64,000 bases of DNA from an uncultured Candidatus Actinomarina sp. (GCA_902510995.1 CABXDL010000003.1:22-64021); one strand, 5' to 3'; shown: positions 1 through 64,000, numbered from the stretch's first letter. The notes: generated from the sequence alone by a model not told the origin. Translations and numbers: made by a program.

Positions 1-1301
1 GTCTGAGAAACGGTCGAATTCGGATCAACGACACAACTTGCTGCATCAACAGTGATTGAGTTTAGAGAAGTTGTTCCCGAAGCAGGAGATCTGTAATCAG
101 AAGCTGTATTTTCTGCATACCAACTAACTACTACAGCTGTTCCATTAGGTTGTGCTGGAATGGAAAGGGCAGTATTTTGGGCACCAGCGTTTACGCTTGT
201 TCCAGAACCATTGAGGGCTACAGATCCTCCACCATCTAATGTATAAGTAACAACAAAATTTGCGGCAATCTCTGAGTTAGTATTTGTTAAAGTTATATTT
301 ACAGGTTTATTACTACCACTACAGCTTCCTACAGCAGCAGTAAGAGCTGGATTAAAATCTACTGTTGGATCTCCTCCATGGCAAGCTGCGCCATCATTAT
401 TGGAACTTGCTTCAGAATCTCCTCTAAGAGTAATATCAAATGCTGACCCATCCCAGGTGAGCTCACCCATCTCTCCTTCATCATTATTGGATGCATATAC
501 AGTACTTCCTCCAAAACCATACATTGCACCAACGGTGTCTGAGGAACCCCAACCAGATGGTTTTGAATCTATATCGTAATCAACCATTTGTACTGTAGTC
601 CCAGGACCAGCCCAGACTCCTAAAATGACAGCATCATTTTTTAGATCAACACCCATTAAGTTGTAAGTTGTGCCACCTACCGTCAATCCATCTCTAATCC
701 ATGCATAGTCCTTAGCTTGTTTTTTGTTTGCTCCATCATTAAAAGTAGAGTTTTGACTCCAACTTCCACTAGCTGACATTGTTGTCGAGTTACTTAATTG
801 AGCATAATACGTACCACCGTCACCCATACCTTTTGAGAAAACAATATAATCATTACCACCATGTTGAATAAAAGAACCAGCATTAACATCACCACTAGAG
901 CTACTAGAGATTGCTCCTAGGTCAGTGATTGTTCCGGCTCCAGAGGCGTTGTAGTTCATCTTTATTAATCTTTTATTTCCACTTGTTGGTTGATAAATAG
1001 CATACATATTACCAACAAGGTCCATACTGAACCCATTGATTTGATCTGTACTACCTGTAAGTGGGCCGAAGTCAAATGTTTCAGCTGTATCATACTCTCC
1101 ATTAGTTACGTCCCACTGATAAACGGTTACGTCATCTCCAGAAAATTCCATATGGTAGGCATAGGGAGCACCATTTGAATCTGCGCATGCAAACTCACCA
1201 GACGCATATGCAGGTTCTTCAGGAAGAACAGAAAATAAAGAAAGAGTTAAAGAAAATAGGAGCAAATATGAAAACTTTTTCAAAAAACTTCTTTTAAACA
1301 C
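1..1301 (-). CDS. Secreted protein of unknown function (N-terminal part only; the gene runs off the left edge of the window)
   Basis: The minus-strand frame is open from the window edge, and it is absent from the ORF track because no stop lies in the window. GTG at 1299..1301 sits 6 nt downstream of GGAG. The N-terminus VFKRSFLKKFSYLLLFSLTLSLFSVLPEEPAYA|SGE looks like a Sec signal peptide. The mature part is Gly/Ser/Thr/Asn-rich with no catalytic motif I recognise. Confidence 0.6.
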   Translation of the reverse strand, partial: MFKRSFLKKFSYLLLFSLTLSLFSVLPEEPAYASGEFACADSNGAPYAYHMEFSGDDVTVYQWDVTNGEYDTAETFDFGPLTGSTDQINGFSMDLVGNMYAIYQPTSGNKRLIKMNYNASGAGTITDLGAISSSSSGDVNAGSFIQHGGNDYIVFSKGMGDGGTYYAQLSNSTTMSASGSWSQNSTFNDGANKKQAKDYAWIRDGLTVGGTTYNLMGVDLKNDAVILGVWAGPGTTVQMVDYDIDSKPSGWGSSDTVGAMYGFGGSTVYASNNDEGEMGELTWDGSAFDITLRGDSEASSNNDGAACHGGDPTVDFNPALTAAVGSCSGSNKPVNITLTNTNSEIAANFVVTYTLDGGGSVALNGSGTSVNAGAQNTALSIPAQPNGTAVVVSWYAENTASDYRSPASGTTSLNSITVDAASCVVDPNSTVSQ

Positions 1302-1312
1302 TTATTTCTCCA

Positions 1313-2641
1313 CTAAATAAACTTCTTCTTTATTGAATCAGTAATTAGATTTAGATTTAAATCTAATTCAATAAATTCCTCACTCCCTTCTATGTTAACT
1401 TCATCATAATTTTTTATCGATTCGGAGATAGTATTTGAAAATTTTTCAGGTGATGCAGTAGAAAGTGCAACAGTTATTAGGTTATTTTTATTTTCTAGAG
1501 CCATACAGACAGAAGTTGCAGTATGTGGATCGAAAATAGTATTAAAATCTGAATATAAATCACTAATTTTGTTCTTTATTTCATCGTCATTGAACGTAAA
1601 AGAAGAAAATATATGCTTCAAAGCTTTATAAGATTTCTCATCTAGCTCTGCCTTTGAATTTTCACTAAAGCTTTTATAAAAATCGGAAGCATCACCTGAT
1701 AGATCATAAATTAATCGCTCTAAGCTTGATGGTATTTGAATGTCCATGCTTGGTGCAACGCTTGGATGAGTTTCTTTTGGTTCAAGAATTCCGCTATCAA
1801 TAAATCTTTTTAAGACATCGTTAATATTTGTACTGCACAAAATATTTTGTATTGGCAGCCCATGACTTCTTCCATACCAAGCAGAATAAGCATTACCAAA
1901 ATTGCCAGATGGTATTGCAACATTAATTGGAGAAGTAAATTGTTTTGTTAACCAGACATAATAAGCAACTTGCCCCATCACTCTCAGCCAGTTAATTGAG
2001 TTGAGAGAAATGATTCTTCTATCAAAAGGATTCTCTTGTAATAGTTCTTTAGCTATTCTCTGACAATCATCGTATGAACCATTGATTGCAATATTTAAAA
2101 CATTATCTTTAATCACTCCTGTCATTTGTTTTCTTTGATATTCACTTACCTTGTTAGATGGATGAAGAACTACGATATCAATATTCTCTGAATCTTTAAC
2201 GGCTTCAATTGCAGCACTTCCTGTATCTCCACTAGTTGCCACTATTACAAGACCTCTCTCTCCTAATTCAGATAATCTTTTATCTGCAATTGCCCCTAAA
2301 GGTTGTAGGGCATAGTCCTTAAATGATTTAGTAGGCCCATGAAACAATTCCATAACTAATGTGGACTCATCTAACTCAATTAATTTAGGTTCTGGTGAGT
2401 CATCAAATCCTGGATATAGTGAAAGATCTTCTACGTATGAAGCAGAATTCTTGTCTAAAGAAATAAATATAGTCTTAACAAAATCTTCATAACTTAAGTC
2501 TTCTTGAGTTAAGTAAGTCAAGTTCTCTAGCGTTATGGAGTCTGGAAGATAGAGTCCTTTATCTGGTGCAACGCCAGATAAAATTACATCTTCAAAAGAT
2601 AAAGAGTCCTTATGACCTCTGGTAGAAAAGTAACTAACCAC
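1313..2641 (-). CDS. thrC: Threonine synthase
   Basis: 442 aa. PLP-lysine motif HGPTKSFKDYALQ and the overall ThrC layout are present. It lies immediately downstream of hom. Confidence 0.93.
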   Translation of the reverse strand: MVSYFSTRGHKDSLSFEDVILSGVAPDKGLYLPDSITLENLTYLTQEDLSYEDFVKTIFISLDKNSASYVEDLSLYPGFDDSPEPKLIELDESTLVMELFHGPTKSFKDYALQPLGAIADKRLSELGERGLVIVATSGDTGSAAIEAVKDSENIDIVVLHPSNKVSEYQRKQMTGVIKDNVLNIAINGSYDDCQRIAKELLQENPFDRRIISLNSINWLRVMGQVAYYVWLTKQFTSPINVAIPSGNFGNAYSAWYGRSHGLPIQNILCSTNINDVLKRFIDSGILEPKETHPSVAPSMDIQIPSSLERLIYDLSGDASDFYKSFSENSKAELDEKSYKALKHIFSSFTFNDDEIKNKISDLYSDFNTIFDPHTATSVCMALENKNNLITVALSTASPEKFSNTISESIKNYDEVNIEGSEEFIELDLNLNLITDSIKKKFI

Positions 2642-3901
2642 TTAAACGTAAACGCGTAATAACGAAGTTACCGTAGTAACTGCATCCAGTGAAGATATTT
2701 GATTTATTGAATTACTTAAATCTTTCTCTGGTGCTTCATGTGTTACTAGAACAAGCTCTGCTTTGTCTCCTCTTCCTTCTTGGATAACACTTTCAATACT
2801 GACGTTGTTCTCTCCAAAAGTTCCTGCAATTTTTGCTAATACTCCTGGTTCATCATTGACTGAGAGTCTTATGAACATGCTTGATTCAACATCTTCAAAG
2901 CTTTTATTTTCCCCTTTGTACTCTCTTAGTGGGTACCAATTTGATTGATCACTATTTAATTGATGACATGCACTTAAAACATCCCCCATGATTGCACTCG
3001 CAGTTGGATTTGCACCAGCACCTGGTCCAGAAAATACTAACTGATCAATATTTTCTCCCTCAGCTACAACTGCATTCAGTGCTCCACGAATTGCAGCGAG
3101 TGGATGTTTTTTATCAATCAGTACAGGATGTACTCTTGCATTAAATCCATTTTCATTACTATCTATTTGTGCAACAAGTTTTATTGTTTTATCGAGTCTA
3201 GATGCCCAGTCAAAATCTTCTTTTGTAATATTAGAAATACCTTCTGTAAATACTGCGTCACTCTCAGGAGAGACGCCAAAACATAGGAGTGAAAGAATCA
3301 TTGCTTTATATTTTGCGTCTACTCCTTCAACATCATTTGTTGGATCTGGTTCAGCATATCCAAGTTCTTGTGCTGTGGAGAGAGCATCTTCATATGTGCT
3401 TCCTTCTTCCATCGAGGTAAGAATATAATTACTTGTTCCATTTATTATTCCAAGTACCTTTGTTAGTTCTTCTCCTCTTAAACTTTCAATGAGTGGTTTT
3501 AATACAGGAATCCCTGCAGCAACTGCAGCTTCAAAATAAAGGCATGTATTGTTTTCTTCAGCAAGGGTAATAAGTTCTTGACCACAATCTGCAATGATAT
3601 CTTTATTAGCAGTGATAACAGCTTTGCCTTTTTGTAGTAATGATTTAATATATTCTTTTCCTGGATCTACTCCTCCAAGAACTTCAATAACTAAATCAAT
3701 TGAATCATCATTTAATATGTCATCAAAATTATCAGTCAAGAGATCTTTACTCACACCTCTGTCTTTGGATGTATCGTTTACTAAAACTCTTTTTAATTCA
3801 AGGTTTAAAACGTTATGATCTAGCTCTTTAAGTCGAGTTAATACTGAAGAACCAATATTTCCTGCACCCAAAACAGCAATTGAAAAAGTCTTATTTTGCA
3901 T
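2642..3901 (-). CDS. hom: Homoserine dehydrogenase with C-terminal ACT-like domain
   Basis: 419 aa. Rossmann motif VLGAGNIGSSV and a C-terminal ACT-like segment FIRLSVNDEPGVLAKIAG are present. Its stop abuts the thrC start. Confidence 0.93.
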   Translation of the reverse strand: MQNKTFSIAVLGAGNIGSSVLTRLKELDHNVLNLELKRVLVNDTSKDRGVSKDLLTDNFDDILNDDSIDLVIEVLGGVDPGKEYIKSLLQKGKAVITANKDIIADCGQELITLAEENNTCLYFEAAVAAGIPVLKPLIESLRGEELTKVLGIINGTSNYILTSMEEGSTYEDALSTAQELGYAEPDPTNDVEGVDAKYKAMILSLLCFGVSPESDAVFTEGISNITKEDFDWASRLDKTIKLVAQIDSNENGFNARVHPVLIDKKHPLAAIRGALNAVVAEGENIDQLVFSGPGAGANPTASAIMGDVLSACHQLNSDQSNWYPLREYKGENKSFEDVESSMFIRLSVNDEPGVLAKIAGTFGENNVSIESVIQEGRGDKAELVLVTHEAPEKDLSNSINQISSLDAVTTVTSLLRVYV

Positions 3902-3948
3902 ATTTAGTAAGGATAAATGTTATTTAGATTGAAACAACAAGAAATTTA

Positions 3949-6570
3949 TTACTCGTCTTCATCAGCTCTACCGTCGTTATTATCGTCAGTACTAGAATTC
4001 GGATCTAATGGAAGTGCGTCAGCTGTATCAACTACACCGTCATTGTCATCATCCGTATCTGTTTTGTTGTCTGTCCCGTCACCATCTGTATCCATAGCAG
4101 TGAGCTTCCACCTTCTAAATTCTTCATCTTGAAACATCACTAGCCCGACATCGGGAGCAACCCAGAAAATAAGAGTTTGATACCAAAAACCATTATTGAT
4201 GTAGTTATTGCCGGAATCAATAGCAAACCTTGCATGAGAGGTAATAATTTTAAATGCATCAAAAGCACCATATGGTGTAACTACTAGTTCTTTTCCTACA
4301 ACATTTGAAAAGTTCCAAGCTTGATAGTCTGTTTTTGTACCAAAAGTATCTTCACGATTTGAGATACAATCAGTTTCAAGATATTCACCAGCTCTCATAT
4401 ATTTATTTAACTGAAGACATGGTGTTGGGTACGAGATATGGCTCGCTTCAGGATTGGTTCTAAATGCGGAAATTGGTTTAGCTCTTTTTACATATAATTT
4501 TCCTTGGTTGAAGTAAAATTGATAACCAACTTCAGCGTTGTATCCAGTTTTCTCCGCCCAGGCAAATGGATTTTCATAGATAATGTCACAATTCTGTACA
4601 CTACACCATGACAAATTTGAATAAGTAACTGAGCTCTCTGTTTGGTTAGATGCGACAGTAGAATACATTGTGAGAGTATCATTAGAAGAATATTTCGTTA
4701 AACCTTCTGTATAGCTATATGATGCACTTGCACCATTAAATTGTGGAAATAATGATAAAGTGCTTACATACTCAGAACCAACACTTACACCATAATTAGT
4801 TGATGGAAATGATCTCTCATAGTCTGGAAGATATAGATTCATGTACCTGGCAGCATCTGCTTCGTTTTCTTTACCCGCGGTAATTGATCCCCATGTACCA
4901 TCAATTACTTTATCTAAAACAATATTAGAAGCATCATATGTGCCAGCTGTTACAGCAGCATCTCTTTCAGCCTGAGTCGGACATTTTATATCTGGGTTGG
5001 AATACATCATGCAAAATAGTCCGTCATAAGACATACCGGTCCCAATATTATTTGTTGCGTCATAATACCCATAAGCATATGTACCATTTTCGTAAGTAGC
5101 AGCAGCATTTGCTTGGTTAACTGCATGTTGAATTCCAAGCGAATGCCCAAGTTCGTGAGCAAAACAACCAAAACCTTTTATTATTCCCCTAGATATAAAA
5201 TTACGCCTTACAACTCTGTCTTCAATAGGCCCCAGGCCTGATGAGCATTGGTTACCATTAGCAGAAGTCCATGTATTAACGAGATGGCTATGATGTATAC
5301 CATTTCTTATTGCATATTTATTAACTTGCTCATTTGCCATAAATACATTTAAAGGATCTATAGAATCAAGTGCAATTGCATTAGCTTGTGCTGATGTAAG
5401 AGACGTCCACTCTTGTGGTGTAACCATCTCTGCCCTTAGATTAATTACACTATTGCTAAACCATTTATTTTGCCAAATCTCTGTAGTTTCCCATTGAGTT
5501 GCTAAATCTGAAGTAGTACAAATACCGCATACTAAATTACCATCTACAATTATTCTATCTGTTGCGTTTGCTAGAGTGTCACCGTCGTACCAGGTTACAA
5601 CTTTTATGGTTGCGTATTCAGTTGTGTCTGTAACACTGACAGAAAGGGTTCCGGTTGTGGAGTCATTGCTATCTGTAACAGTAACTGTGGCACTATAACT
5701 TGTTTTTTGTTCGTAATTGGCATTTGAATTTAGAGTGACTACTCCGCTTGAGTTAATGCTCATAAGGTGTGCATCTGTACCAGATAGTGCGTATGACAAA
5801 GTGCCAGAACCAGTTGCTGCGACTGTTACAACAGATTTTTGATTCTCTGCAATAGAAATTGTACTCCCTAGATTACTAATACTAAGACCTCCAGAAGGCT
5901 CGCCACCTCCTCCTGAAACACCTGGTGTAACTCCAGGTGTTGGTTTTGCAATGAAATCATATCCTGCGTTCTTTAAAGTAGTAAACTCATCACAGTTTGT
6001 ATAGATCAGAGAGTCTCCTTCTGCTCTCCATAATGTTCCACTTTCACCATGCCAAAGTTTTCCCCCATCTTCGCAGTCTTTCTTATTTGTAATCTCTTCA
6101 GATACAGGAGTAGTAACTGGAACTGTAGTAGTGGTTGTAGTAGGTATTTCTAATGTAAAACTAGCATATGGACTAGTGCAAGCTCTATAAGCTAAATAAG
6201 CTCCATTAAAACAACTAATAAAATTAGTATCCGATTTTTTTGTACAGGAATCATATTTTTGCATTGTCTTGTATGTTGTTGGACCAATTATCCCGTCAAT
6301 TCTTATTCCCATAGCTTTTTGGAATTCTCTTATACTATTTTCAAGTTTTGAATCGAAGTTATCATTTATAGGACCATCAAAATACCCTTCATCATAAAGA
6401 AATATTTTGATATTTTTTACAACTAAGAAATCTATTTTTTCATAATTAGCTACAGAACAATTAACAAAGTCTTGATCATAATGCATTAGATCGGTACGAG
6501 TATCTATATTATTGCTATCAAAACTAAACAAAAATAAAAATAAAAATACGTATAAAAAATTCTTTCTAAT
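3949..6570 (-). CDS. Exported multidomain metzincin-type zinc metalloprotease (PG-binding module, Thr linker, cadherin-like repeat, HExxHxxGxxH domain, Asp-rich Ca-binding-type C-terminus)
   Basis: The ORF track starts at TTG 6531, but the frame stays open up to ATT 6568..6570, which adds the signal-like IRKNFLYVFLFLFLF. Recognisable parts are a PG_binding_1-like REFQKAMGIRIDGIIGPTTYKTM, a TTTTT linker, a cadherin-like SATVTVTDSNDSTTGTLSVSVTD, the zinc site HELGHSLGIQH, and the C-terminal DTDGDGTDNKTDTDDDNDGVVD repeats. Confidence 0.8.
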   Translation of the reverse strand: MRKNFLYVFLFLFLFSFDSNNIDTRTDLMHYDQDFVNCSVANYEKIDFLVVKNIKIFLYDEGYFDGPINDNFDSKLENSIREFQKAMGIRIDGIIGPTTYKTMQKYDSCTKKSDTNFISCFNGAYLAYRACTSPYASFTLEIPTTTTTTVPVTTPVSEEITNKKDCEDGGKLWHGESGTLWRAEGDSLIYTNCDEFTTLKNAGYDFIAKPTPGVTPGVSGGGGEPSGGLSISNLGSTISIAENQKSVVTVAATGSGTLSYALSGTDAHLMSINSSGVVTLNSNANYEQKTSYSATVTVTDSNDSTTGTLSVSVTDTTEYATIKVVTWYDGDTLANATDRIIVDGNLVCGICTTSDLATQWETTEIWQNKWFSNSVINLRAEMVTPQEWTSLTSAQANAIALDSIDPLNVFMANEQVNKYAIRNGIHHSHLVNTWTSANGNQCSSGLGPIEDRVVRRNFISRGIIKGFGCFAHELGHSLGIQHAVNQANAAATYENGTYAYGYYDATNNIGTGMSYDGLFCMMYSNPDIKCPTQAERDAAVTAGTYDASNIVLDKVIDGTWGSITAGKENEADAARYMNLYLPDYERSFPSTNYGVSVGSEYVSTLSLFPQFNGASASYSYTEGLTKYSSNDTLTMYSTVASNQTESSVTYSNLSWCSVQNCDIIYENPFAWAEKTGYNAEVGYQFYFNQGKLYVKRAKPISAFRTNPEASHISYPTPCLQLNKYMRAGEYLETDCISNREDTFGTKTDYQAWNFSNVVGKELVVTPYGAFDAFKIITSHARFAIDSGNNYINNGFWYQTLIFWVAPDVGLVMFQDEEFRRWKLTAMDTDGDGTDNKTDTDDDNDGVVDTADALPLDPNSSTDDNNDGRADEDE

Positions 6571-6643
6571 TAACTCTCACCCAACCAACAAGGTCATCTT
6601 AACTGAAAATTCAAACTTATATCTTTTAATTAAAATCTAATTT

Positions 6644-7399
6644 TTAAGTATTCTTTTCTTTATTGTAAAAATCACAGTAAGCCATCATCTCACTAATCCA
6701 CCCACGATTTTCAATAGATAAATAATCTAAATCAATATAGTGTGTCCATTTTCCACCATAAAAATATACAAAAATGTCAGCTAAATTTTCTTCACCACCA
6801 AATTTTTTATGAGCTAAACTTCTATAACTTTCACCACCTGGTTGTTTACAATCTTGAAGCTCCATAAAAGAATAAGCATGGGCTGCTTCATGAAGTAAGA
6901 TGTCTTTCAAATGTCCCGACTCTATCCCTCTATCTGAAATCCATATTGACCGTGCCCATTCATTCCCAGGATTACCTTTTTCATCGTAACCACCCGGATC
7001 AAAAACTCCATAAACACACCTTCCAAAAATTGCTTTTCCATAAGGATGGCATCCATTTAATATAATTATTTCTTCTTTTAAAATCGTTCTAAAAGGATCA
7101 GGTAATTGATTAACTGCTAATTGAATTAATAGATCTTCTTTTGAGTCTCCCTCGTAACCTGGGAATAAATCAATATATTTTGAATTAAATATCTCAGTCC
7201 TCTCTGATGGGTCATGCATAGTAATTAGGTTGTTTCTGGGAATTGTTGTTCTAGTTGTTGTAGTTGTTGTAGTTGTTGTAGTCGCTTTAGCTATTGTGCT
7301 TGTAGTAGTACTTTCGTTAATAACTTCATCAATTGAAGTCTCTGTATTTTCTGTACAAGCAAGAAATATAAATAAGAAAATTAAGAATCTTTTAATCAT
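6644..7399 (-). CDS. Putative lipoprotein with Thr linker and HExxH zinc-peptidase motif
   Basis: 251 aa. MIKRFLIFLFIFLAC is a lipobox-like signal. A TTTTTTTTTRTT linker follows, and LLHEAAHAYSF supplies the HExxH. The gene starts 3 nt after the upstream gene's stop. Confidence 0.75.
   Translation of the reverse strand: MIKRFLIFLFIFLACTENTETSIDEVINESTTTSTIAKATTTTTTTTTTRTTIPRNNLITMHDPSERTEIFNSKYIDLFPGYEGDSKEDLLIQLAVNQLPDPFRTILKEEIIILNGCHPYGKAIFGRCVYGVFDPGGYDEKGNPGNEWARSIWISDRGIESGHLKDILLHEAAHAYSFMELQDCKQPGGESYRSLAHKKFGGEENLADIFVYFYGGKWTHYIDLDYLSIENRGWISEMMAYCDFYNKEKNT
7243..7283 (-). repeat. Coding Thr-codon tandem repeat (about 9-nt unit agttgttgt x4) in the lipoprotein linker
   Basis: Direct reading gives ...ctagttgttgtagttgttgtagttgttgtagtcgc, which encodes the TTTTTTTTT tract. 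Confidence 0.8.
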
Positions 7400-7402
7400 G
7401 AA

Positions 7403-8806
7403 CTAATAATTATTAATAATTTTTATATTATCCATTAAATGGCCAAGTGAATTTTGCATTGCTGAATTAATATCTTTAAATCTTACTCTCAATGTTGTGA
7501 CACCATCAGGTACTGTATATGTTCCAGAATATTCTGTCCATGTATACTGTGTAGAATATTGTCCAATTTCAACTTCTGAACCAGGTGCTCCCAAATAAAA
7601 TCCAACAGTGTCTGTACCGCTTCTTCCTCTGTGCCAGAAACTCCAGCTTATTTCATCACCTGGAGAAACACTCACGTCTTGATATATTGAAGATAATCCA
7701 TTTGAGTTTAATTCAAGATGGTGAGTGCCCTCTACAGATGCAACACCATTATGTCCTGATTCCCAAATTTCAATTGGTCTATCACCCGATTCATCTAAAT
7801 TCTGATTAGTCCATCCAGGGAAAGAACTATTAGTAAAAAATACAGCTGCATTACTTGCTACTGGATCGCCGTCGTAGTTTTCAAATGACCCATTTACAAT
7901 TAAATCCGTCGGTGGAAGTGTAGTAGTTGTAGTAGTTGTAGTTGTTGGAGAAGTTGTTGTAACAGTCATAATTGGATTATCAGTGCTGAGGTTGCCATTA
8001 TCATCGTATGCAACAATCTCTAAGGTATAAGATGTTCCAGAAGTTAAAGCATCTAAAAAGATAGAGTTATTATCGTTTTCTCTTATATATTCACCTTTTA
8101 GCACTCCATCTAGATAAAAGTAATAACCAGCAACATTGATATTATCTTCTGCTGGTTCCCATAAAACTTCAAAATATGTTTCAGTAGGATTAACTATCCG
8201 TAGCGTTTTATCTGGCCAAGTGGGTGACTCATCATCTACATAAACAGTTGTAGTTGTAGAAGTCGTTGTTGTAGATGTAGTCGTTGGTGCAACAGTTGTA
8301 GTTGTAGTAGAAGTTGTAGAAGTTGTAGAAGTTGTAGTTGTAGAAGTTGTAGTTGTAGTTGTAGAAGTTGTAGTTGTAGATGTAGTCGGGGCTTCGTCAG
8401 TAAAACTAATATCTTCAAGAGGTTCGAGGTCTGTAACTCCAGTATCGTTATCTTCTATAACAATCTCATTAGCAATTGGGTCAACAATATTTTCTTCTGG
8501 TTGGTTTGAATTAAAATCACTAAATGCAAATAGAGAGAAGATTGTTAAACCTGAAATGAGGCCATAAAGATATCCTCTTCTTGAAAACAGTGCAAGAAAT
8601 GCTGAAAGAAAACCTAATAAATAATTCCACAACAAAATAAAAAATAAGAACCTTCTTTTTTCAGTAAAATATTTTGTTAGTTCAATTACCTGGTCATGGG
8701 TTAATTTTTGTTCTGAAGAATTAACATCTAGTTTTAATTTATTGGCAGCTTTTAGAACCTCATCAACTGATCTTTTTAATCTGTCTGCAAGAATGTATAA
8801 CTTCAT
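7403..8806 (-). CDS. Single-pass membrane protein: cytoplasmic helical N-module, Thr/Ser linkers, fibronectin-III-like domain, C-terminal beta-sandwich (DUF642 / carbohydrate-binding-like) domain
   Basis: 467 aa. The N-terminus LADRLKRSVDEVLKAANKLKLDV resembles IF2_N/Rho_N-type modules. A TM segment FLFFILLWNYLLGFLSAFLALF follows. A long (T/S)n linker leads to an FN3-like segment (FEVLWEPAEDNINVAGYYFYLDG...YTLEIVAYDDNGN). The C-terminal domain begins NGSFENYDG...PGW. Confidence 0.75.
   Translation of the reverse strand: MKLYILADRLKRSVDEVLKAANKLKLDVNSSEQKLTHDQVIELTKYFTEKRRFLFFILLWNYLLGFLSAFLALFSRRGYLYGLISGLTIFSLFAFSDFNSNQPEENIVDPIANEIVIEDNDTGVTDLEPLEDISFTDEAPTTSTTTTSTTTTTTSTTTTSTTSTTSTTTTTVAPTTTSTTTTSTTTTVYVDDESPTWPDKTLRIVNPTETYFEVLWEPAEDNINVAGYYFYLDGVLKGEYIRENDNNSIFLDALTSGTSYTLEIVAYDDNGNLSTDNPIMTVTTTSPTTTTTTTTTLPPTDLIVNGSFENYDGDPVASNAAVFFTNSSFPGWTNQNLDESGDRPIEIWESGHNGVASVEGTHHLELNSNGLSSIYQDVSVSPGDEISWSFWHRGRSGTDTVGFYLGAPGSEVEIGQYSTQYTWTEYSGTYTVPDGVTTLRVRFKDINSAMQNSLGHLMDNIKIINNY
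7917..7966 (-). repeat. Coding Thr-codon low-complexity tract (second linker of the 467-aa protein)
   Basis: The sequence gtagtagttgtagtagttgtagttgttggagaagttgttgt encodes TTSPTTTTTTTTT. Confidence 0.75.
8244..8390 (-). repeat. About 150-nt coding Thr/Ser-codon tandem-repeat tract (gtagttgta / gaagttgta units)
   Basis: Repeated gttgtagaagttgtagttgtagttgtagaagttgtag units encode TTSTTTTSTTTTTTSTTTTSTTSTTSTTTTT. The track ORF 8236..8418 (poly-LQ) is its out-of-frame shadow. Confidence 0.85.
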
Positions 8807-8826
8807 TTAAGAGTTATTTTAGTTGA

Positions 8827-9273
8827 TTAACTAAGTTTTTCTTTAACTATTTTGCTAACTGCGCCGCCATCTATGCCGTCTCCTTTAGCCATAACAGCTC
8901 CTATTACTTTGCCCATCTGAGAAATATCAACATCACCCATTTCACTTAAGACTTCGTCAACTATTTTTTCTACATCTTCATCGCTAAGTTGTTCTGGAAG
9001 CCAACCACTTAAAAAATCTATTTCAAACTGAATCTTCTCTGCCATTTCAGTTCCCCTATCACCTAATGTCTTATACTCTTCAACAGCTTTTGTCATTTTT
9101 TTAACATACGATTTAATAACACCTAAAACTAGCTCATCGGTTATGTCTTCACCCTTCTCGGCTCGTTTTTCTTCTATCTCAGATTTAACTTGTCTTATTG
9201 CGTCGAGTTTTGGTTTGTCTTTTGTTTTCATAGCTTCTTTCAAAGCGCCGTTTAATTCATCAAGTATTGCCAT
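8827..9273 (-). CDS. GatB/YqeY domain-containing protein
   Basis: 148 aa. LNGALKEAMKTKDKPKLDAIRQVKSEI and the overall YqeY pattern are present. Confidence 0.85.
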   Translation of the reverse strand: MAILDELNGALKEAMKTKDKPKLDAIRQVKSEIEEKRAEKGEDITDELVLGVIKSYVKKMTKAVEEYKTLGDRGTEMAEKIQFEIDFLSGWLPEQLSDEDVEKIVDEVLSEMGDVDISQMGKVIGAVMAKGDGIDGGAVSKIVKEKLS

Positions 9274-9277
9274 ATCC

Positions 9278-9916
9278 CTACTTTTTATATAACTGCATTG
9301 TATCAGGAATATCGGTAATTATTCCGAATAGACCTATTTCCATAAGTCGTTTAAATTCACTTTCATCATTTACAGTCCAAGCTGATGTTCTCTCTTTAGG
9401 TAGATCAAAATTACGACTATTCACTAATCCTTTTTCAACCATAAAAAACATTCTCTCATCATGAATAGACAAAGCTTTAGCTTCAAATAGATCATCTTCG
9501 TTATTTAAAATAATTCCATATTCAGAAGTAAAAATATCTTTAAAGTTGTGTATTCCTTCCCAGTGAAAAGAAGAGATAATATCATCACTATTTGCAATAC
9601 TTGAAACCTTTTGAAAAAGAATATCTTCATTAGTTTTAATTTCAAAATTTACTTTGCCTTTAATCTGTTCTCTAGATTCAAGTATAAATTGATCGATTGA
9701 AATTCCAGGAAGCAATAACTCAATCTCGTTGACGGTAAGGTCTTGTATCAAATAATCGTTGATGTATGGGTCATGAAATAATATTAGATTGTTATCTTTT
9801 GTAAGCCTTACATCTGTCTCAACATATTCAGCATAAGTAAAAGCTTTATTTATTCCATCAAGAGAATTCTCAGGATGTACATGGGGTAAGCCTCTATGTC
9901 CAAAAATGTAACTCAA
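9278..9916 (-). CDS. Glycerophosphodiester phosphodiesterase family protein
   Basis: 212 aa. GHRG...HPENS and ETDVRLTKDNNLILFHD are the GDPD signature motifs. Confidence 0.85.
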   Translation of the reverse strand: MSYIFGHRGLPHVHPENSLDGINKAFTYAEYVETDVRLTKDNNLILFHDPYINDYLIQDLTVNEIELLLPGISIDQFILESREQIKGKVNFEIKTNEDILFQKVSSIANSDDIISSFHWEGIHNFKDIFTSEYGIILNNEDDLFEAKALSIHDERMFFMVEKGLVNSRNFDLPKERTSAWTVNDESEFKRLMEIGLFGIITDIPDTMQLYKK

Positions 9917-9953
9917 ATTAAATCCTTAATTATATGATAGTACTACTATAGAT

Positions 9954-9969
9954 TGTGAATAATTTCACA
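9954..9969. promoter_or_regulatory. CRP/GlxR-type operator TGTGA-N6-TCACA upstream of whiB
   Basis: There is a perfect palindrome TTGTGAATAATTTCACAA at 9953..9970, ending 14 nt before the whiB ATG. The Shine-Dalgarno-like GAGGTGGAG lies between the site and the ATG. Confidence 0.55.
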
Positions 9970-9983
9970 AGTAGAGGTGGAGT

Positions 9984-10268
9984 ATGCAGGTACTTAACTT
10001 TGATATAGAACAAGAAAGTTGGATGCTTGAAGGAGCATGTTCAAATTTAGATTCAGACCTCTTCTTCCCTGTTGGATCTTCAATGAAGGCAATGAAAAAA
10101 AGTCTGGAAGCAAAAGCTATCTGTAATGAATGTCCAGTAAAACTAGACTGTCTCGAATATGCATTAAATACAAATCAAGATTCTGGAATTTGGGGTGGAA
10201 CTACTGAAGATGAAAGAAAATCAATAAGAAGAGAATACAGAAAAACAGGCAACCTAATTAACTATTAG
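9984..10268 (+). CDS. whiB: WhiB-family Fe-S transcriptional regulator
   Basis: 94 aa. Four Cys are present (GAC..., CNECPVKLDC) followed by the GIWGG turn and a basic tail. Confidence 0.93.
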   Translation: MQVLNFDIEQESWMLEGACSNLDSDLFFPVGSSMKAMKKSLEAKAICNECPVKLDCLEYALNTNQDSGIWGGTTEDERKSIRREYRKTGNLINY

Positions 10269-10494
10269 AGACTAAACCAGCTTCCCTTTTACCATCATCA
10301 TCCAAAAATTCTATTGAGTTAATTTGGGTTGTATTAATACCAATCTCACCTTTATCATCTTTGAACCAATACATTGCTCCATCTTTCATCAATGCTTCGA
10401 TTTCTTTCATGAATTTTTTCTTATCATCAACTTCAATTTCATATTCTTTCATTACTCCAAGTAAAGAAATTTTAACCTTATGTTTATCTGCCAT
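10258..10494 (-). CDS. DUF3107-like small conserved actinobacterial protein
   Basis: 78 aa. VKISLLGVMKEYEIEVDD...WFKDDKGEIGINTTQINSIEF matches my recollection of the DUF3107 pattern. Its 3' end overlaps the whiB 3' end by 11 nt. Confidence 0.7.
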   Translation of the reverse strand: MADKHKVKISLLGVMKEYEIEVDDKKKFMKEIEALMKDGAMYWFKDDKGEIGINTTQINSIEFLDDDGKREAGLVSNS

Positions 10495-10503
10495 ACTATC
10501 TCC

Positions 10504-11481
10504 TTATAAAACGTTCTCACCCATGAAGAGTGCAGAAACTGAATCATCAGCAAATATAGATGTTAGTGCATTTGCAATTATTCCTGAAACACTTAAGACT
10601 TTTACATTTCCAAGTGCTTCCGAATTTCCATTTTGTTCAAGAGTATCTGTAACTACTATTTCATCAATTGGTGCATCTTTAAGAGTCTCTACTGATCCAT
10701 CAGAAAATATTCCGTGAGTTGCCACAACACTAACTGTTTTAGCTCCTCTTTCTTTTAATATTCTTGAAGCAGCAGCTATTGTTCCTCCTGTGTCAATTAT
10801 GTCATCTACTAATATTGCATGACGATCTTCAACTTCTCCAATAACAGTAAAGGCCTTTACTTCATTATGTTTGCTTGGATCTCTTTTTTTATGAACAAAG
10901 CCTACATAAGCTTCTAAATGTTTTGCAAAGGTTGTTGCTCTTTTAACACCACCAGCATCTGGAGAAATAACAGAAACAGGGTCTTTATATTTATCTTTAA
11001 AATACTCAACAAATAAAGGCACGGCCGTTAAATGGTCAAATGGTTCATGTATAAAACCTTGTATCTGTTGTGTGTGGAGATCAATAGATACTAATCTATT
11101 TGCTCCAGCAGCTATAAATAAATCTCCTATTAATCTTGCAGAAATTGGTTCTCTTGGTAAAGCTTTTTTATCTTGTCTTGAATAAGGATAAAAAGGAAGT
11201 ACAGCAGTTATTCTTTTTGCGGATGCTCTTTTTAATGCATCAACAATTAATAACTGTTCCATGATTGTAAAATTAATTCCACCTGAATGACTTTGAAGGA
11301 CAAAACAGTCAGCCCCTCTAGCGCTTTCAGCTAATCGTATATAAATTTCTCCACTAGCAAATTGTTCTTTCTCTACCTCAGCAAGATCTGTGCCTAGTTC
11401 TTTAGCTACTTTATTCGCAAGTTCTGCATTAGAAGAACCTGAGTAAATTAGCATTTTTTTCTTATTCTCTTGCTCAATCAT
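10504..11481 (-). CDS. prs: Ribose-phosphate pyrophosphokinase
   Basis: 325 aa. VSIDLHTQQIQGF and the PRPP-binding loop ILVDDIIDTGGT are present. Confidence 0.95.
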   Translation of the reverse strand: MIEQENKKKMLIYSGSSNAELANKVAKELGTDLAEVEKEQFASGEIYIRLAESARGADCFVLQSHSGGINFTIMEQLLIVDALKRASAKRITAVLPFYPYSRQDKKALPREPISARLIGDLFIAAGANRLVSIDLHTQQIQGFIHEPFDHLTAVPLFVEYFKDKYKDPVSVISPDAGGVKRATTFAKHLEAYVGFVHKKRDPSKHNEVKAFTVIGEVEDRHAILVDDIIDTGGTIAAASRILKERGAKTVSVVATHGIFSDGSVETLKDAPIDEIVVTDTLEQNGNSEALGNVKVLSVSGIIANALTSIFADDSVSALFMGENVL

Positions 11482-12854
11482 TTTTTATCCTTAGAACTTT
11501 TTTTCCTGTCCATATAACCATCGATATTCTTTTGTTGGTTCCTCTCAATACCTAACGATTTAGCAGGAACATCTTTTGTTATCACAGATCCCGCACCAAC
11601 CATTGCACCTTCTCCTATTGTTACAGGAGCAACTAGCATTGCGTCAGACCCAACAAAAGCACCTTTTTTAATTTCAGTTTTATGTTTTTCTTTTCCATCA
11701 TAATTAACAGTGATTGCACCAGCAGAAAAATTTACTCCCTCTTCTAGTTCGGCATCTCCGACATAAGCTAAGTGAGGGACTTTACTGTCTTTACTAATTT
11801 TTGAATTCTTCGTTTCTGCAAATGCACCAACTTTAACATTGTCACCTAACGATGATCCAGTTCTTAAGTGAGCATAAGGACCAATTTTACCATTACTTTC
11901 TATCTCAGATCCGTCTACAACGGAGTAAAGAACCTTTGAACCTTCTCCTATCTTTGAATCATTTATTAGAGAGTTTGGACCAATCTCACAGTTTTCTTGA
12001 ATCTCAGTGTTTCCAGTTAAGTGACAGTTAGCAAATATTTTTGTTCCGGAATGAATTTTTACTGTTTCATCGATGTAGGTAGTTGAAGGGTCTTGGAAAT
12101 AAACTCCATTTTCCATATGAGAGGTAATCAACTTTTCTTTAAGCGTATCTTCAACATCGTTTAGTTGACTCATCGAGTTAACACCTTTTATAGTATCTTC
12201 TATTACTTGTACTATAACTGCATCCTGTTTATTTTGAAATGCTATCTCAATTAAATCTGTAAGATAAAATTCGTTCTGTGCATTATCACTTTTAATAGTA
12301 TTTATATTGCTAATTAGAAAATCTTTACTAACACAATATATCCCAGAGTTAATTTCATTAATTGATTTTTCTTTTTCACTTGCATCTGCTTCTTCAACAA
12401 TTTTTTTTGCGTACTCTTTGTTACGAACTATTCTTCCATATCCTGATGGATTTTGAACTTCTGCAGTAATCAAACCAAGAGCTGAATTATTTTTTGTTAC
12501 AGCACCAATTAACTTATCTATTTCACTTTTGTCAATAAGTGGGACGTCTCCTGGAGTAACAATTAAATAGTCACAATTATCTGATTTAAACTCATCACTA
12601 TCTAATAAAGTAACGACTGCATGTCCTGTTCCAAGTTGTTCTTTTTGCTCAACAATTTTATATCCTTCAAAGATATGGTCTGAAACAGTCTCTGATTCAT
12701 ATCCAAGGATTACATACTTGTTATCTAAATTTTTTATTGCACTTTGTGCATAGGAAATCATTGCCTTGCCTAGTACGGGTTGCAATACCTTAGGTAAAGA
12801 GGACTTCATTCTAGTCCCCTTACCAGCTGCTAATATAACTCCTGATATTTTCAT
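11478..12854 (-). CDS. glmU: Bifunctional GlcNAc-1-P uridyltransferase / GlcN-1-P acetyltransferase
   Basis: 458 aa. The N-terminus has LAAGKGTRMKS and the C-terminus has left-handed beta-helix hexapeptide repeats. It overlaps prs by 4 nt. Confidence 0.93.
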   Translation of the reverse strand: MKISGVILAAGKGTRMKSSLPKVLQPVLGKAMISYAQSAIKNLDNKYVILGYESETVSDHIFEGYKIVEQKEQLGTGHAVVTLLDSDEFKSDNCDYLIVTPGDVPLIDKSEIDKLIGAVTKNNSALGLITAEVQNPSGYGRIVRNKEYAKKIVEEADASEKEKSINEINSGIYCVSKDFLISNINTIKSDNAQNEFYLTDLIEIAFQNKQDAVIVQVIEDTIKGVNSMSQLNDVEDTLKEKLITSHMENGVYFQDPSTTYIDETVKIHSGTKIFANCHLTGNTEIQENCEIGPNSLINDSKIGEGSKVLYSVVDGSEIESNGKIGPYAHLRTGSSLGDNVKVGAFAETKNSKISKDSKVPHLAYVGDAELEEGVNFSAGAITVNYDGKEKHKTEIKKGAFVGSDAMLVAPVTIGEGAMVGAGSVITKDVPAKSLGIERNQQKNIDGYMDRKKSSKDKK

Positions 12855-12865
12855 TTATTTACTAG

Positions 12866-12937
12866 CTGGCGGAGAAGGACTCGAACCCTCAACGTTGGGA
12901 CCAAAACCCAATGTGTTGCCAATTACACCATCCGCCA
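12866..12937 (-). tRNA. tRNA-Gln (anticodon UUG)
   Basis: A manual cloverleaf folds well. The acceptor is UGGCGGA/UCCGCCA with the U1-A72 pair typical of tRNA-Gln. The D stem is GUGU/ACAC, the anticodon stem UUGGG/CCCAA with loop UUUUGGU, and the T arm GAGGG-UUCGAGU-CCUUC. The discriminator is G and no CCA is encoded. Confidence 0.9.
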
Positions 12938-12972
12938 TAGTTCTTTGCACATTTATTCTAATCTGCATTAAA

Positions 12973-13788
12973 TTACAAACTACAATCAATTTTTTTTGTT
13001 ATTTTTATCAATCTAAATCTTGCTTTATCAACATTTTTAAGACCTTCTTCTAGTTCGTGGTAGTCGCCTATACCAAATAATGTTGACCCAGTTCCTGATA
13101 AAAAGAACTTAATGCTAAATACCTCTTCTAAGTAATCTCTATGTTCTTCTATCTTTGGTTCAATTGTTACAGCAGGATTCCACATATTGTTAAAAAGTTC
13201 TATATTATTAATTTTTGTTTTCTCAAAATGATTTTGATTGCCTAGTTCATCAAATGTTTTATAAGCATCCGCAGTTGAGATCTTTTCATGAGGTACTGCG
13301 ACTAAAATATCTAGATTTTCAATACCTTCCTTCACATCAACTTTTTCACCTATCCCAGAAACTAATGCCGCTTTACCTTCAACAAAATATGGTACGTCAC
13401 TCCCTATTTTTTTTGCTATATCTTCATTTGAAGGTACTTCTAAATCATAGGTTTTACATAAGTAATTAATTATTACACCTGCATTAGAACTTCCCCCACC
13501 TAAACCAGATTCAGTCGGAATATTTTTAATAACTCTTATTTCAAAATGGTTAGAAAAACTATTATTTTCTCTCAATAAATTTAAAGACTTCTCAATTGTA
13601 GATTTTCCATTTAATTCAATATTGGGAGAAAATGTAATAATATCTGAAGCTTCATCTATTTCAATAATTTGAATTTCATCATATAAATTTATAGGTATAA
13701 AAAGGGAGTTAAGGGTATGCAAACCATCCTTTATTTCAGAATTAATCTCTAGATTAAGATTTATTTTTGCTGAACTTAATAACTTCAT
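12973..13788 (-). CDS. ispE: 4-diphosphocytidyl-2-C-methyl-D-erythritol kinase
   Basis: 271 aa. KINLNLEI and the GHMP-kinase loop PTESGLGGGSSNAG are present. Confidence 0.9.
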   Translation of the reverse strand: MKLLSSAKINLNLEINSEIKDGLHTLNSLFIPINLYDEIQIIEIDEASDIITFSPNIELNGKSTIEKSLNLLRENNSFSNHFEIRVIKNIPTESGLGGGSSNAGVIINYLCKTYDLEVPSNEDIAKKIGSDVPYFVEGKAALVSGIGEKVDVKEGIENLDILVAVPHEKISTADAYKTFDELGNQNHFEKTKINNIELFNNMWNPAVTIEPKIEEHRDYLEEVFSIKFFLSGTGSTLFGIGDYHELEEGLKNVDKARFRLIKITKKIDCSL

Positions 13789-14576
13789 TACATCTCCACT
13801 GCTAATTTTAGGTAATCATCAGGTGTTAAGTTGCTTGGTCTTACATTTGGATCTAAATTTAATGTAATTAATTCTTCTTCTGTAATAATTTCTTTTAATG
13901 CAGTTCTTATCTTTTTTCTTTTTTGTTGAAAAGCAACTTTAGCAATCTCAAAAGCTTTCATCCTTAGATCTGTATCATCTAAAGGTTCCCTCTGTAACGT
14001 AACTACTGTTGAAATTATTTTAGGTTCAGGAAAAAAACAATTCTTATTTACATCAAATTGAATCTTAGGTTGTGTAAAAAGAGAACAAAGTACTGATAAA
14101 GCTCCATAATTTTTTGTTCCAGGCTGAGCTACTATCCTTTCTGCTACTTCGCGTTGAACCATAACAACATATCTATGAATCACAGGTACTTCTGTAATAA
14201 GTTTTACAAGTAACCTCGTTCCAACATAATAAGGCAGATTCGAAACCATAATCCACCATGGACCTGTTAATTCAGAATAATCATATTCCATAGCATCTTT
14301 ATCAATTAGCTCTATGTTTGGTATATCAATAAACCTTCTTGAAAGTATATCTATTAAAGATTTATCAATTTCAATTGCTTTTATTCTGTAATCATCTTTC
14401 AACAATTCACTAGTTAAAGATCCTGTCCCAGGTCCAATTTCTAATATAGGATCCCCAAGTTGACCTTGAACTAATTTTGTAATCTTTCTTGATATATTTG
14501 AATCAATTAAGAAATTCTGACCGAGATTGTTGTTTGCTTGATTCTCTAGTTGTTTGATCCAATAGATTTCACTCAT
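13788..14576 (-). CDS. rsmA: 16S rRNA (adenine1518/1519-N6)-dimethyltransferase
   Basis: 262 aa. LGQNFLID and the SAM motif EIGPGTGSLT are present. It overlaps ispE by 1 nt. Confidence 0.93.
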   Translation of the reverse strand: MSEIYWIKQLENQANNNLGQNFLIDSNISRKITKLVQGQLGDPILEIGPGTGSLTSELLKDDYRIKAIEIDKSLIDILSRRFIDIPNIELIDKDAMEYDYSELTGPWWIMVSNLPYYVGTRLLVKLITEVPVIHRYVVMVQREVAERIVAQPGTKNYGALSVLCSLFTQPKIQFDVNKNCFFPEPKIISTVVTLQREPLDDTDLRMKAFEIAKVAFQQKRKKIRTALKEIITEEELITLNLDPNVRPSNLTPDDYLKLAVEM

Positions 14577-14581
14577 ATGTT

Positions 14582-15349
14582 TTAGATCCCAAGTAAAGTA
14601 TTCGTATTAGCTATTGTATGACTAGATAGTTCCTCTAGGCTCACACCTTTGAGATCAGCAACTTTTTGTGCTGTATAAAAAACATAACTTGGTTGGTTAT
14701 CTTCTCCTCTTTTTGGTGTAGGTGTTAAATATGGAGTGTCAGTTTCTAAAAGAAGTCGCTCTAGAGGAATTTCCTCAACAGAAAGCTGTAGGTCTTTTGC
14801 AGTATCATATGTAACAATTCCAGAAATAGAAAAATAAATATCTAAATCTAAATATCTTTTTGTCCATTTCTTTCCTCCAGTCCAAGAATGTAATATAATT
14901 GGAAATTCTCCTTGATACTCATGAACTAAATTATAAAGATCATCGAAACTATCTCTACAATGTATGATTATTGGTTTTTTGTAATGCTTTGACGCCTCAA
15001 GATGAAACTTTAAATTTTTATATTGGTCATCTTTAGATGATAAGTTTCGATAATAATCAAGACCCGTTTCTCCAATAAGATGAGCTTCTGAAAACAATGC
15101 TTCTAGGGTTTCTTTTTCATCCTCCATTTTCTTTGCATCATGAGGATGAAGTCCTGCTGACCAATAACCTTTTATAGGAAGAGATTCACATACTTCCCTA
15201 GCTTTAATTGAGGATTTTGTATCTACTCCTGGAATTATTAAATATTCAATGTTTGAGAAATCTATTTCACTAATCTTATGCTTTGAAAGCTGAAGATGGC
15301 AATGAGTATCAACCCATTTGAATTCTTGATTTGATGCAGACTCTTTCAC
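14582..15349 (-). CDS. tatD: TatD-family metal-dependent hydrolase/DNase
   Basis: 255 aa. VDTHCHL, GLHPH, ETGLDYY and ETDTPYL motifs are present. Confidence 0.9.
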   Translation of the reverse strand: MKESASNQEFKWVDTHCHLQLSKHKISEIDFSNIEYLIIPGVDTKSSIKAREVCESLPIKGYWSAGLHPHDAKKMEDEKETLEALFSEAHLIGETGLDYYRNLSSKDDQYKNLKFHLEASKHYKKPIIIHCRDSFDDLYNLVHEYQGEFPIILHSWTGGKKWTKRYLDLDIYFSISGIVTYDTAKDLQLSVEEIPLERLLLETDTPYLTPTPKRGEDNQPSYVFYTAQKVADLKGVSLEELSSHTIANTNTLLGI

Positions 15350-15378
15350 TACTATATAAGAATAGGAGCAATTGAAAT

Positions 15379-15618
15379 ATGGGCAAAGGTAATAAAGGAA
15401 AGATTGATAATCTTGGAAGAATAGTTATTCCAAAGACAATAAGAAAAGCTTTGGATATTGATCATAATGATGATATTTCAATGTATGTTGAAAACAACCA
15501 GTTAATTATCACTAAAGGTCATAAGAGCTGTGATATATGTGGGAATAAAAAAGTAGATGTTCAGGTAAAAGATAAATTTTTATGCTCTAAATGTCTTAAA
15601 ACAATTAAGAGTCTTTAA
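15379..15618 (+). CDS. AbrB/MazE/SpoVT-type DNA-binding domain protein with C-terminal CxxC...CxxC zinc ribbon
   Basis: 79 aa. LGRIVIPKTIRKALDI is a looped-hinge-helix signature. CDICGNKK...CSKCLKTI is the zinc ribbon. Its 3' end overlaps the rsmI 3' end by 14 nt. Confidence 0.7.
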   Translation: MGKGNKGKIDNLGRIVIPKTIRKALDIDHNDDISMYVENNQLIITKGHKSCDICGNKKVDVQVKDKFLCSKCLKTIKSL

Positions 15619-16420
15619 TTTTTTCATAAATCTCATTAGCCCCAAAAGTTGAAACTGATGATAAAATTTTAGCAATTTCTCTTTTTGGTATATCAAAACC
15701 GAGCAACCTATCTGCTGCTTTCTCGATATCAATGTCTAAAGTCTCTGGAATATCAGATTTAGAGACAACAATAGTTATCTCTCCTTTAATATCTAATTCA
15801 TGTAATTCATCTAATAATGATTTAGCACTACCTCTATAAATTGTTTCAAATTTTTTTGTCATTTCCCTACAAATAACAATCTCATTTTCAATTTCATAAT
15901 TAATAAATTCATTTAAATCTTTTATCAATCTTTTGGGGGACGTAAAACTAATTAAAGTATTCTTTAAACCCTTCAAAGAAGTAAAAAATATTTCCCTATT
16001 TTTACCAGATTTAGGTATAAAACCATGAAATTCAAATTTATCAGTATCGAATCCTGATAATGTTAAAGCAACTAAAATACTTGAAGGTCCAGGTATTGAA
16101 ATTATTTGAATATTATTCTCAATCAATACTTTAATTAGCTCTTGTCCTGGATCAGATATAAGAGGAGTTCCTGCATCTGAAATCAGTGCTATAGAATTTC
16201 CATCTTTTACTGATTCAAGAATTTCATTGATTTTCTTATTCTCATTTCCAAGAAAATAAGAACGTACTGATTTCTTTATCCCTATATGACTAAGTAGTTT
16301 ATTTGCTCTTCTTGTATCTTCAGCATAAATTTCATCAACATTACTAAGTGTTTCAATTAATCTTTTTGATATATCATCAAGATTTCCTATTGGGGTAGCA
16401 CAAATATAAAAAGTGCTCAA
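15605..16420 (-). CDS. rsmI: 16S rRNA (cytidine1402-2'-O)-methyltransferase
   Basis: 271 aa. The N-terminus FYICATPIGNLDDIS...YAEDTR is typical of the tetrapyrrole-methylase-fold RsmI. Confidence 0.9.
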   Translation of the reverse strand: MSTFYICATPIGNLDDISKRLIETLSNVDEIYAEDTRRANKLLSHIGIKKSVRSYFLGNENKKINEILESVKDGNSIALISDAGTPLISDPGQELIKVLIENNIQIISIPGPSSILVALTLSGFDTDKFEFHGFIPKSGKNREIFFTSLKGLKNTLISFTSPKRLIKDLNEFINYEIENEIVICREMTKKFETIYRGSAKSLLDELHELDIKGEITIVVSKSDIPETLDIDIEKAADRLLGFDIPKREIAKILSSVSTFGANEIYEKIKDS

Positions 16421-16424
16421 TTTA

Positions 16425-17804
16425 CTAAAAGTCTTGTTTGCAAGGTGAAGAGGAGCAATCAGAAAGGAGGTCTTTTAAAAGATTGTTATCTAAAGCGAGT
16501 ATCATCCTTACATAATCACCATCATTATCAATCCAAACACTAGTTTCTCCTATAAAAAGTCTCCCAGTCCAATCTCCACCAATATATTCTTGAAATCTTT
16601 CTTGGCTTTCTGCCCAATCTATAAAAGCCTCATGTATTTCATTTAATTCAGTTACGTCATCTCCAGAAATTTTCAATGACATTATTAAAGCTCCTCGACT
16701 ATCTACATAGTCTTTCCAAGCTCCACCGCCAAGTCCTACTGCAGCCTGAACAGCTGGCAATTGCTGACCGCTTTGTCCTTGTAATAAATATACAAGATCA
16801 AGTGCATCAAGCGTTCCCTCATCAATTAACGAATATCCTTCTATTTCTAAATCATTTATTACAACTTCTTGATATGGCTCAGAAGAAAAGAATTTGCTTG
16901 GTTCATATATTTGCTCGCCTGTTGGAAGTAAATATAGTGCATCATTAATAGCTTCCATACCACCGTTGTTATAAAGCTCTTTTGTTACTTGTGCACCATA
17001 TCCATAATATAAGTCAAAAGGTATATATATATAATCTGGTAAAGCAATACCGCAACCTGCGGGATACTGAGATTGCATTGTCTGCCTATCATATGAATCT
17101 AATCCTGATTCCCAGCGAGCCTGTATTAAATCTGCTTGTCCTTCCATAAGTGACCTCCTTCCGTAATAATCGGAAAAGTCATCTGCATCCTTCATCTCGT
17201 GATACCAAGAAGATAAATCAATTACTTGACCTTGGAGTGTATGTGTTAATTCATGAACTAATACAGATTGTTCAAATAGATTAAACTTCTTTTGATTCTT
17301 TTTAATTGGAACTCTTAATATTTTATCATCTAAATTATATGATCCTGAAGAAGCACATCGCTGAAATGTAACATAAAGATCTTTTAATTCATCTGGTGTG
17401 AATGTATTTAAACCCCACATGTTCTCAGATAGAACTGCTCTCTCCCATTCTCCTTCTTCATAATCTTCTTCAAAATCATCTAAATAAGAATCAACATTGT
17501 AATCCCTATATCCTTCTAATGTATAGAGCTCATATTTTGGATATTCCGTAAATTTAAGACCAGTCCTTTTTTCAATAAAACTAATTAAGGCTTCAAATTG
17601 TTCTTTCATCTCTGGAGACATTTCAAGTAACTCTTGGCCATATTCGTTTAAAACTTTTTCTTCTTCAGGTATTGTTGTAGTTGTTGTTGTAGTTGTTGTA
17701 GTTGTTGTAGTTGTATCTTCAGCCACTTCTTCAACTGATTCTTCAGTTGTTCCACAGTAAGCAATAAGCAAAAAAGTAAGTAAATAAATTTTAAATTTTC
17801 TCAT
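16425..17804 (-). CDS. Putative lipoprotein with poly-Thr linker and HExxH zinc-peptidase motif
   Basis: The track ORF extends to 18044, but that extension is antisense to mscL. The ATG at 17802..17804 gives MRKFKIYLLTFLLIAYCG (signal/lipobox-like). A TTTTTTTTTTTTT linker and VLVHELTHTLQG follow. Confidence 0.75.
   Translation of the reverse strand: MRKFKIYLLTFLLIAYCGTTEESVEEVAEDTTTTTTTTTTTTTTIPEEEKVLNEYGQELLEMSPEMKEQFEALISFIEKRTGLKFTEYPKYELYTLEGYRDYNVDSYLDDFEEDYEEGEWERAVLSENMWGLNTFTPDELKDLYVTFQRCASSGSYNLDDKILRVPIKKNQKKFNLFEQSVLVHELTHTLQGQVIDLSSWYHEMKDADDFSDYYGRRSLMEGQADLIQARWESGLDSYDRQTMQSQYPAGCGIALPDYIYIPFDLYYGYGAQVTKELYNNGGMEAINDALYLLPTGEQIYEPSKFFSSEPYQEVVINDLEIEGYSLIDEGTLDALDLVYLLQGQSGQQLPAVQAAVGLGGGAWKDYVDSRGALIMSLKISGDDVTELNEIHEAFIDWAESQERFQEYIGGDWTGRLFIGETSVWIDNDGDYVRMILALDNNLLKDLLSDCSSSPCKQDF
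17671..17714 (-). repeat. Coding Thr-codon tandem repeat (gttgtagtt units)
   Basis: The sequence attgttgtagttgttgttgtagttgttgtagttgttgtagttgta encodes T13. Confidence 0.8.
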
Positions 17805-17862
17805 AGGATTTAAGAATACTTGTAATCTTAAATAATGAAAGAATATTTGGAGGTAAAAAATA

Positions 17863-18267
17863 GTGATAAAAGAATTTAGAAATTTTATTAACAGAGGGAA
17901 TGTCGTTGAATTAGGAGTTGCTTTCGTAATGGGAGCTTCATTCAAATCTTTAGTAGATGTTTTCACAAAAAGATTAGTTGAGCCTGTTATTGGATTAGTC
18001 CTAAATATTCCCAATTTGGAAAATTTAGGTTTATTTGGTGACATAGATCCAGCTTCTGGAATAAATGCAGGTAGTATTGGTGCTTTTCTAGGTGAAATTA
18101 TAAATTATTTAATAATTGCTTTTGTGATGTTTTTAGTTATCAAAGCTTATAATCACTTTGAAGATATGGTCGATGATGATGAAGAAACAGAACAGGCATC
18201 AGAGTCGAAAGAAGTTACTCTTCTTAAAGAGATAAGAGATGGAATTAATAATTTAACTAAAAGTTAA
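17863..18267 (+). CDS. mscL: Large-conductance mechanosensitive channel
   Basis: 134 aa. A GTG start follows GGAGG. IKEFRNFINRGNVVELGVAFVMGASF is the canonical MscL N-terminus. Confidence 0.93.
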   Translation: MIKEFRNFINRGNVVELGVAFVMGASFKSLVDVFTKRLVEPVIGLVLNIPNLENLGLFGDIDPASGINAGSIGAFLGEIINYLIIAFVMFLVIKAYNHFEDMVDDDEETEQASESKEVTLLKEIRDGINNLTKS

Positions 18268-18278
18268 AATTAATTTTT

Positions 18279-20036
18279 ATGAAGGAAAATAATCTTAAAA
18301 AATTATTTTTGTATTCTCAAAAGCAAGATACAAAAATTAAAAGAGGGATAATTTATTCTATTTTAAATAAATTATTTGACCTTGCTCCTCCAGTTTTGAT
18401 AGGAGTAGCAATAGATATAGTTGTTGAAGGATCAGATTCATTTCTTGGAAATCTTGGTTATGAAGATAGAAGACACCAATTAATAATATTAGCTGTACTA
18501 ACTTTTGTAATCTGGGGTCTAGAGTCAACTTTTGATTATGCGGCAGCAGTAACATGGCGAAATATCTCACAAGACATTGAACACAAACTTAGAACTGAAA
18601 CATTTAATAACGCTCTAGAGCTTGATTTAGAATTTTTTGAAAATAAATCTTCTGGAAGATTAATGGCAATATTAAATGATGATGTTAATCAACTTGAAAA
18701 ATTTCTTGATACTGGAGCAAATAAACTTTTACAAACAATGACAACTGTTCTTGTAATTGGTGGAACCTTTATTTATATCTCTCCATTAATTGCTATATTT
18801 GCATTTATACCAATACCAATAATAATTTTTGGCTCATTTAGATTTACTAAAACAATTGCTAAAAGATATACAAAAATCCGAAATACAATTGAGTCTTTAA
18901 ATGCCAACCTATCCAACTCACTTACGGGAATACTGACGGTCAAAAGTTTTAATAGGGAAAGCAAAGAGTCTGAAAGAATAAATCAATCATCAGAAGAAGT
19001 AAAAGCAGCAAATTACCATGCTATAAAACTTTCAGCTGCATTTATTCCAATAATCAGAGTCGCTATCTTGTTTGGTTTTACAGCAACATTACTAATAGGT
19101 GGATTTATGGCCTTAGATGGAGAAATAAAAGTAGCAATGTATTCTGTTCTTCTTTTTATAACTCAAAGATTGCTTTGGCCTTTAACTGAACTTGGTGATA
19201 CTTTTGACTTATACCAAAGAGCTATGGCGTCATTTAAAAGAATAAATACACTTAAAGAGACTAAGCCAAAAATCACTAATGGTGATAATGAGCTAAGTAA
19301 TTTTAATAAGTCTATAGTTTTTCATAATGTCAACTTTTCTTATGTAGAAGGATTTTCAGTCTTAAATAATATTTCAGTTGAGATCAATAAAGGTGAAACT
19401 GTAGCAATTGTTGGAAGTACGGGTTCTGGAAAATCGACAATGATTAAGCTTATTTTGAGACTCTATGATGTAGATGATGGGAATATCAAATTTGACCATA
19501 TAGATATTAAAGATATAAACCTAGAAAGTCTTAGAAATAAGATTGCATTAGTTAGCCAAGATATATTTCTTTTCGAAGGATCTGTCTTTGAAAATATTGC
19601 ATATGGAAATCTTGAAGCTACTAATGATGAAATTTGGGAAGCAGCAAGGTTGTCTGAGTCGGATGAATTTATAAATCAATTACCTAATAAAGAACATACA
19701 ATTGTTGGAGAAAGAGGACAGAAGCTCTCTGGTGGTCAAAGACAAAGAATATCTATCGCTAGAGCAATTTTAAAAAATCCCGAAATATTAATATTAGATG
19801 AAGCTACCTCAGCAGTTGATAACGAAACAGAGGCTGCAATCCAACGTTCTTTAGATACCTTAAAAGAAGGTCGAACAGTTATTGCAATAGCTCACCGTCT
19901 TTCAACTATAAGAAATGCTAATAAAATATATGTATTAGAAAATGGAGAAATTGTTGAAAGTGGTACTCATGATGAACTTGTTTCAATCGGAAAAGTCTAC
20001 TCAGGTCTTTGGGATGTACAAACAGGTAACAGGTAG
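18279..20036 (+). CDS. ABC exporter, fused permease/ATPase (MsbA/MdlB-like)
   Basis: 585 aa. A six-TM N-domain is followed by Walker A GSTGSGKST, the signature LSGGQRQR and Walker B ILILDEATS. Confidence 0.9.
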   Translation: MKENNLKKLFLYSQKQDTKIKRGIIYSILNKLFDLAPPVLIGVAIDIVVEGSDSFLGNLGYEDRRHQLIILAVLTFVIWGLESTFDYAAAVTWRNISQDIEHKLRTETFNNALELDLEFFENKSSGRLMAILNDDVNQLEKFLDTGANKLLQTMTTVLVIGGTFIYISPLIAIFAFIPIPIIIFGSFRFTKTIAKRYTKIRNTIESLNANLSNSLTGILTVKSFNRESKESERINQSSEEVKAANYHAIKLSAAFIPIIRVAILFGFTATLLIGGFMALDGEIKVAMYSVLLFITQRLLWPLTELGDTFDLYQRAMASFKRINTLKETKPKITNGDNELSNFNKSIVFHNVNFSYVEGFSVLNNISVEINKGETVAIVGSTGSGKSTMIKLILRLYDVDDGNIKFDHIDIKDINLESLRNKIALVSQDIFLFEGSVFENIAYGNLEATNDEIWEAARLSESDEFINQLPNKEHTIVGERGQKLSGGQRQRISIARAILKNPEILILDEATSAVDNETEAAIQRSLDTLKEGRTVIAIAHRLSTIRNANKIYVLENGEIVESGTHDELVSIGKVYSGLWDVQTGNR

Positions 20037-20042
20037 TAAATA

Positions 20043-21230
20043 TTACCTCAATACCTTAGAAGCTATATGTTCCCCTATTGCTAAACATGCAGTTGCAGCT
20101 GGACTAGGTGCATTTAAAACGTGTAAAGAGCTAAGCCCTTCTTGGAACATGAAATCATCAACTAAACTGCCATCTTTATCAACAGCTTGAGCTCTAACTC
20201 CTGCCTCTCTGACCTGTATATCTTTAGTTGTTATTGCGGGTATTAATTTATTAATTTCATTTACGAATGCCTTTTTATTTAAAGATCTGTACATTTCTGA
20301 AATCCCAGTTTTATAATATTTTTTTCCTAGCTTCAACATTCCGCCATAAGTCAAGCTACTTAAAGTCTCCTTGAAATTAAAATTTGTCCATTTATAGCCT
20401 TCTTTAGCAAAAGCAAATACTGCATTTGGACCTGCTTCAATATCTCCATCAATATTTCGTGTTAAGTGGATTCCTAGAAAAGGAAGATCAGGGTCTGCAA
20501 TAGGGTAAATCATATTGTTAACAAGATTACTTTTTGATTTATCAAGTGTGTAATACTCACCTCTAAATGGAATTATTTGGACATTAGGATCTAAACCATC
20601 CAACTTAGCTAATCTATCTGAATGAAGTCCTCCACAATTAATTAAATAATCTCCTTGGAACTTGTTTTTCTTAGTCCTAAGAGTCTTACCTCCTTTTATA
20701 GATTCTATAGATATTATTTCTTCAAAATATTCGACTTTTCCACCCAGACTATCGAACTCTTCTGCCAAAGCTTCTGTTACTTTTCTATAATTCACTACGC
20801 CTGCTTGAGGTACAAATAACCCCTGATTAATAATCGAGTTAGGCTCTTTATCTGAAAGTTCTTGATTGGTTAATATTTTTACACCTTCCATACTTAAATT
20901 TTTACTTCTTTCTAAAAGATGTTCTATCTTTTCAATATTTGTATCAACTACAATTTTTCCTTCTAAGCGAAAGGGAACTTTTTTTAACTTGAGGAAATCA
21001 ATTAACAACTCCCTACCCCTTATTGAGAGTTGTGATTTAAATGAATTAGGCTTGTAGTAGATTCCTGAATGTATTACTCCTGAATTCCTCCCAGATTGAT
21101 GAAATCCAGGAGTTTTTTCTTTCTCTAGAACTAGAACACTTTTTCCTGATTGTTGTATTTTTACAGCTGTAGAAAAACCAACAATACCACCTCCGATAAT
21201 AAGAAAATCAAAATTACTATTACTATCCAT
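20043..21230 (-). CDS. lhgO: FAD-dependent L-2-hydroxyglutarate oxidase/dehydrogenase-like oxidoreductase
   Basis: 395 aa. FDFLIIGGGIVGFSTA and GRNSGVIHSGIYYKPNS are present. The ATG lies 2 nt downstream of the tmRNA 3' CCA. Confidence 0.8.
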   Translation of the reverse strand: MDSNSNFDFLIIGGGIVGFSTAVKIQQSGKSVLVLEKEKTPGFHQSGRNSGVIHSGIYYKPNSFKSQLSIRGRELLIDFLKLKKVPFRLEGKIVVDTNIEKIEHLLERSKNLSMEGVKILTNQELSDKEPNSIINQGLFVPQAGVVNYRKVTEALAEEFDSLGGKVEYFEEIISIESIKGGKTLRTKKNKFQGDYLINCGGLHSDRLAKLDGLDPNVQIIPFRGEYYTLDKSKSNLVNNMIYPIADPDLPFLGIHLTRNIDGDIEAGPNAVFAFAKEGYKWTNFNFKETLSSLTYGGMLKLGKKYYKTGISEMYRSLNKKAFVNEINKLIPAITTKDIQVREAGVRAQAVDKDGSLVDDFMFQEGLSSLHVLNAPSPAATACLAIGEHIASKVLR

Positions 21231-21232
21231 AT

Positions 21233-21573
21233 TGGTGGAGGTGCGGGGAGTCGAACCCCGGTCCTTTTAAGCTATCAAACAGCTTCTCCGAGTGCATCTG
21301 GTGTAATACTATTGAGAAAGTCACCAGAACCTATTCCTCAATAGTTTCTACCTTAAAGCTTAAAAGTTAGTCGGTAGCCTAACTTCGCATCCCACATTTC
21401 AACGCCGATACTACCCGAGGTGGGAACCCCGATAGTCGACGAGCCGCAATTAAGCGGCTATAGCCAATTTAGGTTTGGCAGTTATATTTTTTTTCCTACG
21501 TTTTTTACGAGGCCCTAGGTCCCTCGACTCGCTACTGAGAGACTCACTTCAAAGTCGAAGCCAGTTCACCCCC
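21233..21573 (-). ncRNA. ssrA: tmRNA (SsrA), 341 nt, CCA encoded
   Basis: The 5' end is GGGGGUGAACUGGCUUCGAC and the 3' end is GGACCGGGGUUCGACUCCCCGCACCUCCACCA (tRNA-Ala-like acceptor/T arm). An internal tag ORF follows an A-rich stretch, as in E. coli ssrA. GC content is markedly higher than the surroundings. Confidence 0.93.
21450..21479 (-). other. tmRNA tag-peptide reading frame: GCC AAA CCU AAA UUG GCU AUA GCC GCU UAA = AKPKLAIAA*
   Basis: The resume codon was placed by analogy with E. coli (A-rich tract, then GCN). The tag ends in the hydrophobic AIAA, like the canonical ALAA. The exact resume codon is not verified. Confidence 0.6.
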
Positions 21574-21581
21574 ATATAACT

Positions 21582-21610
21582 ATTATGGTCTTACAATATT
21601 TATTAACCAA
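21582..21610 (-). promoter_or_regulatory. Candidate sigma70-type promoter for ssrA (-35 TTGGTT, 17-nt spacer, -10 CATAAT)
   Basis: Reading the minus strand gives cTTGGTTaataaatattgtaagacCATAATagttatatGGGGG. The -10 box ends 8 nt before the mature 5' G. It was found by sequence pattern only. Confidence 0.4.
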
Positions 21611-21625
21611 GATAAAAAATAAGTT

Positions 21626-22273
21626 ATGAAAACAAATGAAAATACTTTCAATCTAAACAGTATTCTTGAGGTTATTTTGGATTCTACAGATAATGATGGA
21701 TTAATATTTATACCTAAAAATAGCGAAATTCATGTAATTATTGAAAATTACTTTGGAAAAATTGTAATAAGTGAAATAAAAATAATAAATATTGAAGATC
21801 AGCTCTCACTATCTAAAGATATGTTGGAAAGCTCATTGCCATTGCTTGATTTAAAACATCTAGATAGATATTTATTTAAGCAATTAAGCGACAGAGCTAG
21901 TTTTAATTATTCACCCTATAATTACTTTCCAAATTACGATTTCTCAGTATTTGAAAAAGGAAGAAGGCCTAATGAGATTGATTGGGCAATGTTTGCAATG
22001 TTATATATTTTTGCGTGTAATGTACTTCCAGAATCAATTAAAGTTGGGCTATCTCTAGCAAAAGAATTAAGGGTTTCTGAAGAAAACTTAAAAAAGTTTA
22101 TCAAAAAAATTCCTGAAAATATATTTAGAAAAACTGGTCATTTAGAAAGCAGAGGTGGAAACTTAACTTTTGATGCTGAAGAACTAATAAAAAATAATTT
22201 AAATGAAGAAGACAAAATAGATTTTGATGAAAATCCTTATTTAAAATTTCACTCTGGCTCTGATTTAGCTTGA
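21626..22273 (+). CDS. Hypothetical protein (possible C-terminal helix-turn-helix-like segment)
   Basis: 215 aa with no family recognised. The segment GLSLAKELRVSEENLKKFIKK is HTH-like. Its 3' end overlaps the convergent PPOX gene by 25 nt. Confidence 0.55.
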   Translation: MKTNENTFNLNSILEVILDSTDNDGLIFIPKNSEIHVIIENYFGKIVISEIKIINIEDQLSLSKDMLESSLPLLDLKHLDRYLFKQLSDRASFNYSPYNYFPNYDFSVFEKGRRPNEIDWAMFAMLYIFACNVLPESIKVGLSLAKELRVSEENLKKFIKKIPENIFRKTGHLESRGGNLTFDAEELIKNNLNEEDKIDFDENPYLKFHSGSDLA

Positions 22274-22689
22274 GGACGAATCATAGAATTCAATCTATCA
22301 ACTTCTATAATCCATAATTCTCTATCTTTAATGCCTGCTTCGTCCCAGGAAATAGGATCTTCTCTTGCATAAGGATGCTTCGTGTATCTATTGTACAACT
22401 TATCAATGTGTTCATTTGCAGTATGATCCTCAATTATCTCAACAACTCTACCTCTAACTTCCCAGCTTGAATACATTTCTGATGGTTCAAAAACTACCAA
22501 CGTAATCGAATTATTCTCTCTAATATTTAAAGTTTTTTGTCTACCTTTTTCTGTATTAATAAGTAGAGAATCATCTTTATAATCTACCCACATTAAATGG
22601 TTTTGTATTTCTCCATTACTTAAGATTGTTGCTATTGCTGTAAATGCATTATTATCGATAGCCTTTTTTAATTCCAAAGATAGTTGCAT
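22249..22689 (-). CDS. Pyridoxamine 5'-phosphate oxidase-family (PPOX-class, probably F420/FMN-dependent) protein
   Basis: The split-barrel pattern is visible (ATILSNGEIQNHLMWVDY...LLINTEKGRQKTLNIRENNSITLVVF...WEVRGRV). The ATG at 22687..22689 is preferred over the track's TTG at 22707. Confidence 0.7.
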   Translation of the reverse strand: MQLSLELKKAIDNNAFTAIATILSNGEIQNHLMWVDYKDDSLLINTEKGRQKTLNIRENNSITLVVFEPSEMYSSWEVRGRVVEIIEDHTANEHIDKLYNRYTKHPYAREDPISWDEAGIKDRELWIIEVDRLNSMIRPQAKSEPE

Positions 22690-22719
22690 ATAAATTATTT
22701 TAAGCAAAAATAATTACAT

Positions 22720-23292
22720 ATGGCTTTTATAAATATTTTTAACTTTGAAGAATCTTCCGGTCTTTTAAAAAAAGAATATGAAAAAGGAATGAGAAGAGCT
22801 GGGAGAATTTGGAAAATACTTAGTATCCAATCTCAAACTCCTGAAATACTTCAAGATTCAATGAGACTTTATGGTTCAACGATGTATGGAAAATCAAAAT
22901 TAACTAGGTTTGATAGAGAACTACTTGCTGTGGTTACTTCGATTTCAAATGAATGTGAATACTGAATACGAGCACATTTATACGATCTCCGGTCGGAGAC
23001 AGAAAACCAAGAACTTATAGATGAGGTTGCTAAAGATTGGAAAAGTAGTTCCTTATCTCCAAAACACATGGAGCTATGCAAATTTGCAGAAAAATTAACA
23101 ATCAAACCAGATAAAATAAATAAAAATGATATTGAATCACTTAAATCTTTTAAATTTAATGAAATAGAAATTTCAGAAATAGTCCAAGTTATATCTTATT
23201 TCAATTACATAAATAGAGTCGCCGATGGTTTAGGTTTAGAACCTGAAGATTTTATCGACAAATTAGGCTATAAAAAACATATTGATGAATAA
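22720..23292 (+). CDS. AhpD/carboxymuconolactone-decarboxylase-family 'peroxidase-related' protein with one in-frame TGA (22963..22965) at the second Cys of C-x-x-C-x-x-x-H: candidate selenoprotein, or else a pseudogene
   Basis: Track ORFs 22720..22965 and 23068..23292 share a frame, and the 102 nt between them carry no stop. The joined translation reads ...AVVTSISNECEY[TGA]IRAHLYDLRSE...ELCKFAEKLT...VQVISYFNYINRVADGLG, for 190 residues. Confidence 0.7.
22986..22999 (+). promoter_or_regulatory. GC-rich hairpin UCUCC-GGUC-GGAGA 21 nt downstream of the in-frame UGA (SECIS-like candidate)
   Basis: A 5-bp stem carries a tetraloop containing GU. It is built from the codons CTC CGG TCG GAG, which are rare in this AT-rich window. 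A possible outer helix pairs CAUUUAUA (22975..22982) with UAUAGAUG (23015..23022). Confidence 0.4.
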
Positions 23293-23316
23293 GTAAGTTT
23301 CTCTAACATAGCTTTA

Positions 23317-24249
23317 GTGGAAAAAAGAAAAACTTTAATACTATTTAATACTTTAATATTTATATTTCTGTCTACTTTTATAGTGTCTGAAAAATTAAAT
23401 ATTGCTGGAAATACATTATTCAATAATCAGAAAGAAATTATTGCAATGAATGATGAAATAAAAGTTTCAAATAATGAAGATGGAATCATAAATACAACAA
23501 CTACAACCGTACCAACATTACAAGATAGTTACGAAGAAGAAATGCAAACTAGTCTCAACTTTAACTTGCCTGAAAGTGATGGTGTAGATATTTATTCATC
23601 AAAAATTTCAATTTATTCAACAGAAGAACAAACAGCACTCAGTAAATTAATACCAGGAGTAAGCCTTGAAAGTGGATGCATTGTGGAAGAAGCTCAAGAG
23701 TTAGAAAACCAATGGATTAATATTATTAAAGCTAATGCTTATAGCGAAGATAAAATTAATTTCTCTATATCGCTTGAATCGAATTTACCAATAGATATAA
23801 ATTGTCTTTCAAATTTTATTACTTCTATATTAAACGATAAGCGTGGTTGGAAAACTGTAGTTGAAAAAGAATTCCAGGTTGTTAGCTATGATGATGCTGA
23901 CTTCCATATCTTTCTTGCTAACCCAGATGCGGTTGATGAGATGTGTTTCCCTTTACAAACAAATGGTATCTATTCTTGTCGAAATGGAAATCAAATAATT
24001 TATAACTATTTTAGGTGGTTATCTGGAGCAAAAGATTTTGGACTCGATATAGCTACTTATAGACTTTATCTAATTAATCATGAAATAGGACATATGCTTG
24101 GATGGGGTCATACGAATTGTCCTTCTCAGAATGCTTTAGCACCACTAATGATGCAGCAATCTAAATCAACTGATGGATGTATTCCAAATGGTTGGCCTAT
24201 TTATGAAAGAATTAGCTATCTATACGAATCTGTAGAAAATTTTAAATAA
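23317..24249 (+). CDS. Membrane-anchored/exported HExxHxxGxxH zinc metalloprotease-like protein (DUF3152-like)
   Basis: 310 aa with a GTG start. The N-terminus has a hydrophobic anchor TLILFNTLIFIFLSTFIV and a short TTTT tract. INHEIGHMLGWGH lies near the C-terminus. Confidence 0.7.
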   Translation: MEKRKTLILFNTLIFIFLSTFIVSEKLNIAGNTLFNNQKEIIAMNDEIKVSNNEDGIINTTTTTVPTLQDSYEEEMQTSLNFNLPESDGVDIYSSKISIYSTEEQTALSKLIPGVSLESGCIVEEAQELENQWINIIKANAYSEDKINFSISLESNLPIDINCLSNFITSILNDKRGWKTVVEKEFQVVSYDDADFHIFLANPDAVDEMCFPLQTNGIYSCRNGNQIIYNYFRWLSGAKDFGLDIATYRLYLINHEIGHMLGWGHTNCPSQNALAPLMMQQSKSTDGCIPNGWPIYERISYLYESVENFK

Positions 24250-24256
24250 ATTTTAA

Positions 24257-24751
24257 TTAACTATTTGCTTCTAAGATATCTTGATCTTCTTCTGGGTTAT
24301 TGATTAGTGAAACAGTATTTGAAGAATTAATAGCTTTAGTATTTGGTTCTATTCCTCGACTATTATTCCAACACATCGATGACACTGCTATTAGTACAGC
24401 AATGAAAGCCAAGCTAGTTGATTGAACTGGTACATTTGATTCAATCCCACCAAGAAAATTGCTTAGAGCAAAACCTGCAAACATTACTGAATAGAATCTC
24501 ATAATTATTTTTTGAGCATATACTTCATCTACAAATCTAGCCCAATTTGATAATAGAGAAATCGAAATACATAAAATCCAAACAACTCTTGAAGAGTTAA
24601 TCCAAGAACCTTGAGCTTGAGATAAATAACTTATATTAAAAACATTGGAAATAGTAGCTGGAGCTAAAACTAAAGCTACTGCGACCAACCCACTAAATAT
24701 AGCTATAACACTATTCATTGTTTTATAATCACTAAATTTATTATTTAACAT
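24257..24751 (-). CDS. Hypothetical integral membrane protein (about 4 TM)
   Basis: 164 aa with several hydrophobic helices. No family was recognised. Confidence 0.6.
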   Translation of the reverse strand: MLNNKFSDYKTMNSVIAIFSGLVAVALVLAPATISNVFNISYLSQAQGSWINSSRVVWILCISISLLSNWARFVDEVYAQKIIMRFYSVMFAGFALSNFLGGIESNVPVQSTSLAFIAVLIAVSSMCWNNSRGIEPNTKAINSSNTVSLINNPEEDQDILEANS

Positions 24752-24884
24752 ATTTACATTATGGGATACAAGTTATTCATAAACAAGAGTTTTTTTAACG
24801 ATTAATTAAAATTGTATTTGGTGCCAGCAAACAACTAAATCGTATAATAATTATGGCGGTTTCTCTGTAGTAAGACAACAACTA

Positions 24885-25820
24885 TTATGATTTTTTATTA
24901 ATTACTGAAGATAAATCATCATTTAAAATATCTTTGATATTTTTAATAAGTTGTTGACCAGCTCTTAATTGAGCTTCTTTAGTTGAGGCACCTAGGTGAG
25001 GAAGAGTAATTACCTTACTATTTACATGCTCTTTTTTTATTTCTGGAGGTTCTTTTTCATAGACATCTAAACCAGCTGAATAAAGTTTATTTTCTTTAGT
25101 TAGATTAAATACTTCATGCTCATCTATTAACCCACCCCTAGATGTATTAACTATTATCGATCCTTCTTTCATTATTGATAGTTTCTCCTTGGAGATTAGG
25201 CTATCTGTTTCTTTGTTCTTTGGTATATGGATTGAAACAAAATCTGAAGTCATTAACAACTCATCAAGATCTATTTTTTCTTCCTTTTCAGTTGAGCTAT
25301 CAATAAACGGATCGTAGAAAACTATCTTCATATCAAAGCTCTGCATTCTTGTTGATACTAATTTTGCAACTTTGCCAAAACCTATTAAGCCCAATTGCTT
25401 TTTATGTAATTCAATTCCCATAAATTGTGATCTTTCCCATTCATTTTTTTTAACTGAATTGTTAGCAACAGTAATGTTTCTAGCAGCAGCAATTATTAAA
25501 CCAACTGTTAATTCAGCTGCTGAAATGACATTAGCTTCAGGAGTGTTCGTTACATAAATATTTCTTTCTGATGCTTCAACTAGGTCTATATTGTCAGTCC
25601 CTACTCCACTGCGGCCAATAATTTTTAGATTTTCGCTAGTATCAATTAATTCTTTGTTTATTTGAGTATCGCTTCTAACTAAAACAATTTCTGCATCAAC
25701 AATATTTTCTATAACTTTTTCTTTTTTATTCTTTTCCTCAGAAACGTCGATGCAATTTCCTATTTTTTGTAATTCTTCTAGTGTTAGTTTGTCTAATTTA
25801 TCACAAATAAGTATTTTCAT
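24885..25820 (-). CDS. D-isomer-specific 2-hydroxyacid dehydrogenase (short D-3-phosphoglycerate dehydrogenase-like, no ACT domain)
   Basis: 311 aa. The NAD motif GLIGFGKVAKLV, NTSRGGLID and HLGAST are present. Confidence 0.8.
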   Translation of the reverse strand: MKILICDKLDKLTLEELQKIGNCIDVSEEKNKKEKVIENIVDAEIVLVRSDTQINKELIDTSENLKIIGRSGVGTDNIDLVEASERNIYVTNTPEANVISAAELTVGLIIAAARNITVANNSVKKNEWERSQFMGIELHKKQLGLIGFGKVAKLVSTRMQSFDMKIVFYDPFIDSSTEKEEKIDLDELLMTSDFVSIHIPKNKETDSLISKEKLSIMKEGSIIVNTSRGGLIDEHEVFNLTKENKLYSAGLDVYEKEPPEIKKEHVNSKVITLPHLGASTKEAQLRAGQQLIKNIKDILNDDLSSVINKKS

Positions 25821-25876
25821 TATTTATATCTCAACCTATCTAATGCTAACTCATATACTTGCTTAGAGTATTTATA

Positions 25877-26128
25877 TTATTTTTGATAACTTTTTATTTT
25901 CTCTAATAGCTCTACATCAGTAGGCTCTACTAAATAGGTACCATCTTCAAATATAATTGTTGGTATCCTTGGTTTTCTATTTTGTAACTCACTAACCTTC
26001 TTATAAGCCTCTTTATCAAAATCAATATCAATCTCTTCATAAGAAATGTTCATTTTCTCTAATAATTTCTTAGATCTTACACAGTCTCCGCACCATGCAG
26101 TACTGTAAAACATGATATTATTCATCAA
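25877..26128 (-). CDS. Glutaredoxin-like protein (mycoredoxin-like, CGDC active site)
   Basis: 83 aa. FYSTAWCGDCVRSKKLL...IPTIIFEDGTYLVEP resembles actinobacterial mycoredoxin (WCGYC...VPTV.F.DG). Confidence 0.75.
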   Translation of the reverse strand: MMNNIMFYSTAWCGDCVRSKKLLEKMNISYEEIDIDFDKEAYKKVSELQNRKPRIPTIIFEDGTYLVEPTDVELLEKIKSYQK

Positions 26129-26161
26129 TATCCTTCTTACCCTATATAGCTTTTTGCATGG

Positions 26162-26473
26162 TTAGCTAATAGCTTGAATCTTTTCTTTTATAACTTCTTT
26201 TGGCTGAACCCCTACAAATCTTTCTTTAATTTCTCCATCTTTGAGAATTACTACAGTTGGAACACCCATTACTTGGTTAGCACCAGATATTTCTGGGAAC
26301 TGGTCTACATCTAATTTTACAAATTCTACATTTTCCATTTCATCCTGAAGTTCTTCAAGTATTGGACTTAATATTTTGCAAGGCCCACACCATGTAGCAT
26401 GAAAGTCTATAACGACAGTATTTGTAGAATCTTTAAGTTGTTCATATTCTTCTGCATTTATGTCTTTAACCAT
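26162..26473 (-). CDS. trxA: Thioredoxin
   Basis: 103 aa with the WCGPC active site and GVPTV. Confidence 0.93.
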   Translation of the reverse strand: MVKDINAEEYEQLKDSTNTVVIDFHATWCGPCKILSPILEELQDEMENVEFVKLDVDQFPEISGANQVMGVPTVVILKDGEIKERFVGVQPKEVIKEKIQAIS

Positions 26474-26560
26474 CTTTATTTTCTCCTTGAATCAATAAAT
26501 TGAGTATATAAATAAATCGTTTATATAAGAGATGCATAAATAAATTATTTTGCTTTTTAT

Positions 26561-26995
26561 CTATTTATAGTCTCTAATTTCTTTAGATACTCTCCTTTCA
26601 TCAATCTTCTTTCTTTTATCGTAATCTTTTTTTCCTTTTGCTAAAGCAACTTCTACTTTAATGAATCCATTTTTTTCAAATACCTTTGTTGCAATTAAAG
26701 TATTTCCTTTTGTCGAAGTTAGTCCGATTAATCTCTTGATTTCTTTTTTGTGTAATAACATTTTTCTTGGAGCCTTTGGGTCGTAATCAATTAAATCAGC
26801 ATATTTATATGCTTCAATATTCATTTCACGAAGTATTGCTTCCTCATTCTCAATACTTGCAAAAGCATCGATAATTGAAACTCCACCATTGCGTATGCTT
26901 TTTGTTTCTGCTCCTGTTAAGACTATCCCAGCTTCAAAGTATTCGAGAAACTCATAAGAGTTCTTTGCCTTTGTGTTTTGTGCAAAAACTTTCAT
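26561..26995 (-). CDS. smpB: SsrA-binding protein
   Basis: 144 aa. NSYEFLEYFEAGIVLTGAETKSIR and a basic C-terminal tail are present. Confidence 0.93.
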   Translation of the reverse strand: MKVFAQNTKAKNSYEFLEYFEAGIVLTGAETKSIRNGGVSIIDAFASIENEEAILREMNIEAYKYADLIDYDPKAPRKMLLHKKEIKRLIGLTSTKGNTLIATKVFEKNGFIKVEVALAKGKKDYDKRKKIDERRVSKEIRDYK

Positions 26996-26998
26996 AAC

Positions 26999-28372
26999 TC
27001 AATCAAGAAAACAATATGGGTTCATTCTACCTCTTGATGTTGGATCAAGGTATGGAAGACTACATCCTACAGAGCTAGGGTTTTTTAATCTTACTTCAAA
27101 ATGAAGGTGAGGGCCTGTCGTTCTACCAGTTGTGCCTACACTTCCAATGGTATCTCCTGTAACTACAGTTTGACCTACTGAAACATAAATTGTATTCATA
27201 TGGAAATAAAGTGTTGTCATACCGCCACCATGATCTATAAACACTGTTCTTCCTGCTGCACCGTAATACCTAGCTACAATTACAACTCCTCCTGCTGCTG
27301 CTTTAATAGGAGTTCCTGTGCTAGATGGTATATCTATTGCACCATGAAAGCTTGTAGTCCCTCCGAGTCTTCTCCATTTATATCCACTAGAAACATAACT
27401 ACCTGTAATTGGCCAGGAAAGTTTTCCTGGAGCAACTCCACCAACAGACATCAATCTGTCAATATCAGCTTGAATTGCATCTTCAAGCTTTTCTAAATCA
27501 GCGTGTTCTTTATCTAATTTTTCTAATTGTTTATTTGCTTGGTTCAATAAGTTCTGTGCATTTCTCCTCTCGGCTAATACTTTTGCTTTTTTATTTTCAA
27601 CTTGTTGTTTTTCAGATTCAACTATATTTTTTTTAGTTTCTACATCATCTGCAAATTCTTCAGCTTCAATAGAAATTTGATTTTTTTTCTCTTCTTCTTC
27701 TTGTAAGTTTGTAATTGATGTCTCTCGTTCTACTTCACGTACTGTTAAAAATTCTGTTTGCGTTTCGGCAAGTCTCTCAAAAGCATTTAACTGTTCAACG
27801 ATTTCATAAGCAGAGTCAACAATAGAGGAAGCATATCCTAATGCTGCCAAAAAATCAGATAGCTCGTTTAAGTCTATGAAAAGTGCTGTTGTTGGGCTCA
27901 TTACTCCATTAATGTACAATTCTATAGCTTGTTCTTGTAGGTCCTCTTTTGCGATATTTAAGCTTTTTTGTGTTTCAAATAACTCTTCTTTAACATCTGT
28001 AATTTCATTTTTTATTTTTCCTAGTTTTGTTTGTTCTTGAATAATATTTTGCTGAACTGCTGCTAAATTCTCTAATGATTGATCATATCCAGCTAAAGCT
28101 TCTTCTAAGGCATCTTCTGCTTGAACTAATCTTGCTTGTACTTGATTTAATTCATTATTTACCTGATTAAGGGCAGTGTCATTAGCTAAAATATCTTTTT
28201 CTAAATTAGTTTTTTCTCCTTGATATTGTTTTATTTGATTAGCTACAGCTTGTAACTGCTTTTCAACCTCTATTAACCTTTCCTCTGCTGTATTAGCATT
28301 TAAATCATCAACTAAAACTATTTGGCTTAATAAGGAAAAAAAAAGTATTGGAATGATTATTCTTCTATTCAT
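26999..28372 (-). CDS. Secreted coiled-coil protein with C-terminal M23 (LytM-type) peptidase domain, probable FtsEX partner
   Basis: 457 aa. A signal/anchor MNRRIIIPILFFSLLSQIVLV is followed by about 300 aa of heptad-rich Q/E/L/N sequence. The M23 motifs are intact: HGAIDIP (HxxxD) and GPHLHFEV (HxH). It overlaps ftsX by 8 nt. Confidence 0.85.
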   Translation of the reverse strand: MNRRIIIPILFFSLLSQIVLVDDLNANTAEERLIEVEKQLQAVANQIKQYQGEKTNLEKDILANDTALNQVNNELNQVQARLVQAEDALEEALAGYDQSLENLAAVQQNIIQEQTKLGKIKNEITDVKEELFETQKSLNIAKEDLQEQAIELYINGVMSPTTALFIDLNELSDFLAALGYASSIVDSAYEIVEQLNAFERLAETQTEFLTVREVERETSITNLQEEEEKKNQISIEAEEFADDVETKKNIVESEKQQVENKKAKVLAERRNAQNLLNQANKQLEKLDKEHADLEKLEDAIQADIDRLMSVGGVAPGKLSWPITGSYVSSGYKWRRLGGTTSFHGAIDIPSSTGTPIKAAAGGVVIVARYYGAAGRTVFIDHGGGMTTLYFHMNTIYVSVGQTVVTGDTIGSVGTTGRTTGPHLHFEVRLKNPSSVGCSLPYLDPTSRGRMNPYCFLD

Positions 28373-29240
28373 TTAAAGCTTTCCTTATTCCAATAAAACT
28401 AGCAAATAAACCAAATAAAACAGAACATAAAATTAAACCCAAAGTTAAATTAATTAAATAGGTATCAGAAATCGTTATATCAAATATACTCTCAGAAATT
28501 ACTGAACCTTTAGAATATTGAATGACACCCCAGCCAAAACCAATAGCTATACACGTACCTACCAATGATTCAAATATAGCTTCAAAAATAAAAGGCAGTC
28601 TTATATAGGTTGACGAAGCTCCTAAAGTTTTCATAATTTTTATTTCTCTTCTTTTTGCATATGCTGTAAGTCTTAGTGTGTTGATTATCAATATAAAAGC
28701 TGCAAAGGCTATTAAAACTGCGAAAACTGAAGCGGAAATTACTAAGGTATTTGTTAAACTGAGTAGTCTGTCAATAGCTTCACCAGATGCTCTTATTTCT
28801 TTAACAGCTGGGTTTCCTTCCATTCGTTCAATAATTAATTGATAATCAGATGGATCATTTAAATTAACTCTTAGTGAAGATGGCAAAATTTCAAAATCTA
28901 CTTCTTGAACTAATTCTGGTTGATCCTTAAACAAAAATTTGAACTCTTCTGTTGCCTCAGATTTGCTAAAATAATCAACCATCCTAACTTCTGGATATGA
29001 TTCTAAAGAATCTTGTAATTGTTTGTGGGCTGTTGTTGTTACTCTGTCATCAAGAAATATGACAACGTGAACTCCATTTTGCCATCTTGAAGTATTATTC
29101 TCTACAACTGCCCTTCCTGATAAAGTAGTAAATACTAAAAAACTTGAAACCAAAACTGCAAGCATTGTAGCAATTACAAGCAGTGGATTTCTTCTCATAT
29201 TTATAAAAGTATTTTTTACTACATAAGAGAGTTTGTTCAT
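28365..29240 (-). CDS. ftsX: Cell-division ABC transporter permease FtsX
   Basis: 291 aa with the 4-TM FtsX layout and a large first extracytoplasmic loop. It follows ftsE. Confidence 0.88.
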   Translation of the reverse strand: MNKLSYVVKNTFINMRRNPLLVIATMLAVLVSSFLVFTTLSGRAVVENNTSRWQNGVHVVIFLDDRVTTTAHKQLQDSLESYPEVRMVDYFSKSEATEEFKFLFKDQPELVQEVDFEILPSSLRVNLNDPSDYQLIIERMEGNPAVKEIRASGEAIDRLLSLTNTLVISASVFAVLIAFAAFILIINTLRLTAYAKRREIKIMKTLGASSTYIRLPFIFEAIFESLVGTCIAIGFGWGVIQYSKGSVISESIFDITISDTYLINLTLGLILCSVLFGLFASFIGIRKALNE

Positions 29241-29249
29241 GAATACATC

Positions 29250-29927
29250 CTAAATATACCTACCTTCAGCTGCATCGCTCATAAGCTTTCCATCTTTAAG
29301 CTGCAAAACTCTCTTTTTTCTTCTATTAACAATAGATGAATCATGTGTAGCCATTATCACTGTTGTTCCTGCCCTATTAATTTTTTCAAGCAAAGTTGTA
29401 ATCTGAATACTCAAATCAGGATCTAAGTTTCCAGTCGGCTCATCACAAAGTAATAATAAGGGGTTACTTGCTAATGCTCTAGCTATGCTTACCCTTGTCT
29501 GTTCACCACCAGATAATTGATATGGGAATTTATAAACACTCTCATGAAGCTCAACAAGATCTATCAAAGTGCTTGTTTTTTGTTCTATTTCTTTAGAATC
29601 ATAACCAAGAATTTCCAATGCAAAACTTATATTTTCAAAAGTTGTCCTATCTTCTAATAATTGCGGTTCTTGTGTCACAATTCCAAGTTTTCTTCTTAAA
29701 ACTGGTATTTTCCATTTAGGTAAAGACGTTATATCCATATCAACAACTTCAATACTGCCCTTTGTTGCAAAATATTCTTTATATAACAACTTAAGAAAAG
29801 ATGATTTTCCACTTCCAGATGGGCCTATTAAGTATACGAATTCACCTTCCGAAATTGAAGTAGAAACATTTGATAACGCAACACTTCCTCCTTGGAAAAC
29901 CAATGAAACATTTTCTAATTTAATCAT
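29250..29927 (-). CDS. ftsE: Cell-division ABC transporter ATPase FtsE
   Basis: 225 aa. Walker A GPSGSGKSS, signature LSGGEQTRV and Walker B LLLCDEPTG are present. Confidence 0.92.
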   Translation of the reverse strand: MIKLENVSLVFQGGSVALSNVSTSISEGEFVYLIGPSGSGKSSFLKLLYKEYFATKGSIEVVDMDITSLPKWKIPVLRRKLGIVTQEPQLLEDRTTFENISFALEILGYDSKEIEQKTSTLIDLVELHESVYKFPYQLSGGEQTRVSIARALASNPLLLLCDEPTGNLDPDLSIQITTLLEKINRAGTTVIMATHDSSIVNRRKKRVLQLKDGKLMSDAAEGRYI

Positions 29928-31024
29928 TTAATCCCTGTCTTCGCCATTTTAGATACTCTTTTACAAAAATGAAAATATCTCCATCTAATACAGATTGGAT
30001 ATTACCTACTTCAATATTAGTTCTAGTATCTTTTACTTGTTGATATGGTTGCATAACATAGGAACGAATTTGCCTCCCCCAGCCAGCTTCTACCTGTTCT
30101 CCCCTAATTGCATCTAATTTTTTTAACTGTTTTTCTCTTTCTAGTAAAGCAATCTTTGACTTTAGTAAATCTAATGCTCTAATTTTATTTTGTAATTGAG
30201 ATCTTTCAGCTTGACAGGCAACAACTATTCCCGTTGGAAGGTGTGTTATTCTAACTGCAGAATCTGTTGTATTAACATGTTGCCCTCCAGCACCTGATGA
30301 TCTGTAAACATCAACTCTTATTTCATCATCTTTAATAACTGTTTCATCAGAGTCTTCAATCAAAGGAACCACATCTATTCCTGCAAAACTAGTATGTCTT
30401 CTTTTATTACTATCAAAAGGACTAATTCTAACTAGTCTATGAACTCCTCTTTCACTTTCTAGTATCCCGTAAGCACGATAGGATTTAACTCTTATTGAAA
30501 CTGATTTGATACCAGCTTCTTCACCACTAGAAATTTCTTCAATTTCATATTCCATTTTTTCACTATCTAAAAACCTTGTATACATTCGAAATAATATTTC
30601 CGCCCAATCATGAGCATCTACACCGCCAGCTCCTGCATTTATATTTAAAACAGCACTCAAGTCATCATACTCACCGTTAAATAAAGATTCCTCTTCTAAA
30701 ACTTCGAGCTTTTCTTCATAATCTTTTATCTGAGTTTTTACTTGCTCTAATTCAGAAACTTCATCTTTGCTTAATTCAATTAGTTCATATAAATCATTTA
30801 ATTCATTCTCAAGATTATTTAATAAAGTTATGATTTTTTCTATTGAGGAGGCTTCTTTAGTAATAGTTTTTGCATCATTATTATTAGACCAAAAATCTTT
30901 ATCAGAAATTAAAGAATTAAGTTCATCTAATTTTTTTATCTTAGAATCAAAGTCAAAGATACTCCTTAGCAGAAGCAAGCCTCTCAGCTAACCCTTCTAG
31001 TCGAGTTAATAATTCTTTATACAT
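29920..31024 (-). CDS. prfB: Peptide chain release factor 2, expressed via programmed +1 frameshift (frame 0: 31024..30956; frame +1: 30954..29920)
   Basis: ATG 31024 opens MYKELLTRLEGLAERLASAKEYL, which ends at CTT TGA C (TGA 30953..30955). The +1 frame continues DFDSKIKKLDEL... The SPF (RISPFDS) and GGQ (SGAGGQHVN) motifs are present. Confidence 0.92.
30952..30967 (-). promoter_or_regulatory. prfB +1 frameshift cassette: internal SD AAGGAG, TAT spacer, slippery CTT, UGA, C
   Basis: AAGGAG TAT CTT TGA C has the same spacing as the E. coli AGGGGG TAT CTT TGA C. Confidence 0.9.
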
Positions 31025-31027
31025 AAT

Positions 31028-33601
31028 TTATCCATGACACTTTTTGTATTTTAATCCAGACCCGCAATGACATGGGTCATTTCTTCGAATCTTTTGATTA
31101 TTGCTTTGTTTTTCAATGTTTTTTGGCTTTGAAGGTTTATCTTTTTTAATAGCAGAAGAATCAAAATTAAGTAAAAGCCTTATTACAGATAATTTAACAT
31201 TGTAAATTAGCTCTTCAAATAAATCGTATCCTTCTTTTTGATATTCAACTAAAGGGTCTCTTTGACCCATAGCTCTTAATCCTATGCCAGATCTTAAATA
31301 ATCCATTTCTGATAAATGATTTTTCCAGAATTGATCAATAAAAGAAAGCGAAGCTAATCTTCCTACATTCCAAAAATCTATATGATTTGAATCACTATTT
31401 TCTTCAAATATTTTATTTATTGAATCAGAAATTTCTAATTCTTCATTTATTGTGTTCTGATCCAAAAGTTTTGATTTATTATTTTCATTTAATACTGTAT
31501 TTAGTTCTTCATTAACTAAGCTTTCGTAATGGTCTAAATTTTCATAGTTTCTTTTATGAATCTCTAAATTATCTTGTAAGCTATGATTTATATCTTCTAA
31601 CCATTCATAAATTAGATCAGATATATCGTCTGACTTTAACAATCTTCTTCTCCATTTATAAATTACTTCTCTTTGTTGATTAAGTACTTGGTCAAATTTA
31701 AGTACGTTTTTTCTAATTTCAAAATTTAATGATTCTACCTGTGCTTGTGCCCTCTCTATGCTTTTTGTAACCATACTTTGTTCTATTCTCTCATCATCAG
31801 GTAGTTTCAACTTATCCATTATTGATTGTATTCTTTCACCTTGAAATCTTCTCATTAAATCATCTTCTAGACTAATAAAGAACCTTGACTCTCCCGGATC
31901 ACCCTGTCTTCCTGACCTACCTCTTAACTGGTTGTCAATTCTTCTTGATTCATGTCTTTCAGTGCCTATTACGTAAAGACCACCGAGATTTAAAACTTCT
32001 TTTTTTTCTTCTGATGTAATTTGTTCATTTACTTTAATTTGTTGGCTTATGTAATCAGCGTCATCTAATTTATTTTCATTTTTTGCTGAGAGTAAGGCCA
32101 TGTGCTCACTATTACCACCTAATTTAATATCTACTCCTCTACCAGCCATATTCGTCGCTACTGTGACAGCTTTCAACCTCCCGGCTTGAGCTATAATTGA
32201 AGCCTCATCTTCGTGGTTTTTTGCATTTAATACTGAATGTTTTATTCCATTATTTGTTAAAGATTTAGAAATTTCTTCAGAAGATTCAACTGAAACAGTA
32301 CCAACTAGAATAGGCTGACCTTTGTTGTTTCTGTCTTTAATATCTTCAATAGCAGCATCCGTTTTTGCATTATTAGTTTTATATACTGCGTCTTGGTTGT
32401 CAATACGAGCAATTGGTAAATTTGTTGGAATCTCTACTACTTCGAGATTATATATTTGTATTAACTCTTCTTCCTCTGTTTTTGCTGTTCCTGTCATTCC
32501 TGAAAGATTTTTGTACATTCTAAAATAATTTTGATAAGTAATTGATGCTAATGTTTGATTTTCATCTTGAATTCTTACATTCTCTTTTGCTTCAATTGCC
32601 TGATGTAATCCATCCGAATAACGTCTTCCTTCTAAGATTCTTCCAGTAAACTCATCAACAATCTTTATCTGCCCTTCGGAGACAATATAGTCTACATCTT
32701 TTAAATAAACAGCATTAGCTCTTAAAGAAGCTGTTAAGTAATGTATGAAATTTGTTTCTGTATTTTCATACATATTTGCAATTCCTAATCTTGATTCAAC
32801 AAATTCGATGCCTTCTTCTGTAGGATGAATTTGTTTTTTTGATTCGTCAATTTCATAATGAATATCTTGTTTCATTGACTTAACAATTTTAGAAAATTGT
32901 TGATACCATTTTGTTGACTCTTCTACTACTCCAGAAATAATTAGTGGCGTTCGAGCTTCATCAACCAAAATTGAATCTACTTCATCAACAACAGCATAAA
33001 ATAAATCACCTTGGGTTAGTTGTTCTTTATTTTGAGCCATATTATCTCTTAAATAATCAAAACCAAACTCATTATTAGTACCGTAAGTTATATCTTTTTT
33101 ATAAGCTTCTATTTTTTGTTGATATTCTTGATTTGAATAAATTAATCCTACATCTAAGCCAAGGAAGTTATAAATTGGTTCCATCCATTCAGCATCCCTT
33201 TTAGCAAGATAATCATTAACAGTTACAACATGAACTCCTTTCTCAAATAACGCCATTAAAGAAATTGGCAAAGTCGAAACTAAAGTTTTACCTTCTCCTG
33301 TTTTCATTTCAGCAATCTTATTTCTAAGCAAAACTAATCCCCCAAAGAGCTGGACATCATAATGCCTTTCATTAATTGTTCTTTTTGCAGCTTCCCTGAC
33401 TAGAGCAAAAGCATCTACTTCAATATCATGTTTATCAATTTTGTCTATATCAGTTTTAAGCTTTTGAAATGACTCTTTTATTTCAACATCGCTGAATTTA
33501 GTAATCTCTTCTTCTTTTGAATTTATTGAATCAATTTTTGCATTAAGCTCAGTTGCAAGTTTTCCGCTTCCAATTGTTAGAGCTTTTTTAAATATATTCA
33601 A
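31028..33601 (-). CDS. secA: Preprotein translocase ATPase SecA
   Basis: 857 aa. Walker A MKTGEGKTLV, the DEAD-like VDEVDSILVDEARTPLIISG and the C-terminal zinc-binding CHCGSGLKYKKCHG are present. Confidence 0.96.
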   Translation of the reverse strand: MNIFKKALTIGSGKLATELNAKIDSINSKEEEITKFSDVEIKESFQKLKTDIDKIDKHDIEVDAFALVREAAKRTINERHYDVQLFGGLVLLRNKIAEMKTGEGKTLVSTLPISLMALFEKGVHVVTVNDYLAKRDAEWMEPIYNFLGLDVGLIYSNQEYQQKIEAYKKDITYGTNNEFGFDYLRDNMAQNKEQLTQGDLFYAVVDEVDSILVDEARTPLIISGVVEESTKWYQQFSKIVKSMKQDIHYEIDESKKQIHPTEEGIEFVESRLGIANMYENTETNFIHYLTASLRANAVYLKDVDYIVSEGQIKIVDEFTGRILEGRRYSDGLHQAIEAKENVRIQDENQTLASITYQNYFRMYKNLSGMTGTAKTEEEELIQIYNLEVVEIPTNLPIARIDNQDAVYKTNNAKTDAAIEDIKDRNNKGQPILVGTVSVESSEEISKSLTNNGIKHSVLNAKNHEDEASIIAQAGRLKAVTVATNMAGRGVDIKLGGNSEHMALLSAKNENKLDDADYISQQIKVNEQITSEEKKEVLNLGGLYVIGTERHESRRIDNQLRGRSGRQGDPGESRFFISLEDDLMRRFQGERIQSIMDKLKLPDDERIEQSMVTKSIERAQAQVESLNFEIRKNVLKFDQVLNQQREVIYKWRRRLLKSDDISDLIYEWLEDINHSLQDNLEIHKRNYENLDHYESLVNEELNTVLNENNKSKLLDQNTINEELEISDSINKIFEENSDSNHIDFWNVGRLASLSFIDQFWKNHLSEMDYLRSGIGLRAMGQRDPLVEYQKEGYDLFEELIYNVKLSVIRLLLNFDSSAIKKDKPSKPKNIEKQSNNQKIRRNDPCHCGSGLKYKKCHG

Positions 33602-33604
33602 ATT

Positions 33605-34849
33605 TCAGCTTGTACCATGCTCCCAAGAATCTAGATATTTAATTTGATCATCAGATAATATCTCTAATTCGCCACCCATTAAGCTTAATTTTGTAGCAGC
33701 TATTTTAATATCTACTTCCTTAGGTAATGTGTATACCTTTGATTCTAATTTCTCATGATTGTCTTTTATCCATTCTGATGCTAAAGCCTGATTTGCAAAT
33801 GACATATCCATTACTGAAGCTGGATGCCCACTTGCTGCCGCAAGATTAACTAACCTTCCTTCAGCTAGAACTAATATTTCTTTACCTTTGTATTTATAGC
33901 TCTCTACATGTTCTCTTACTCTCTCAATCTCTGTGCTTTCATTCTTAAGAGCTTCCAAATTTATTTCTACATCAAAATGTCCTGCATTTGCTAATGCAAC
34001 GCCATCTTTCATAACATCAAAGTGTTCTGTATCTAAAGCATGTAAATTTCCTGTTACGGAAATAATTACATCTGCGATTTTTGCAGCATTTATAGAAGTT
34101 TTTACTTCATAGCCGTGCATTAGTGCTTCTAAAGCTCTTACTGAATTTGGCTCAACAACTGTAACTTTTGCTCCCATTCCATAAGCCCTTTCTGCTACTC
34201 CTTTTCCACAATCACCAAAACCAATAACTACAACATTTAAACCTGCTATTAATAAATCTGTAGCTCTAACTACTCCATCCATTGCGCTCTGTCCTGTTCC
34301 AAACCTATTATCAAACAAATGTTTAGTATCTGAATCATTAACAGCTACCACTGGAAATCTTAATTTATTATTTTTTTCCATTGACTTAAGTCTTATTACT
34401 CCTGTTGTTGTTTCTTCCATTGAGCCCATTATCGGTAAATCTACCCTCTCAGTGTGTAATAGCGAAACAAGATCAGCACCATCGTCCATTGTTATATCAG
34501 GGTTAGTATCTAAAACAGAATTAAGATGTATAAAGAAGTCTTCATTTGAAACACCCCATACAGCATGCACTTCAATGTCATTCTCTGCAAGATACGCAGC
34601 AACGGAATCTTTTGTAGATAAAGGATTGGATGCACATAAAGCTACCTTGGCTCCTCCTTCTTTTAAAGTAAGCATTAAGTTTGCAGTTTCTTTAGTTACA
34701 TGCATGCACGCACCAATATTTAAGCCCTCTAAAGGTTTGTTCTTGGAAAAATCATTTTTGATTTCTTCTAAAACAAGCATTTGCCTAGCAGCCCAAGCAA
34801 CTTCTTCATTTCCTAATTCAGCTAATTTTGCATCTTTTATTGTTGACAA
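33605..34849 (-). CDS. ahcY: Adenosylhomocysteinase (short form, 414 aa)
   Basis: The NAD motif VIGFGDCGKGVA and the conserved N-domain (GACMHVTKETANL) are present. Confidence 0.9.
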   Translation of the reverse strand: MSTIKDAKLAELGNEEVAWAARQMLVLEEIKNDFSKNKPLEGLNIGACMHVTKETANLMLTLKEGGAKVALCASNPLSTKDSVAAYLAENDIEVHAVWGVSNEDFFIHLNSVLDTNPDITMDDGADLVSLLHTERVDLPIMGSMEETTTGVIRLKSMEKNNKLRFPVVAVNDSDTKHLFDNRFGTGQSAMDGVVRATDLLIAGLNVVVIGFGDCGKGVAERAYGMGAKVTVVEPNSVRALEALMHGYEVKTSINAAKIADVIISVTGNLHALDTEHFDVMKDGVALANAGHFDVEINLEALKNESTEIERVREHVESYKYKGKEILVLAEGRLVNLAAASGHPASVMDMSFANQALASEWIKDNHEKLESKVYTLPKEVDIKIAATKLSLMGGELEILSDDQIKYLDSWEHGTS

Positions 34850-34850
34850 T

Positions 34851-35846
34851 TTAATCCTCCAATAATTTTTTTAAGTTCTCTATTACTTCTATATCTTCGG
34901 GAATCACATTTAATTCTTCGGCTAAAGATATACTTACAAGATCACCTAATAATACTAACTCCATAACTTTACTTAATGTTGATTCTGAAGCTTTAGGCTC
35001 TATATTTAAAATATCTACCTTTTCACTTAGTAATTTTTTTGATAAATCAAACCTTTTTATTATTTGAGAATGTTCAGTGTTGTCTCTTAAAAAAATTAAT
35101 ACAAAATCTGTTTTACTAGATTTAAGGTCTGCATCCCATGACAATATCTCATTATGATGAACTTCAGGCATTGAGCCTACATAAGCTTTAGATTTTGCAT
35201 TTTCATTAATTTGTGTTTTCCACCTTGAAGCTACTAATTCAGTTAAAAGTGTTCCCCCATAAATAATAGAAGTTTTTTTATTTATTTGTTGAGCAATGTT
35301 TTTTGCTTGAATAAAAATTTCTGAATCTGTTTTTTGATTTATAAGTTCATTCAAGTAATCCCCTGCTTTTCTTACTTCGTTTAAGTAATCAGTACCTTCA
35401 GCTTGGTCTATAAATTTACATACAGCTTGAGTTAAATATCCGAAAGCAGCTCTTGGTTGAAGACCTTTAGGTATTTTTATATATTCTTTATTATGCTCTA
35501 ATGCTTGGTCTATTAATTTTCCACCACTTGAAATAACAGCCCAATCTAGTTCATTCTTTATTGCTTCCTCTAGTCCTGATATTGTTTCTTCTGTATTCCC
35601 TGAATATGAAATAAACAAACAAAATGGTCTAAGTTCTGTTAATTTTTTTGGAATTGAATATGTCTTCCTTACAATAATATTTTTTGAACTTACTTCACTT
35701 GATAATAAAGAAAGGACGTCACCTGCAACTCCAGAACCACCCATCCCCATAACTAACAAAGAATCGTATTCTATTAAATTAATATTCGAAGAAAATTCGA
35801 GATCTTCCTTAACTTGGTCACCTAAATCAAATGCTACATTTACCAT
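34851..35846 (-). CDS. SIS-domain bifunctional phosphoglucose/phosphomannose isomerase-like protein
   Basis: 331 aa. GMGGSGVAGD is the SIS motif. The length and layout match archaeal-type PGI/PMI. Confidence 0.75.
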   Translation of the reverse strand: MVNVAFDLGDQVKEDLEFSSNINLIEYDSLLVMGMGGSGVAGDVLSLLSSEVSSKNIIVRKTYSIPKKLTELRPFCLFISYSGNTEETISGLEEAIKNELDWAVISSGGKLIDQALEHNKEYIKIPKGLQPRAAFGYLTQAVCKFIDQAEGTDYLNEVRKAGDYLNELINQKTDSEIFIQAKNIAQQINKKTSIIYGGTLLTELVASRWKTQINENAKSKAYVGSMPEVHHNEILSWDADLKSSKTDFVLIFLRDNTEHSQIIKRFDLSKKLLSEKVDILNIEPKASESTLSKVMELVLLGDLVSISLAEELNVIPEDIEVIENLKKLLED

Positions 35847-37187
35847 TTATATCTTAATTATATTTGTTATCTTATTTATGAGTGCTTTAAGAGTTTCTTC
35901 ATCCCCTGCTTCAGCATTAAGCCTTAATTTTGATTCTGTATTGGAGCCCCTTACATTAAACCAATAATTATCGTCAAAATAAGAAATTCCATCTAATTTA
36001 TCAAAAGAATTTTCAAATGAGTTTTCAATTTTTTTAAGACTTTCATCTACGCTCTCAACTTCAAAATTGATTTCTCCTGAAGAAGGTGGAAAATTATAAC
36101 TATCAATCAAACCAACTGCATTTGTATTCTTCTCTGAAAGTATTTGCAAAAATATTAGTAGAGTAACAATACCTGAATCAGCATAATAATTTTCTTTTAA
36201 ATAAAAGTGTGCACTATGTTCTCCCCCAAAGTCTGCTTCTTCTTCTCTCATTATTTGTTTAATGTATGAATGTCCAACTTTAGATCTAATAGTAGTAATT
36301 CCCTTTCCGTTTAAATATTTAACTACTGCAGGAGAAACATTCACATTGTGGACTACTTTTAAACTTTCTTTTTTTTCATTTAACCAATCTGAAACAAGAG
36401 CTGTCATTAAACTTCCCGAAATTAGATTTCCTAAATTATCTATAAAGACTGCCCTGTCAGCATCTCCATCAAAAGCAACTCCAAATGCTTTGTTTTTTTT
36501 AATTACTAATGCTTTAAGTTCTTTGAGATTATTTTCATCTGAAGGGTCTGCAGGATGATTTGGGAAATTTCCATCAACATCCATATATAAAGAATCGAAA
36601 TTAAGTTTGTATGAATTCTCTAGTTTTTCTATAACAGAACCTAGTGCTCCATTTCCTGCATCAATACCAAAACTAATTGAATCATTAATATTTTTTGTTT
36701 CAACAATTGAATTTAAATGCTCTATGTATGAATCAACTATATTTTCCTCTTTAAAATTATTTTGAATGTCGATTTCAATATTTAAATTTGCTACTTTATT
36801 CTTTATCTCTAACAAGCCAGTTTCAATACCTATAGGTGTAGCACCTTTATTACATAATTTTAATCCTGTCCATTCCTTGGGATTATGAGATGCAGTAACA
36901 ACAACACCGGGCATGTCTTTAATGCCTGATAATGAATATACAACATCAGTTGGAACAGTTCCTATATATAAAATTGATTTATTGTTTTTCTTTATACCTG
37001 AGGCAACAGCATTCAGCATTTCTTTATTCGATAATCTACCATCATGTCCAATTATTATTTTTTCAGAATCTACAAAATCTGCATAAGCATATCCAATTTT
37101 ATATGCTGTTTCAGGAGTTAAGGTTTCACCGAAAATTCCTCTTATATCATAAGCCTTAAAAATTAAATCAAGTTTATTTTCACTCAC
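35847..37187 (-). CDS. manB: Phosphomannomutase/phosphoglucomutase
   Basis: 446 aa. The active-site loop TASHNPKEWTGLK and the metal loop FDGDADR are present. Confidence 0.9.
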   Translation of the reverse strand: MSENKLDLIFKAYDIRGIFGETLTPETAYKIGYAYADFVDSEKIIIGHDGRLSNKEMLNAVASGIKKNNKSILYIGTVPTDVVYSLSGIKDMPGVVVTASHNPKEWTGLKLCNKGATPIGIETGLLEIKNKVANLNIEIDIQNNFKEENIVDSYIEHLNSIVETKNINDSISFGIDAGNGALGSVIEKLENSYKLNFDSLYMDVDGNFPNHPADPSDENNLKELKALVIKKNKAFGVAFDGDADRAVFIDNLGNLISGSLMTALVSDWLNEKKESLKVVHNVNVSPAVVKYLNGKGITTIRSKVGHSYIKQIMREEEADFGGEHSAHFYLKENYYADSGIVTLLIFLQILSEKNTNAVGLIDSYNFPPSSGEINFEVESVDESLKKIENSFENSFDKLDGISYFDDNYWFNVRGSNTESKLRLNAEAGDEETLKALINKITNIIKI

Positions 37188-37202
37188 TATTTAGTTATTG
37201 TA

Positions 37203-37943
37203 ATGATAATGGGAGCCAACTTTACAATAAATAATTTTTCAGTAGTTGTACCTATATACAATGAAGAAGAGATACTAATAGATTCATGCAAAAAAATTTT
37301 TGAAATTTGCAAAAAAACGAGATTGGATTTTGAGATTATATTTTCTGAAAATGGTTCTACTGATAAAACATTAACTTTGATAAATGATTTCTCATCTGGA
37401 AAGAAAGAATGTAAAGTTATTTCAAATGATTTAGCTAATTACGGAATAGCTCTAAGAAATGGTTTTAAAGAAGCAAAAAATGAAATGATTGTTTCTTTTG
37501 ATATTGACTATTTTTCAGAACAATTCCTTATCGACTCATTATCTCTAGAAAATAAGTTTTCAGCAATAACTGCATCAAAAAGATTAGACGAGTCTCAAGA
37601 CGGAAGAAAAATTGTCCGAAGAATTGCTACTAATTTCTTTGTCTTAATATTAAAAATACTATTTCAAACATCAATGTCTGACACACATGGAATGAAAGGA
37701 ATTAAAAAATCTGCCTGTGAGGAGCAAATACAAAATGTGGTATCAACTCAAGATCTCTTTGATACAGAGCTACTTTTAAGAATTGAGAGATCTGGTGAAA
37801 ATATTTTTGAAGTACCTGCGATGGTAAATGAAATAAGACCTAGTGTTTCTGTCATATACTCAAGAATTCCTAGAACAATATATAGTTTAATTAAATTAAG
37901 AATTCAATTATTCAAAGAATCCTTAAAAACAAAAAACTTATAA
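37203..37943 (+). CDS. Family-2 glycosyltransferase (polyprenyl-phosphate sugar synthase-like, Ppm1/DPM1/GtrB-type catalytic domain)
   Basis: 246 aa. VVVPIYNEEE, SENGSTDKT and DID (a DxD motif) are present. I see no obvious C-terminal TM helices. Confidence 0.8.
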   Translation: MIMGANFTINNFSVVVPIYNEEEILIDSCKKIFEICKKTRLDFEIIFSENGSTDKTLTLINDFSSGKKECKVISNDLANYGIALRNGFKEAKNEMIVSFDIDYFSEQFLIDSLSLENKFSAITASKRLDESQDGRKIVRRIATNFFVLILKILFQTSMSDTHGMKGIKKSACEEQIQNVVSTQDLFDTELLLRIERSGENIFEVPAMVNEIRPSVSVIYSRIPRTIYSLIKLRIQLFKESLKTKNL

Positions 37944-38386
37944 ATCAAATACTTTAAAGGAAGAATCGTTCCATGAATTATTACTGTTGCAGCTAAAAAT
38001 TGAAGTTCGTTCTCTTGTATAGATGGTTTAAATCTATCAATAAGATACCAAATGAATAATGGAACTATGAGATTTATTAAATTTGTAATTGAAAAATTTA
38101 TAAATTCTTTTAAATTACCTCTCCTAATTGAAAGTTTAAAAATAATTTTTCTAGAAATAAAATAGGAAACAATTACACCTATGGAAAAACCAAATATGTT
38201 GGTCAGGTAAGTCCTAAGAGGAATCTCGATAGTGTTTAAAACTATAAATTGAAATACATACGCTAAAAAAAGACCGAAAACTAAATTAAACCCACCAACA
38301 ATATAGGTTCTAATTAATTGGGCGAAAGGTGTATCACCAGAAAGAAATGGCATTTTTCTAACAATTGAAAGTAATTTTTCATACAT
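37904..38386 (-). CDS. GtrA-family small membrane protein
   Basis: 160 aa with four hydrophobic helices and a GtrA-like N-terminus (LIRTYIVGGFNLVFGLFLAY). Its 3' end overlaps the GT2 gene by 40 nt. Confidence 0.75.
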   Translation of the reverse strand: MYEKLLSIVRKMPFLSGDTPFAQLIRTYIVGGFNLVFGLFLAYVFQFIVLNTIEIPLRTYLTNIFGFSIGVIVSYFISRKIIFKLSIRRGNLKEFINFSITNLINLIVPLFIWYLIDRFKPSIQENELQFLAATVIIHGTILPLKYLIYKFFVFKDSLNN

Positions 38387-40574
38387 TCTGTTTAACTCTC
38401 CAAAAAAGTATTAATGATAAGACTAATGAAAATAATCCAATATAGAAAGAGTAGGTTTCAATGTTAGTTCTTTCAAAAGAAAGTAAAACATTGCTCTCAT
38501 AGGGAACAATAGCCATAAACGATGGAGAGATTCTATATGGACCCAAACCTTTATCTATTTTCCAATTAGGAAAATAAGACACCTTAATGATATGAAGCTC
38601 ATTAGGTTTATTTGTAGTAAATTTAATTACATCAGATGAAATTATCAAATCACTAATTTTTAAATCAACATGATTTGATGGTTTTAGATTTACCTCGGTG
38701 GGAAGCTCAACAACCCTATATTCATCTAAATGTTTAAAATTATTATAAGCTTTTTCAAAAAAGTTTTGATATTTCGTATCTCTAAATAAAGAACTGCTGG
38801 TCCTTTCATAGAATGAAATCCTTGGAAATATTTCTATTCTTTGGTTAACTAATTCAATTTTATTAGTTTCAATTTCAAATAATGAAAAAGGATCTGAAAC
38901 GAACAATAAGCTAAGGTCTTTATTATTCATCGCTTTATCTCTAATAGACTCTGTATAAGTTATGAAGTAATCAACACCAAGATCATTTAAATATTCAACT
39001 CCTTTTTCAAAATCATTATTTATATAAGAAAGACCTCCTACAGGATTTGAAGGCTTTTCAGCGAGCCCAGAAACAGCTATAAAGTGAAAAGGAGTTGTAA
39101 TGCTTGAATCAAAATAAAGTCCCTCCATGCTTGAGTGGTCTGTGAATAAAGGAATTGTCATAAGCACCATAGGTGTCCCATATTTGTTTAAATCAGAATT
39201 TGGTTCCCACATTATTCGTCCAGGAGGTAATTTTTCTAATGATGAATAAAGCGTCTCAATTTCTTGCCAGTCCTCCTTTCCTTCATATCCTGTAAAATTC
39301 CAATTAACCCAATGTGGCAAGAATGACATTGATGACATAATGAAAACAAAAACTCCCAAGTTAAATAATTTATATGAAGAATTATAAAAAAGGACTAACC
39401 CTAAGAAAGTTAAGCCAATTATTCCGAAAACAAATAGCTTATATCTATTAAATTCAAACCACTTATCATAAAAAATATAGATACAAACAACTATCGAGGA
39501 AAGTATTAGCAGATTTGTATTTAATTTACCTTGTTGAAATTGAAGAATATCATTTAATAAGAAATCTATCATCTTGAAGAAAATAATTATTATTCCTAAA
39601 TTGAAAAATGGAACTAACCTTCCATTCCATAAAGCACCTTCAGGAACAAAAAAATATAAACTTACAGACATTAAAAGAAGATAAAACTCAAATAAAGAAA
39701 AAGTTTTATTTTCTATTAATTTTTTAAAATTAAATCTTCCTAAAAGAAATAAGAATAATAAAAATGCATATGGCAAAATATCAGGCTTAATTAGATCCTT
39801 CAATCTCGTATATGGGGTGTAGCTCATATTTGTAGTGAATTCTAAGTTATAAATTAAAGGAACAATAAATCTAGTCACCATCGTTGTGAATATGAAAATA
39901 GAAATAATCTTTAGTTGAATTTTATCTTTCTTAATCAACCAATAAATTGAATAAGCAGGAAGATACAACATAAATGGAATTAAATGTGATAACAAACATA
40001 AAGATAAAAAGATTGAACTTATTGGAACTTTATATTTATGTTTTGATTTAGTTATATAGTAAATGGCTAGATTCGCGAAGCCTAAGGAGTAAGTAAATGA
40101 AAACTGTCCTGCAAGAGTTGAAGCTAAGTTACCTCCATAGATTGTAAATGACTCTGTAAGAGCAAACATTAAACCTGCTCCAATGCCTATATGTGAAAAT
40201 AGATAATCTTCTTTTCTGAACAATTTCTCAATTGAATAAATAACAAGAACAATTGATCCAGCAACCATGAGTTTAAAAGCTACCCCATAAGGAACTATTA
40301 AATTAAACAAATAAGTCAAAATAGCTGGAAATGGAAAATAGAAAAAATAAAGTGGATAACCAGCAAACCAGTCATTTGACCATCCATTAATTTTAAAACT
40401 TGATGCAAAATTCTCTATAAAATATTTTATAGGGACTACATGTGCACCCATATCTCCCCCAGTAGGAGTATTGTCTATAAAAATTAGATCAACTCTCAGT
40501 AGAATTAGAATCATTGAATAATAAATGACCTGAGTTAAGTCAAATTTTAATATTTTTTCATTCAATGATTTCAT
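38379..40574 (-). CDS. Large polytopic membrane protein with C-terminal extracytoplasmic domain, putative GT-C-fold glycosyltransferase
   Basis: 731 aa. About 12-14 TM helices occupy the first 430 aa or so, and the first loop carries TPTGGDMGAH. A soluble domain of about 270 aa and a final TM follow. It overlaps GtrA by 8 nt. The product is inferred from architecture only. Confidence 0.55.
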   Translation of the reverse strand: MKSLNEKILKFDLTQVIYYSMILILLRVDLIFIDNTPTGGDMGAHVVPIKYFIENFASSFKINGWSNDWFAGYPLYFFYFPFPAILTYLFNLIVPYGVAFKLMVAGSIVLVIYSIEKLFRKEDYLFSHIGIGAGLMFALTESFTIYGGNLASTLAGQFSFTYSLGFANLAIYYITKSKHKYKVPISSIFLSLCLLSHLIPFMLYLPAYSIYWLIKKDKIQLKIISIFIFTTMVTRFIVPLIYNLEFTTNMSYTPYTRLKDLIKPDILPYAFLLFLFLLGRFNFKKLIENKTFSLFEFYLLLMSVSLYFFVPEGALWNGRLVPFFNLGIIIIFFKMIDFLLNDILQFQQGKLNTNLLILSSIVVCIYIFYDKWFEFNRYKLFVFGIIGLTFLGLVLFYNSSYKLFNLGVFVFIMSSMSFLPHWVNWNFTGYEGKEDWQEIETLYSSLEKLPPGRIMWEPNSDLNKYGTPMVLMTIPLFTDHSSMEGLYFDSSITTPFHFIAVSGLAEKPSNPVGGLSYINNDFEKGVEYLNDLGVDYFITYTESIRDKAMNNKDLSLLFVSDPFSLFEIETNKIELVNQRIEIFPRISFYERTSSSLFRDTKYQNFFEKAYNNFKHLDEYRVVELPTEVNLKPSNHVDLKISDLIISSDVIKFTTNKPNELHIIKVSYFPNWKIDKGLGPYRISPSFMAIVPYESNVLLSFERTNIETYSFYIGLFSLVLSLILFWRVKQNV

Positions 40575-40815
40575 TTAATATTTTTCCTAAATATTTAGTT
40601 TTTCTTTTACCAGACTCAGTCCATTCAGCATACCAATAAGGTCCGTGGGGGCAAGAATTACAAGATTCTCTCCCACATTTAATCTCCTTACTTCTATAGG
40701 ATATTTTTTTTGGATTTAAATCCCCACCGAGTTTGTTATCAATTAAAAGCTTAAGTCTTTTTAGATCTGATTCATCTAATTCTGCAATTGCTTCTATGAT
40801 ATCTTTATCTACCAT
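40558..40815 (-). CDS. Small zinc-ribbon protein (C-x4-C-x2-C-x-H...GPYWY motif), translationally coupled to the 731-aa membrane protein
   Basis: 85 aa. The motif is KCGRESCNSCPHGPYWYAEWTESGKRKTKYLGK. It overlaps the downstream start by 17 nt. Confidence 0.6.
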   Translation of the reverse strand: MVDKDIIEAIAELDESDLKRLKLLIDNKLGGDLNPKKISYRSKEIKCGRESCNSCPHGPYWYAEWTESGKRKTKYLGKILNEIIE

Positions 40816-40859
40816 TATTAAAATGTTACATGAATATTTAAGAGAGTTAATTTAAGTAT

Positions 40860-41756
40860 ATGAAAAAAATTGTTTATTTATCAGGTGGTATAGGAGGAGC
40901 TAAGCTCGCAAAAGGCTTTTATCACTCAAAAAATATAGATTTAAGCATCATTATTAATACCGGAGACGATGAAATAATACATGGAGTTCCTCTCTCACCA
41001 GATATTGATTCAGTAATGTATGCATTAGCTGGAATTGAAGGTGAAATGGGTTGGGGTGTTACAAATGACACATTTACTGTAAGCGATGAATATAAAAAAT
41101 TTGTTCCCCAAAATTTTAGTATCGGAGATAAGGACTTAGCTTTAAACCTTTATAGAAATCAATTACTTTCTGAAGGTAAGTCTTTAACCAAGATTACAAA
41201 GTTTATTTCAGAACACCTAAGTTTGGAATGTAAGTTAATTCCAATGACAGATGACACCGTAAGTACAAAATTAAAAACTGATGACGGTTCTTTATTGGAC
41301 TTTCAGGAATATTTTGTTGAAAAACAAGCAAAACCTAAATTAGCTGAAGTTGTTTACGCTGGTGCAGAAAATGCAAATGTCTCCGATGAATTAATTATGA
41401 ATATTGAAGAAGCCGAAATAATAGTTATTGGACCTTCTAACCCAATACTCTCTATAGGACCAATACTTTCATTAAATAAACTTAAAGAAAAATTGTCTAT
41501 TCATAATAATGTTTATGTAATAAATCCATTTATTGAGAATAAAGCAATCAAAGGCCCTTCGAAAAATAACTTTGAGGATCTAGGTTATACATCAGATATC
41601 CGAGGAATAAAAGAATTCTACAAAGATGTTGGCAATAAATATATTGTTCATCCTGGAGATTCAGATGGGGCTCAAGACACATTTGAACACAATATTTTAT
41701 TTAATGAATTAGAAAATTCAAAAAAATTAGTAGAGTTTATTGTTAATCATGAATAA
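40860..41756 (+). CDS. cofD: 2-phospho-L-lactate (or related) transferase, F420 biosynthesis
   Basis: 298 aa. YLSGGIGGAKLAKG and INTGDD are CofD/FbiA signatures. Confidence 0.88.
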   Translation: MKKIVYLSGGIGGAKLAKGFYHSKNIDLSIIINTGDDEIIHGVPLSPDIDSVMYALAGIEGEMGWGVTNDTFTVSDEYKKFVPQNFSIGDKDLALNLYRNQLLSEGKSLTKITKFISEHLSLECKLIPMTDDTVSTKLKTDDGSLLDFQEYFVEKQAKPKLAEVVYAGAENANVSDELIMNIEEAEIIVIGPSNPILSIGPILSLNKLKEKLSIHNNVYVINPFIENKAIKGPSKNNFEDLGYTSDIRGIKEFYKDVGNKYIVHPGDSDGAQDTFEHNILFNELENSKKLVEFIVNHE

Positions 41757-42447
41757 GGTTTCAATTTTTCCAGTAATGCACTTACCTGAATTTGATACAG
41801 GTCATGAAATAGTTAAGGAATTAATTGAAGTCCTAGAAGAAAACAAAATTTCCTTAGAAGATAGTGACGTTATAGTAATTACTCAAAAAATTATCTCTAA
41901 AGTTGAGGGAAGAAAAATAGATATTAATAAGGAAGATATAGAAGAAGTAATCAAAAACGAATCATTACAAATTATAAGAAAAAGAGGAGAAACAATAATC
42001 GCAAAAACTAAACACGGCTTTATATGCGCAAATGCTGGAATAGATAAATCAAATATCGAAGAAGGTTTTGCTCTACTTCTTCCAGAAGATCCAGATAAAA
42101 CTTGTAGAGATATAAGAAAAAAGATAGAACATGAAACAGGAAAAAAAATTAGTGTAATTATTTGTGACACTTTTGGAAGAGCCTGGAGAAAAGGTCAAAC
42201 TAACGTAGCAATAGGATCTTCTGGAATTGAGCCTTTAGAGAGCTACATTGGTGAAAAAGATACCTTTGATAATGAGCTATTTGCTACAGAAATTGCAATT
42301 GTTGATGAATTGGCTGGTGCGGCTGAGTTGGTTATGAAAAAATCAGACAACATTCCAATCGTAATTATTAAAGGGGTTAAATACAATATATCTGATTTAG
42401 GAGTTGATGAACTTATTAGAAATCCTGAGGAAGACTTCTTTTTATAA
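41740..42447 (+). CDS. cofE: Coenzyme F420-0:L-glutamate ligase (CofE only; no FbiB-type C-terminal nitroreductase-like domain)
   Basis: 235 aa. ITQKIISKVEGR and ICANAGIDKSN are present. It overlaps cofD by 17 nt. Confidence 0.85.
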   Translation: MLIMNKVSIFPVMHLPEFDTGHEIVKELIEVLEENKISLEDSDVIVITQKIISKVEGRKIDINKEDIEEVIKNESLQIIRKRGETIIAKTKHGFICANAGIDKSNIEEGFALLLPEDPDKTCRDIRKKIEHETGKKISVIICDTFGRAWRKGQTNVAIGSSGIEPLESYIGEKDTFDNELFATEIAIVDELAGAAELVMKKSDNIPIVIIKGVKYNISDLGVDELIRNPEEDFFL

Positions 42448-42448
42448 A

Positions 42449-42480
42449 AAGATAAGACCTAGTTTTCTAGGCCTTATCTT
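42449..42480. terminator. Intrinsic-terminator-like hairpin between convergent cofE and a membrane-protein gene
   Basis: aagataagacctag-tttt-ctaggccttatctt forms a 14-bp stem with one mismatch. A T-run follows on the minus-strand reading. It is the only substantial intergenic hairpin I noticed in the window. Confidence 0.5.
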
Positions 42481-42490
42481 CGACTAAATT

Positions 42491-43024
42491 CTATTCTTCG
42501 TACTTATTCCAAGCTAGGTAGTTACCTATACCAAATCCATAAGTAAGAGGTAAATAAGAAAACCATAAGAAACCTAACGTCTCAGTTGAAAATAAGTAAT
42601 TCTCAAAGAGAATGAGTGTCATACCAAATGCACCAATGCCAGTAATATATCTCCAAACATTAGGTATCACGCCATCTGCTGCAGATACGTAGCTCATAGT
42701 TATGATGCAAAAGAATAGATAAAAAATCGCAATATCATCACCAGGCATAGCGCCGGAAGTCTCCAACAAGTTTGCAATCAACATAGTAGTAGCAACCATT
42801 GCTGTTCCAGTTTTCCAGTTTTGAGGAACACCTTTTTTTTCAATCAAAGGGTAGCTCAATAAAATTAGATTCGACATAGACACAGCTAGTAAAAATCCCA
42901 TGAAGAAATCTAAACTTTGTATATCTAGTTCTAGCATATCAAAAGTTAATGCAACAATATATGTTGCAGCAGCAAGCTTACCTTGCGTTTTTATATCTAA
43001 TAAAAATATATTTAATTTTTTCAT
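42491..43024 (-). CDS. Hypothetical integral membrane protein (about 5-6 TM)
   Basis: 177 aa, hydrophobic, with no family recognised. Confidence 0.6.
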   Translation of the reverse strand: MKKLNIFLLDIKTQGKLAAATYIVALTFDMLELDIQSLDFFMGFLLAVSMSNLILLSYPLIEKKGVPQNWKTGTAMVATTMLIANLLETSGAMPGDDIAIFYLFFCIITMSYVSAADGVIPNVWRYITGIGAFGMTLILFENYLFSTETLGFLWFSYLPLTYGFGIGNYLAWNKYEE

Positions 43025-43089
43025 ATAACCTCTTTCTTTATATACCTACAAAGCTAACAGATAATTTAAAAAAAATATTCTTGCGACAA

Positions 43090-44028
43090 TTATCCCTTAT
43101 TTTTAAACCAATCAATTAAACCGTTTAAACCAGTATCAAGTGTATGAGCAGGCTCCCATCCAATCTGATCTTTAGCTCTTTGATTGTTTAATACGCTTCT
43201 AAGCAATTCACCTTCTCTCTTAGGTTTATATTCTGCTTTTCCATCCCATGAAATTTTTTCTGAGAGAATAGATACCAAATCATTTACTGATGTTTCTACA
43301 CCTGTACCTATATTTAAAAATAAATTCTCATCTGATTCTGAAGATTTTATTAGTGCATCTACTACATCTAATACATATACGTAGTCTCTTGTTTGCTCTC
43401 CATCCCCATAAATAGTTGGAGTTTCATTGTTAAGAAGTTTTCCAGTAAAAATAGACATAACACCAGCTTCTCCATGTGGGTCTTGTCTTGGTCCATAAAC
43501 ATTTGATAAGTTCAATATTGAATAAGACATTGTCTCATTTTGTAACATTGCTTCAATCAATTCATTTAACTTTTTCTTTGCTAAACCATAAGGAGATGCT
43601 GGCTCTCCTGCATAATCAACTTCTGAAGTAGGAATAACATCAGGTTCACCAAAAATTGTTCCTCCTGAAGAAGTAAAAATGAATTGGTTACAATCAGTGT
43701 CTAACAATGTTTTAATTAATTGAACTGGTTGTAATAAATTATGTTCAAAATCCAGTAACGGGTCTTCAACTGAAATAACCACAGATGATTGTGCAGCTAA
43801 GTGAAAACAAACATCTGGATTAAAATTCATAATATGTTCTAAAGTATCTTCTGAACCAACATCTCCATAAATTGTGTTTTCTAAATCTAGTGAGTTTAAA
43901 TTTTGTTTTTTTCCAGTTAATAAGTTATCAACAACTAAAACTTCAATATTATTTTTATAAAGTGTCTCTACTAAATGAGAACCAATAAATCCAGCACCTC
44001 CAGTAACTAGAGCTTTTTTATAATTCAT
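43090..44028 (-). CDS. NAD-dependent sugar-nucleotide epimerase/dehydratase (GalE-like)
   Basis: 312 aa. VTGGAGFIGSHL and the YxxxK motif (YGLAKK) are present. Confidence 0.85.
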   Translation of the reverse strand: MNYKKALVTGGAGFIGSHLVETLYKNNIEVLVVDNLLTGKKQNLNSLDLENTIYGDVGSEDTLEHIMNFNPDVCFHLAAQSSVVISVEDPLLDFEHNLLQPVQLIKTLLDTDCNQFIFTSSGGTIFGEPDVIPTSEVDYAGEPASPYGLAKKKLNELIEAMLQNETMSYSILNLSNVYGPRQDPHGEAGVMSIFTGKLLNNETPTIYGDGEQTRDYVYVLDVVDALIKSSESDENLFLNIGTGVETSVNDLVSILSEKISWDGKAEYKPKREGELLRSVLNNQRAKDQIGWEPAHTLDTGLNGLIDWFKNKG

Positions 44029-44891
44029 ATTTTTTTATATATCTCCTCATCAATCACTTCATTACTTTCTATATTTGAATTTGTACATATTATAGAATTA
44101 CTCATTGCAACATTATCTCCAATAGAAGAACCCCCTAAAATTACAGAATTTTCTATTTTTGTATTTTCACCAATTACTACACCATCTGCTATCCAGTTAG
44201 TATTGTTTTCAGTATGAGCAAATATAAAAGACTCTCTTGTACCTACATCTATCATTTCACCCTCAACTGTATAACAATCTAATAACTGATTACTTGCTAG
44301 TTCTGGAAATAATGCTTTTTCAAAAGAACAAGGTATTTCTAATTCATTTTTTACTTTTTGTATGTCTTCCTTAAATAAACAATAAACACCGAGGCTGATA
44401 TTGTTCCCATATTCTAAATCTTGAGGCTTTTCAACAAAATTAATAATCTTAGATCCATCCAAATCTAAAACACCATACCTAGAAGGGTCGTCTACTGGGA
44501 TAGAGCAAATTGTAGAGTTTTTAGCTTTATCTACTTCATTTAAAAACAAGCTAAAGTCCATATTTATTAATAAATCTCCATTCATACAAATAAATTTCTC
44601 TTCAAAATTATCTATATTTTGAACTATATATCCTGCAGTATCAAGCTTTTCTTTCTCAAAATGTAATTTAATGTTAAATTTGGAATTTCCTTGATACTCT
44701 TTCCACTGAGATTCATGCTTTATTGAACAAATTAAATTTATATTATCAATATCTGTATTAGATAAATTACCCAAAATTAAATCTATTAATGGCTCTCCTT
44801 TTATTGTTAATAGAGCTTTAGGTATTCCTTCAGATAAAGGTCTTAGTCTTGTAGCTTCTCCGCCAACTAATAAATAGATGTCTTTAATCAT
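44025..44891 (-). CDS. Sugar-1-phosphate nucleotidylyltransferase with C-terminal hexapeptide-repeat domain
   Basis: 288 aa. LVGGEATRLRPLS matches the GxGTRLxPLT-type motif. The C-terminus is a left-handed beta-helix. Confidence 0.8.
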   Translation of the reverse strand: MIKDIYLLVGGEATRLRPLSEGIPKALLTIKGEPLIDLILGNLSNTDIDNINLICSIKHESQWKEYQGNSKFNIKLHFEKEKLDTAGYIVQNIDNFEEKFICMNGDLLINMDFSLFLNEVDKAKNSTICSIPVDDPSRYGVLDLDGSKIINFVEKPQDLEYGNNISLGVYCLFKEDIQKVKNELEIPCSFEKALFPELASNQLLDCYTVEGEMIDVGTRESFIFAHTENNTNWIADGVVIGENTKIENSVILGGSSIGDNVAMSNSIICTNSNIESNEVIDEEIYKKI

Positions 44892-46263
44892 TACTTAGAA
44901 GTTTAATGATTTCTTTAAATTCAGAATCAACATCTATTAATAATATTTTATCCCATATATCTTTCGCTTTATCTTCAGAAAAATGAGAAGACATATTATT
45001 AATAAATTTTTGTTTTAATAAAGGTTCTGCTTCTTCCCTTCTATTTGGGTGTCCTATAGGGGTTTCTACTGTTTCTTTATTTGAAAATGAACCATCAGTA
45101 TATTGAAAATAAATTGTGTTGGCTATATGCCTTTTTGATAGATCGTAGTAACTATCTGTAAATTCTTTGTTCTCCTGTACTTTTATTTTTTTTCTCAAAT
45201 TTTCAATTTGCTGTAATCCAGAAAAATTATCTTCATAAGTTTCAGACTTAACTTCCTTAAAGAGAAGTCCTGCTGCAATCATATATTCCAATGAATGATC
45301 TCTATCTGATGGGTTCTTTAAGTTTGCTTTATTGCTAATAATTCTTATTGCTGGTTCGTGAGTTTCGACAATAATTTTTTCAATTCCTTCTTCTTTTTCT
45401 TTATATAAATCAGCTAACTTAACTGAAGCTTCTATAGCTGACTGCCCATGAAATTCAGCTGGATAAAGAACCTTAAATAAGATATTCTCTATAACCCAAT
45501 CACTTAAATCTTTTCCAAAACTTAGTTTTTGATTATTCAAAAATATCTTTTCAAAACCCCACTCTCCATCTTGCTGAACACTTGAATAAATTTCATCTTC
45601 AAATTCACTAACTAACGCTATCTCCATGCCTCTAGAGACTGCGTCTCCAGCAGCCCAGCTTTTTCTTTTTCCAACATTTGGTTCATGTCTATATGCTCTA
45701 AGATTGACCCCATCTAATAAAATATTATTTACTGTTCTTTTTATTATCTCTGAATTATTTTTTGAAATTAATGAAGAAAATACTGAAGCTGATGCCAGTT
45801 TTACATAAAATACATGATCGTAACCCTCTTTATTGAGTGAAGTATGTAAAGCAAGGCATCCTTGTATCTCATACATTTTTATCAAAGAATCAATAAAAGT
45901 ACTTACTTTCATATTATTTTTTTCTATAAAATAACTAAATATCGTTCCAATATTATCCGATGGATGTGCCCATTCTTTAGCTAAGAACGTGTCGTTGTAA
46001 TCAAACCATCTAGTAAATATAGAGAAAAACCTAGCTCTTTCTTTTATAGACTCAATATCTTTCATATAAGAGATTGGATTATCTATTGCATCACTTAAGC
46101 CATACGTAGCAAAAATTGTTGCAGGTGTATTTAAGGAAGCATTGAAAACACATCCTATTGTGTCTAATAGGGCAAGCTTGGATGCTTTAATGTTTTTTTC
46201 GTTAAGTTGAATATCTTTATTTAAATAATCAGAAATTATTTCATCAATATTTTTTTCATCCAA
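44884..46263 (-). CDS. prpD: MmgE/PrpD-family protein (2-methylcitrate dehydratase-like)
   Basis: 459 aa with overall PrpD-like sequence. It lies directly downstream of the citrate-synthase-family gene. Confidence 0.75.
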   Translation of the reverse strand: MDEKNIDEIISDYLNKDIQLNEKNIKASKLALLDTIGCVFNASLNTPATIFATYGLSDAIDNPISYMKDIESIKERARFFSIFTRWFDYNDTFLAKEWAHPSDNIGTIFSYFIEKNNMKVSTFIDSLIKMYEIQGCLALHTSLNKEGYDHVFYVKLASASVFSSLISKNNSEIIKRTVNNILLDGVNLRAYRHEPNVGKRKSWAAGDAVSRGMEIALVSEFEDEIYSSVQQDGEWGFEKIFLNNQKLSFGKDLSDWVIENILFKVLYPAEFHGQSAIEASVKLADLYKEKEEGIEKIIVETHEPAIRIISNKANLKNPSDRDHSLEYMIAAGLLFKEVKSETYEDNFSGLQQIENLRKKIKVQENKEFTDSYYDLSKRHIANTIYFQYTDGSFSNKETVETPIGHPNRREEAEPLLKQKFINNMSSHFSEDKAKDIWDKILLIDVDSEFKEIIKLLSND

Positions 46264-46268
46264 TAGGA

Positions 46269-47342
46269 TTATTCTCTCTCTTCAATTCCAATATATTTTG
46301 CAGCTGGTCTAATTAATGTATCTTGTTCTCTTTGTTCAAAATAGTGAGCTGACCATCCTACAGACCTGCCTGCAACAAATATTGGCGTAAATAAATCTAC
46401 TTCAAAACCTAGCTCAGAAAGAAGTAGACCTCCGTAAAAATCAACATTAGGAAAGAGGTTTTTTTCTTTTGTCATAATTTCATCAATTTTTTTTGCAATT
46501 TCAAATCTATTTTTTGAAAAATCATTTTCTACCAAAGTTTCAACCCATTGTTTCACTACAACGCTTCTTGGATCTTGAACTTTGTAAACACCGTGGCCAA
46601 ATCCCATAATTTTTTTCTTTTCTTTAAGCATTTTAGGAATTTCAATTTCAGCTTCTTGAAGGGTCTTAAAACTGTTAACTAATTTTACTGCTTCCTCGTT
46701 TGCACCACCATGTAGCTCACCCTTTAATGTTCCAATTCCTGAAACAATAGCACTAGTTAAATCTGATCTAGTTGAAGCAGTAACCCTTGCTGCAAAAGTA
46801 GATGCATTAAATCCATGTTCAGCATATAAAATTAACATGTCATCAAGTGCTTCGAGTTTCTCTTTATCTGAATTATTTGGGAGTAGTGAACTAGCTACTA
46901 AATATTCATTATCTAATTCATCACAGTTCTCACTGTGATATGAAGCAATAATATAACAAACTGTTGCATTAATCCTTGCAGATAATTCTGTTTTATCTTG
47001 GTTGTCCAATGTCTGTTTCATTAATGTTGTTAATTCTCCCATATAAGAAACAACTGTTCTAACTACATCCATTGGATGTAGTTTTTCTTTAACTTCATTT
47101 AAAAGTTGATTTAGATTTTTATCTTTACTTATTTGTGAGTAATATTTTGAAAAGCTTTTTTTAAAATCTTTTTCATCTAAAGAATCATTAATTATTAACG
47201 AGGCAACAGTTTCATAAGTATGTGTTTTAGTGAGACCTATGGCATCATACCCTCGGTATCTCAAGGAAGTTCCTTCCATACCTACAGTAGATATAGCTGT
47301 TTCTCCTGCAATGACTCCTCTAAGTCCTGGTGAATATTCCAT
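46269..47342 (-). CDS. Citrate synthase / 2-methylcitrate synthase family protein (short type)
   Basis: The ATG at 47340..47342 gives MEYSPGLRGVIAGETAIS, and the track's upstream extension is not homologous-looking. The motif GFGHGVYKVQDPRS is present, with G where I expect R (GHRVY). Confidence 0.85.
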   Translation of the reverse strand: MEYSPGLRGVIAGETAISTVGMEGTSLRYRGYDAIGLTKTHTYETVASLIINDSLDEKDFKKSFSKYYSQISKDKNLNQLLNEVKEKLHPMDVVRTVVSYMGELTTLMKQTLDNQDKTELSARINATVCYIIASYHSENCDELDNEYLVASSLLPNNSDKEKLEALDDMLILYAEHGFNASTFAARVTASTRSDLTSAIVSGIGTLKGELHGGANEEAVKLVNSFKTLQEAEIEIPKMLKEKKKIMGFGHGVYKVQDPRSVVVKQWVETLVENDFSKNRFEIAKKIDEIMTKEKNLFPNVDFYGGLLLSELGFEVDLFTPIFVAGRSVGWSAHYFEQREQDTLIRPAAKYIGIEERE

Positions 47343-47419
47343 TGATAAATATATTTTACATACATTTTTTAAAATACGACTAATACAATTTTGAATTTTA
47401 TAGATACTAAAATCGTTGC

Positions 47420-50356
47420 ATGGCACAAATACACAATTTAGAAGCCAAATCAAGATTTGGAACTAGGTATATAGCAGGATTACTTCTAATAATTTCCTCT
47501 CTTTTAATTGCAGGTTGGTTTGGTTTCTTTATTTTTCTTCCAATTAAATCAGGAATGGAAGTAGTTACTACTCTAGAAGAAAAGTTTTTACCTAGAGCAG
47601 AGGGTATGGTTTTAGATTTTGTTTCTTTATCGGAACCATCAATAATTATTACCTCTGATAATCAATTATTAGATGAACTACATGATGGATTAAATAGAGA
47701 TCCAATCAAATTATCAGAAGTACCGCCATTTGTTATAAATACTTTGTTAGCAGCTGAAGATAGTAATTATTACCAACACGAGGGTGTTGACTTTGTTGCA
47801 ATATTAAGTGCTATATTGGACAACTTAAGAGGCATAACAAGAGGAGGCTCAACTATTACCTCTCAGGTTGCTAAACAATCTTTTGTGGGAGACGAGGTAT
47901 CAATAAGAAGGAAAGTTGCTGAAGCTGTTGTTGCAGCAGAATTAGAAAGAAGATATACAAAAGATCAGATTTTAGAATATTACATAAATTCAATATATTG
48001 GGGATCCGGAGCTTACGGACTTCAATCAGCAGCTTACGAATATTTCAATAAAGATGTCTCTGACCTTACTCTTGATGAAGCGGCTACTTTAGTTGTAATC
48101 ATCAGAAGTCCTGCATATTACAATCCTAGAAAATATCCAGAAAGAGTACTAGAGAGAAGAAATAATGTATTAGACATTATGCTCAAAGAAGGTTTTATTG
48201 TTGATATCCAACATAGATCTGCAAGATTAGCACCTTTAGTTGTTGTTGAAAAAGTTGATATTACAAGTAATGCTGAACATGTCTCAGCAGAAGTTAAGAG
48301 GCAGCTATTAAATGATCCTCAGTTTGCAATCTTAGGTAATACTAAAGAAGAAAGAAAAAAGAAACTATTTGGATGTCCTTCTGATGATACAACCTGCACT
48401 GGAGGAGGGGGTTTAAAAATTTATATAACATTAAATCTAGAGTATCAAGATCATGCAATCTCTGTTTTAAACAAATGGGTTCCATCAAAAGATTTAGATG
48501 ATGAAGAAGGGGATGAAGAGCCCAATCCTACAGGTGTAATCACATTACTAAATAATTACACAGGAGCTATAGAAGTTATGGCTTCTGGAATACCATTCAA
48601 AGAAGAACAATATAATCTGGCAACTCAAGGGAAAAGAAATCCTGGTTCTGCCTTTAAACCTATAACTTTACTTGCAGCATTAGAAACTGGTTCCAAACTA
48701 TATAGCCACAGAGACTCAAGATCACCAGTTGAAATAGACTGTGGATACCCATGTGCTCCTGATGGAATAGGCACAAATTGGGTAGTAAGAAATTATGGAA
48801 CTTCAATAACGGCGGACAGATTTATAAATAAAGTTTCAGCTCAAGATAGGGCTATAGAATTACAATGCCTAGGTTTTCATATCGAAGAAATTAAAAACAA
48901 AGATTTTATTGATCAATTTCCATTAGCCCAAAATATTGATGAATTAGAAGAAGAAGAAGAAAAGATTCTTGCTATAGGAGTAGCTCTAAACCAATACACG
49001 GAGGAAGGGGAATCAATAACATACCGGGAAGCAAACGAAGATGAAGTAATTGACCCTGAAGATAATATCATTACAGATTTAGAAAAAATTGAAGAACAAG
49101 GAAATTTAATTCAAATTAATTTAGAAAATGAAAAACAATTTATATTTAAACCTTGTCAAGATAAGTCAGAATATAACAGATCTATAAGGTTACTAAGCAC
49201 ATCAGGGATGATCTCTTTAGAAGAGGCAACTAGAAGATCTATAAATACTGTTTTTGCTCAATTAGCATCAGAAATTGGTGGAGAAAGACTTGCAAATACT
49301 GCAAAAAGAATAGGAATAGAATCAGAACTAGATCCTGTAATATCACTTACCTTAGGTGCAGGAGCTGTAACTCCAATTGAATTAGCTTCTGCTTATTCTT
49401 CTTTCGCAACAAATGGAGTGCTAGCTCCTCCGTATCTAATTGAAAAAATTGAAGATAGCAAAGGAGATTTAATCTACAGACATATCACGTCTCAAAGAGT
49501 AAGTATCCCTGATCCAGCAGCAGCAGTAGCTGTTCGTAAAACTTTAGAATTAGCAGCACAATATGGTACGGGTACTCGAGCTGTTTTGGATGATAGAGGG
49601 ATAGCTGGAAAAACAGGAACTCATCAAGGTTTTAGAGAAGCATGGTTTATCGGTTTTATACCTCAATATACTTCTTCAGTTTGGATTGGCTTTGCTGAAG
49701 AACAACTCCCTCTTACTGATGTTGAAATAAATGGAGAAGTAGTTTCAAATGTTTCAGGAGGGAGAGTACCAGCACCAATCTGGAAAGAATTTATGGAAAA
49801 AGTTGTTGAAGATTTGCCTATTGTTGAATGGCCACAAGATCCTATTGAAATTGATAGATATTATGAAATTCCAAAAGTTGAGATACCTGATCTTATTGGG
49901 TTAAATGTTTTGGATGGGGAAGAAATAGCATTTTCAAATTATATATTGCCAATAATTAATTTAATTGATTCAGAAGAAACACCTGGATTAATTTTATCTC
50001 AAACAGTTGAAAATTGTGATCGTGAAAATAATACAGAAAATGAAAATGGTGATAATTGTATAGGTGTAGAAATGCCTGAAGGTACAGTTATAAATTTAGA
50101 AGTTTCTGGAAACAAATTCAGTGCGGAAATTCCTAATATACCACCTTGTACTTTGTCTATTGAAGAAGGCCAAAGTTTAATTAAAGAGTTTATGAGAGAA
50201 ACAAATGTAATTTTATTTTTAAAAAGCTCTTTTGATTCAAGCGAGTTACCAGGATGTGAAGGTAAAATAATTGGAACAAACATCCCTCAAGGAGGAACTG
50301 TATCTACAGGAGATACACTAATTTTTATTATTGCTAATTCTCAAGAAGACCAGTAG
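47420..50356 (+). CDS. Class A penicillin-binding protein (GT51 transglycosylase + transpeptidase) with internal acidic insertion and C-terminal PASTA-like modules
   Basis: 978 aa. GT51 motifs are AAEDSNYYQHEGVD and GGSTITSQVAK. The transpeptidase (TP) motifs are SAFK, SIN and KTGT. The SxxK-to-SxN distance is about 197 aa. Confidence 0.9.
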   Translation: MAQIHNLEAKSRFGTRYIAGLLLIISSLLIAGWFGFFIFLPIKSGMEVVTTLEEKFLPRAEGMVLDFVSLSEPSIIITSDNQLLDELHDGLNRDPIKLSEVPPFVINTLLAAEDSNYYQHEGVDFVAILSAILDNLRGITRGGSTITSQVAKQSFVGDEVSIRRKVAEAVVAAELERRYTKDQILEYYINSIYWGSGAYGLQSAAYEYFNKDVSDLTLDEAATLVVIIRSPAYYNPRKYPERVLERRNNVLDIMLKEGFIVDIQHRSARLAPLVVVEKVDITSNAEHVSAEVKRQLLNDPQFAILGNTKEERKKKLFGCPSDDTTCTGGGGLKIYITLNLEYQDHAISVLNKWVPSKDLDDEEGDEEPNPTGVITLLNNYTGAIEVMASGIPFKEEQYNLATQGKRNPGSAFKPITLLAALETGSKLYSHRDSRSPVEIDCGYPCAPDGIGTNWVVRNYGTSITADRFINKVSAQDRAIELQCLGFHIEEIKNKDFIDQFPLAQNIDELEEEEEKILAIGVALNQYTEEGESITYREANEDEVIDPEDNIITDLEKIEEQGNLIQINLENEKQFIFKPCQDKSEYNRSIRLLSTSGMISLEEATRRSINTVFAQLASEIGGERLANTAKRIGIESELDPVISLTLGAGAVTPIELASAYSSFATNGVLAPPYLIEKIEDSKGDLIYRHITSQRVSIPDPAAAVAVRKTLELAAQYGTGTRAVLDDRGIAGKTGTHQGFREAWFIGFIPQYTSSVWIGFAEEQLPLTDVEINGEVVSNVSGGRVPAPIWKEFMEKVVEDLPIVEWPQDPIEIDRYYEIPKVEIPDLIGLNVLDGEEIAFSNYILPIINLIDSEETPGLILSQTVENCDRENNTENENGDNCIGVEMPEGTVINLEVSGNKFSAEIPNIPPCTLSIEEGQSLIKEFMRETNVILFLKSSFDSSELPGCEGKIIGTNIPQGGTVSTGDTLIFIIANSQEDQ

Positions 50357-51698
50357 TTACAATTTTAAAAAATTCGTAAAGAGAGAGGACCCCAAATCCA
50401 GTAGCACCTTTTCTATTGTCTGATCTAGCCGGACCAGCAATATCTAAATGTATCCATTTATTATCATCTATAAACTCCTGAAGAAGCAAAGCTGCTGTTA
50501 TGGCTCCTCCATACCTTCCTCCTGTATTCTTCATATCAGCAATGTCTGAATCTATCAACTTTTTATAGTCAGAATATAGAGGAAGAGGATGGTATGGCTC
50601 CAAAGATTTCTCACTTGCTTTCATAAAAGCAGATTGAAGATCATAATCATTTGAAAAAAGAGCTCCTACGTCTAAGCCGAGAGCTCCTACTGCGGCTCCT
50701 GTAAGGGTTGCTATATCACAAATTATATCTGGTTTTTTTTCAGCAGCGTATGCTAATGCATCTGCCATAATAAGTCTTCCCTCAGCATCGGTGTTTAATA
50801 CTTCAATTGTTTTGCCATTTCTAATTGTGAGTACGTCACCTGGCCTAATTGCAGAACCACTAGGCATATTTTCCACAAGAGGGGTATAAACCGTTAATCC
50901 AACATCAATTTTGTTTTGAGCTACTAAATTAATAGCTCCCCATGCTGTTGCTGCACCTGACATATCAGTTTTCATTGTTTCCATTCCAGAAGGGCTTTTT
51001 AGTGAAAGACCACCTGAATCAAATAACACACCCTTTCCAATTAATGCAATCTGAAATTTTGCATCAGGATTATATTTTCCAATTAAAAAATATGGCTCAC
51101 GTACAGAACCTTGCGATACTCCTAAAACTCCACCAAAATTATTTTTTTCAAGCCATTTTTTATCATGAATCTCAAGCTTTATTTCTTTGTTTGAAGAAAT
51201 TGCTTCAACCTGTTCAATAAAATATTCTGGGGACCTATCAAAAGCTGGTGTATTTATTAAATCTTTTACCCAAAAAAGAGCATCCCTCTTTTCTAAAAGT
51301 CCTTTGGTCTCAAGAGAGTCACTAAAAGTAATTTCATTCTTGTCTTTATTCTTTGACTGATATTTATCAAAATTATATTGAGAAAGAAGAATGCCAAGAA
51401 TAACTGGTTCAAATTCTCCCTTAAAGTTAAGGATGCTTAATTCACAACTTTCTTTTAACTTACTTCCAATTAAGTACCCAAGTTCTAATAATTCTTTGTT
51501 ATTTTTAGTACTATCTTCGCACCCAACTAAGAGTGTTTTGTTATTATTTATTGACATTGAAGGAGGTAAAAATAATAAATCTTTATCCTTGCCTTCAAAT
51601 GAGTGAGTTGAGATATACTCCTCAAATTGTTCTTGATTATCAATAAACTCTTCTTTTTTTTGAAAACTTGATTCAAAAAATAATATATCAATATTCAT
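50334..51698 (-). CDS. pepA: Leucyl aminopeptidase (M17)
   Basis: 454 aa. GKGVLFDSGGLSLK and NTDAEGRL are present. Confidence 0.92.
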   Translation of the reverse strand: MNIDILFFESSFQKKEEFIDNQEQFEEYISTHSFEGKDKDLLFLPPSMSINNNKTLLVGCEDSTKNNKELLELGYLIGSKLKESCELSILNFKGEFEPVILGILLSQYNFDKYQSKNKDKNEITFSDSLETKGLLEKRDALFWVKDLINTPAFDRSPEYFIEQVEAISSNKEIKLEIHDKKWLEKNNFGGVLGVSQGSVREPYFLIGKYNPDAKFQIALIGKGVLFDSGGLSLKSPSGMETMKTDMSGAATAWGAINLVAQNKIDVGLTVYTPLVENMPSGSAIRPGDVLTIRNGKTIEVLNTDAEGRLIMADALAYAAEKKPDIICDIATLTGAAVGALGLDVGALFSNDYDLQSAFMKASEKSLEPYHPLPLYSDYKKLIDSDIADMKNTGGRYGGAITAALLLQEFIDDNKWIHLDIAGPARSDNRKGATGFGVLSLYEFFKIVTTGLLEN

Positions 51699-52237
51699 TT
51701 ACTTGGTGTCCAATCTTCTTCAAAATCTCGTGCCAGCATCCATAATAAATCAGATAATCTATTTAGATAAACCACAACTTTAGAATCATCTATTTCTAGT
51801 CTGTTTTGCCAAGTTACACATTTTCTTTCTGCTCTTCTTGATACAACTCTAGACCATTCAAATTTTGCTGAAATAATACTTTCTCCAGGAACAACAAAGA
51901 ATTCAGGTATTCCATTTTTTTCTTCTAAGAAATCTATTTCCTTTTCCAATACTTCTACCATTGAATTATCAACTAAAGTTTTTTTAGCTTTTAACTTAGT
52001 CCTATTCTCTTTTGCTGTCGCCAATTCAGCACCAACAATAAACAGTTCTCTTTGAATTCTTAATACTGTTTCTTTTATTTCAATAGGAAGTTCTTTCTCT
52101 GCTCTAATTAAGCCAAGAGATGCAACCAGTTCGTCAACTGATCCATACGCTTCTGGAGCAAGACTATCTTTTGGTACGGTGTCTCCATACAATAATTTTG
52201 TTTCACCCTGGTCTCCAGTTTTTGTATAAATATTCAT
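51695..52237 (-). CDS. ATP:cob(I)alamin adenosyltransferase, PduO type
   Basis: The ATG at 52235..52237 gives MNIYTKTGDQGETKL, the canonical N-terminus. It overlaps pepA by 4 nt. Confidence 0.85.
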   Translation of the reverse strand: MNIYTKTGDQGETKLLYGDTVPKDSLAPEAYGSVDELVASLGLIRAEKELPIEIKETVLRIQRELFIVGAELATAKENRTKLKAKKTLVDNSMVEVLEKEIDFLEEKNGIPEFFVVPGESIISAKFEWSRVVSRRAERKCVTWQNRLEIDDSKVVVYLNRLSDLLWMLARDFEEDWTPSK

Positions 52238-52256
52238 ATTGTAAGAATAGATACTG

Positions 52257-52910
52257 TTAGGACAAAAGTAAAAGAGTTCCCGACGCTCCAATTGATACTA
52301 TAAGAGAAAGATAACTCAATCCCGTTGCTGCCATTACTCCTGTATAGGATTTTTCATTTAAAGACTTATAAGAGGCAAAAGATAAAATTGCAGTTGATAA
52401 ATATAAAAACATTATCACTAGTTTGTAAATATAACTTATATCATCAGTTAAGTAATTAAAGTAAACTAATGGAATAATTAATAAGGGTTGAACTGAAGTA
52501 ACAATAGCAATTTTTTTCATACCTTCTTTAGATATAGTTGGATCAACTAAAAACCAATGGCCAATCATCATTAATGAAAATACACCACTAATTAATGAAA
52601 TAGGCAGAATATATTTGAGTATGTAAGTTAATATTTCTGTCTCGAAACTATTAATAAGAATGCTGTTCAATATTAGAAAACTTACAAAAAAAAGAAATAT
52701 CTCGATAATTTTATTTTTCATAAATATTGAAATAATTAACAATAATAGAGAAACTATTATGAAAATATCAAAATTAATTAACCCTGTAGAACAAATAAGT
52801 GATAAAAATAATATGCTAAATCCTTGTCTAGGTTTAATCATATTTCTTATATAGCCCAAATATGGAATGCAAAAAACTAATAAAACAAAGACAAAAGTGC
52901 TCAAACTCAT
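52257..52910 (-). CDS. Hypothetical integral membrane protein (about 6-7 TM)
   Basis: The ATG at 52908..52910 (MSLSTFVFVLLV...) is preferred over the track start at 52973, which would overlap the divergent gene. No family was recognised. Confidence 0.55.
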   Translation of the reverse strand: MSLSTFVFVLLVFCIPYLGYIRNMIKPRQGFSILFLSLICSTGLINFDIFIIVSLLLLIISIFMKNKIIEIFLFFVSFLILNSILINSFETEILTYILKYILPISLISGVFSLMMIGHWFLVDPTISKEGMKKIAIVTSVQPLLIIPLVYFNYLTDDISYIYKLVIMFLYLSTAILSFASYKSLNEKSYTGVMAATGLSYLSLIVSIGASGTLLLLS

Positions 52911-52933
52911 ACTTCTTTTACAATAATGTTTAT

Positions 52934-53278
52934 ATGAGAAACGATACAAATAAACGAAAATTATTTCTTGCAATAATATTTGGATTACTATTTGTATTAA
53001 TTCCTAACATCCAAACTATTTCAGAAAATTTAGTTATTAATCAGAATTTAATATTATCTATGATAATTTATTCAATCCTTTCATATTTGGCAATTTATTC
53101 TTACTCAACAAATAAGGTCGCAGGAATTATATTATTAAGCAGCATTTCCTTTCTCTCACCTAATTTATATAAAAATTTCAAGGGTGAGCTTTATCCAATA
53201 ACAATTGTTATTTTTTGCTCTTTTTTAGGTTATATTTTTGGTATTAAAAGGTATAAGAAATGGAAAAGTTCACTCTAA
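52934..53278 (+). CDS. Hypothetical small membrane protein (about 3-4 TM)
   Basis: The internal ATG at 52934 (MRNDTNKRKLFLAIIFGLLF...) is preferred over 52862. The protein is hydrophobic. Confidence 0.5.
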   Translation: MRNDTNKRKLFLAIIFGLLFVLIPNIQTISENLVINQNLILSMIIYSILSYLAIYSYSTNKVAGIILLSSISFLSPNLYKNFKGELYPITIVIFCSFLGYIFGIKRYKKWKSSL

Positions 53279-53314
53279 ATAAACAATTTATTTCTAATAA
53301 TCTAAACTGGAATA

Positions 53315-56263
53315 ATGGTGCGGGGCATTTTTAAGAAAATTATTATACTAATTGGTTTTATTTCATTATTTTTAGTTGTTAATGAATCACCATCTTATTC
53401 ATATACTTTACCTATTCCAAATTCTTCCTTTAGCTGTGCTGATAATGCAGTCGCTCCTCTAACTACCACAAAAGATATACAAACATGGCTAAGTTGTAAT
53501 GGATTTAACCCTGGACCTATAGATGGTGCACCGGGAGCAAGAACAACTGCAGCTGTAAAGAGCTTTCAATCTACAAATGGACTTTCTGCTGATGGAGTAG
53601 TTGGTCCTGCTACCAGGCGTGCTATGAGAGCATACTCCAGTGTAACCTTTACTTTTACAGGAAGTGGCTGGGGACACGGTGTTGGCCTAAGCCAATACGG
53701 GGCTAAAGGTTTAACTGAATTAGGAGCATATTTTTGTTCTAATACTGCTTCATGTACTTCAAATGAGGTAGTTGATTATTACTTTACAAATACTGAAGTT
53801 AAACAATTAAGCAATCTCTCATTATCTTCAACAGATATTTCAAGTTCAAATAATGTACTGTGGGTTGGCTTAGCAAGAAATGCAAAAAATATAACTTTAA
53901 CAACATTGCCATCCTCAAGTCCTCCAACATTGATGATTTGTCAAGATGGGCTTAACCAAACAGCTGGCGTCCAATCTTTTTTAACTTCAAGAGGTTATGA
54001 GCCAGGGCCAATTGATGGAGCATTTGGCGATAAAACAGCAAATGCTATAAGAAACTACCAATCATCAATAGGAATAAATCAATCAGGTGCAATCGACGAT
54101 GAGACTGTTAACAGAATGAAAAGTGATGCAAGTGCAGATGGACCATGTGAATCTCCATTCGGTCCATTGAAGATTTCGGGTGGTGCAACAATAAATATTA
54201 TCAATAGTGGAAATAATTGTAGGATAAATGGTCACCCCCTTACTCCTGCAACAGCAGGAGGTTGTAATGTAACAATTAAATGGTCTGATGGAGGCCGAGT
54301 AAGAATAGGCCCAAGAGAACATAAACATGGTGAGATAAAGTTAAGATCGAAAAACGTCTCTTCTGGATTTCATGTAATTCTTGCTGCAAATATTGAAAAA
54401 TATCTTTACGGTTTAGCAGAAATGCCATCAAATTGGAACGTACAAGCATTAGAGTCACAAGCTCTTGTTGGAAGAAGCTATGCTGTTTATGCATACTTAC
54501 AACAAAATCGACCTGCAAATAAAACTAACTTAGATGCTGGATTAGACACAAGCAGGCAAGCATACTGCTGGTGTCATATTGGATCTACTGCTTCAAGTCA
54601 ATATTATTATGGATACCTAAAGGAAATTTCAGGACCAAATTGGGTTCAAGCAGTTAATAACACTTCAGGAAAAGTTATAACTTATAATAATAATGTTATT
54701 CAAGCTTTCTATTCATCCTCAACTGGTGGAAAAACTAATAATAACTCAGTAGGTTTTGGCTCTCCAACGATCTGGCCATATCTTCAAACAGTAGACGACC
54801 CTTGGTCTGTTGATAATAGAGTTGGTAACCCAGCAGCTGCATGGTCCTATGACTTCACTACTTATCAACTAACTAGAAACATTTTATGTGGAGATATACC
54901 TTGTTTTGATTCAATAACTGATATATATATTTCAAGTTCTGCTGAATCTGGAGCAGCAGTTGAAGTAACAATGAAAGGATATTCCGGTGGTTCTTTAAAA
55001 ACAGTTAAAAAATCTGGACGGAATATTAAATCTCAACTTGGTTTTAAGTCACATTATTTTAAAACATCAAGTACTTCAGATATTTCTACCTTAAATGTTG
55101 GCCCTATAACAGTCTCAACTTCTTCAACTACAACAAGCAGTGGAGAAGTTACAACCTCTAGTGGTGAAACTGCTCAATATGCTACATCTACTCAAGGATT
55201 AAGTTACTTGAGTAAAGCGGGTCTCCTTAATAAATGCTCAGAAACTTCAACAGCATGCCAGGCAAAAATACTGACAAGAGAAGAGGTAGCAGCGGTTGCT
55301 GCTATCGTTGGAGGCCTTCCACTTGATTCACCTAACATATATAGTGATGATGACCAAAGTATCTATGAAAGGGCAATTAATGCAGTGCCTTATAATGGAA
55401 TGCAGGTTTGTTTTAGTAGCCCTTTTCAATATTCACCAAAAGAATCGGTTCTTAGGGAACAATTTGCATGCATGCTTCATCGTGCGATTCTTAAAGGAAC
55501 AACTAATAACCTAGAAGGACTTTCAGATCCATATTCAGATGATGGAGGAAGTGCACACCAAACTGCAATTCACACGTTAACTGGAAGTGACCTTATACCT
55601 CCATGTAGTTCTCTATCTGATAAATTTTGTCCAAGTAGAAAAATTTCAATAGGAGAAGTTTCTTTCATAATTAATAAAATGGTTGATAGTAATCTAATTA
55701 GCTCAACTCTTTTTGATACATCTCCTTTTCAAGCAGGATGGAGCCCAGGTAGCGGTGAGGTAGAGGATGCAGCTTCTACAGCAGTTTCTAATCCAAACTC
55801 TGGTAACGATGACTGTGTTGGAGCTGATAATACAAACGTAAAGCTGGATACCACTTTAGATATTCAAAGATTTTTATCAGATAATGGATTTAATCCAGGG
55901 CCAATAGATGGAAAGAGTGGCTCAAAAACTAAAGCTGCAATTAAAGCATTCCAGACTAAAAACGGTCTTTTATCAGATGGAATAGTTGGAAATAGAACTA
56001 AATCAGCAATGAGAGCCTACACAGGTTGCTCTATTGAAAATACTTGTAAGGCAAGAAATAACACGAGTGCAAAATTAGATTCTGTTGAAGACATTCAGAC
56101 TTATCTATCTAACAATGGATTTAATCCCGGAATAATTGATGGAAAAATTGGTTCATATACCAGAGAAGCAATTAAAGCATTCCAAAGGAAAGTTGGTTTA
56201 ATACCCGACGGAGAAGTTGGTAATAGAACAAAAGCTGAGATGCGTTCTTATACTGGTTGCTAA
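53315..56263 (+). CDS. Exported SpoIID/LytB-domain protein with four peptidoglycan-binding (PG_binding_1-like) modules and an SLH-like segment
   Basis: 982 aa. The SpoIID signature is GSGWGHGVGLSQYGAKG ... YSSSTGGKT. The PG-binding modules have the pattern IQxxLxxNGFNPGPIDGxxGxxTxxAIKAFQ at the N-terminus, mid-protein, and in two tandem C-terminal copies. Confidence 0.85.
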   Translation: MVRGIFKKIIILIGFISLFLVVNESPSYSYTLPIPNSSFSCADNAVAPLTTTKDIQTWLSCNGFNPGPIDGAPGARTTAAVKSFQSTNGLSADGVVGPATRRAMRAYSSVTFTFTGSGWGHGVGLSQYGAKGLTELGAYFCSNTASCTSNEVVDYYFTNTEVKQLSNLSLSSTDISSSNNVLWVGLARNAKNITLTTLPSSSPPTLMICQDGLNQTAGVQSFLTSRGYEPGPIDGAFGDKTANAIRNYQSSIGINQSGAIDDETVNRMKSDASADGPCESPFGPLKISGGATINIINSGNNCRINGHPLTPATAGGCNVTIKWSDGGRVRIGPREHKHGEIKLRSKNVSSGFHVILAANIEKYLYGLAEMPSNWNVQALESQALVGRSYAVYAYLQQNRPANKTNLDAGLDTSRQAYCWCHIGSTASSQYYYGYLKEISGPNWVQAVNNTSGKVITYNNNVIQAFYSSSTGGKTNNNSVGFGSPTIWPYLQTVDDPWSVDNRVGNPAAAWSYDFTTYQLTRNILCGDIPCFDSITDIYISSSAESGAAVEVTMKGYSGGSLKTVKKSGRNIKSQLGFKSHYFKTSSTSDISTLNVGPITVSTSSTTTSSGEVTTSSGETAQYATSTQGLSYLSKAGLLNKCSETSTACQAKILTREEVAAVAAIVGGLPLDSPNIYSDDDQSIYERAINAVPYNGMQVCFSSPFQYSPKESVLREQFACMLHRAILKGTTNNLEGLSDPYSDDGGSAHQTAIHTLTGSDLIPPCSSLSDKFCPSRKISIGEVSFIINKMVDSNLISSTLFDTSPFQAGWSPGSGEVEDAASTAVSNPNSGNDDCVGADNTNVKLDTTLDIQRFLSDNGFNPGPIDGKSGSKTKAAIKAFQTKNGLLSDGIVGNRTKSAMRAYTGCSIENTCKARNNTSAKLDSVEDIQTYLSNNGFNPGIIDGKIGSYTREAIKAFQRKVGLIPDGEVGNRTKAEMRSYTGC

Positions 56264-58182
56264 TTTAGATACTTAATAATTTCTTTAGTAATTGAAGGTA
56301 TATCAAACCCAAAGTTTTTTTCAAGATCTTCAATAGGCGCTGACTCACCGAAAGTATCAATAGAAAAAGTCTTTGTAAGCCTCCCTAAATAACTCTCCCA
56401 ACCAATTGATCTACCAAGTTCAATTGGAAAAACGTGTTTATTCTTTAATAGTTCATTAATTTCTTCATTTTTCATATTTGAAAGTTTATTTAAGATAGGA
56501 ACACTTACGATTCTTATCGAATATTCAAGAAGAGCTGCTTTAATCTTAAAAGCTATTTCCAATTCGGATCCTGAAGCTATGATGGTAAAATCGTCTCCAT
56601 CAGAAACAACATATCCTCCTTTAATAAATTCATCATATTTAACATCAATTTCTAAATAATCTAAATCTTGCCTTGTTAATGAAAGTACTTTTGGATTTTT
56701 AGAATAAGAAAATGCATACCTATAAGAATGCTCCATCTCAATACTATTAGAAGGTCTAATAACATCTACATTAGGGATAAGCCTTAAAGACATTAATTGC
56801 TCTATAGGCTGATGGGTTGGACCGTCTTCACCTAAATAAATAGAATCATGAGTGAAAATAAATACAGAATTAACATTCATTAAAGATGCAAGACGAATAC
56901 TTGGTCGCATATAGTCGGAAAAAACTAAGAAAGTTGAGGCATAACCAATTAAATTACTATGTAAAGTAATACCATTTGTAATTGCTCCCATAGCGTGCTC
57001 TCTAATTCCAAATTCTAGATTTCTACCTTGATAATTATCAGATGAGAAATAATCTTCACCAATAATTTGTTTTGTTGAGGCAGCTAAATCTGCTGAGCCT
57101 CCAATTATTGAATTTGTACTTTCTGAAAACTGCTCTAATATTTTTGAACCTAAAATTCTTGATGCATGTTTCTCTCCACTGTTGCTTTTTAACCTACCCA
57201 AATCATTTGAAATTAATAAATCCCAGTTCTCTTTAAAATTTTCATCTTCATCATATTTTTTATTAAAATTTTCTTCCCATTTATTAAGTTCTTCATTATC
57301 TCTATCTCTCTTTTCATTAAAGTATTCGTAAATATCCTCACTATGAAGAAAAGGATCTACATTCCAATCTAAATTTTCAAGAAATTTATTCATTTCTTCG
57401 TTACCTAATGGAGAGCCATGAACTCCACTTGTATTTTCTTTATTAGGTGCAAATTTTCCAATAGTTGTTTTAGCAATAATTAAACTTGGTTTATCTTCTA
57501 TTTTTTTTGCTTTTTTTACTGAATTAATTATTTCTTTCTCGTTATGTCCATCAATCTCTAACACATGCCAGCCTAATGATTCAAATTTATTTTTTTGATT
57601 TGTTACAGAAACCTTATCAACAGCGCCATCGATTGAAATATTATTATTATCAAAAAAGTAAATTATCTTTCCTAACTTCCAAACAGCAGCAAGCTCTGCG
57701 GCTTCAAATGAAACTCCTTCCATTAAGTCCCCATCAGATACTATTCCGAATGTATAGTGATCAATAATATCTTTACCTAGCAAGGATGATAAATACCTTT
57801 CTGCAACAGCAAAACCAACACCTGTTGCAAACCCCTGCCCTAATGGACCAGTTGTTGTGTCAATGCCCATAGAATTGTCAACTTCTGGATGTCCAGGAGT
57901 TTTTGAATTTATTTGACGAAAATTTTTAATATCATCAATACTCAAATCAAAACCATTTAAATGGAGAAGGCTATATAAGAGCATGGAGCCATGGCCCGCA
58001 CTTAAAACAAATCTATCTCTATTAATCCAATCTGGTTTTTCATTTGAAACTTTTAAGAAATTTTTATATATAGCAACACCCACATCTGCCATCCCAAGTG
58101 GCATTCCAGGATGCCCTGAATTAGCTTTTTCAACAGCTGCTGCTGATAAAACTCTTATGGATTTTGTTACTTTATCGAACAT
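56260..58182 (-). CDS. tkt: Transketolase
   Basis: 640 aa. SGHPGMPLGMADV, the GDG TPP motif region and GEDGPTHQPIEQL are present. Confidence 0.95.
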   Translation of the reverse strand: MFDKVTKSIRVLSAAAVEKANSGHPGMPLGMADVGVAIYKNFLKVSNEKPDWINRDRFVLSAGHGSMLLYSLLHLNGFDLSIDDIKNFRQINSKTPGHPEVDNSMGIDTTTGPLGQGFATGVGFAVAERYLSSLLGKDIIDHYTFGIVSDGDLMEGVSFEAAELAAVWKLGKIIYFFDNNNISIDGAVDKVSVTNQKNKFESLGWHVLEIDGHNEKEIINSVKKAKKIEDKPSLIIAKTTIGKFAPNKENTSGVHGSPLGNEEMNKFLENLDWNVDPFLHSEDIYEYFNEKRDRDNEELNKWEENFNKKYDEDENFKENWDLLISNDLGRLKSNSGEKHASRILGSKILEQFSESTNSIIGGSADLAASTKQIIGEDYFSSDNYQGRNLEFGIREHAMGAITNGITLHSNLIGYASTFLVFSDYMRPSIRLASLMNVNSVFIFTHDSIYLGEDGPTHQPIEQLMSLRLIPNVDVIRPSNSIEMEHSYRYAFSYSKNPKVLSLTRQDLDYLEIDVKYDEFIKGGYVVSDGDDFTIIASGSELEIAFKIKAALLEYSIRIVSVPILNKLSNMKNEEINELLKNKHVFPIELGRSIGWESYLGRLTKTFSIDTFGESAPIEDLEKNFGFDIPSITKEIIKYLN

Positions 58183-58200
58183 TTATATCAGTATAGTTAT

Positions 58201-59829
58201 TTAAACAGAGGCAAAAGAATCTTTTGCATGATATGAGGACCTAACTAAAGGACCGGATTCAATATGTGGAATACCAAATTTTTCACCAATTAATTTATAT
58301 TCAGTGAATTCATCCTGAGTTACGTATCTGTGAATAGGCCTATGTTTAGATGTAGGTCTTAAATATTGACCTATTGTGACAATATCAATATCTATTTGAG
58401 ACAAATCTTTCAAAACTGCTATAACTTCATCAAACTCTTCTCCCATACCAACAATTAGTCCTGTTTTAGTTTTTCCTGAGAAATTAACTTCTTTAGCATA
58501 TTGAAGAAGAGAAAGTGACCTTCCGTAGGAGGCAGCTGTCCTTATTTCTCTCTGAAGTCGAGGAACAGTTTCTAAATTATGATTTAGTACTTCTGGTGCT
58601 TCATTAATTATGTTATCAATTGCTGTTCTATCTCCTTTAAAATCTGGAATTAAAACTTCTACAGAGGTATTAGGATTCATTAATTTTATTTCCTCAATAG
58701 TTTTTGCAAAAAATCCGGATCCTCCATCCTCAAGGTCGTCTCTATTAACAGAAGTAACTACAGCATGAGTTAGATTCATAGTTTTAACACTTTCTGCAAC
58801 TCTTAAAGGTTCTAATTGATCTAATTCACCAGGCTTTCCTGTATTCACATCACAAAAACCACAAGCCCTTGTGCAGGTATCACCCATAATCATGAATGTT
58901 GCAGTACCCATTGACCAACACTCATATATATTCGGACATGAAGCTTCCTCACAAACAGTATTTAATTTTTTTTCAGTGATTAAATTTTTTAGTTCAATAT
59001 ATTCAGAACCAAGATTAGCTTTAACCTTCATCCATTCCGGTCTTTTAGGCTCTCCAGGTAATAACCCTTTTATCGTGACTGGTATTACATTTTTATTTTT
59101 ATTAAAAACTCCCCTATCAACCATTTCATCTATTTCATATTTTTTAACTTTCTTAAGTTGAGTTGGTGTAAATTGAGAAAGCTGACTGTTAACAATCTCA
59201 TAACTAAAATTTTTTGAGAATTCTTTTGATATCTCGTCAACAATTTCTTTAAACGAAACTCCTTTATTAAAGGAGTGAACCGATGCAATTTTTTCATCTG
59301 AATTTCCACAAGGATTAATTAAATCAAACCCTTCTAAATCTTCAAAAATATTAAGTGAAAAACCATGATACGTTGTCCATTTACTAACTTTTATACCAAT
59401 TGATGCTATTTTCCCTTTATTTGTCCAAACGCCTGTATCTTGTTCTTTTGAATAAGAATCAATATTAAAGCTGGCTAAAACATTTATTAAAGATTTTTCA
59501 ATAGTCCTAACGAATGGGATGACTTTTTTAGGATCCGATAACCTAATTATTGGATAACCAATTAATTGACCTTTGCCGTGAAAAGTTATGTCACCACCTC
59601 TGTCAGTTTCAAAATACTCTATTCCAAGTTTTTCTAAAATATCTTTATTCGTTTTAAGGTTTTCTTTATCTCCTGACCTTCCAAGGGTTATAACATTGTT
59701 ATGTTCAAGTAAAAGTAAATAATCTTCCTCATTGTTCTCTTTAGAAACTGAATTATGAAGACCTTTTTGAAGTGTTAAAGCCTCTGAATATGGAAGGTTT
59801 CCAAGCCATCTAATGTTTAGAGCTCTCAA
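58201..59829 (-). CDS. Fused octanoyltransferase (LipB, N-terminal) and lipoyl synthase (LipA, C-terminal)
   Basis: A single 542-aa ORF. LipB motifs are RGGDITFHGKGQLIGYP, KIASIGIKV and NPCG. LipA motifs are CEEASCPNIYECW and the radical-SAM CTRACGFCDV. Confidence 0.88.
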   Translation of the reverse strand: MRALNIRWLGNLPYSEALTLQKGLHNSVSKENNEEDYLLLLEHNNVITLGRSGDKENLKTNKDILEKLGIEYFETDRGGDITFHGKGQLIGYPIIRLSDPKKVIPFVRTIEKSLINVLASFNIDSYSKEQDTGVWTNKGKIASIGIKVSKWTTYHGFSLNIFEDLEGFDLINPCGNSDEKIASVHSFNKGVSFKEIVDEISKEFSKNFSYEIVNSQLSQFTPTQLKKVKKYEIDEMVDRGVFNKNKNVIPVTIKGLLPGEPKRPEWMKVKANLGSEYIELKNLITEKKLNTVCEEASCPNIYECWSMGTATFMIMGDTCTRACGFCDVNTGKPGELDQLEPLRVAESVKTMNLTHAVVTSVNRDDLEDGGSGFFAKTIEEIKLMNPNTSVEVLIPDFKGDRTAIDNIINEAPEVLNHNLETVPRLQREIRTAASYGRSLSLLQYAKEVNFSGKTKTGLIVGMGEEFDEVIAVLKDLSQIDIDIVTIGQYLRPTSKHRPIHRYVTQDEFTEYKLIGEKFGIPHIESGPLVRSSYHAKDSFASV

Positions 59830-61094
59830 CTTAATTCATCTAACCAATCATGGCTTTCAAGCCTATCTTTTATCGAGTTTAAAAACAATAAAGCAGTTGA
59901 TCCATCAAAAACTCGGTGGTCCCAAGTTAAACTTAATATTCCTGAATGTCTTATTTCTATTGAGTCAGGATTATCTTCGGATTCAACTACTACAGGCTTC
60001 TTTTTTACTGACTCTGTTGAGAGAATAGCAACATTAGGTTGGTTAATAATTGGAGAGGTTAAGAAAGAATTAAACGATCCATTATTCGAAATTGTAAATG
60101 TGCTGCCTGAAACATCTTCGAGGGAGAAGTTTTTTTCCCTTAATTTCTTAGAAAGCGATGATATTTCTTTTGCTAAAGCTTTAACATTATACGAGTCTGA
60201 GTTTCGAATTGTTCCAACAAGTAGGCCTTCTTGATTTATATCAACAGCTATCCCTAAATCAATATTTGAATGTAATACATGTTGATCTTCTTCTAAATTA
60301 AATGAACTATTTACCACAGGGTGTTTCTTTAAAGCTTCTACAGTAGCATTGGCTATGAAAGGAAGATAGGTTAGTGAAAATCCTTCTTCTTTCTTAAAAG
60401 CTTCTTTTATTTTGTTCCTTATTCTTGCTATTGTCTCATAATCAATTTCAATTGTCGTCATCACATGGGCAGAGGTTTTTTTAGATTCAACCATATTTTC
60501 AGCAATTTTTTTTCTTAGCCTTGGTATAGATTCGCCATTAGTTATATTTTCAGTTTTAACTTGTTCTGTTAATGGTTCTTCTATTTTATCTACTTCTTTT
60601 GTCTGACCAGAATCTAAATAAGTCTGCACATCTTCTCTAGTAATTCTTCCATTTTTTCCTGTCCCATTTAATGAATCAGGGCTGATGTTGTTTTCACTTA
60701 ATAATTTTCTAACAACTGGAGATAGTTTTTTACCTGACTCACTTTTGATATTTACATCTAGAACTTCTTGAATTGTTTCTTTTTCTACTACTTCTTCAGT
60801 CTTTTCTTCTTTTTGGGGTTCATAGTTTTCTTTATCATCTTCAACTGAACTTCCAGAGTCTCCATCAAGTTCAAGTAAATTAGCACCAACAGCTACAGTC
60901 TCTCCTTCTTTAACAAGTAAACCTGTTACTGTTCCACTGAATGGAGAAGGAACTTCTGTATCCACTTTATCTGTTGAAATTTCCAAAATAGGATCATCTT
61001 CATTCACCACATCTCCTTCTTTTACTAGCCAAGTTAACACCGTGCCTTCTGTAACTGTCTCTCCAAGTTGTGGCATTGTAATGATTTTGCTCAT
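59826..61094 (-). CDS. Dihydrolipoamide acyltransferase (E2) of a 2-oxoacid dehydrogenase complex
   Basis: 422 aa. It has a lipoyl domain (EISTDKVDTEVPSP), an E3-binding segment (SPVVRKLLSENNI) and the catalytic WDHRVFDG. Confidence 0.92.
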   Translation of the reverse strand: MSKIITMPQLGETVTEGTVLTWLVKEGDVVNEDDPILEISTDKVDTEVPSPFSGTVTGLLVKEGETVAVGANLLELDGDSGSSVEDDKENYEPQKEEKTEEVVEKETIQEVLDVNIKSESGKKLSPVVRKLLSENNISPDSLNGTGKNGRITREDVQTYLDSGQTKEVDKIEEPLTEQVKTENITNGESIPRLRKKIAENMVESKKTSAHVMTTIEIDYETIARIRNKIKEAFKKEEGFSLTYLPFIANATVEALKKHPVVNSSFNLEEDQHVLHSNIDLGIAVDINQEGLLVGTIRNSDSYNVKALAKEISSLSKKLREKNFSLEDVSGSTFTISNNGSFNSFLTSPIINQPNVAILSTESVKKKPVVVESEDNPDSIEIRHSGILSLTWDHRVFDGSTALLFLNSIKDRLESHDWLDELS

Positions 61095-61098
61095 TATT

Positions 61099-63105
61099 TT
61101 ATTGTAATTCTTTAATAGCTTTTATTAAATTCTCTGCGTTTGGAATAAATGCATCTTCTAATACTGGTGCAAAAGGTATATGAGTATTTGGAGACGTAAC
61201 TTTTAATATTGGATTGTCTAAATTCCAAAAACCTTTTTCTGCTACTACTGAAGAAATCTCAGAAGCTATTGAAGAGAAAGGAACATCTTCCTGTAAAATT
61301 ACCAAGTTTGAAGTTTTTTCAATAGAATTCAAAATAATTTCCTCATCTAATGGAAAAATTGTTCTTAGATCAATTACTTCAACTGAAATATTTTCATTTT
61401 TTAATTTCTCAGCTGCCTCTAAAGCTGTCGAAACCATTCCTGACCAAGCAACTACTGTAACATTTTCACCTGTTTTAACAACTTTACCCTTTCCTATTTC
61501 TACCTCATATAAACCTAATGGAACCTCCATTTTTAAATCTGGTTTCCTATATAGCTTTTTATGTTCTAAATACATAACTGGATTTGGATCAAAAATTGAA
61601 GCTACTAATAAGCCTTTAGCATCATAAGGATTCGAAGGAGCGACAACCTTAATACCTGGATGATGTGCTAACAATGATTCTGGGCTAATTGAATGGAAGG
61701 GACCAGAGCGTGTTCCAGCTCCAGTTGGACCTCTAACAACCATAGGAACAGGTTTCCCTGCTTTCCAATAATATTTAGCTGCTTCAGTTGTGATTTGATC
61801 TAAAGCTGGATAAACAAAATCATAAAATTGTAATTCAATAATTGGTTTTTTCCCAGCTAAAGCTGCACCAACTCCAGCTCCCATGAATCCAGCTTCTGAT
61901 ATAGGTGTATCTAAAACCCTTGATGGTCCATATTTTTCAGAAAGTCCTTTAGTGGCTTTGAAAGCTCCTTCAAAAACTCCGATATCTTCACCCATCAAAA
62001 AAATATCTTCGTCTTTATCCATGACCTCATATAATCCATTAGTAATAGCTTCAATAAAATTCATTGTCTCAGTATTTGATTCGTCATTTTGAAAAACTGG
62101 AGTAGTTCGACTAGCAAACATATCATCAATTTCTTCTTGAGGATCTGGATCGTCTTGTTCTTTTGCCCAGTCAATAGTATTTTTAATTTCTTTTTCTAAC
62201 TCTTCTGTTAAATTTTCGAAATCAGTTTTTGTAAATAGTGATTCTTCAATTAGTGCTTCCTCAAATCTCAATATTGGATCTCTTTTTAACCAAAATTCTC
62301 TTACCTCATCTTCAACATATTCAGCAGGATCATGGCCTGCATGGCCGTAGTGTCTGAAAGTCACTAATTCAACAAGAGTTGGACCTCCTTTACTCCTTGC
62401 TTTTTCACAAGCATCATACATTGTGTCGATTACTTGATAAATATCATTACCATCTATGAGTTTAGATTCTATTCCATAACCTAATCCTCTATCAGCAACA
62501 TTAGGTGTTCCAAATTCAACTTCATTTGGAGAAGAATAAGCAAATTGATTATTTTGGACGGTAAAAACAACAGGCAAATTATGAACTCCTGCCATATTAA
62601 TGCTTTCATGCCATGTTCCAGTAGCTGTTGCTCCTTCTCCACAATTGGCTACTGTTACTACACCACTATCAGATTGTTGTGAAGCTAAAGCCCAGCCAAC
62701 TGCTACTGGTGCAGAATCAGGTAAGGGAGAAACAACCATTAAAGTTCCCTTATCTACAACCCCAAAATGACTATTTCCGTCTCTACCTTTAGAAGGGCCA
62801 TGTTTCTTTCCTAAAAAATTTAATGCAATTTCATTTAAAGAAACACCCCTTTTAATTTGAACCCCTAAATCTCTGTGTGTTCCACCAAATATATCATTCT
62901 TCCCCATTCCAGCTCCAATACCAGCCATTGATGCTTCTTGGCCTATTCCTGGATAAACTGCTCCTGAAAGTTGTCCTCCTTTATAAAGCTTTAATAGCCT
63001 TTCCTCTAGTAGACGCTGCGTTTTCATTGACTTGTATATATCCCATAGCTCTTCTTTATTTAAACTTTTTGAATGCCCTTTCCTTTTAATTGCTTCAAGT
63101 CCCAT
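61099..63105 (-). CDS. 2-oxoacid dehydrogenase E1 component, fused alpha and beta subunits
   Basis: 668 aa. The alpha part carries the TPP motif CGEGATATG...NN. The beta part starts near METMNFIEAITNGL and continues with FLMGEDIG and the transketolase-C-like end. Confidence 0.9.
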   Translation of the reverse strand: MGLEAIKRKGHSKSLNKEELWDIYKSMKTQRLLEERLLKLYKGGQLSGAVYPGIGQEASMAGIGAGMGKNDIFGGTHRDLGVQIKRGVSLNEIALNFLGKKHGPSKGRDGNSHFGVVDKGTLMVVSPLPDSAPVAVGWALASQQSDSGVVTVANCGEGATATGTWHESINMAGVHNLPVVFTVQNNQFAYSSPNEVEFGTPNVADRGLGYGIESKLIDGNDIYQVIDTMYDACEKARSKGGPTLVELVTFRHYGHAGHDPAEYVEDEVREFWLKRDPILRFEEALIEESLFTKTDFENLTEELEKEIKNTIDWAKEQDDPDPQEEIDDMFASRTTPVFQNDESNTETMNFIEAITNGLYEVMDKDEDIFLMGEDIGVFEGAFKATKGLSEKYGPSRVLDTPISEAGFMGAGVGAALAGKKPIIELQFYDFVYPALDQITTEAAKYYWKAGKPVPMVVRGPTGAGTRSGPFHSISPESLLAHHPGIKVVAPSNPYDAKGLLVASIFDPNPVMYLEHKKLYRKPDLKMEVPLGLYEVEIGKGKVVKTGENVTVVAWSGMVSTALEAAEKLKNENISVEVIDLRTIFPLDEEIILNSIEKTSNLVILQEDVPFSSIASEISSVVAEKGFWNLDNPILKVTSPNTHIPFAPVLEDAFIPNAENLIKAIKELQ

Positions 63106-64000
63106 TAATGTAAACCCTTACCGCTTAGAGACATTAAAGATTCTCCGATAGCTTCACTTAATGTAGGGTGCGCATGAATAAATTCAGCAGCTTCACTTGG
63201 AAGAGCTTCCCAACCAACCATATACATTAGCTCATGAATTAGCTCTCCTGCATTTGGTCCGCATACACTTGCTCCAACAATTGGACCATCTTCTTCTGCG
63301 TAAACTTTAACAACCCCTTGGTTTTGATTTTGTATCATAGCTCTACCTATTCCTACAAAGCTATGTTGAGATTGTGAAATATCCAACTCAGCTACCTTTG
63401 CTTTATCAGAATTTATACCTACTTCAGCTAATTCTGGATTTGTATATACAACATAAGGAATTGCTGAATAATTGACCGGGCTTTTCTCACCTGTAGCTAT
63501 ATGTGTAATTGCTGAAATTGCTTCTGCGAAAGCTACGTGTGCTAACTGTGGGGAGTCTTTTACTATATCGCCTAATGCATAAATACTATCAACAGATGTT
63601 TTCATTGTTTCAAGATCTACTGGTATGAATCCATTTTCAATTGTTATACCTACATTCTCTAACCCCATACTCTCAGTAAATGGTTTACGTCCAATAGCTA
63701 CTAATACAGATTCGAAATTTTCTTTCTCTCCATCAGAAAATATTAATTCTTTATCATTTACACTTTCTATTGAAGTTTGTAATTTAAAATTAACCCCTCT
63801 TTTTGTTAGCTGTTTTCTTAGCTCACCAGAGGTTCTTTTATCTAATCCTGGTAGTATTTCCTCCTCAAGCTCAACAACAGTAACTTCTGAACCAAGATCT
63901 ACAAGCAAACTTGCAAATTCACAACCGATTGCTCCTGCACCAACTATACAGACACTGCTAGGTGGCTTGTTCCAGTTCAATGCTGTATCTGAACTTATTA
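63105..64000 (-). CDS. lpdA: Dihydrolipoyl dehydrogenase (E3), C-terminal about 300 aa; N-terminus beyond the window
   Basis: The frame stays open to the window edge (..ISSDTALNWNKPP). The NAD motif VGAGAIGCEFA and the dimerisation/active-site HAHPTLSEA are present. TAATG forms a stop/start overlap with E1. Confidence 0.9.
   Translation of the reverse strand, partial: ISSDTALNWNKPPSSVCIVGAGAIGCEFASLLVDLGSEVTVVELEEEILPGLDKRTSGELRKQLTKRGVNFKLQTSIESVNDKELIFSDGEKENFESVLVAIGRKPFTESMGLENVGITIENGFIPVDLETMKTSVDSIYALGDIVKDSPQLAHVAFAEAISAITHIATGEKSPVNYSAIPYVVYTNPELAEVGINSDKAKVAELDISQSQHSFVGIGRAMIQNQNQGVVKVYAEEDGPIVGASVCGPNAGELIHELMYMVGWEALPSEAAEFIHAHPTLSEAIGESLMSLSGKGLH

Follow-up and report, generated by a model that had tools for sequence, protein, structure and literature searches.

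Does the frame at positions 22720..23292 of the window (the whole 64-kb stretch of DNA analysed here) encode a selenoprotein, or is it a gene that has only just acquired a nonsense mutation? The earlier note on this DNA had left the choice between a selenoprotein with a C-x-x-U motif and a young pseudogene. Our analysis leaves us confident that the locus holds an intact gene for a selenoprotein of Candidatus Actinomarina: a conserved TGA, a selected reading frame and a covarying hairpin support the selenocysteine (Sec) reading, and the pseudogene is refuted. Comparison with homologous loci shows UGA-82 to be, on sequence grounds, a recoded codon through which translation would continue.

The plus-strand frame holds 190 sense codons, and its translation is interrupted only at codon 82, by TGA at 22963..22965. 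The 108 codons that follow are open up to a TAA. Mechanical ORF listing divides the gene into two pieces, 22720..22965 and 23068..23292, and retranslation agrees with the initial reading that the two share a frame in which the TGA is the only interruption over 573 nt. At 32.2% GC, with a stop probability of 0.070 per codon, a 108-codon open frame has a chance probability of ~4e-4, and the other two frames of the gene region contain 9 and 16 stops, in line with the remark that so long a stop-free run would be unlikely in AT-rich DNA. Around the TGA the protein reads ...SISNECEY[TGA]IRAHLYDLRSE.... The features of the gene and of its surroundings are collected in Table 1.

Table 1. Features of the selenoprotein locus and of other genes discussed in the text (window coordinates).
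Feature	Position	Strand	Remarks
AhpD-like (TIGR01926) selenoprotein gene, complete (predicted)	22720..23292	+	190 codons including one Sec; TAA stop at 23290..23292
In-frame UGA, read as selenocysteine 82	22963..22965	+	TGA conserved; aligns with second Cys of CxxC in Cys forms and PDB homologues
Glu67 codon	22918..22920	+	Invariant column; 12 residues before first Cys; E-x11-CxxC-x3-H signature
Cys79 codon TGT, first residue of C-x-x-U, presumed resolving thiol	22954..22956	+	TGT/TGC in all orthologues
His86 codon	22975..22977	+	Invariant column; four residues past Sec
SECIS hairpin (predicted)	22983..23001	+	U20-A38, G21-C37, bulged A22, 5-bp core UCUCC/GGAGA (RNAalifold consensus)
5-bp core arms UCUCC / GGAGA	22986..22990 / 22995..22999	+	Part of the SECIS hairpin
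Apical tetraloop GGUC, presumed SelB contact (G/U)	22991..22994	+	Invariant in all Actinomarina sequences
One-piece tmRNA	21233..21573	-	Tag AKPKLAIAA; 1.1 kb upstream of selenoprotein gene
Conserved neighbour	21626..22273	+	No NCBIfam match
Conserved neighbour, 310 aa	23317..24249	+	No NCBIfam match; starts 25 nt past selenoprotein gene
Mycoredoxin-like / glutaredoxin-like protein (CGDC motif)	25877..26128	-	Beside thioredoxin
Thioredoxin (WCGPC)	26162..26473	-	TIGR01068, 107 bits
prfB	29920..30978	-	TIGR00020, 455 bits; AAGGAG-TAT-CTT-TGA-C site near 30958

What the frame encodes was assessed by scoring it against protein families with Cys substituted for the stop codon. The product matches the Pfam CMD family PF02627 (E 4.6e-12, 46 bits against a cutoff of 23), the AhpD core domain TIGR00778 (37 bits, cutoff 27.8) and, over residues 21-177 and profile positions 20-177 of 178, the 'peroxidase-related enzyme' family TIGR01926 (124.3 bits, cutoff 81.8). 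The assignment to the AhpD/CMD family made at first sight is thus upheld, PF02627 and TIGR01926 both scoring above their cutoffs. The protein is also like NF041238, 'alkylhydroperoxidase-related (seleno)protein' (CFYUT; Sargasso 'hypothetical protein 1'), in having an AhpD-related domain with CxxU, but it scores below the cutoff of that model (54 bits against 175) and matches only its C-terminal half; with 357 positions, the model is nearly twice as long as the 190 residues of the window protein.

In a sequence search of the PDB, the closest solved structures were single-domain AhpD-type proteins (6K40, E 2e-20; 3C1L, 2OYO, 2PFX and 2PRR), to which the window protein is homologous at E ~1e-20, and the fold is fixed by these matches. 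The UGA column is the second Cys of CxxC in the PDB alignments (NRCVYCAVSH against NECEYUIRAH). An alignment of distant homologues shows Glu67, Cys79, His86, Asp89, Arg91 and Glu93 as invariant columns, and E67, C79, U82 and H86 fit the AhpD-core signature E-x11-C-x-x-[C/U]-x3-H. The TGA had been placed on the second Cys of C-x-x-C-x-x-x-H, with a His four residues later; alignment and PDB homologues agree with this placement, and Cys-containing AhpD/CMD proteins have Cys in the UGA column. Six Cys-form proteins (P0045, P0047, P0049, P0050, P0052 and P0060) carry T-x-x-C at the redox motif.

We then asked how the TGA fares in relatives. The gene was found, together with its neighbourhood of tRNA-Gln, tmRNA and a PPOX-like gene, in 25 species-representative genomes that carry the label Candidatus Actinomarina or OCS155; the SAG AG-313-C18 matches best, at 99% identity. 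The proposal of a streamlined low-GC actinobacterium as host was correct. TGA stands at codon 82, with no second stop, in 31 of 31 loci (the 25 genomes and six metagenome contigs) and in all 10 further Actinomarina loci, giving 41 independent loci altogether from SAGs, MAGs and metagenome contigs; orthologues with the TGA extend down to 70% protein identity without a second stop or a frameshift. The codons that flank the TGA vary synonymously within Actinomarina (TGT/TGC, GAA/GAG, TAC/TAT), so that a single assembly error passed on by descent does not account for the TGA. Ahead of the TGA, pairwise pN/pS is 0.14; it is 0.28 over codons 83-116, the stretch left untranslated if UGA terminated and translation resumed at ATG 23068, and 0.30 further downstream. 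Sister genomes, to which the earlier note had looked for a decision, thus keep the TGA in all Actinomarina orthologues, with a downstream frame that is intact and under selection.

The same codon is found far beyond the genus. A profile-guided scan of the family, with one genome per species and the best 80 loci taken, gave TGA in 79 of the 80, the single exception (L064) having TGC. These best 80 loci come from at least 10 phyla, among them Acidimicrobiia, Acidobacteriota, Chloroflexota, Gemmatimonadota, Latescibacterota, Planctomycetota, Marinimicrobia, Calditrichota and others, and range in GC content from 31% to 75%. The first Cys (the Cys79 column) is Cys in 77 of the 79 Sec-form loci.

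A recent nonsense pseudogene, an otherwise dead gene, or a sequencing or assembly error that conceals a TGT or TGC is scarcely conceivable, even if the single in-frame stop resembles a fresh nonsense mutation and annotation pipelines divide the gene, given the TGA in 41 of 41 Actinomarina loci with neither a second stop nor a frameshift, the downstream pN/pS of 0.28-0.30 and the TGA in 79 of the 80 best distant homologue loci. We also consider it extremely unlikely that the locus is a split gene, in which an 81-residue N-terminal peptide would associate non-covalently with a separate 74-residue protein started at ATG 23068. Conservation in frame (pN/pS 0.28) extends over the 34 codons from the UGA to ATG-116, which hold the invariant His86, Asp89, Arg91 and Glu93, and Met116 itself is unconserved, orthologues showing I, T, K or Q in its place; these observations outweigh the listing of both pieces as ORFs with ATG starts and the many C-terminal fragments stored as 'proteins' (P0065, P0068 and P0069). 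Loss of the second redox residue and of the His would, moreover, abolish the AhpD active site. The conserved TGA, the selected downstream frame and the variable Met116 therefore rule out a pseudogene of recent origin, an assembly error and a gene in two pieces.

UGA nevertheless keeps its ordinary meaning elsewhere, as the earlier note had argued from the CTT-TGA-C site of prfB. Of the window's 48 long ORFs, 10 end in TGA, and prfB carries its frameshift site; taken together, these exclude a global reassignment of UGA. The programmed +1 frameshift site of prfB also indicates that RF2 autoregulation has been retained in a streamlined genome.

What would then mark this particular UGA for recoding? 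The hairpin UCUCC-GGUC-GGAGA, with GU in its loop, had been described at 22986..22999, and both its position and its letters proved right. With the lower pairs it reads UG(A)UCUCC-GGUC-GGAGACA; counted from the U of the UGA, the stem occupies +20..+38, its loop lies at +28..+31 and the GU of the loop at +29/+30. Codons 90-94 (Leu-Arg-Ser-Glu-Thr), which form it, are fixed in 26 of 26 Actinomarina genomes as CTC (20 genomes) or CTT (6), CGG, TCG, GAG and ACA; conserved Leu, Arg and Ser positions elsewhere in the gene use 3-6 codons each. The host uses CTC for 4.2% of Leu, CGG for 0.7% of Arg, TCG for 3.4% of Ser and GAG for 22% of Glu, and the joint probability of the hairpin codons under this usage is 2e-6. 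Synonymous divergence drops accordingly at the site, with a pS of 0.10 in codons 89-95 vs 0.64-0.70 in the rest of the gene, and the sole stem variant within Actinomarina is a C-G to U.G change (RNAalifold consensus). The suggestion that the scarce codons CTC, CGG, TCG and GAG reflect selection on RNA structure is well supported by this joint probability, by the fixation in all 26 genomes and by the low pS.

Other phyla have a hairpin of different sequence, GACCUC-CGKKNN-GAGGUC, at the corresponding offset, and the loop starts with CGG or CGU in nearly all family members. Family-wide, 84% of cells are paired in register vs 30-48% when the register is slid. Two stem positions covary: at 24:37 we count C:G in 56 sequences, U:A in 15 and U:G in 3, and at 25:36 C:G in 69, U:A in 2 and U:G in 1. 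The compensatory changes that a functional hairpin had been expected to show are therefore present, as C:G to U:A replacements at two stem positions in separate lineages. At the site of the SECIS stem, Cys forms have D-[YF]-R where Sec forms have D-L-R, and the stem is broken in the Cys forms because the stem-forming Leu codon is replaced by one for Tyr or Phe.

As a single structure, the window hairpin has a folding energy of -6.4 kcal/mol, no better than chance (z -0.59; 54 of 200 shuffles at least as stable), so its significance comes only from the comparative data. The hairpins of high-GC relatives reach -13 to -20 kcal/mol. No Rfam model matches the hairpin, a permissive threshold giving only a chance match to PYLIS_4 (E 4.9). 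By comparative criteria, the predicted hairpin is a bacterial SECIS. Two Sec forms from Acidobacteriota (L076 and L107) lack the family hairpin at +20..+39 and have a different one nearer the UGA, AUGGAGA-GGA-UCUCCAU at +13..+31 after the TGA; the SECIS may thus have been replaced within the family.

A small apical loop with a conserved G (G/U) is a criterion for bacterial SECIS elements (PMC1088965, PMC8659212), and in E. coli the apical-loop G23/U24 and a 5' bulge are the determinants recognised by SelB (PMC8659212). Like the E. coli fdhF element, the Actinomarina hairpin lies inside the coding region past the UGA and has a G/U apical loop and a 5' bulge a few pairs below it. It differs in that 17-20 nt, as opposed to 11, separate the UGA triplet from the start of the stem-loop, in that the bulged base is A and not U (the bulge being absent from the versions of other phyla), and in size, with 7 bp in total and no extended lower stem against ~40 nt in E. 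coli.

Decoding UGA as Sec requires tRNA-Sec, SelA, SelB and SelD. None of the corresponding genes was found in the 64-kb window or within 10 kb on either side of the gene in the 25 Actinomarina genomes. In the window and flanks, ARAGORN and Rfam returned only tRNA-Gln and tmRNA, and motif screens for SelA, SelB and SelD were negative. Scanning the genome collection with the SelD N-terminal pattern M-R-L-T-x6-G-[U/C]-G-C-K gave marine Acidimicrobiales (43% GC) and Paracoccus, and no Actinomarina; protein searches seeded with the matched SelDs led to high-GC or unassignable lineages, and a SelD scan of metagenomes to contigs of 28-29% GC with no link to the Actinomarina sequences. The related-locus search with the low-GC SelD was dominated by the generic motif DVYAMGGK. 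A scan of the window for other selenoprotein genes, as TGA-joined ORFs, gave antisense and adjacent-gene noise only.

These searches brought up several selenophosphate synthetases that are of interest in themselves. Marine Acidimicrobiales and relatives of 42-44% GC (L112, L113, L118-L121 and L125-L127) have an N-terminal in-frame TGA in this gene (MRLTQFSHGAGUGCKL) and hence a Sec-type SelD, and the database proteins of this type start past the TGA, at 286-324 aa instead of 344. Low-GC marine Sec-type SelDs, with G-U-A-G-K and not G-U-G-C-K, occur in two more lineages, one of 33% GC (L219-L225) and one of 28-30% GC (L223 and L226-L234). In the 33%-GC lineage, SelD adjoins a UPF0182 gene and a full arginine-biosynthesis cluster. 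We considered this lineage as a candidate for Actinomarina and did not count it, because the full arg operon conflicts with the reported arginine auxotrophy of Actinomarina.

A preprint of 2026, 'Actinomarina, resolved', reports that each of the 84 complete genomes has tRNA-Sec(UCA), selA and selD, along with a selB that is present but 'divergent, below threshold' of its profile (10.64898/2026.04.03.716425). It predicts about five selenoproteins per genome, most of them uncharacterised, and names no AhpD, CMD or peroxidase family (10.64898/2026.04.03.716425). We infer the Sec machinery of Actinomarina from this one unreviewed preprint and, indirectly, from the constraint on the SECIS.

UGA-82 might instead be read through without Sec, by a near-cognate Trp or Cys tRNA or a suppressor tRNA, with the hairpin slowing the ribosome or blocking RF2. 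The knowledge of the machinery from a preprint in which SelB scores below threshold (10.64898/2026.04.03.716425) and the weakness of the hairpin lend this some appeal, but we judge it very unlikely. The UGA occupies a catalytic Cys position at which only Cys or Sec would be functional and Trp would kill the redox motif; the G/U of the GGUC loop fits the SelB determinants of the E. coli SECIS; and the identical arrangement of TGA and hairpin recurs in phyla with well-known Sec systems. An RF2 with a UGA-sensing frameshift is present as well, and the same preprint has tRNA-Sec(UCA), selA and selD in all genomes.

Under the selenoprotein reading, the hairpin that starts 20 nt downstream of the UGA (7 bp, GGUC loop) would act as the SECIS. 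On the model of the canonical pathway and of the gene content given in the preprint, SelD and SelA would make the Sec-tRNA, and SelB-GTP-Sec-tRNA(Sec) would bind the GGUC loop and deliver Sec. Homology predicts a product of ~21 kDa, an all-helical thiol/selenol oxidoreductase of the AhpD type. The window protein shares the core E-x11-C-x-x-C-x3-H with Mycobacterium tuberculosis AhpD (Cys130-x-x-Cys133, His137, Glu118) and differs from it in having Sec as the second Cys, in belonging to the TIGR01926 'peroxidase-related' subgroup and in having no adjacent ahpC. In M. tuberculosis AhpD, Cys133, the second Cys, acts as the nucleophile, with Cys130 as the resolving residue. By analogy, the attack of Sec82 on a peroxide or oxidised partner would lead to a selenenyl-sulfide bond with Cys79, and a reductant of the thioredoxin or mycoredoxin type would then re-reduce it. 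Glu67 and His86 would serve as a proton relay, a role for Glu67 that we take to be the same as in M. tuberculosis AhpD. We know of no TIGR01926 member with a defined substrate. Genes for a thioredoxin and a mycoredoxin-like protein form a neighbouring pair 2.6 kb past the selenoprotein gene, and one may speculate that this pair provides its reductants.

Family, motif and mechanism are textbook matter for marine selenoproteomes, and the window gene is an ordinary case of a marine selenoprotein family that has long been known. The Sargasso Sea study described AhpD-like selenoproteins (COG2128, CxxU) among its new families, predicted a bacterial SECIS for them and counted 27 sequences (Zhang, Fomenko and Gladyshev, 2005; PMC1088965); in GOS in 2008, 'AhpD-like 1' ranked fourth in abundance among the selenoprotein families, with 299 sequences in 37 samples (PMC2398784), and the AhpD-like selenoprotein is also listed in a 2026 review (PMC13188914). 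The mention in the earlier note of such proteins from marine surveys was correct (PMC1088965, PMC2398784). Like the AhpD-like family (TIGR01926, CxxU), the window gene scores above the HMM cutoff, has one Sec in CxxU with a SECIS directly downstream, and is of marine surface-water origin. It agrees with the family in every trait that can be read from sequence; we see no structural difference, and the Actinomarina SECIS is new in being unusually short and A/U-flanked. Short NCBI contigs with the Actinomarina gene were considered as part of the original Sargasso dataset and turned out to be Tara assemblies.

New are the assignment to Actinomarina, the universality among the genomes of the genus that were examined, the very compact SECIS in an AT-rich genome, and the mistranslation or splitting of the gene in the records. 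Protein clusters with thousands of members (P0001-P0036) hold full-length proteins that store Trp (W) at the Sec position. The codon was read directly in six contigs (L026-L031) and is TGA in 6 of 6; in three others (L235-L237), translation of the gene with the bacterial code does not give the stored protein. The W looks like a genetic-code-4 mis-call on short low-GC contigs. Elsewhere (P0065, P0068 and P0069) the gene is stored as C-terminal fragments of ~104 aa. The gene is thus split or mistranslated in essentially every public record examined, and the corrected model is a 190-residue selenoprotein.

The surroundings are conserved too. The tmRNA tag, AKPKLA[IVL]AA, has one variable position across Actinomarina genomes, with synteny kept. 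The 310-aa neighbour has an N-terminal hydrophobic segment and a zinc-protease-like motif, HEIGHMLGWGH; its place behind the AhpD-like gene is the same in other Actinomarina contigs, and the two may therefore be co-transcribed.

Finally, one may tentatively go further and see in this genus-universal AhpD-like selenoprotein, with thioredoxin and mycoredoxin genes close by, the peroxide-defence enzyme whose gain in catalysis justifies keeping the whole Sec pathway in a 1.1-Mb genome, decoded by a divergent SelB through a SECIS that, with a stem of 5-7 bp and a GGUC loop, would be among the smallest natural ones in bacteria. We regard this wider proposal as rather doubtful; if it were true, the RNA element, and not protein function alone, would account in part for the conserved D-L-R-x-E peptide of the family. 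Actinomarina are among the most abundant photoheterotrophs of the surface ocean. Our findings provide independent comparative support for active UGA-Sec decoding in these bacteria, and they allow one of the about five 'mostly uncharacterised' selenoproteins recently claimed for them to be named and given a plausible role as an antioxidant.
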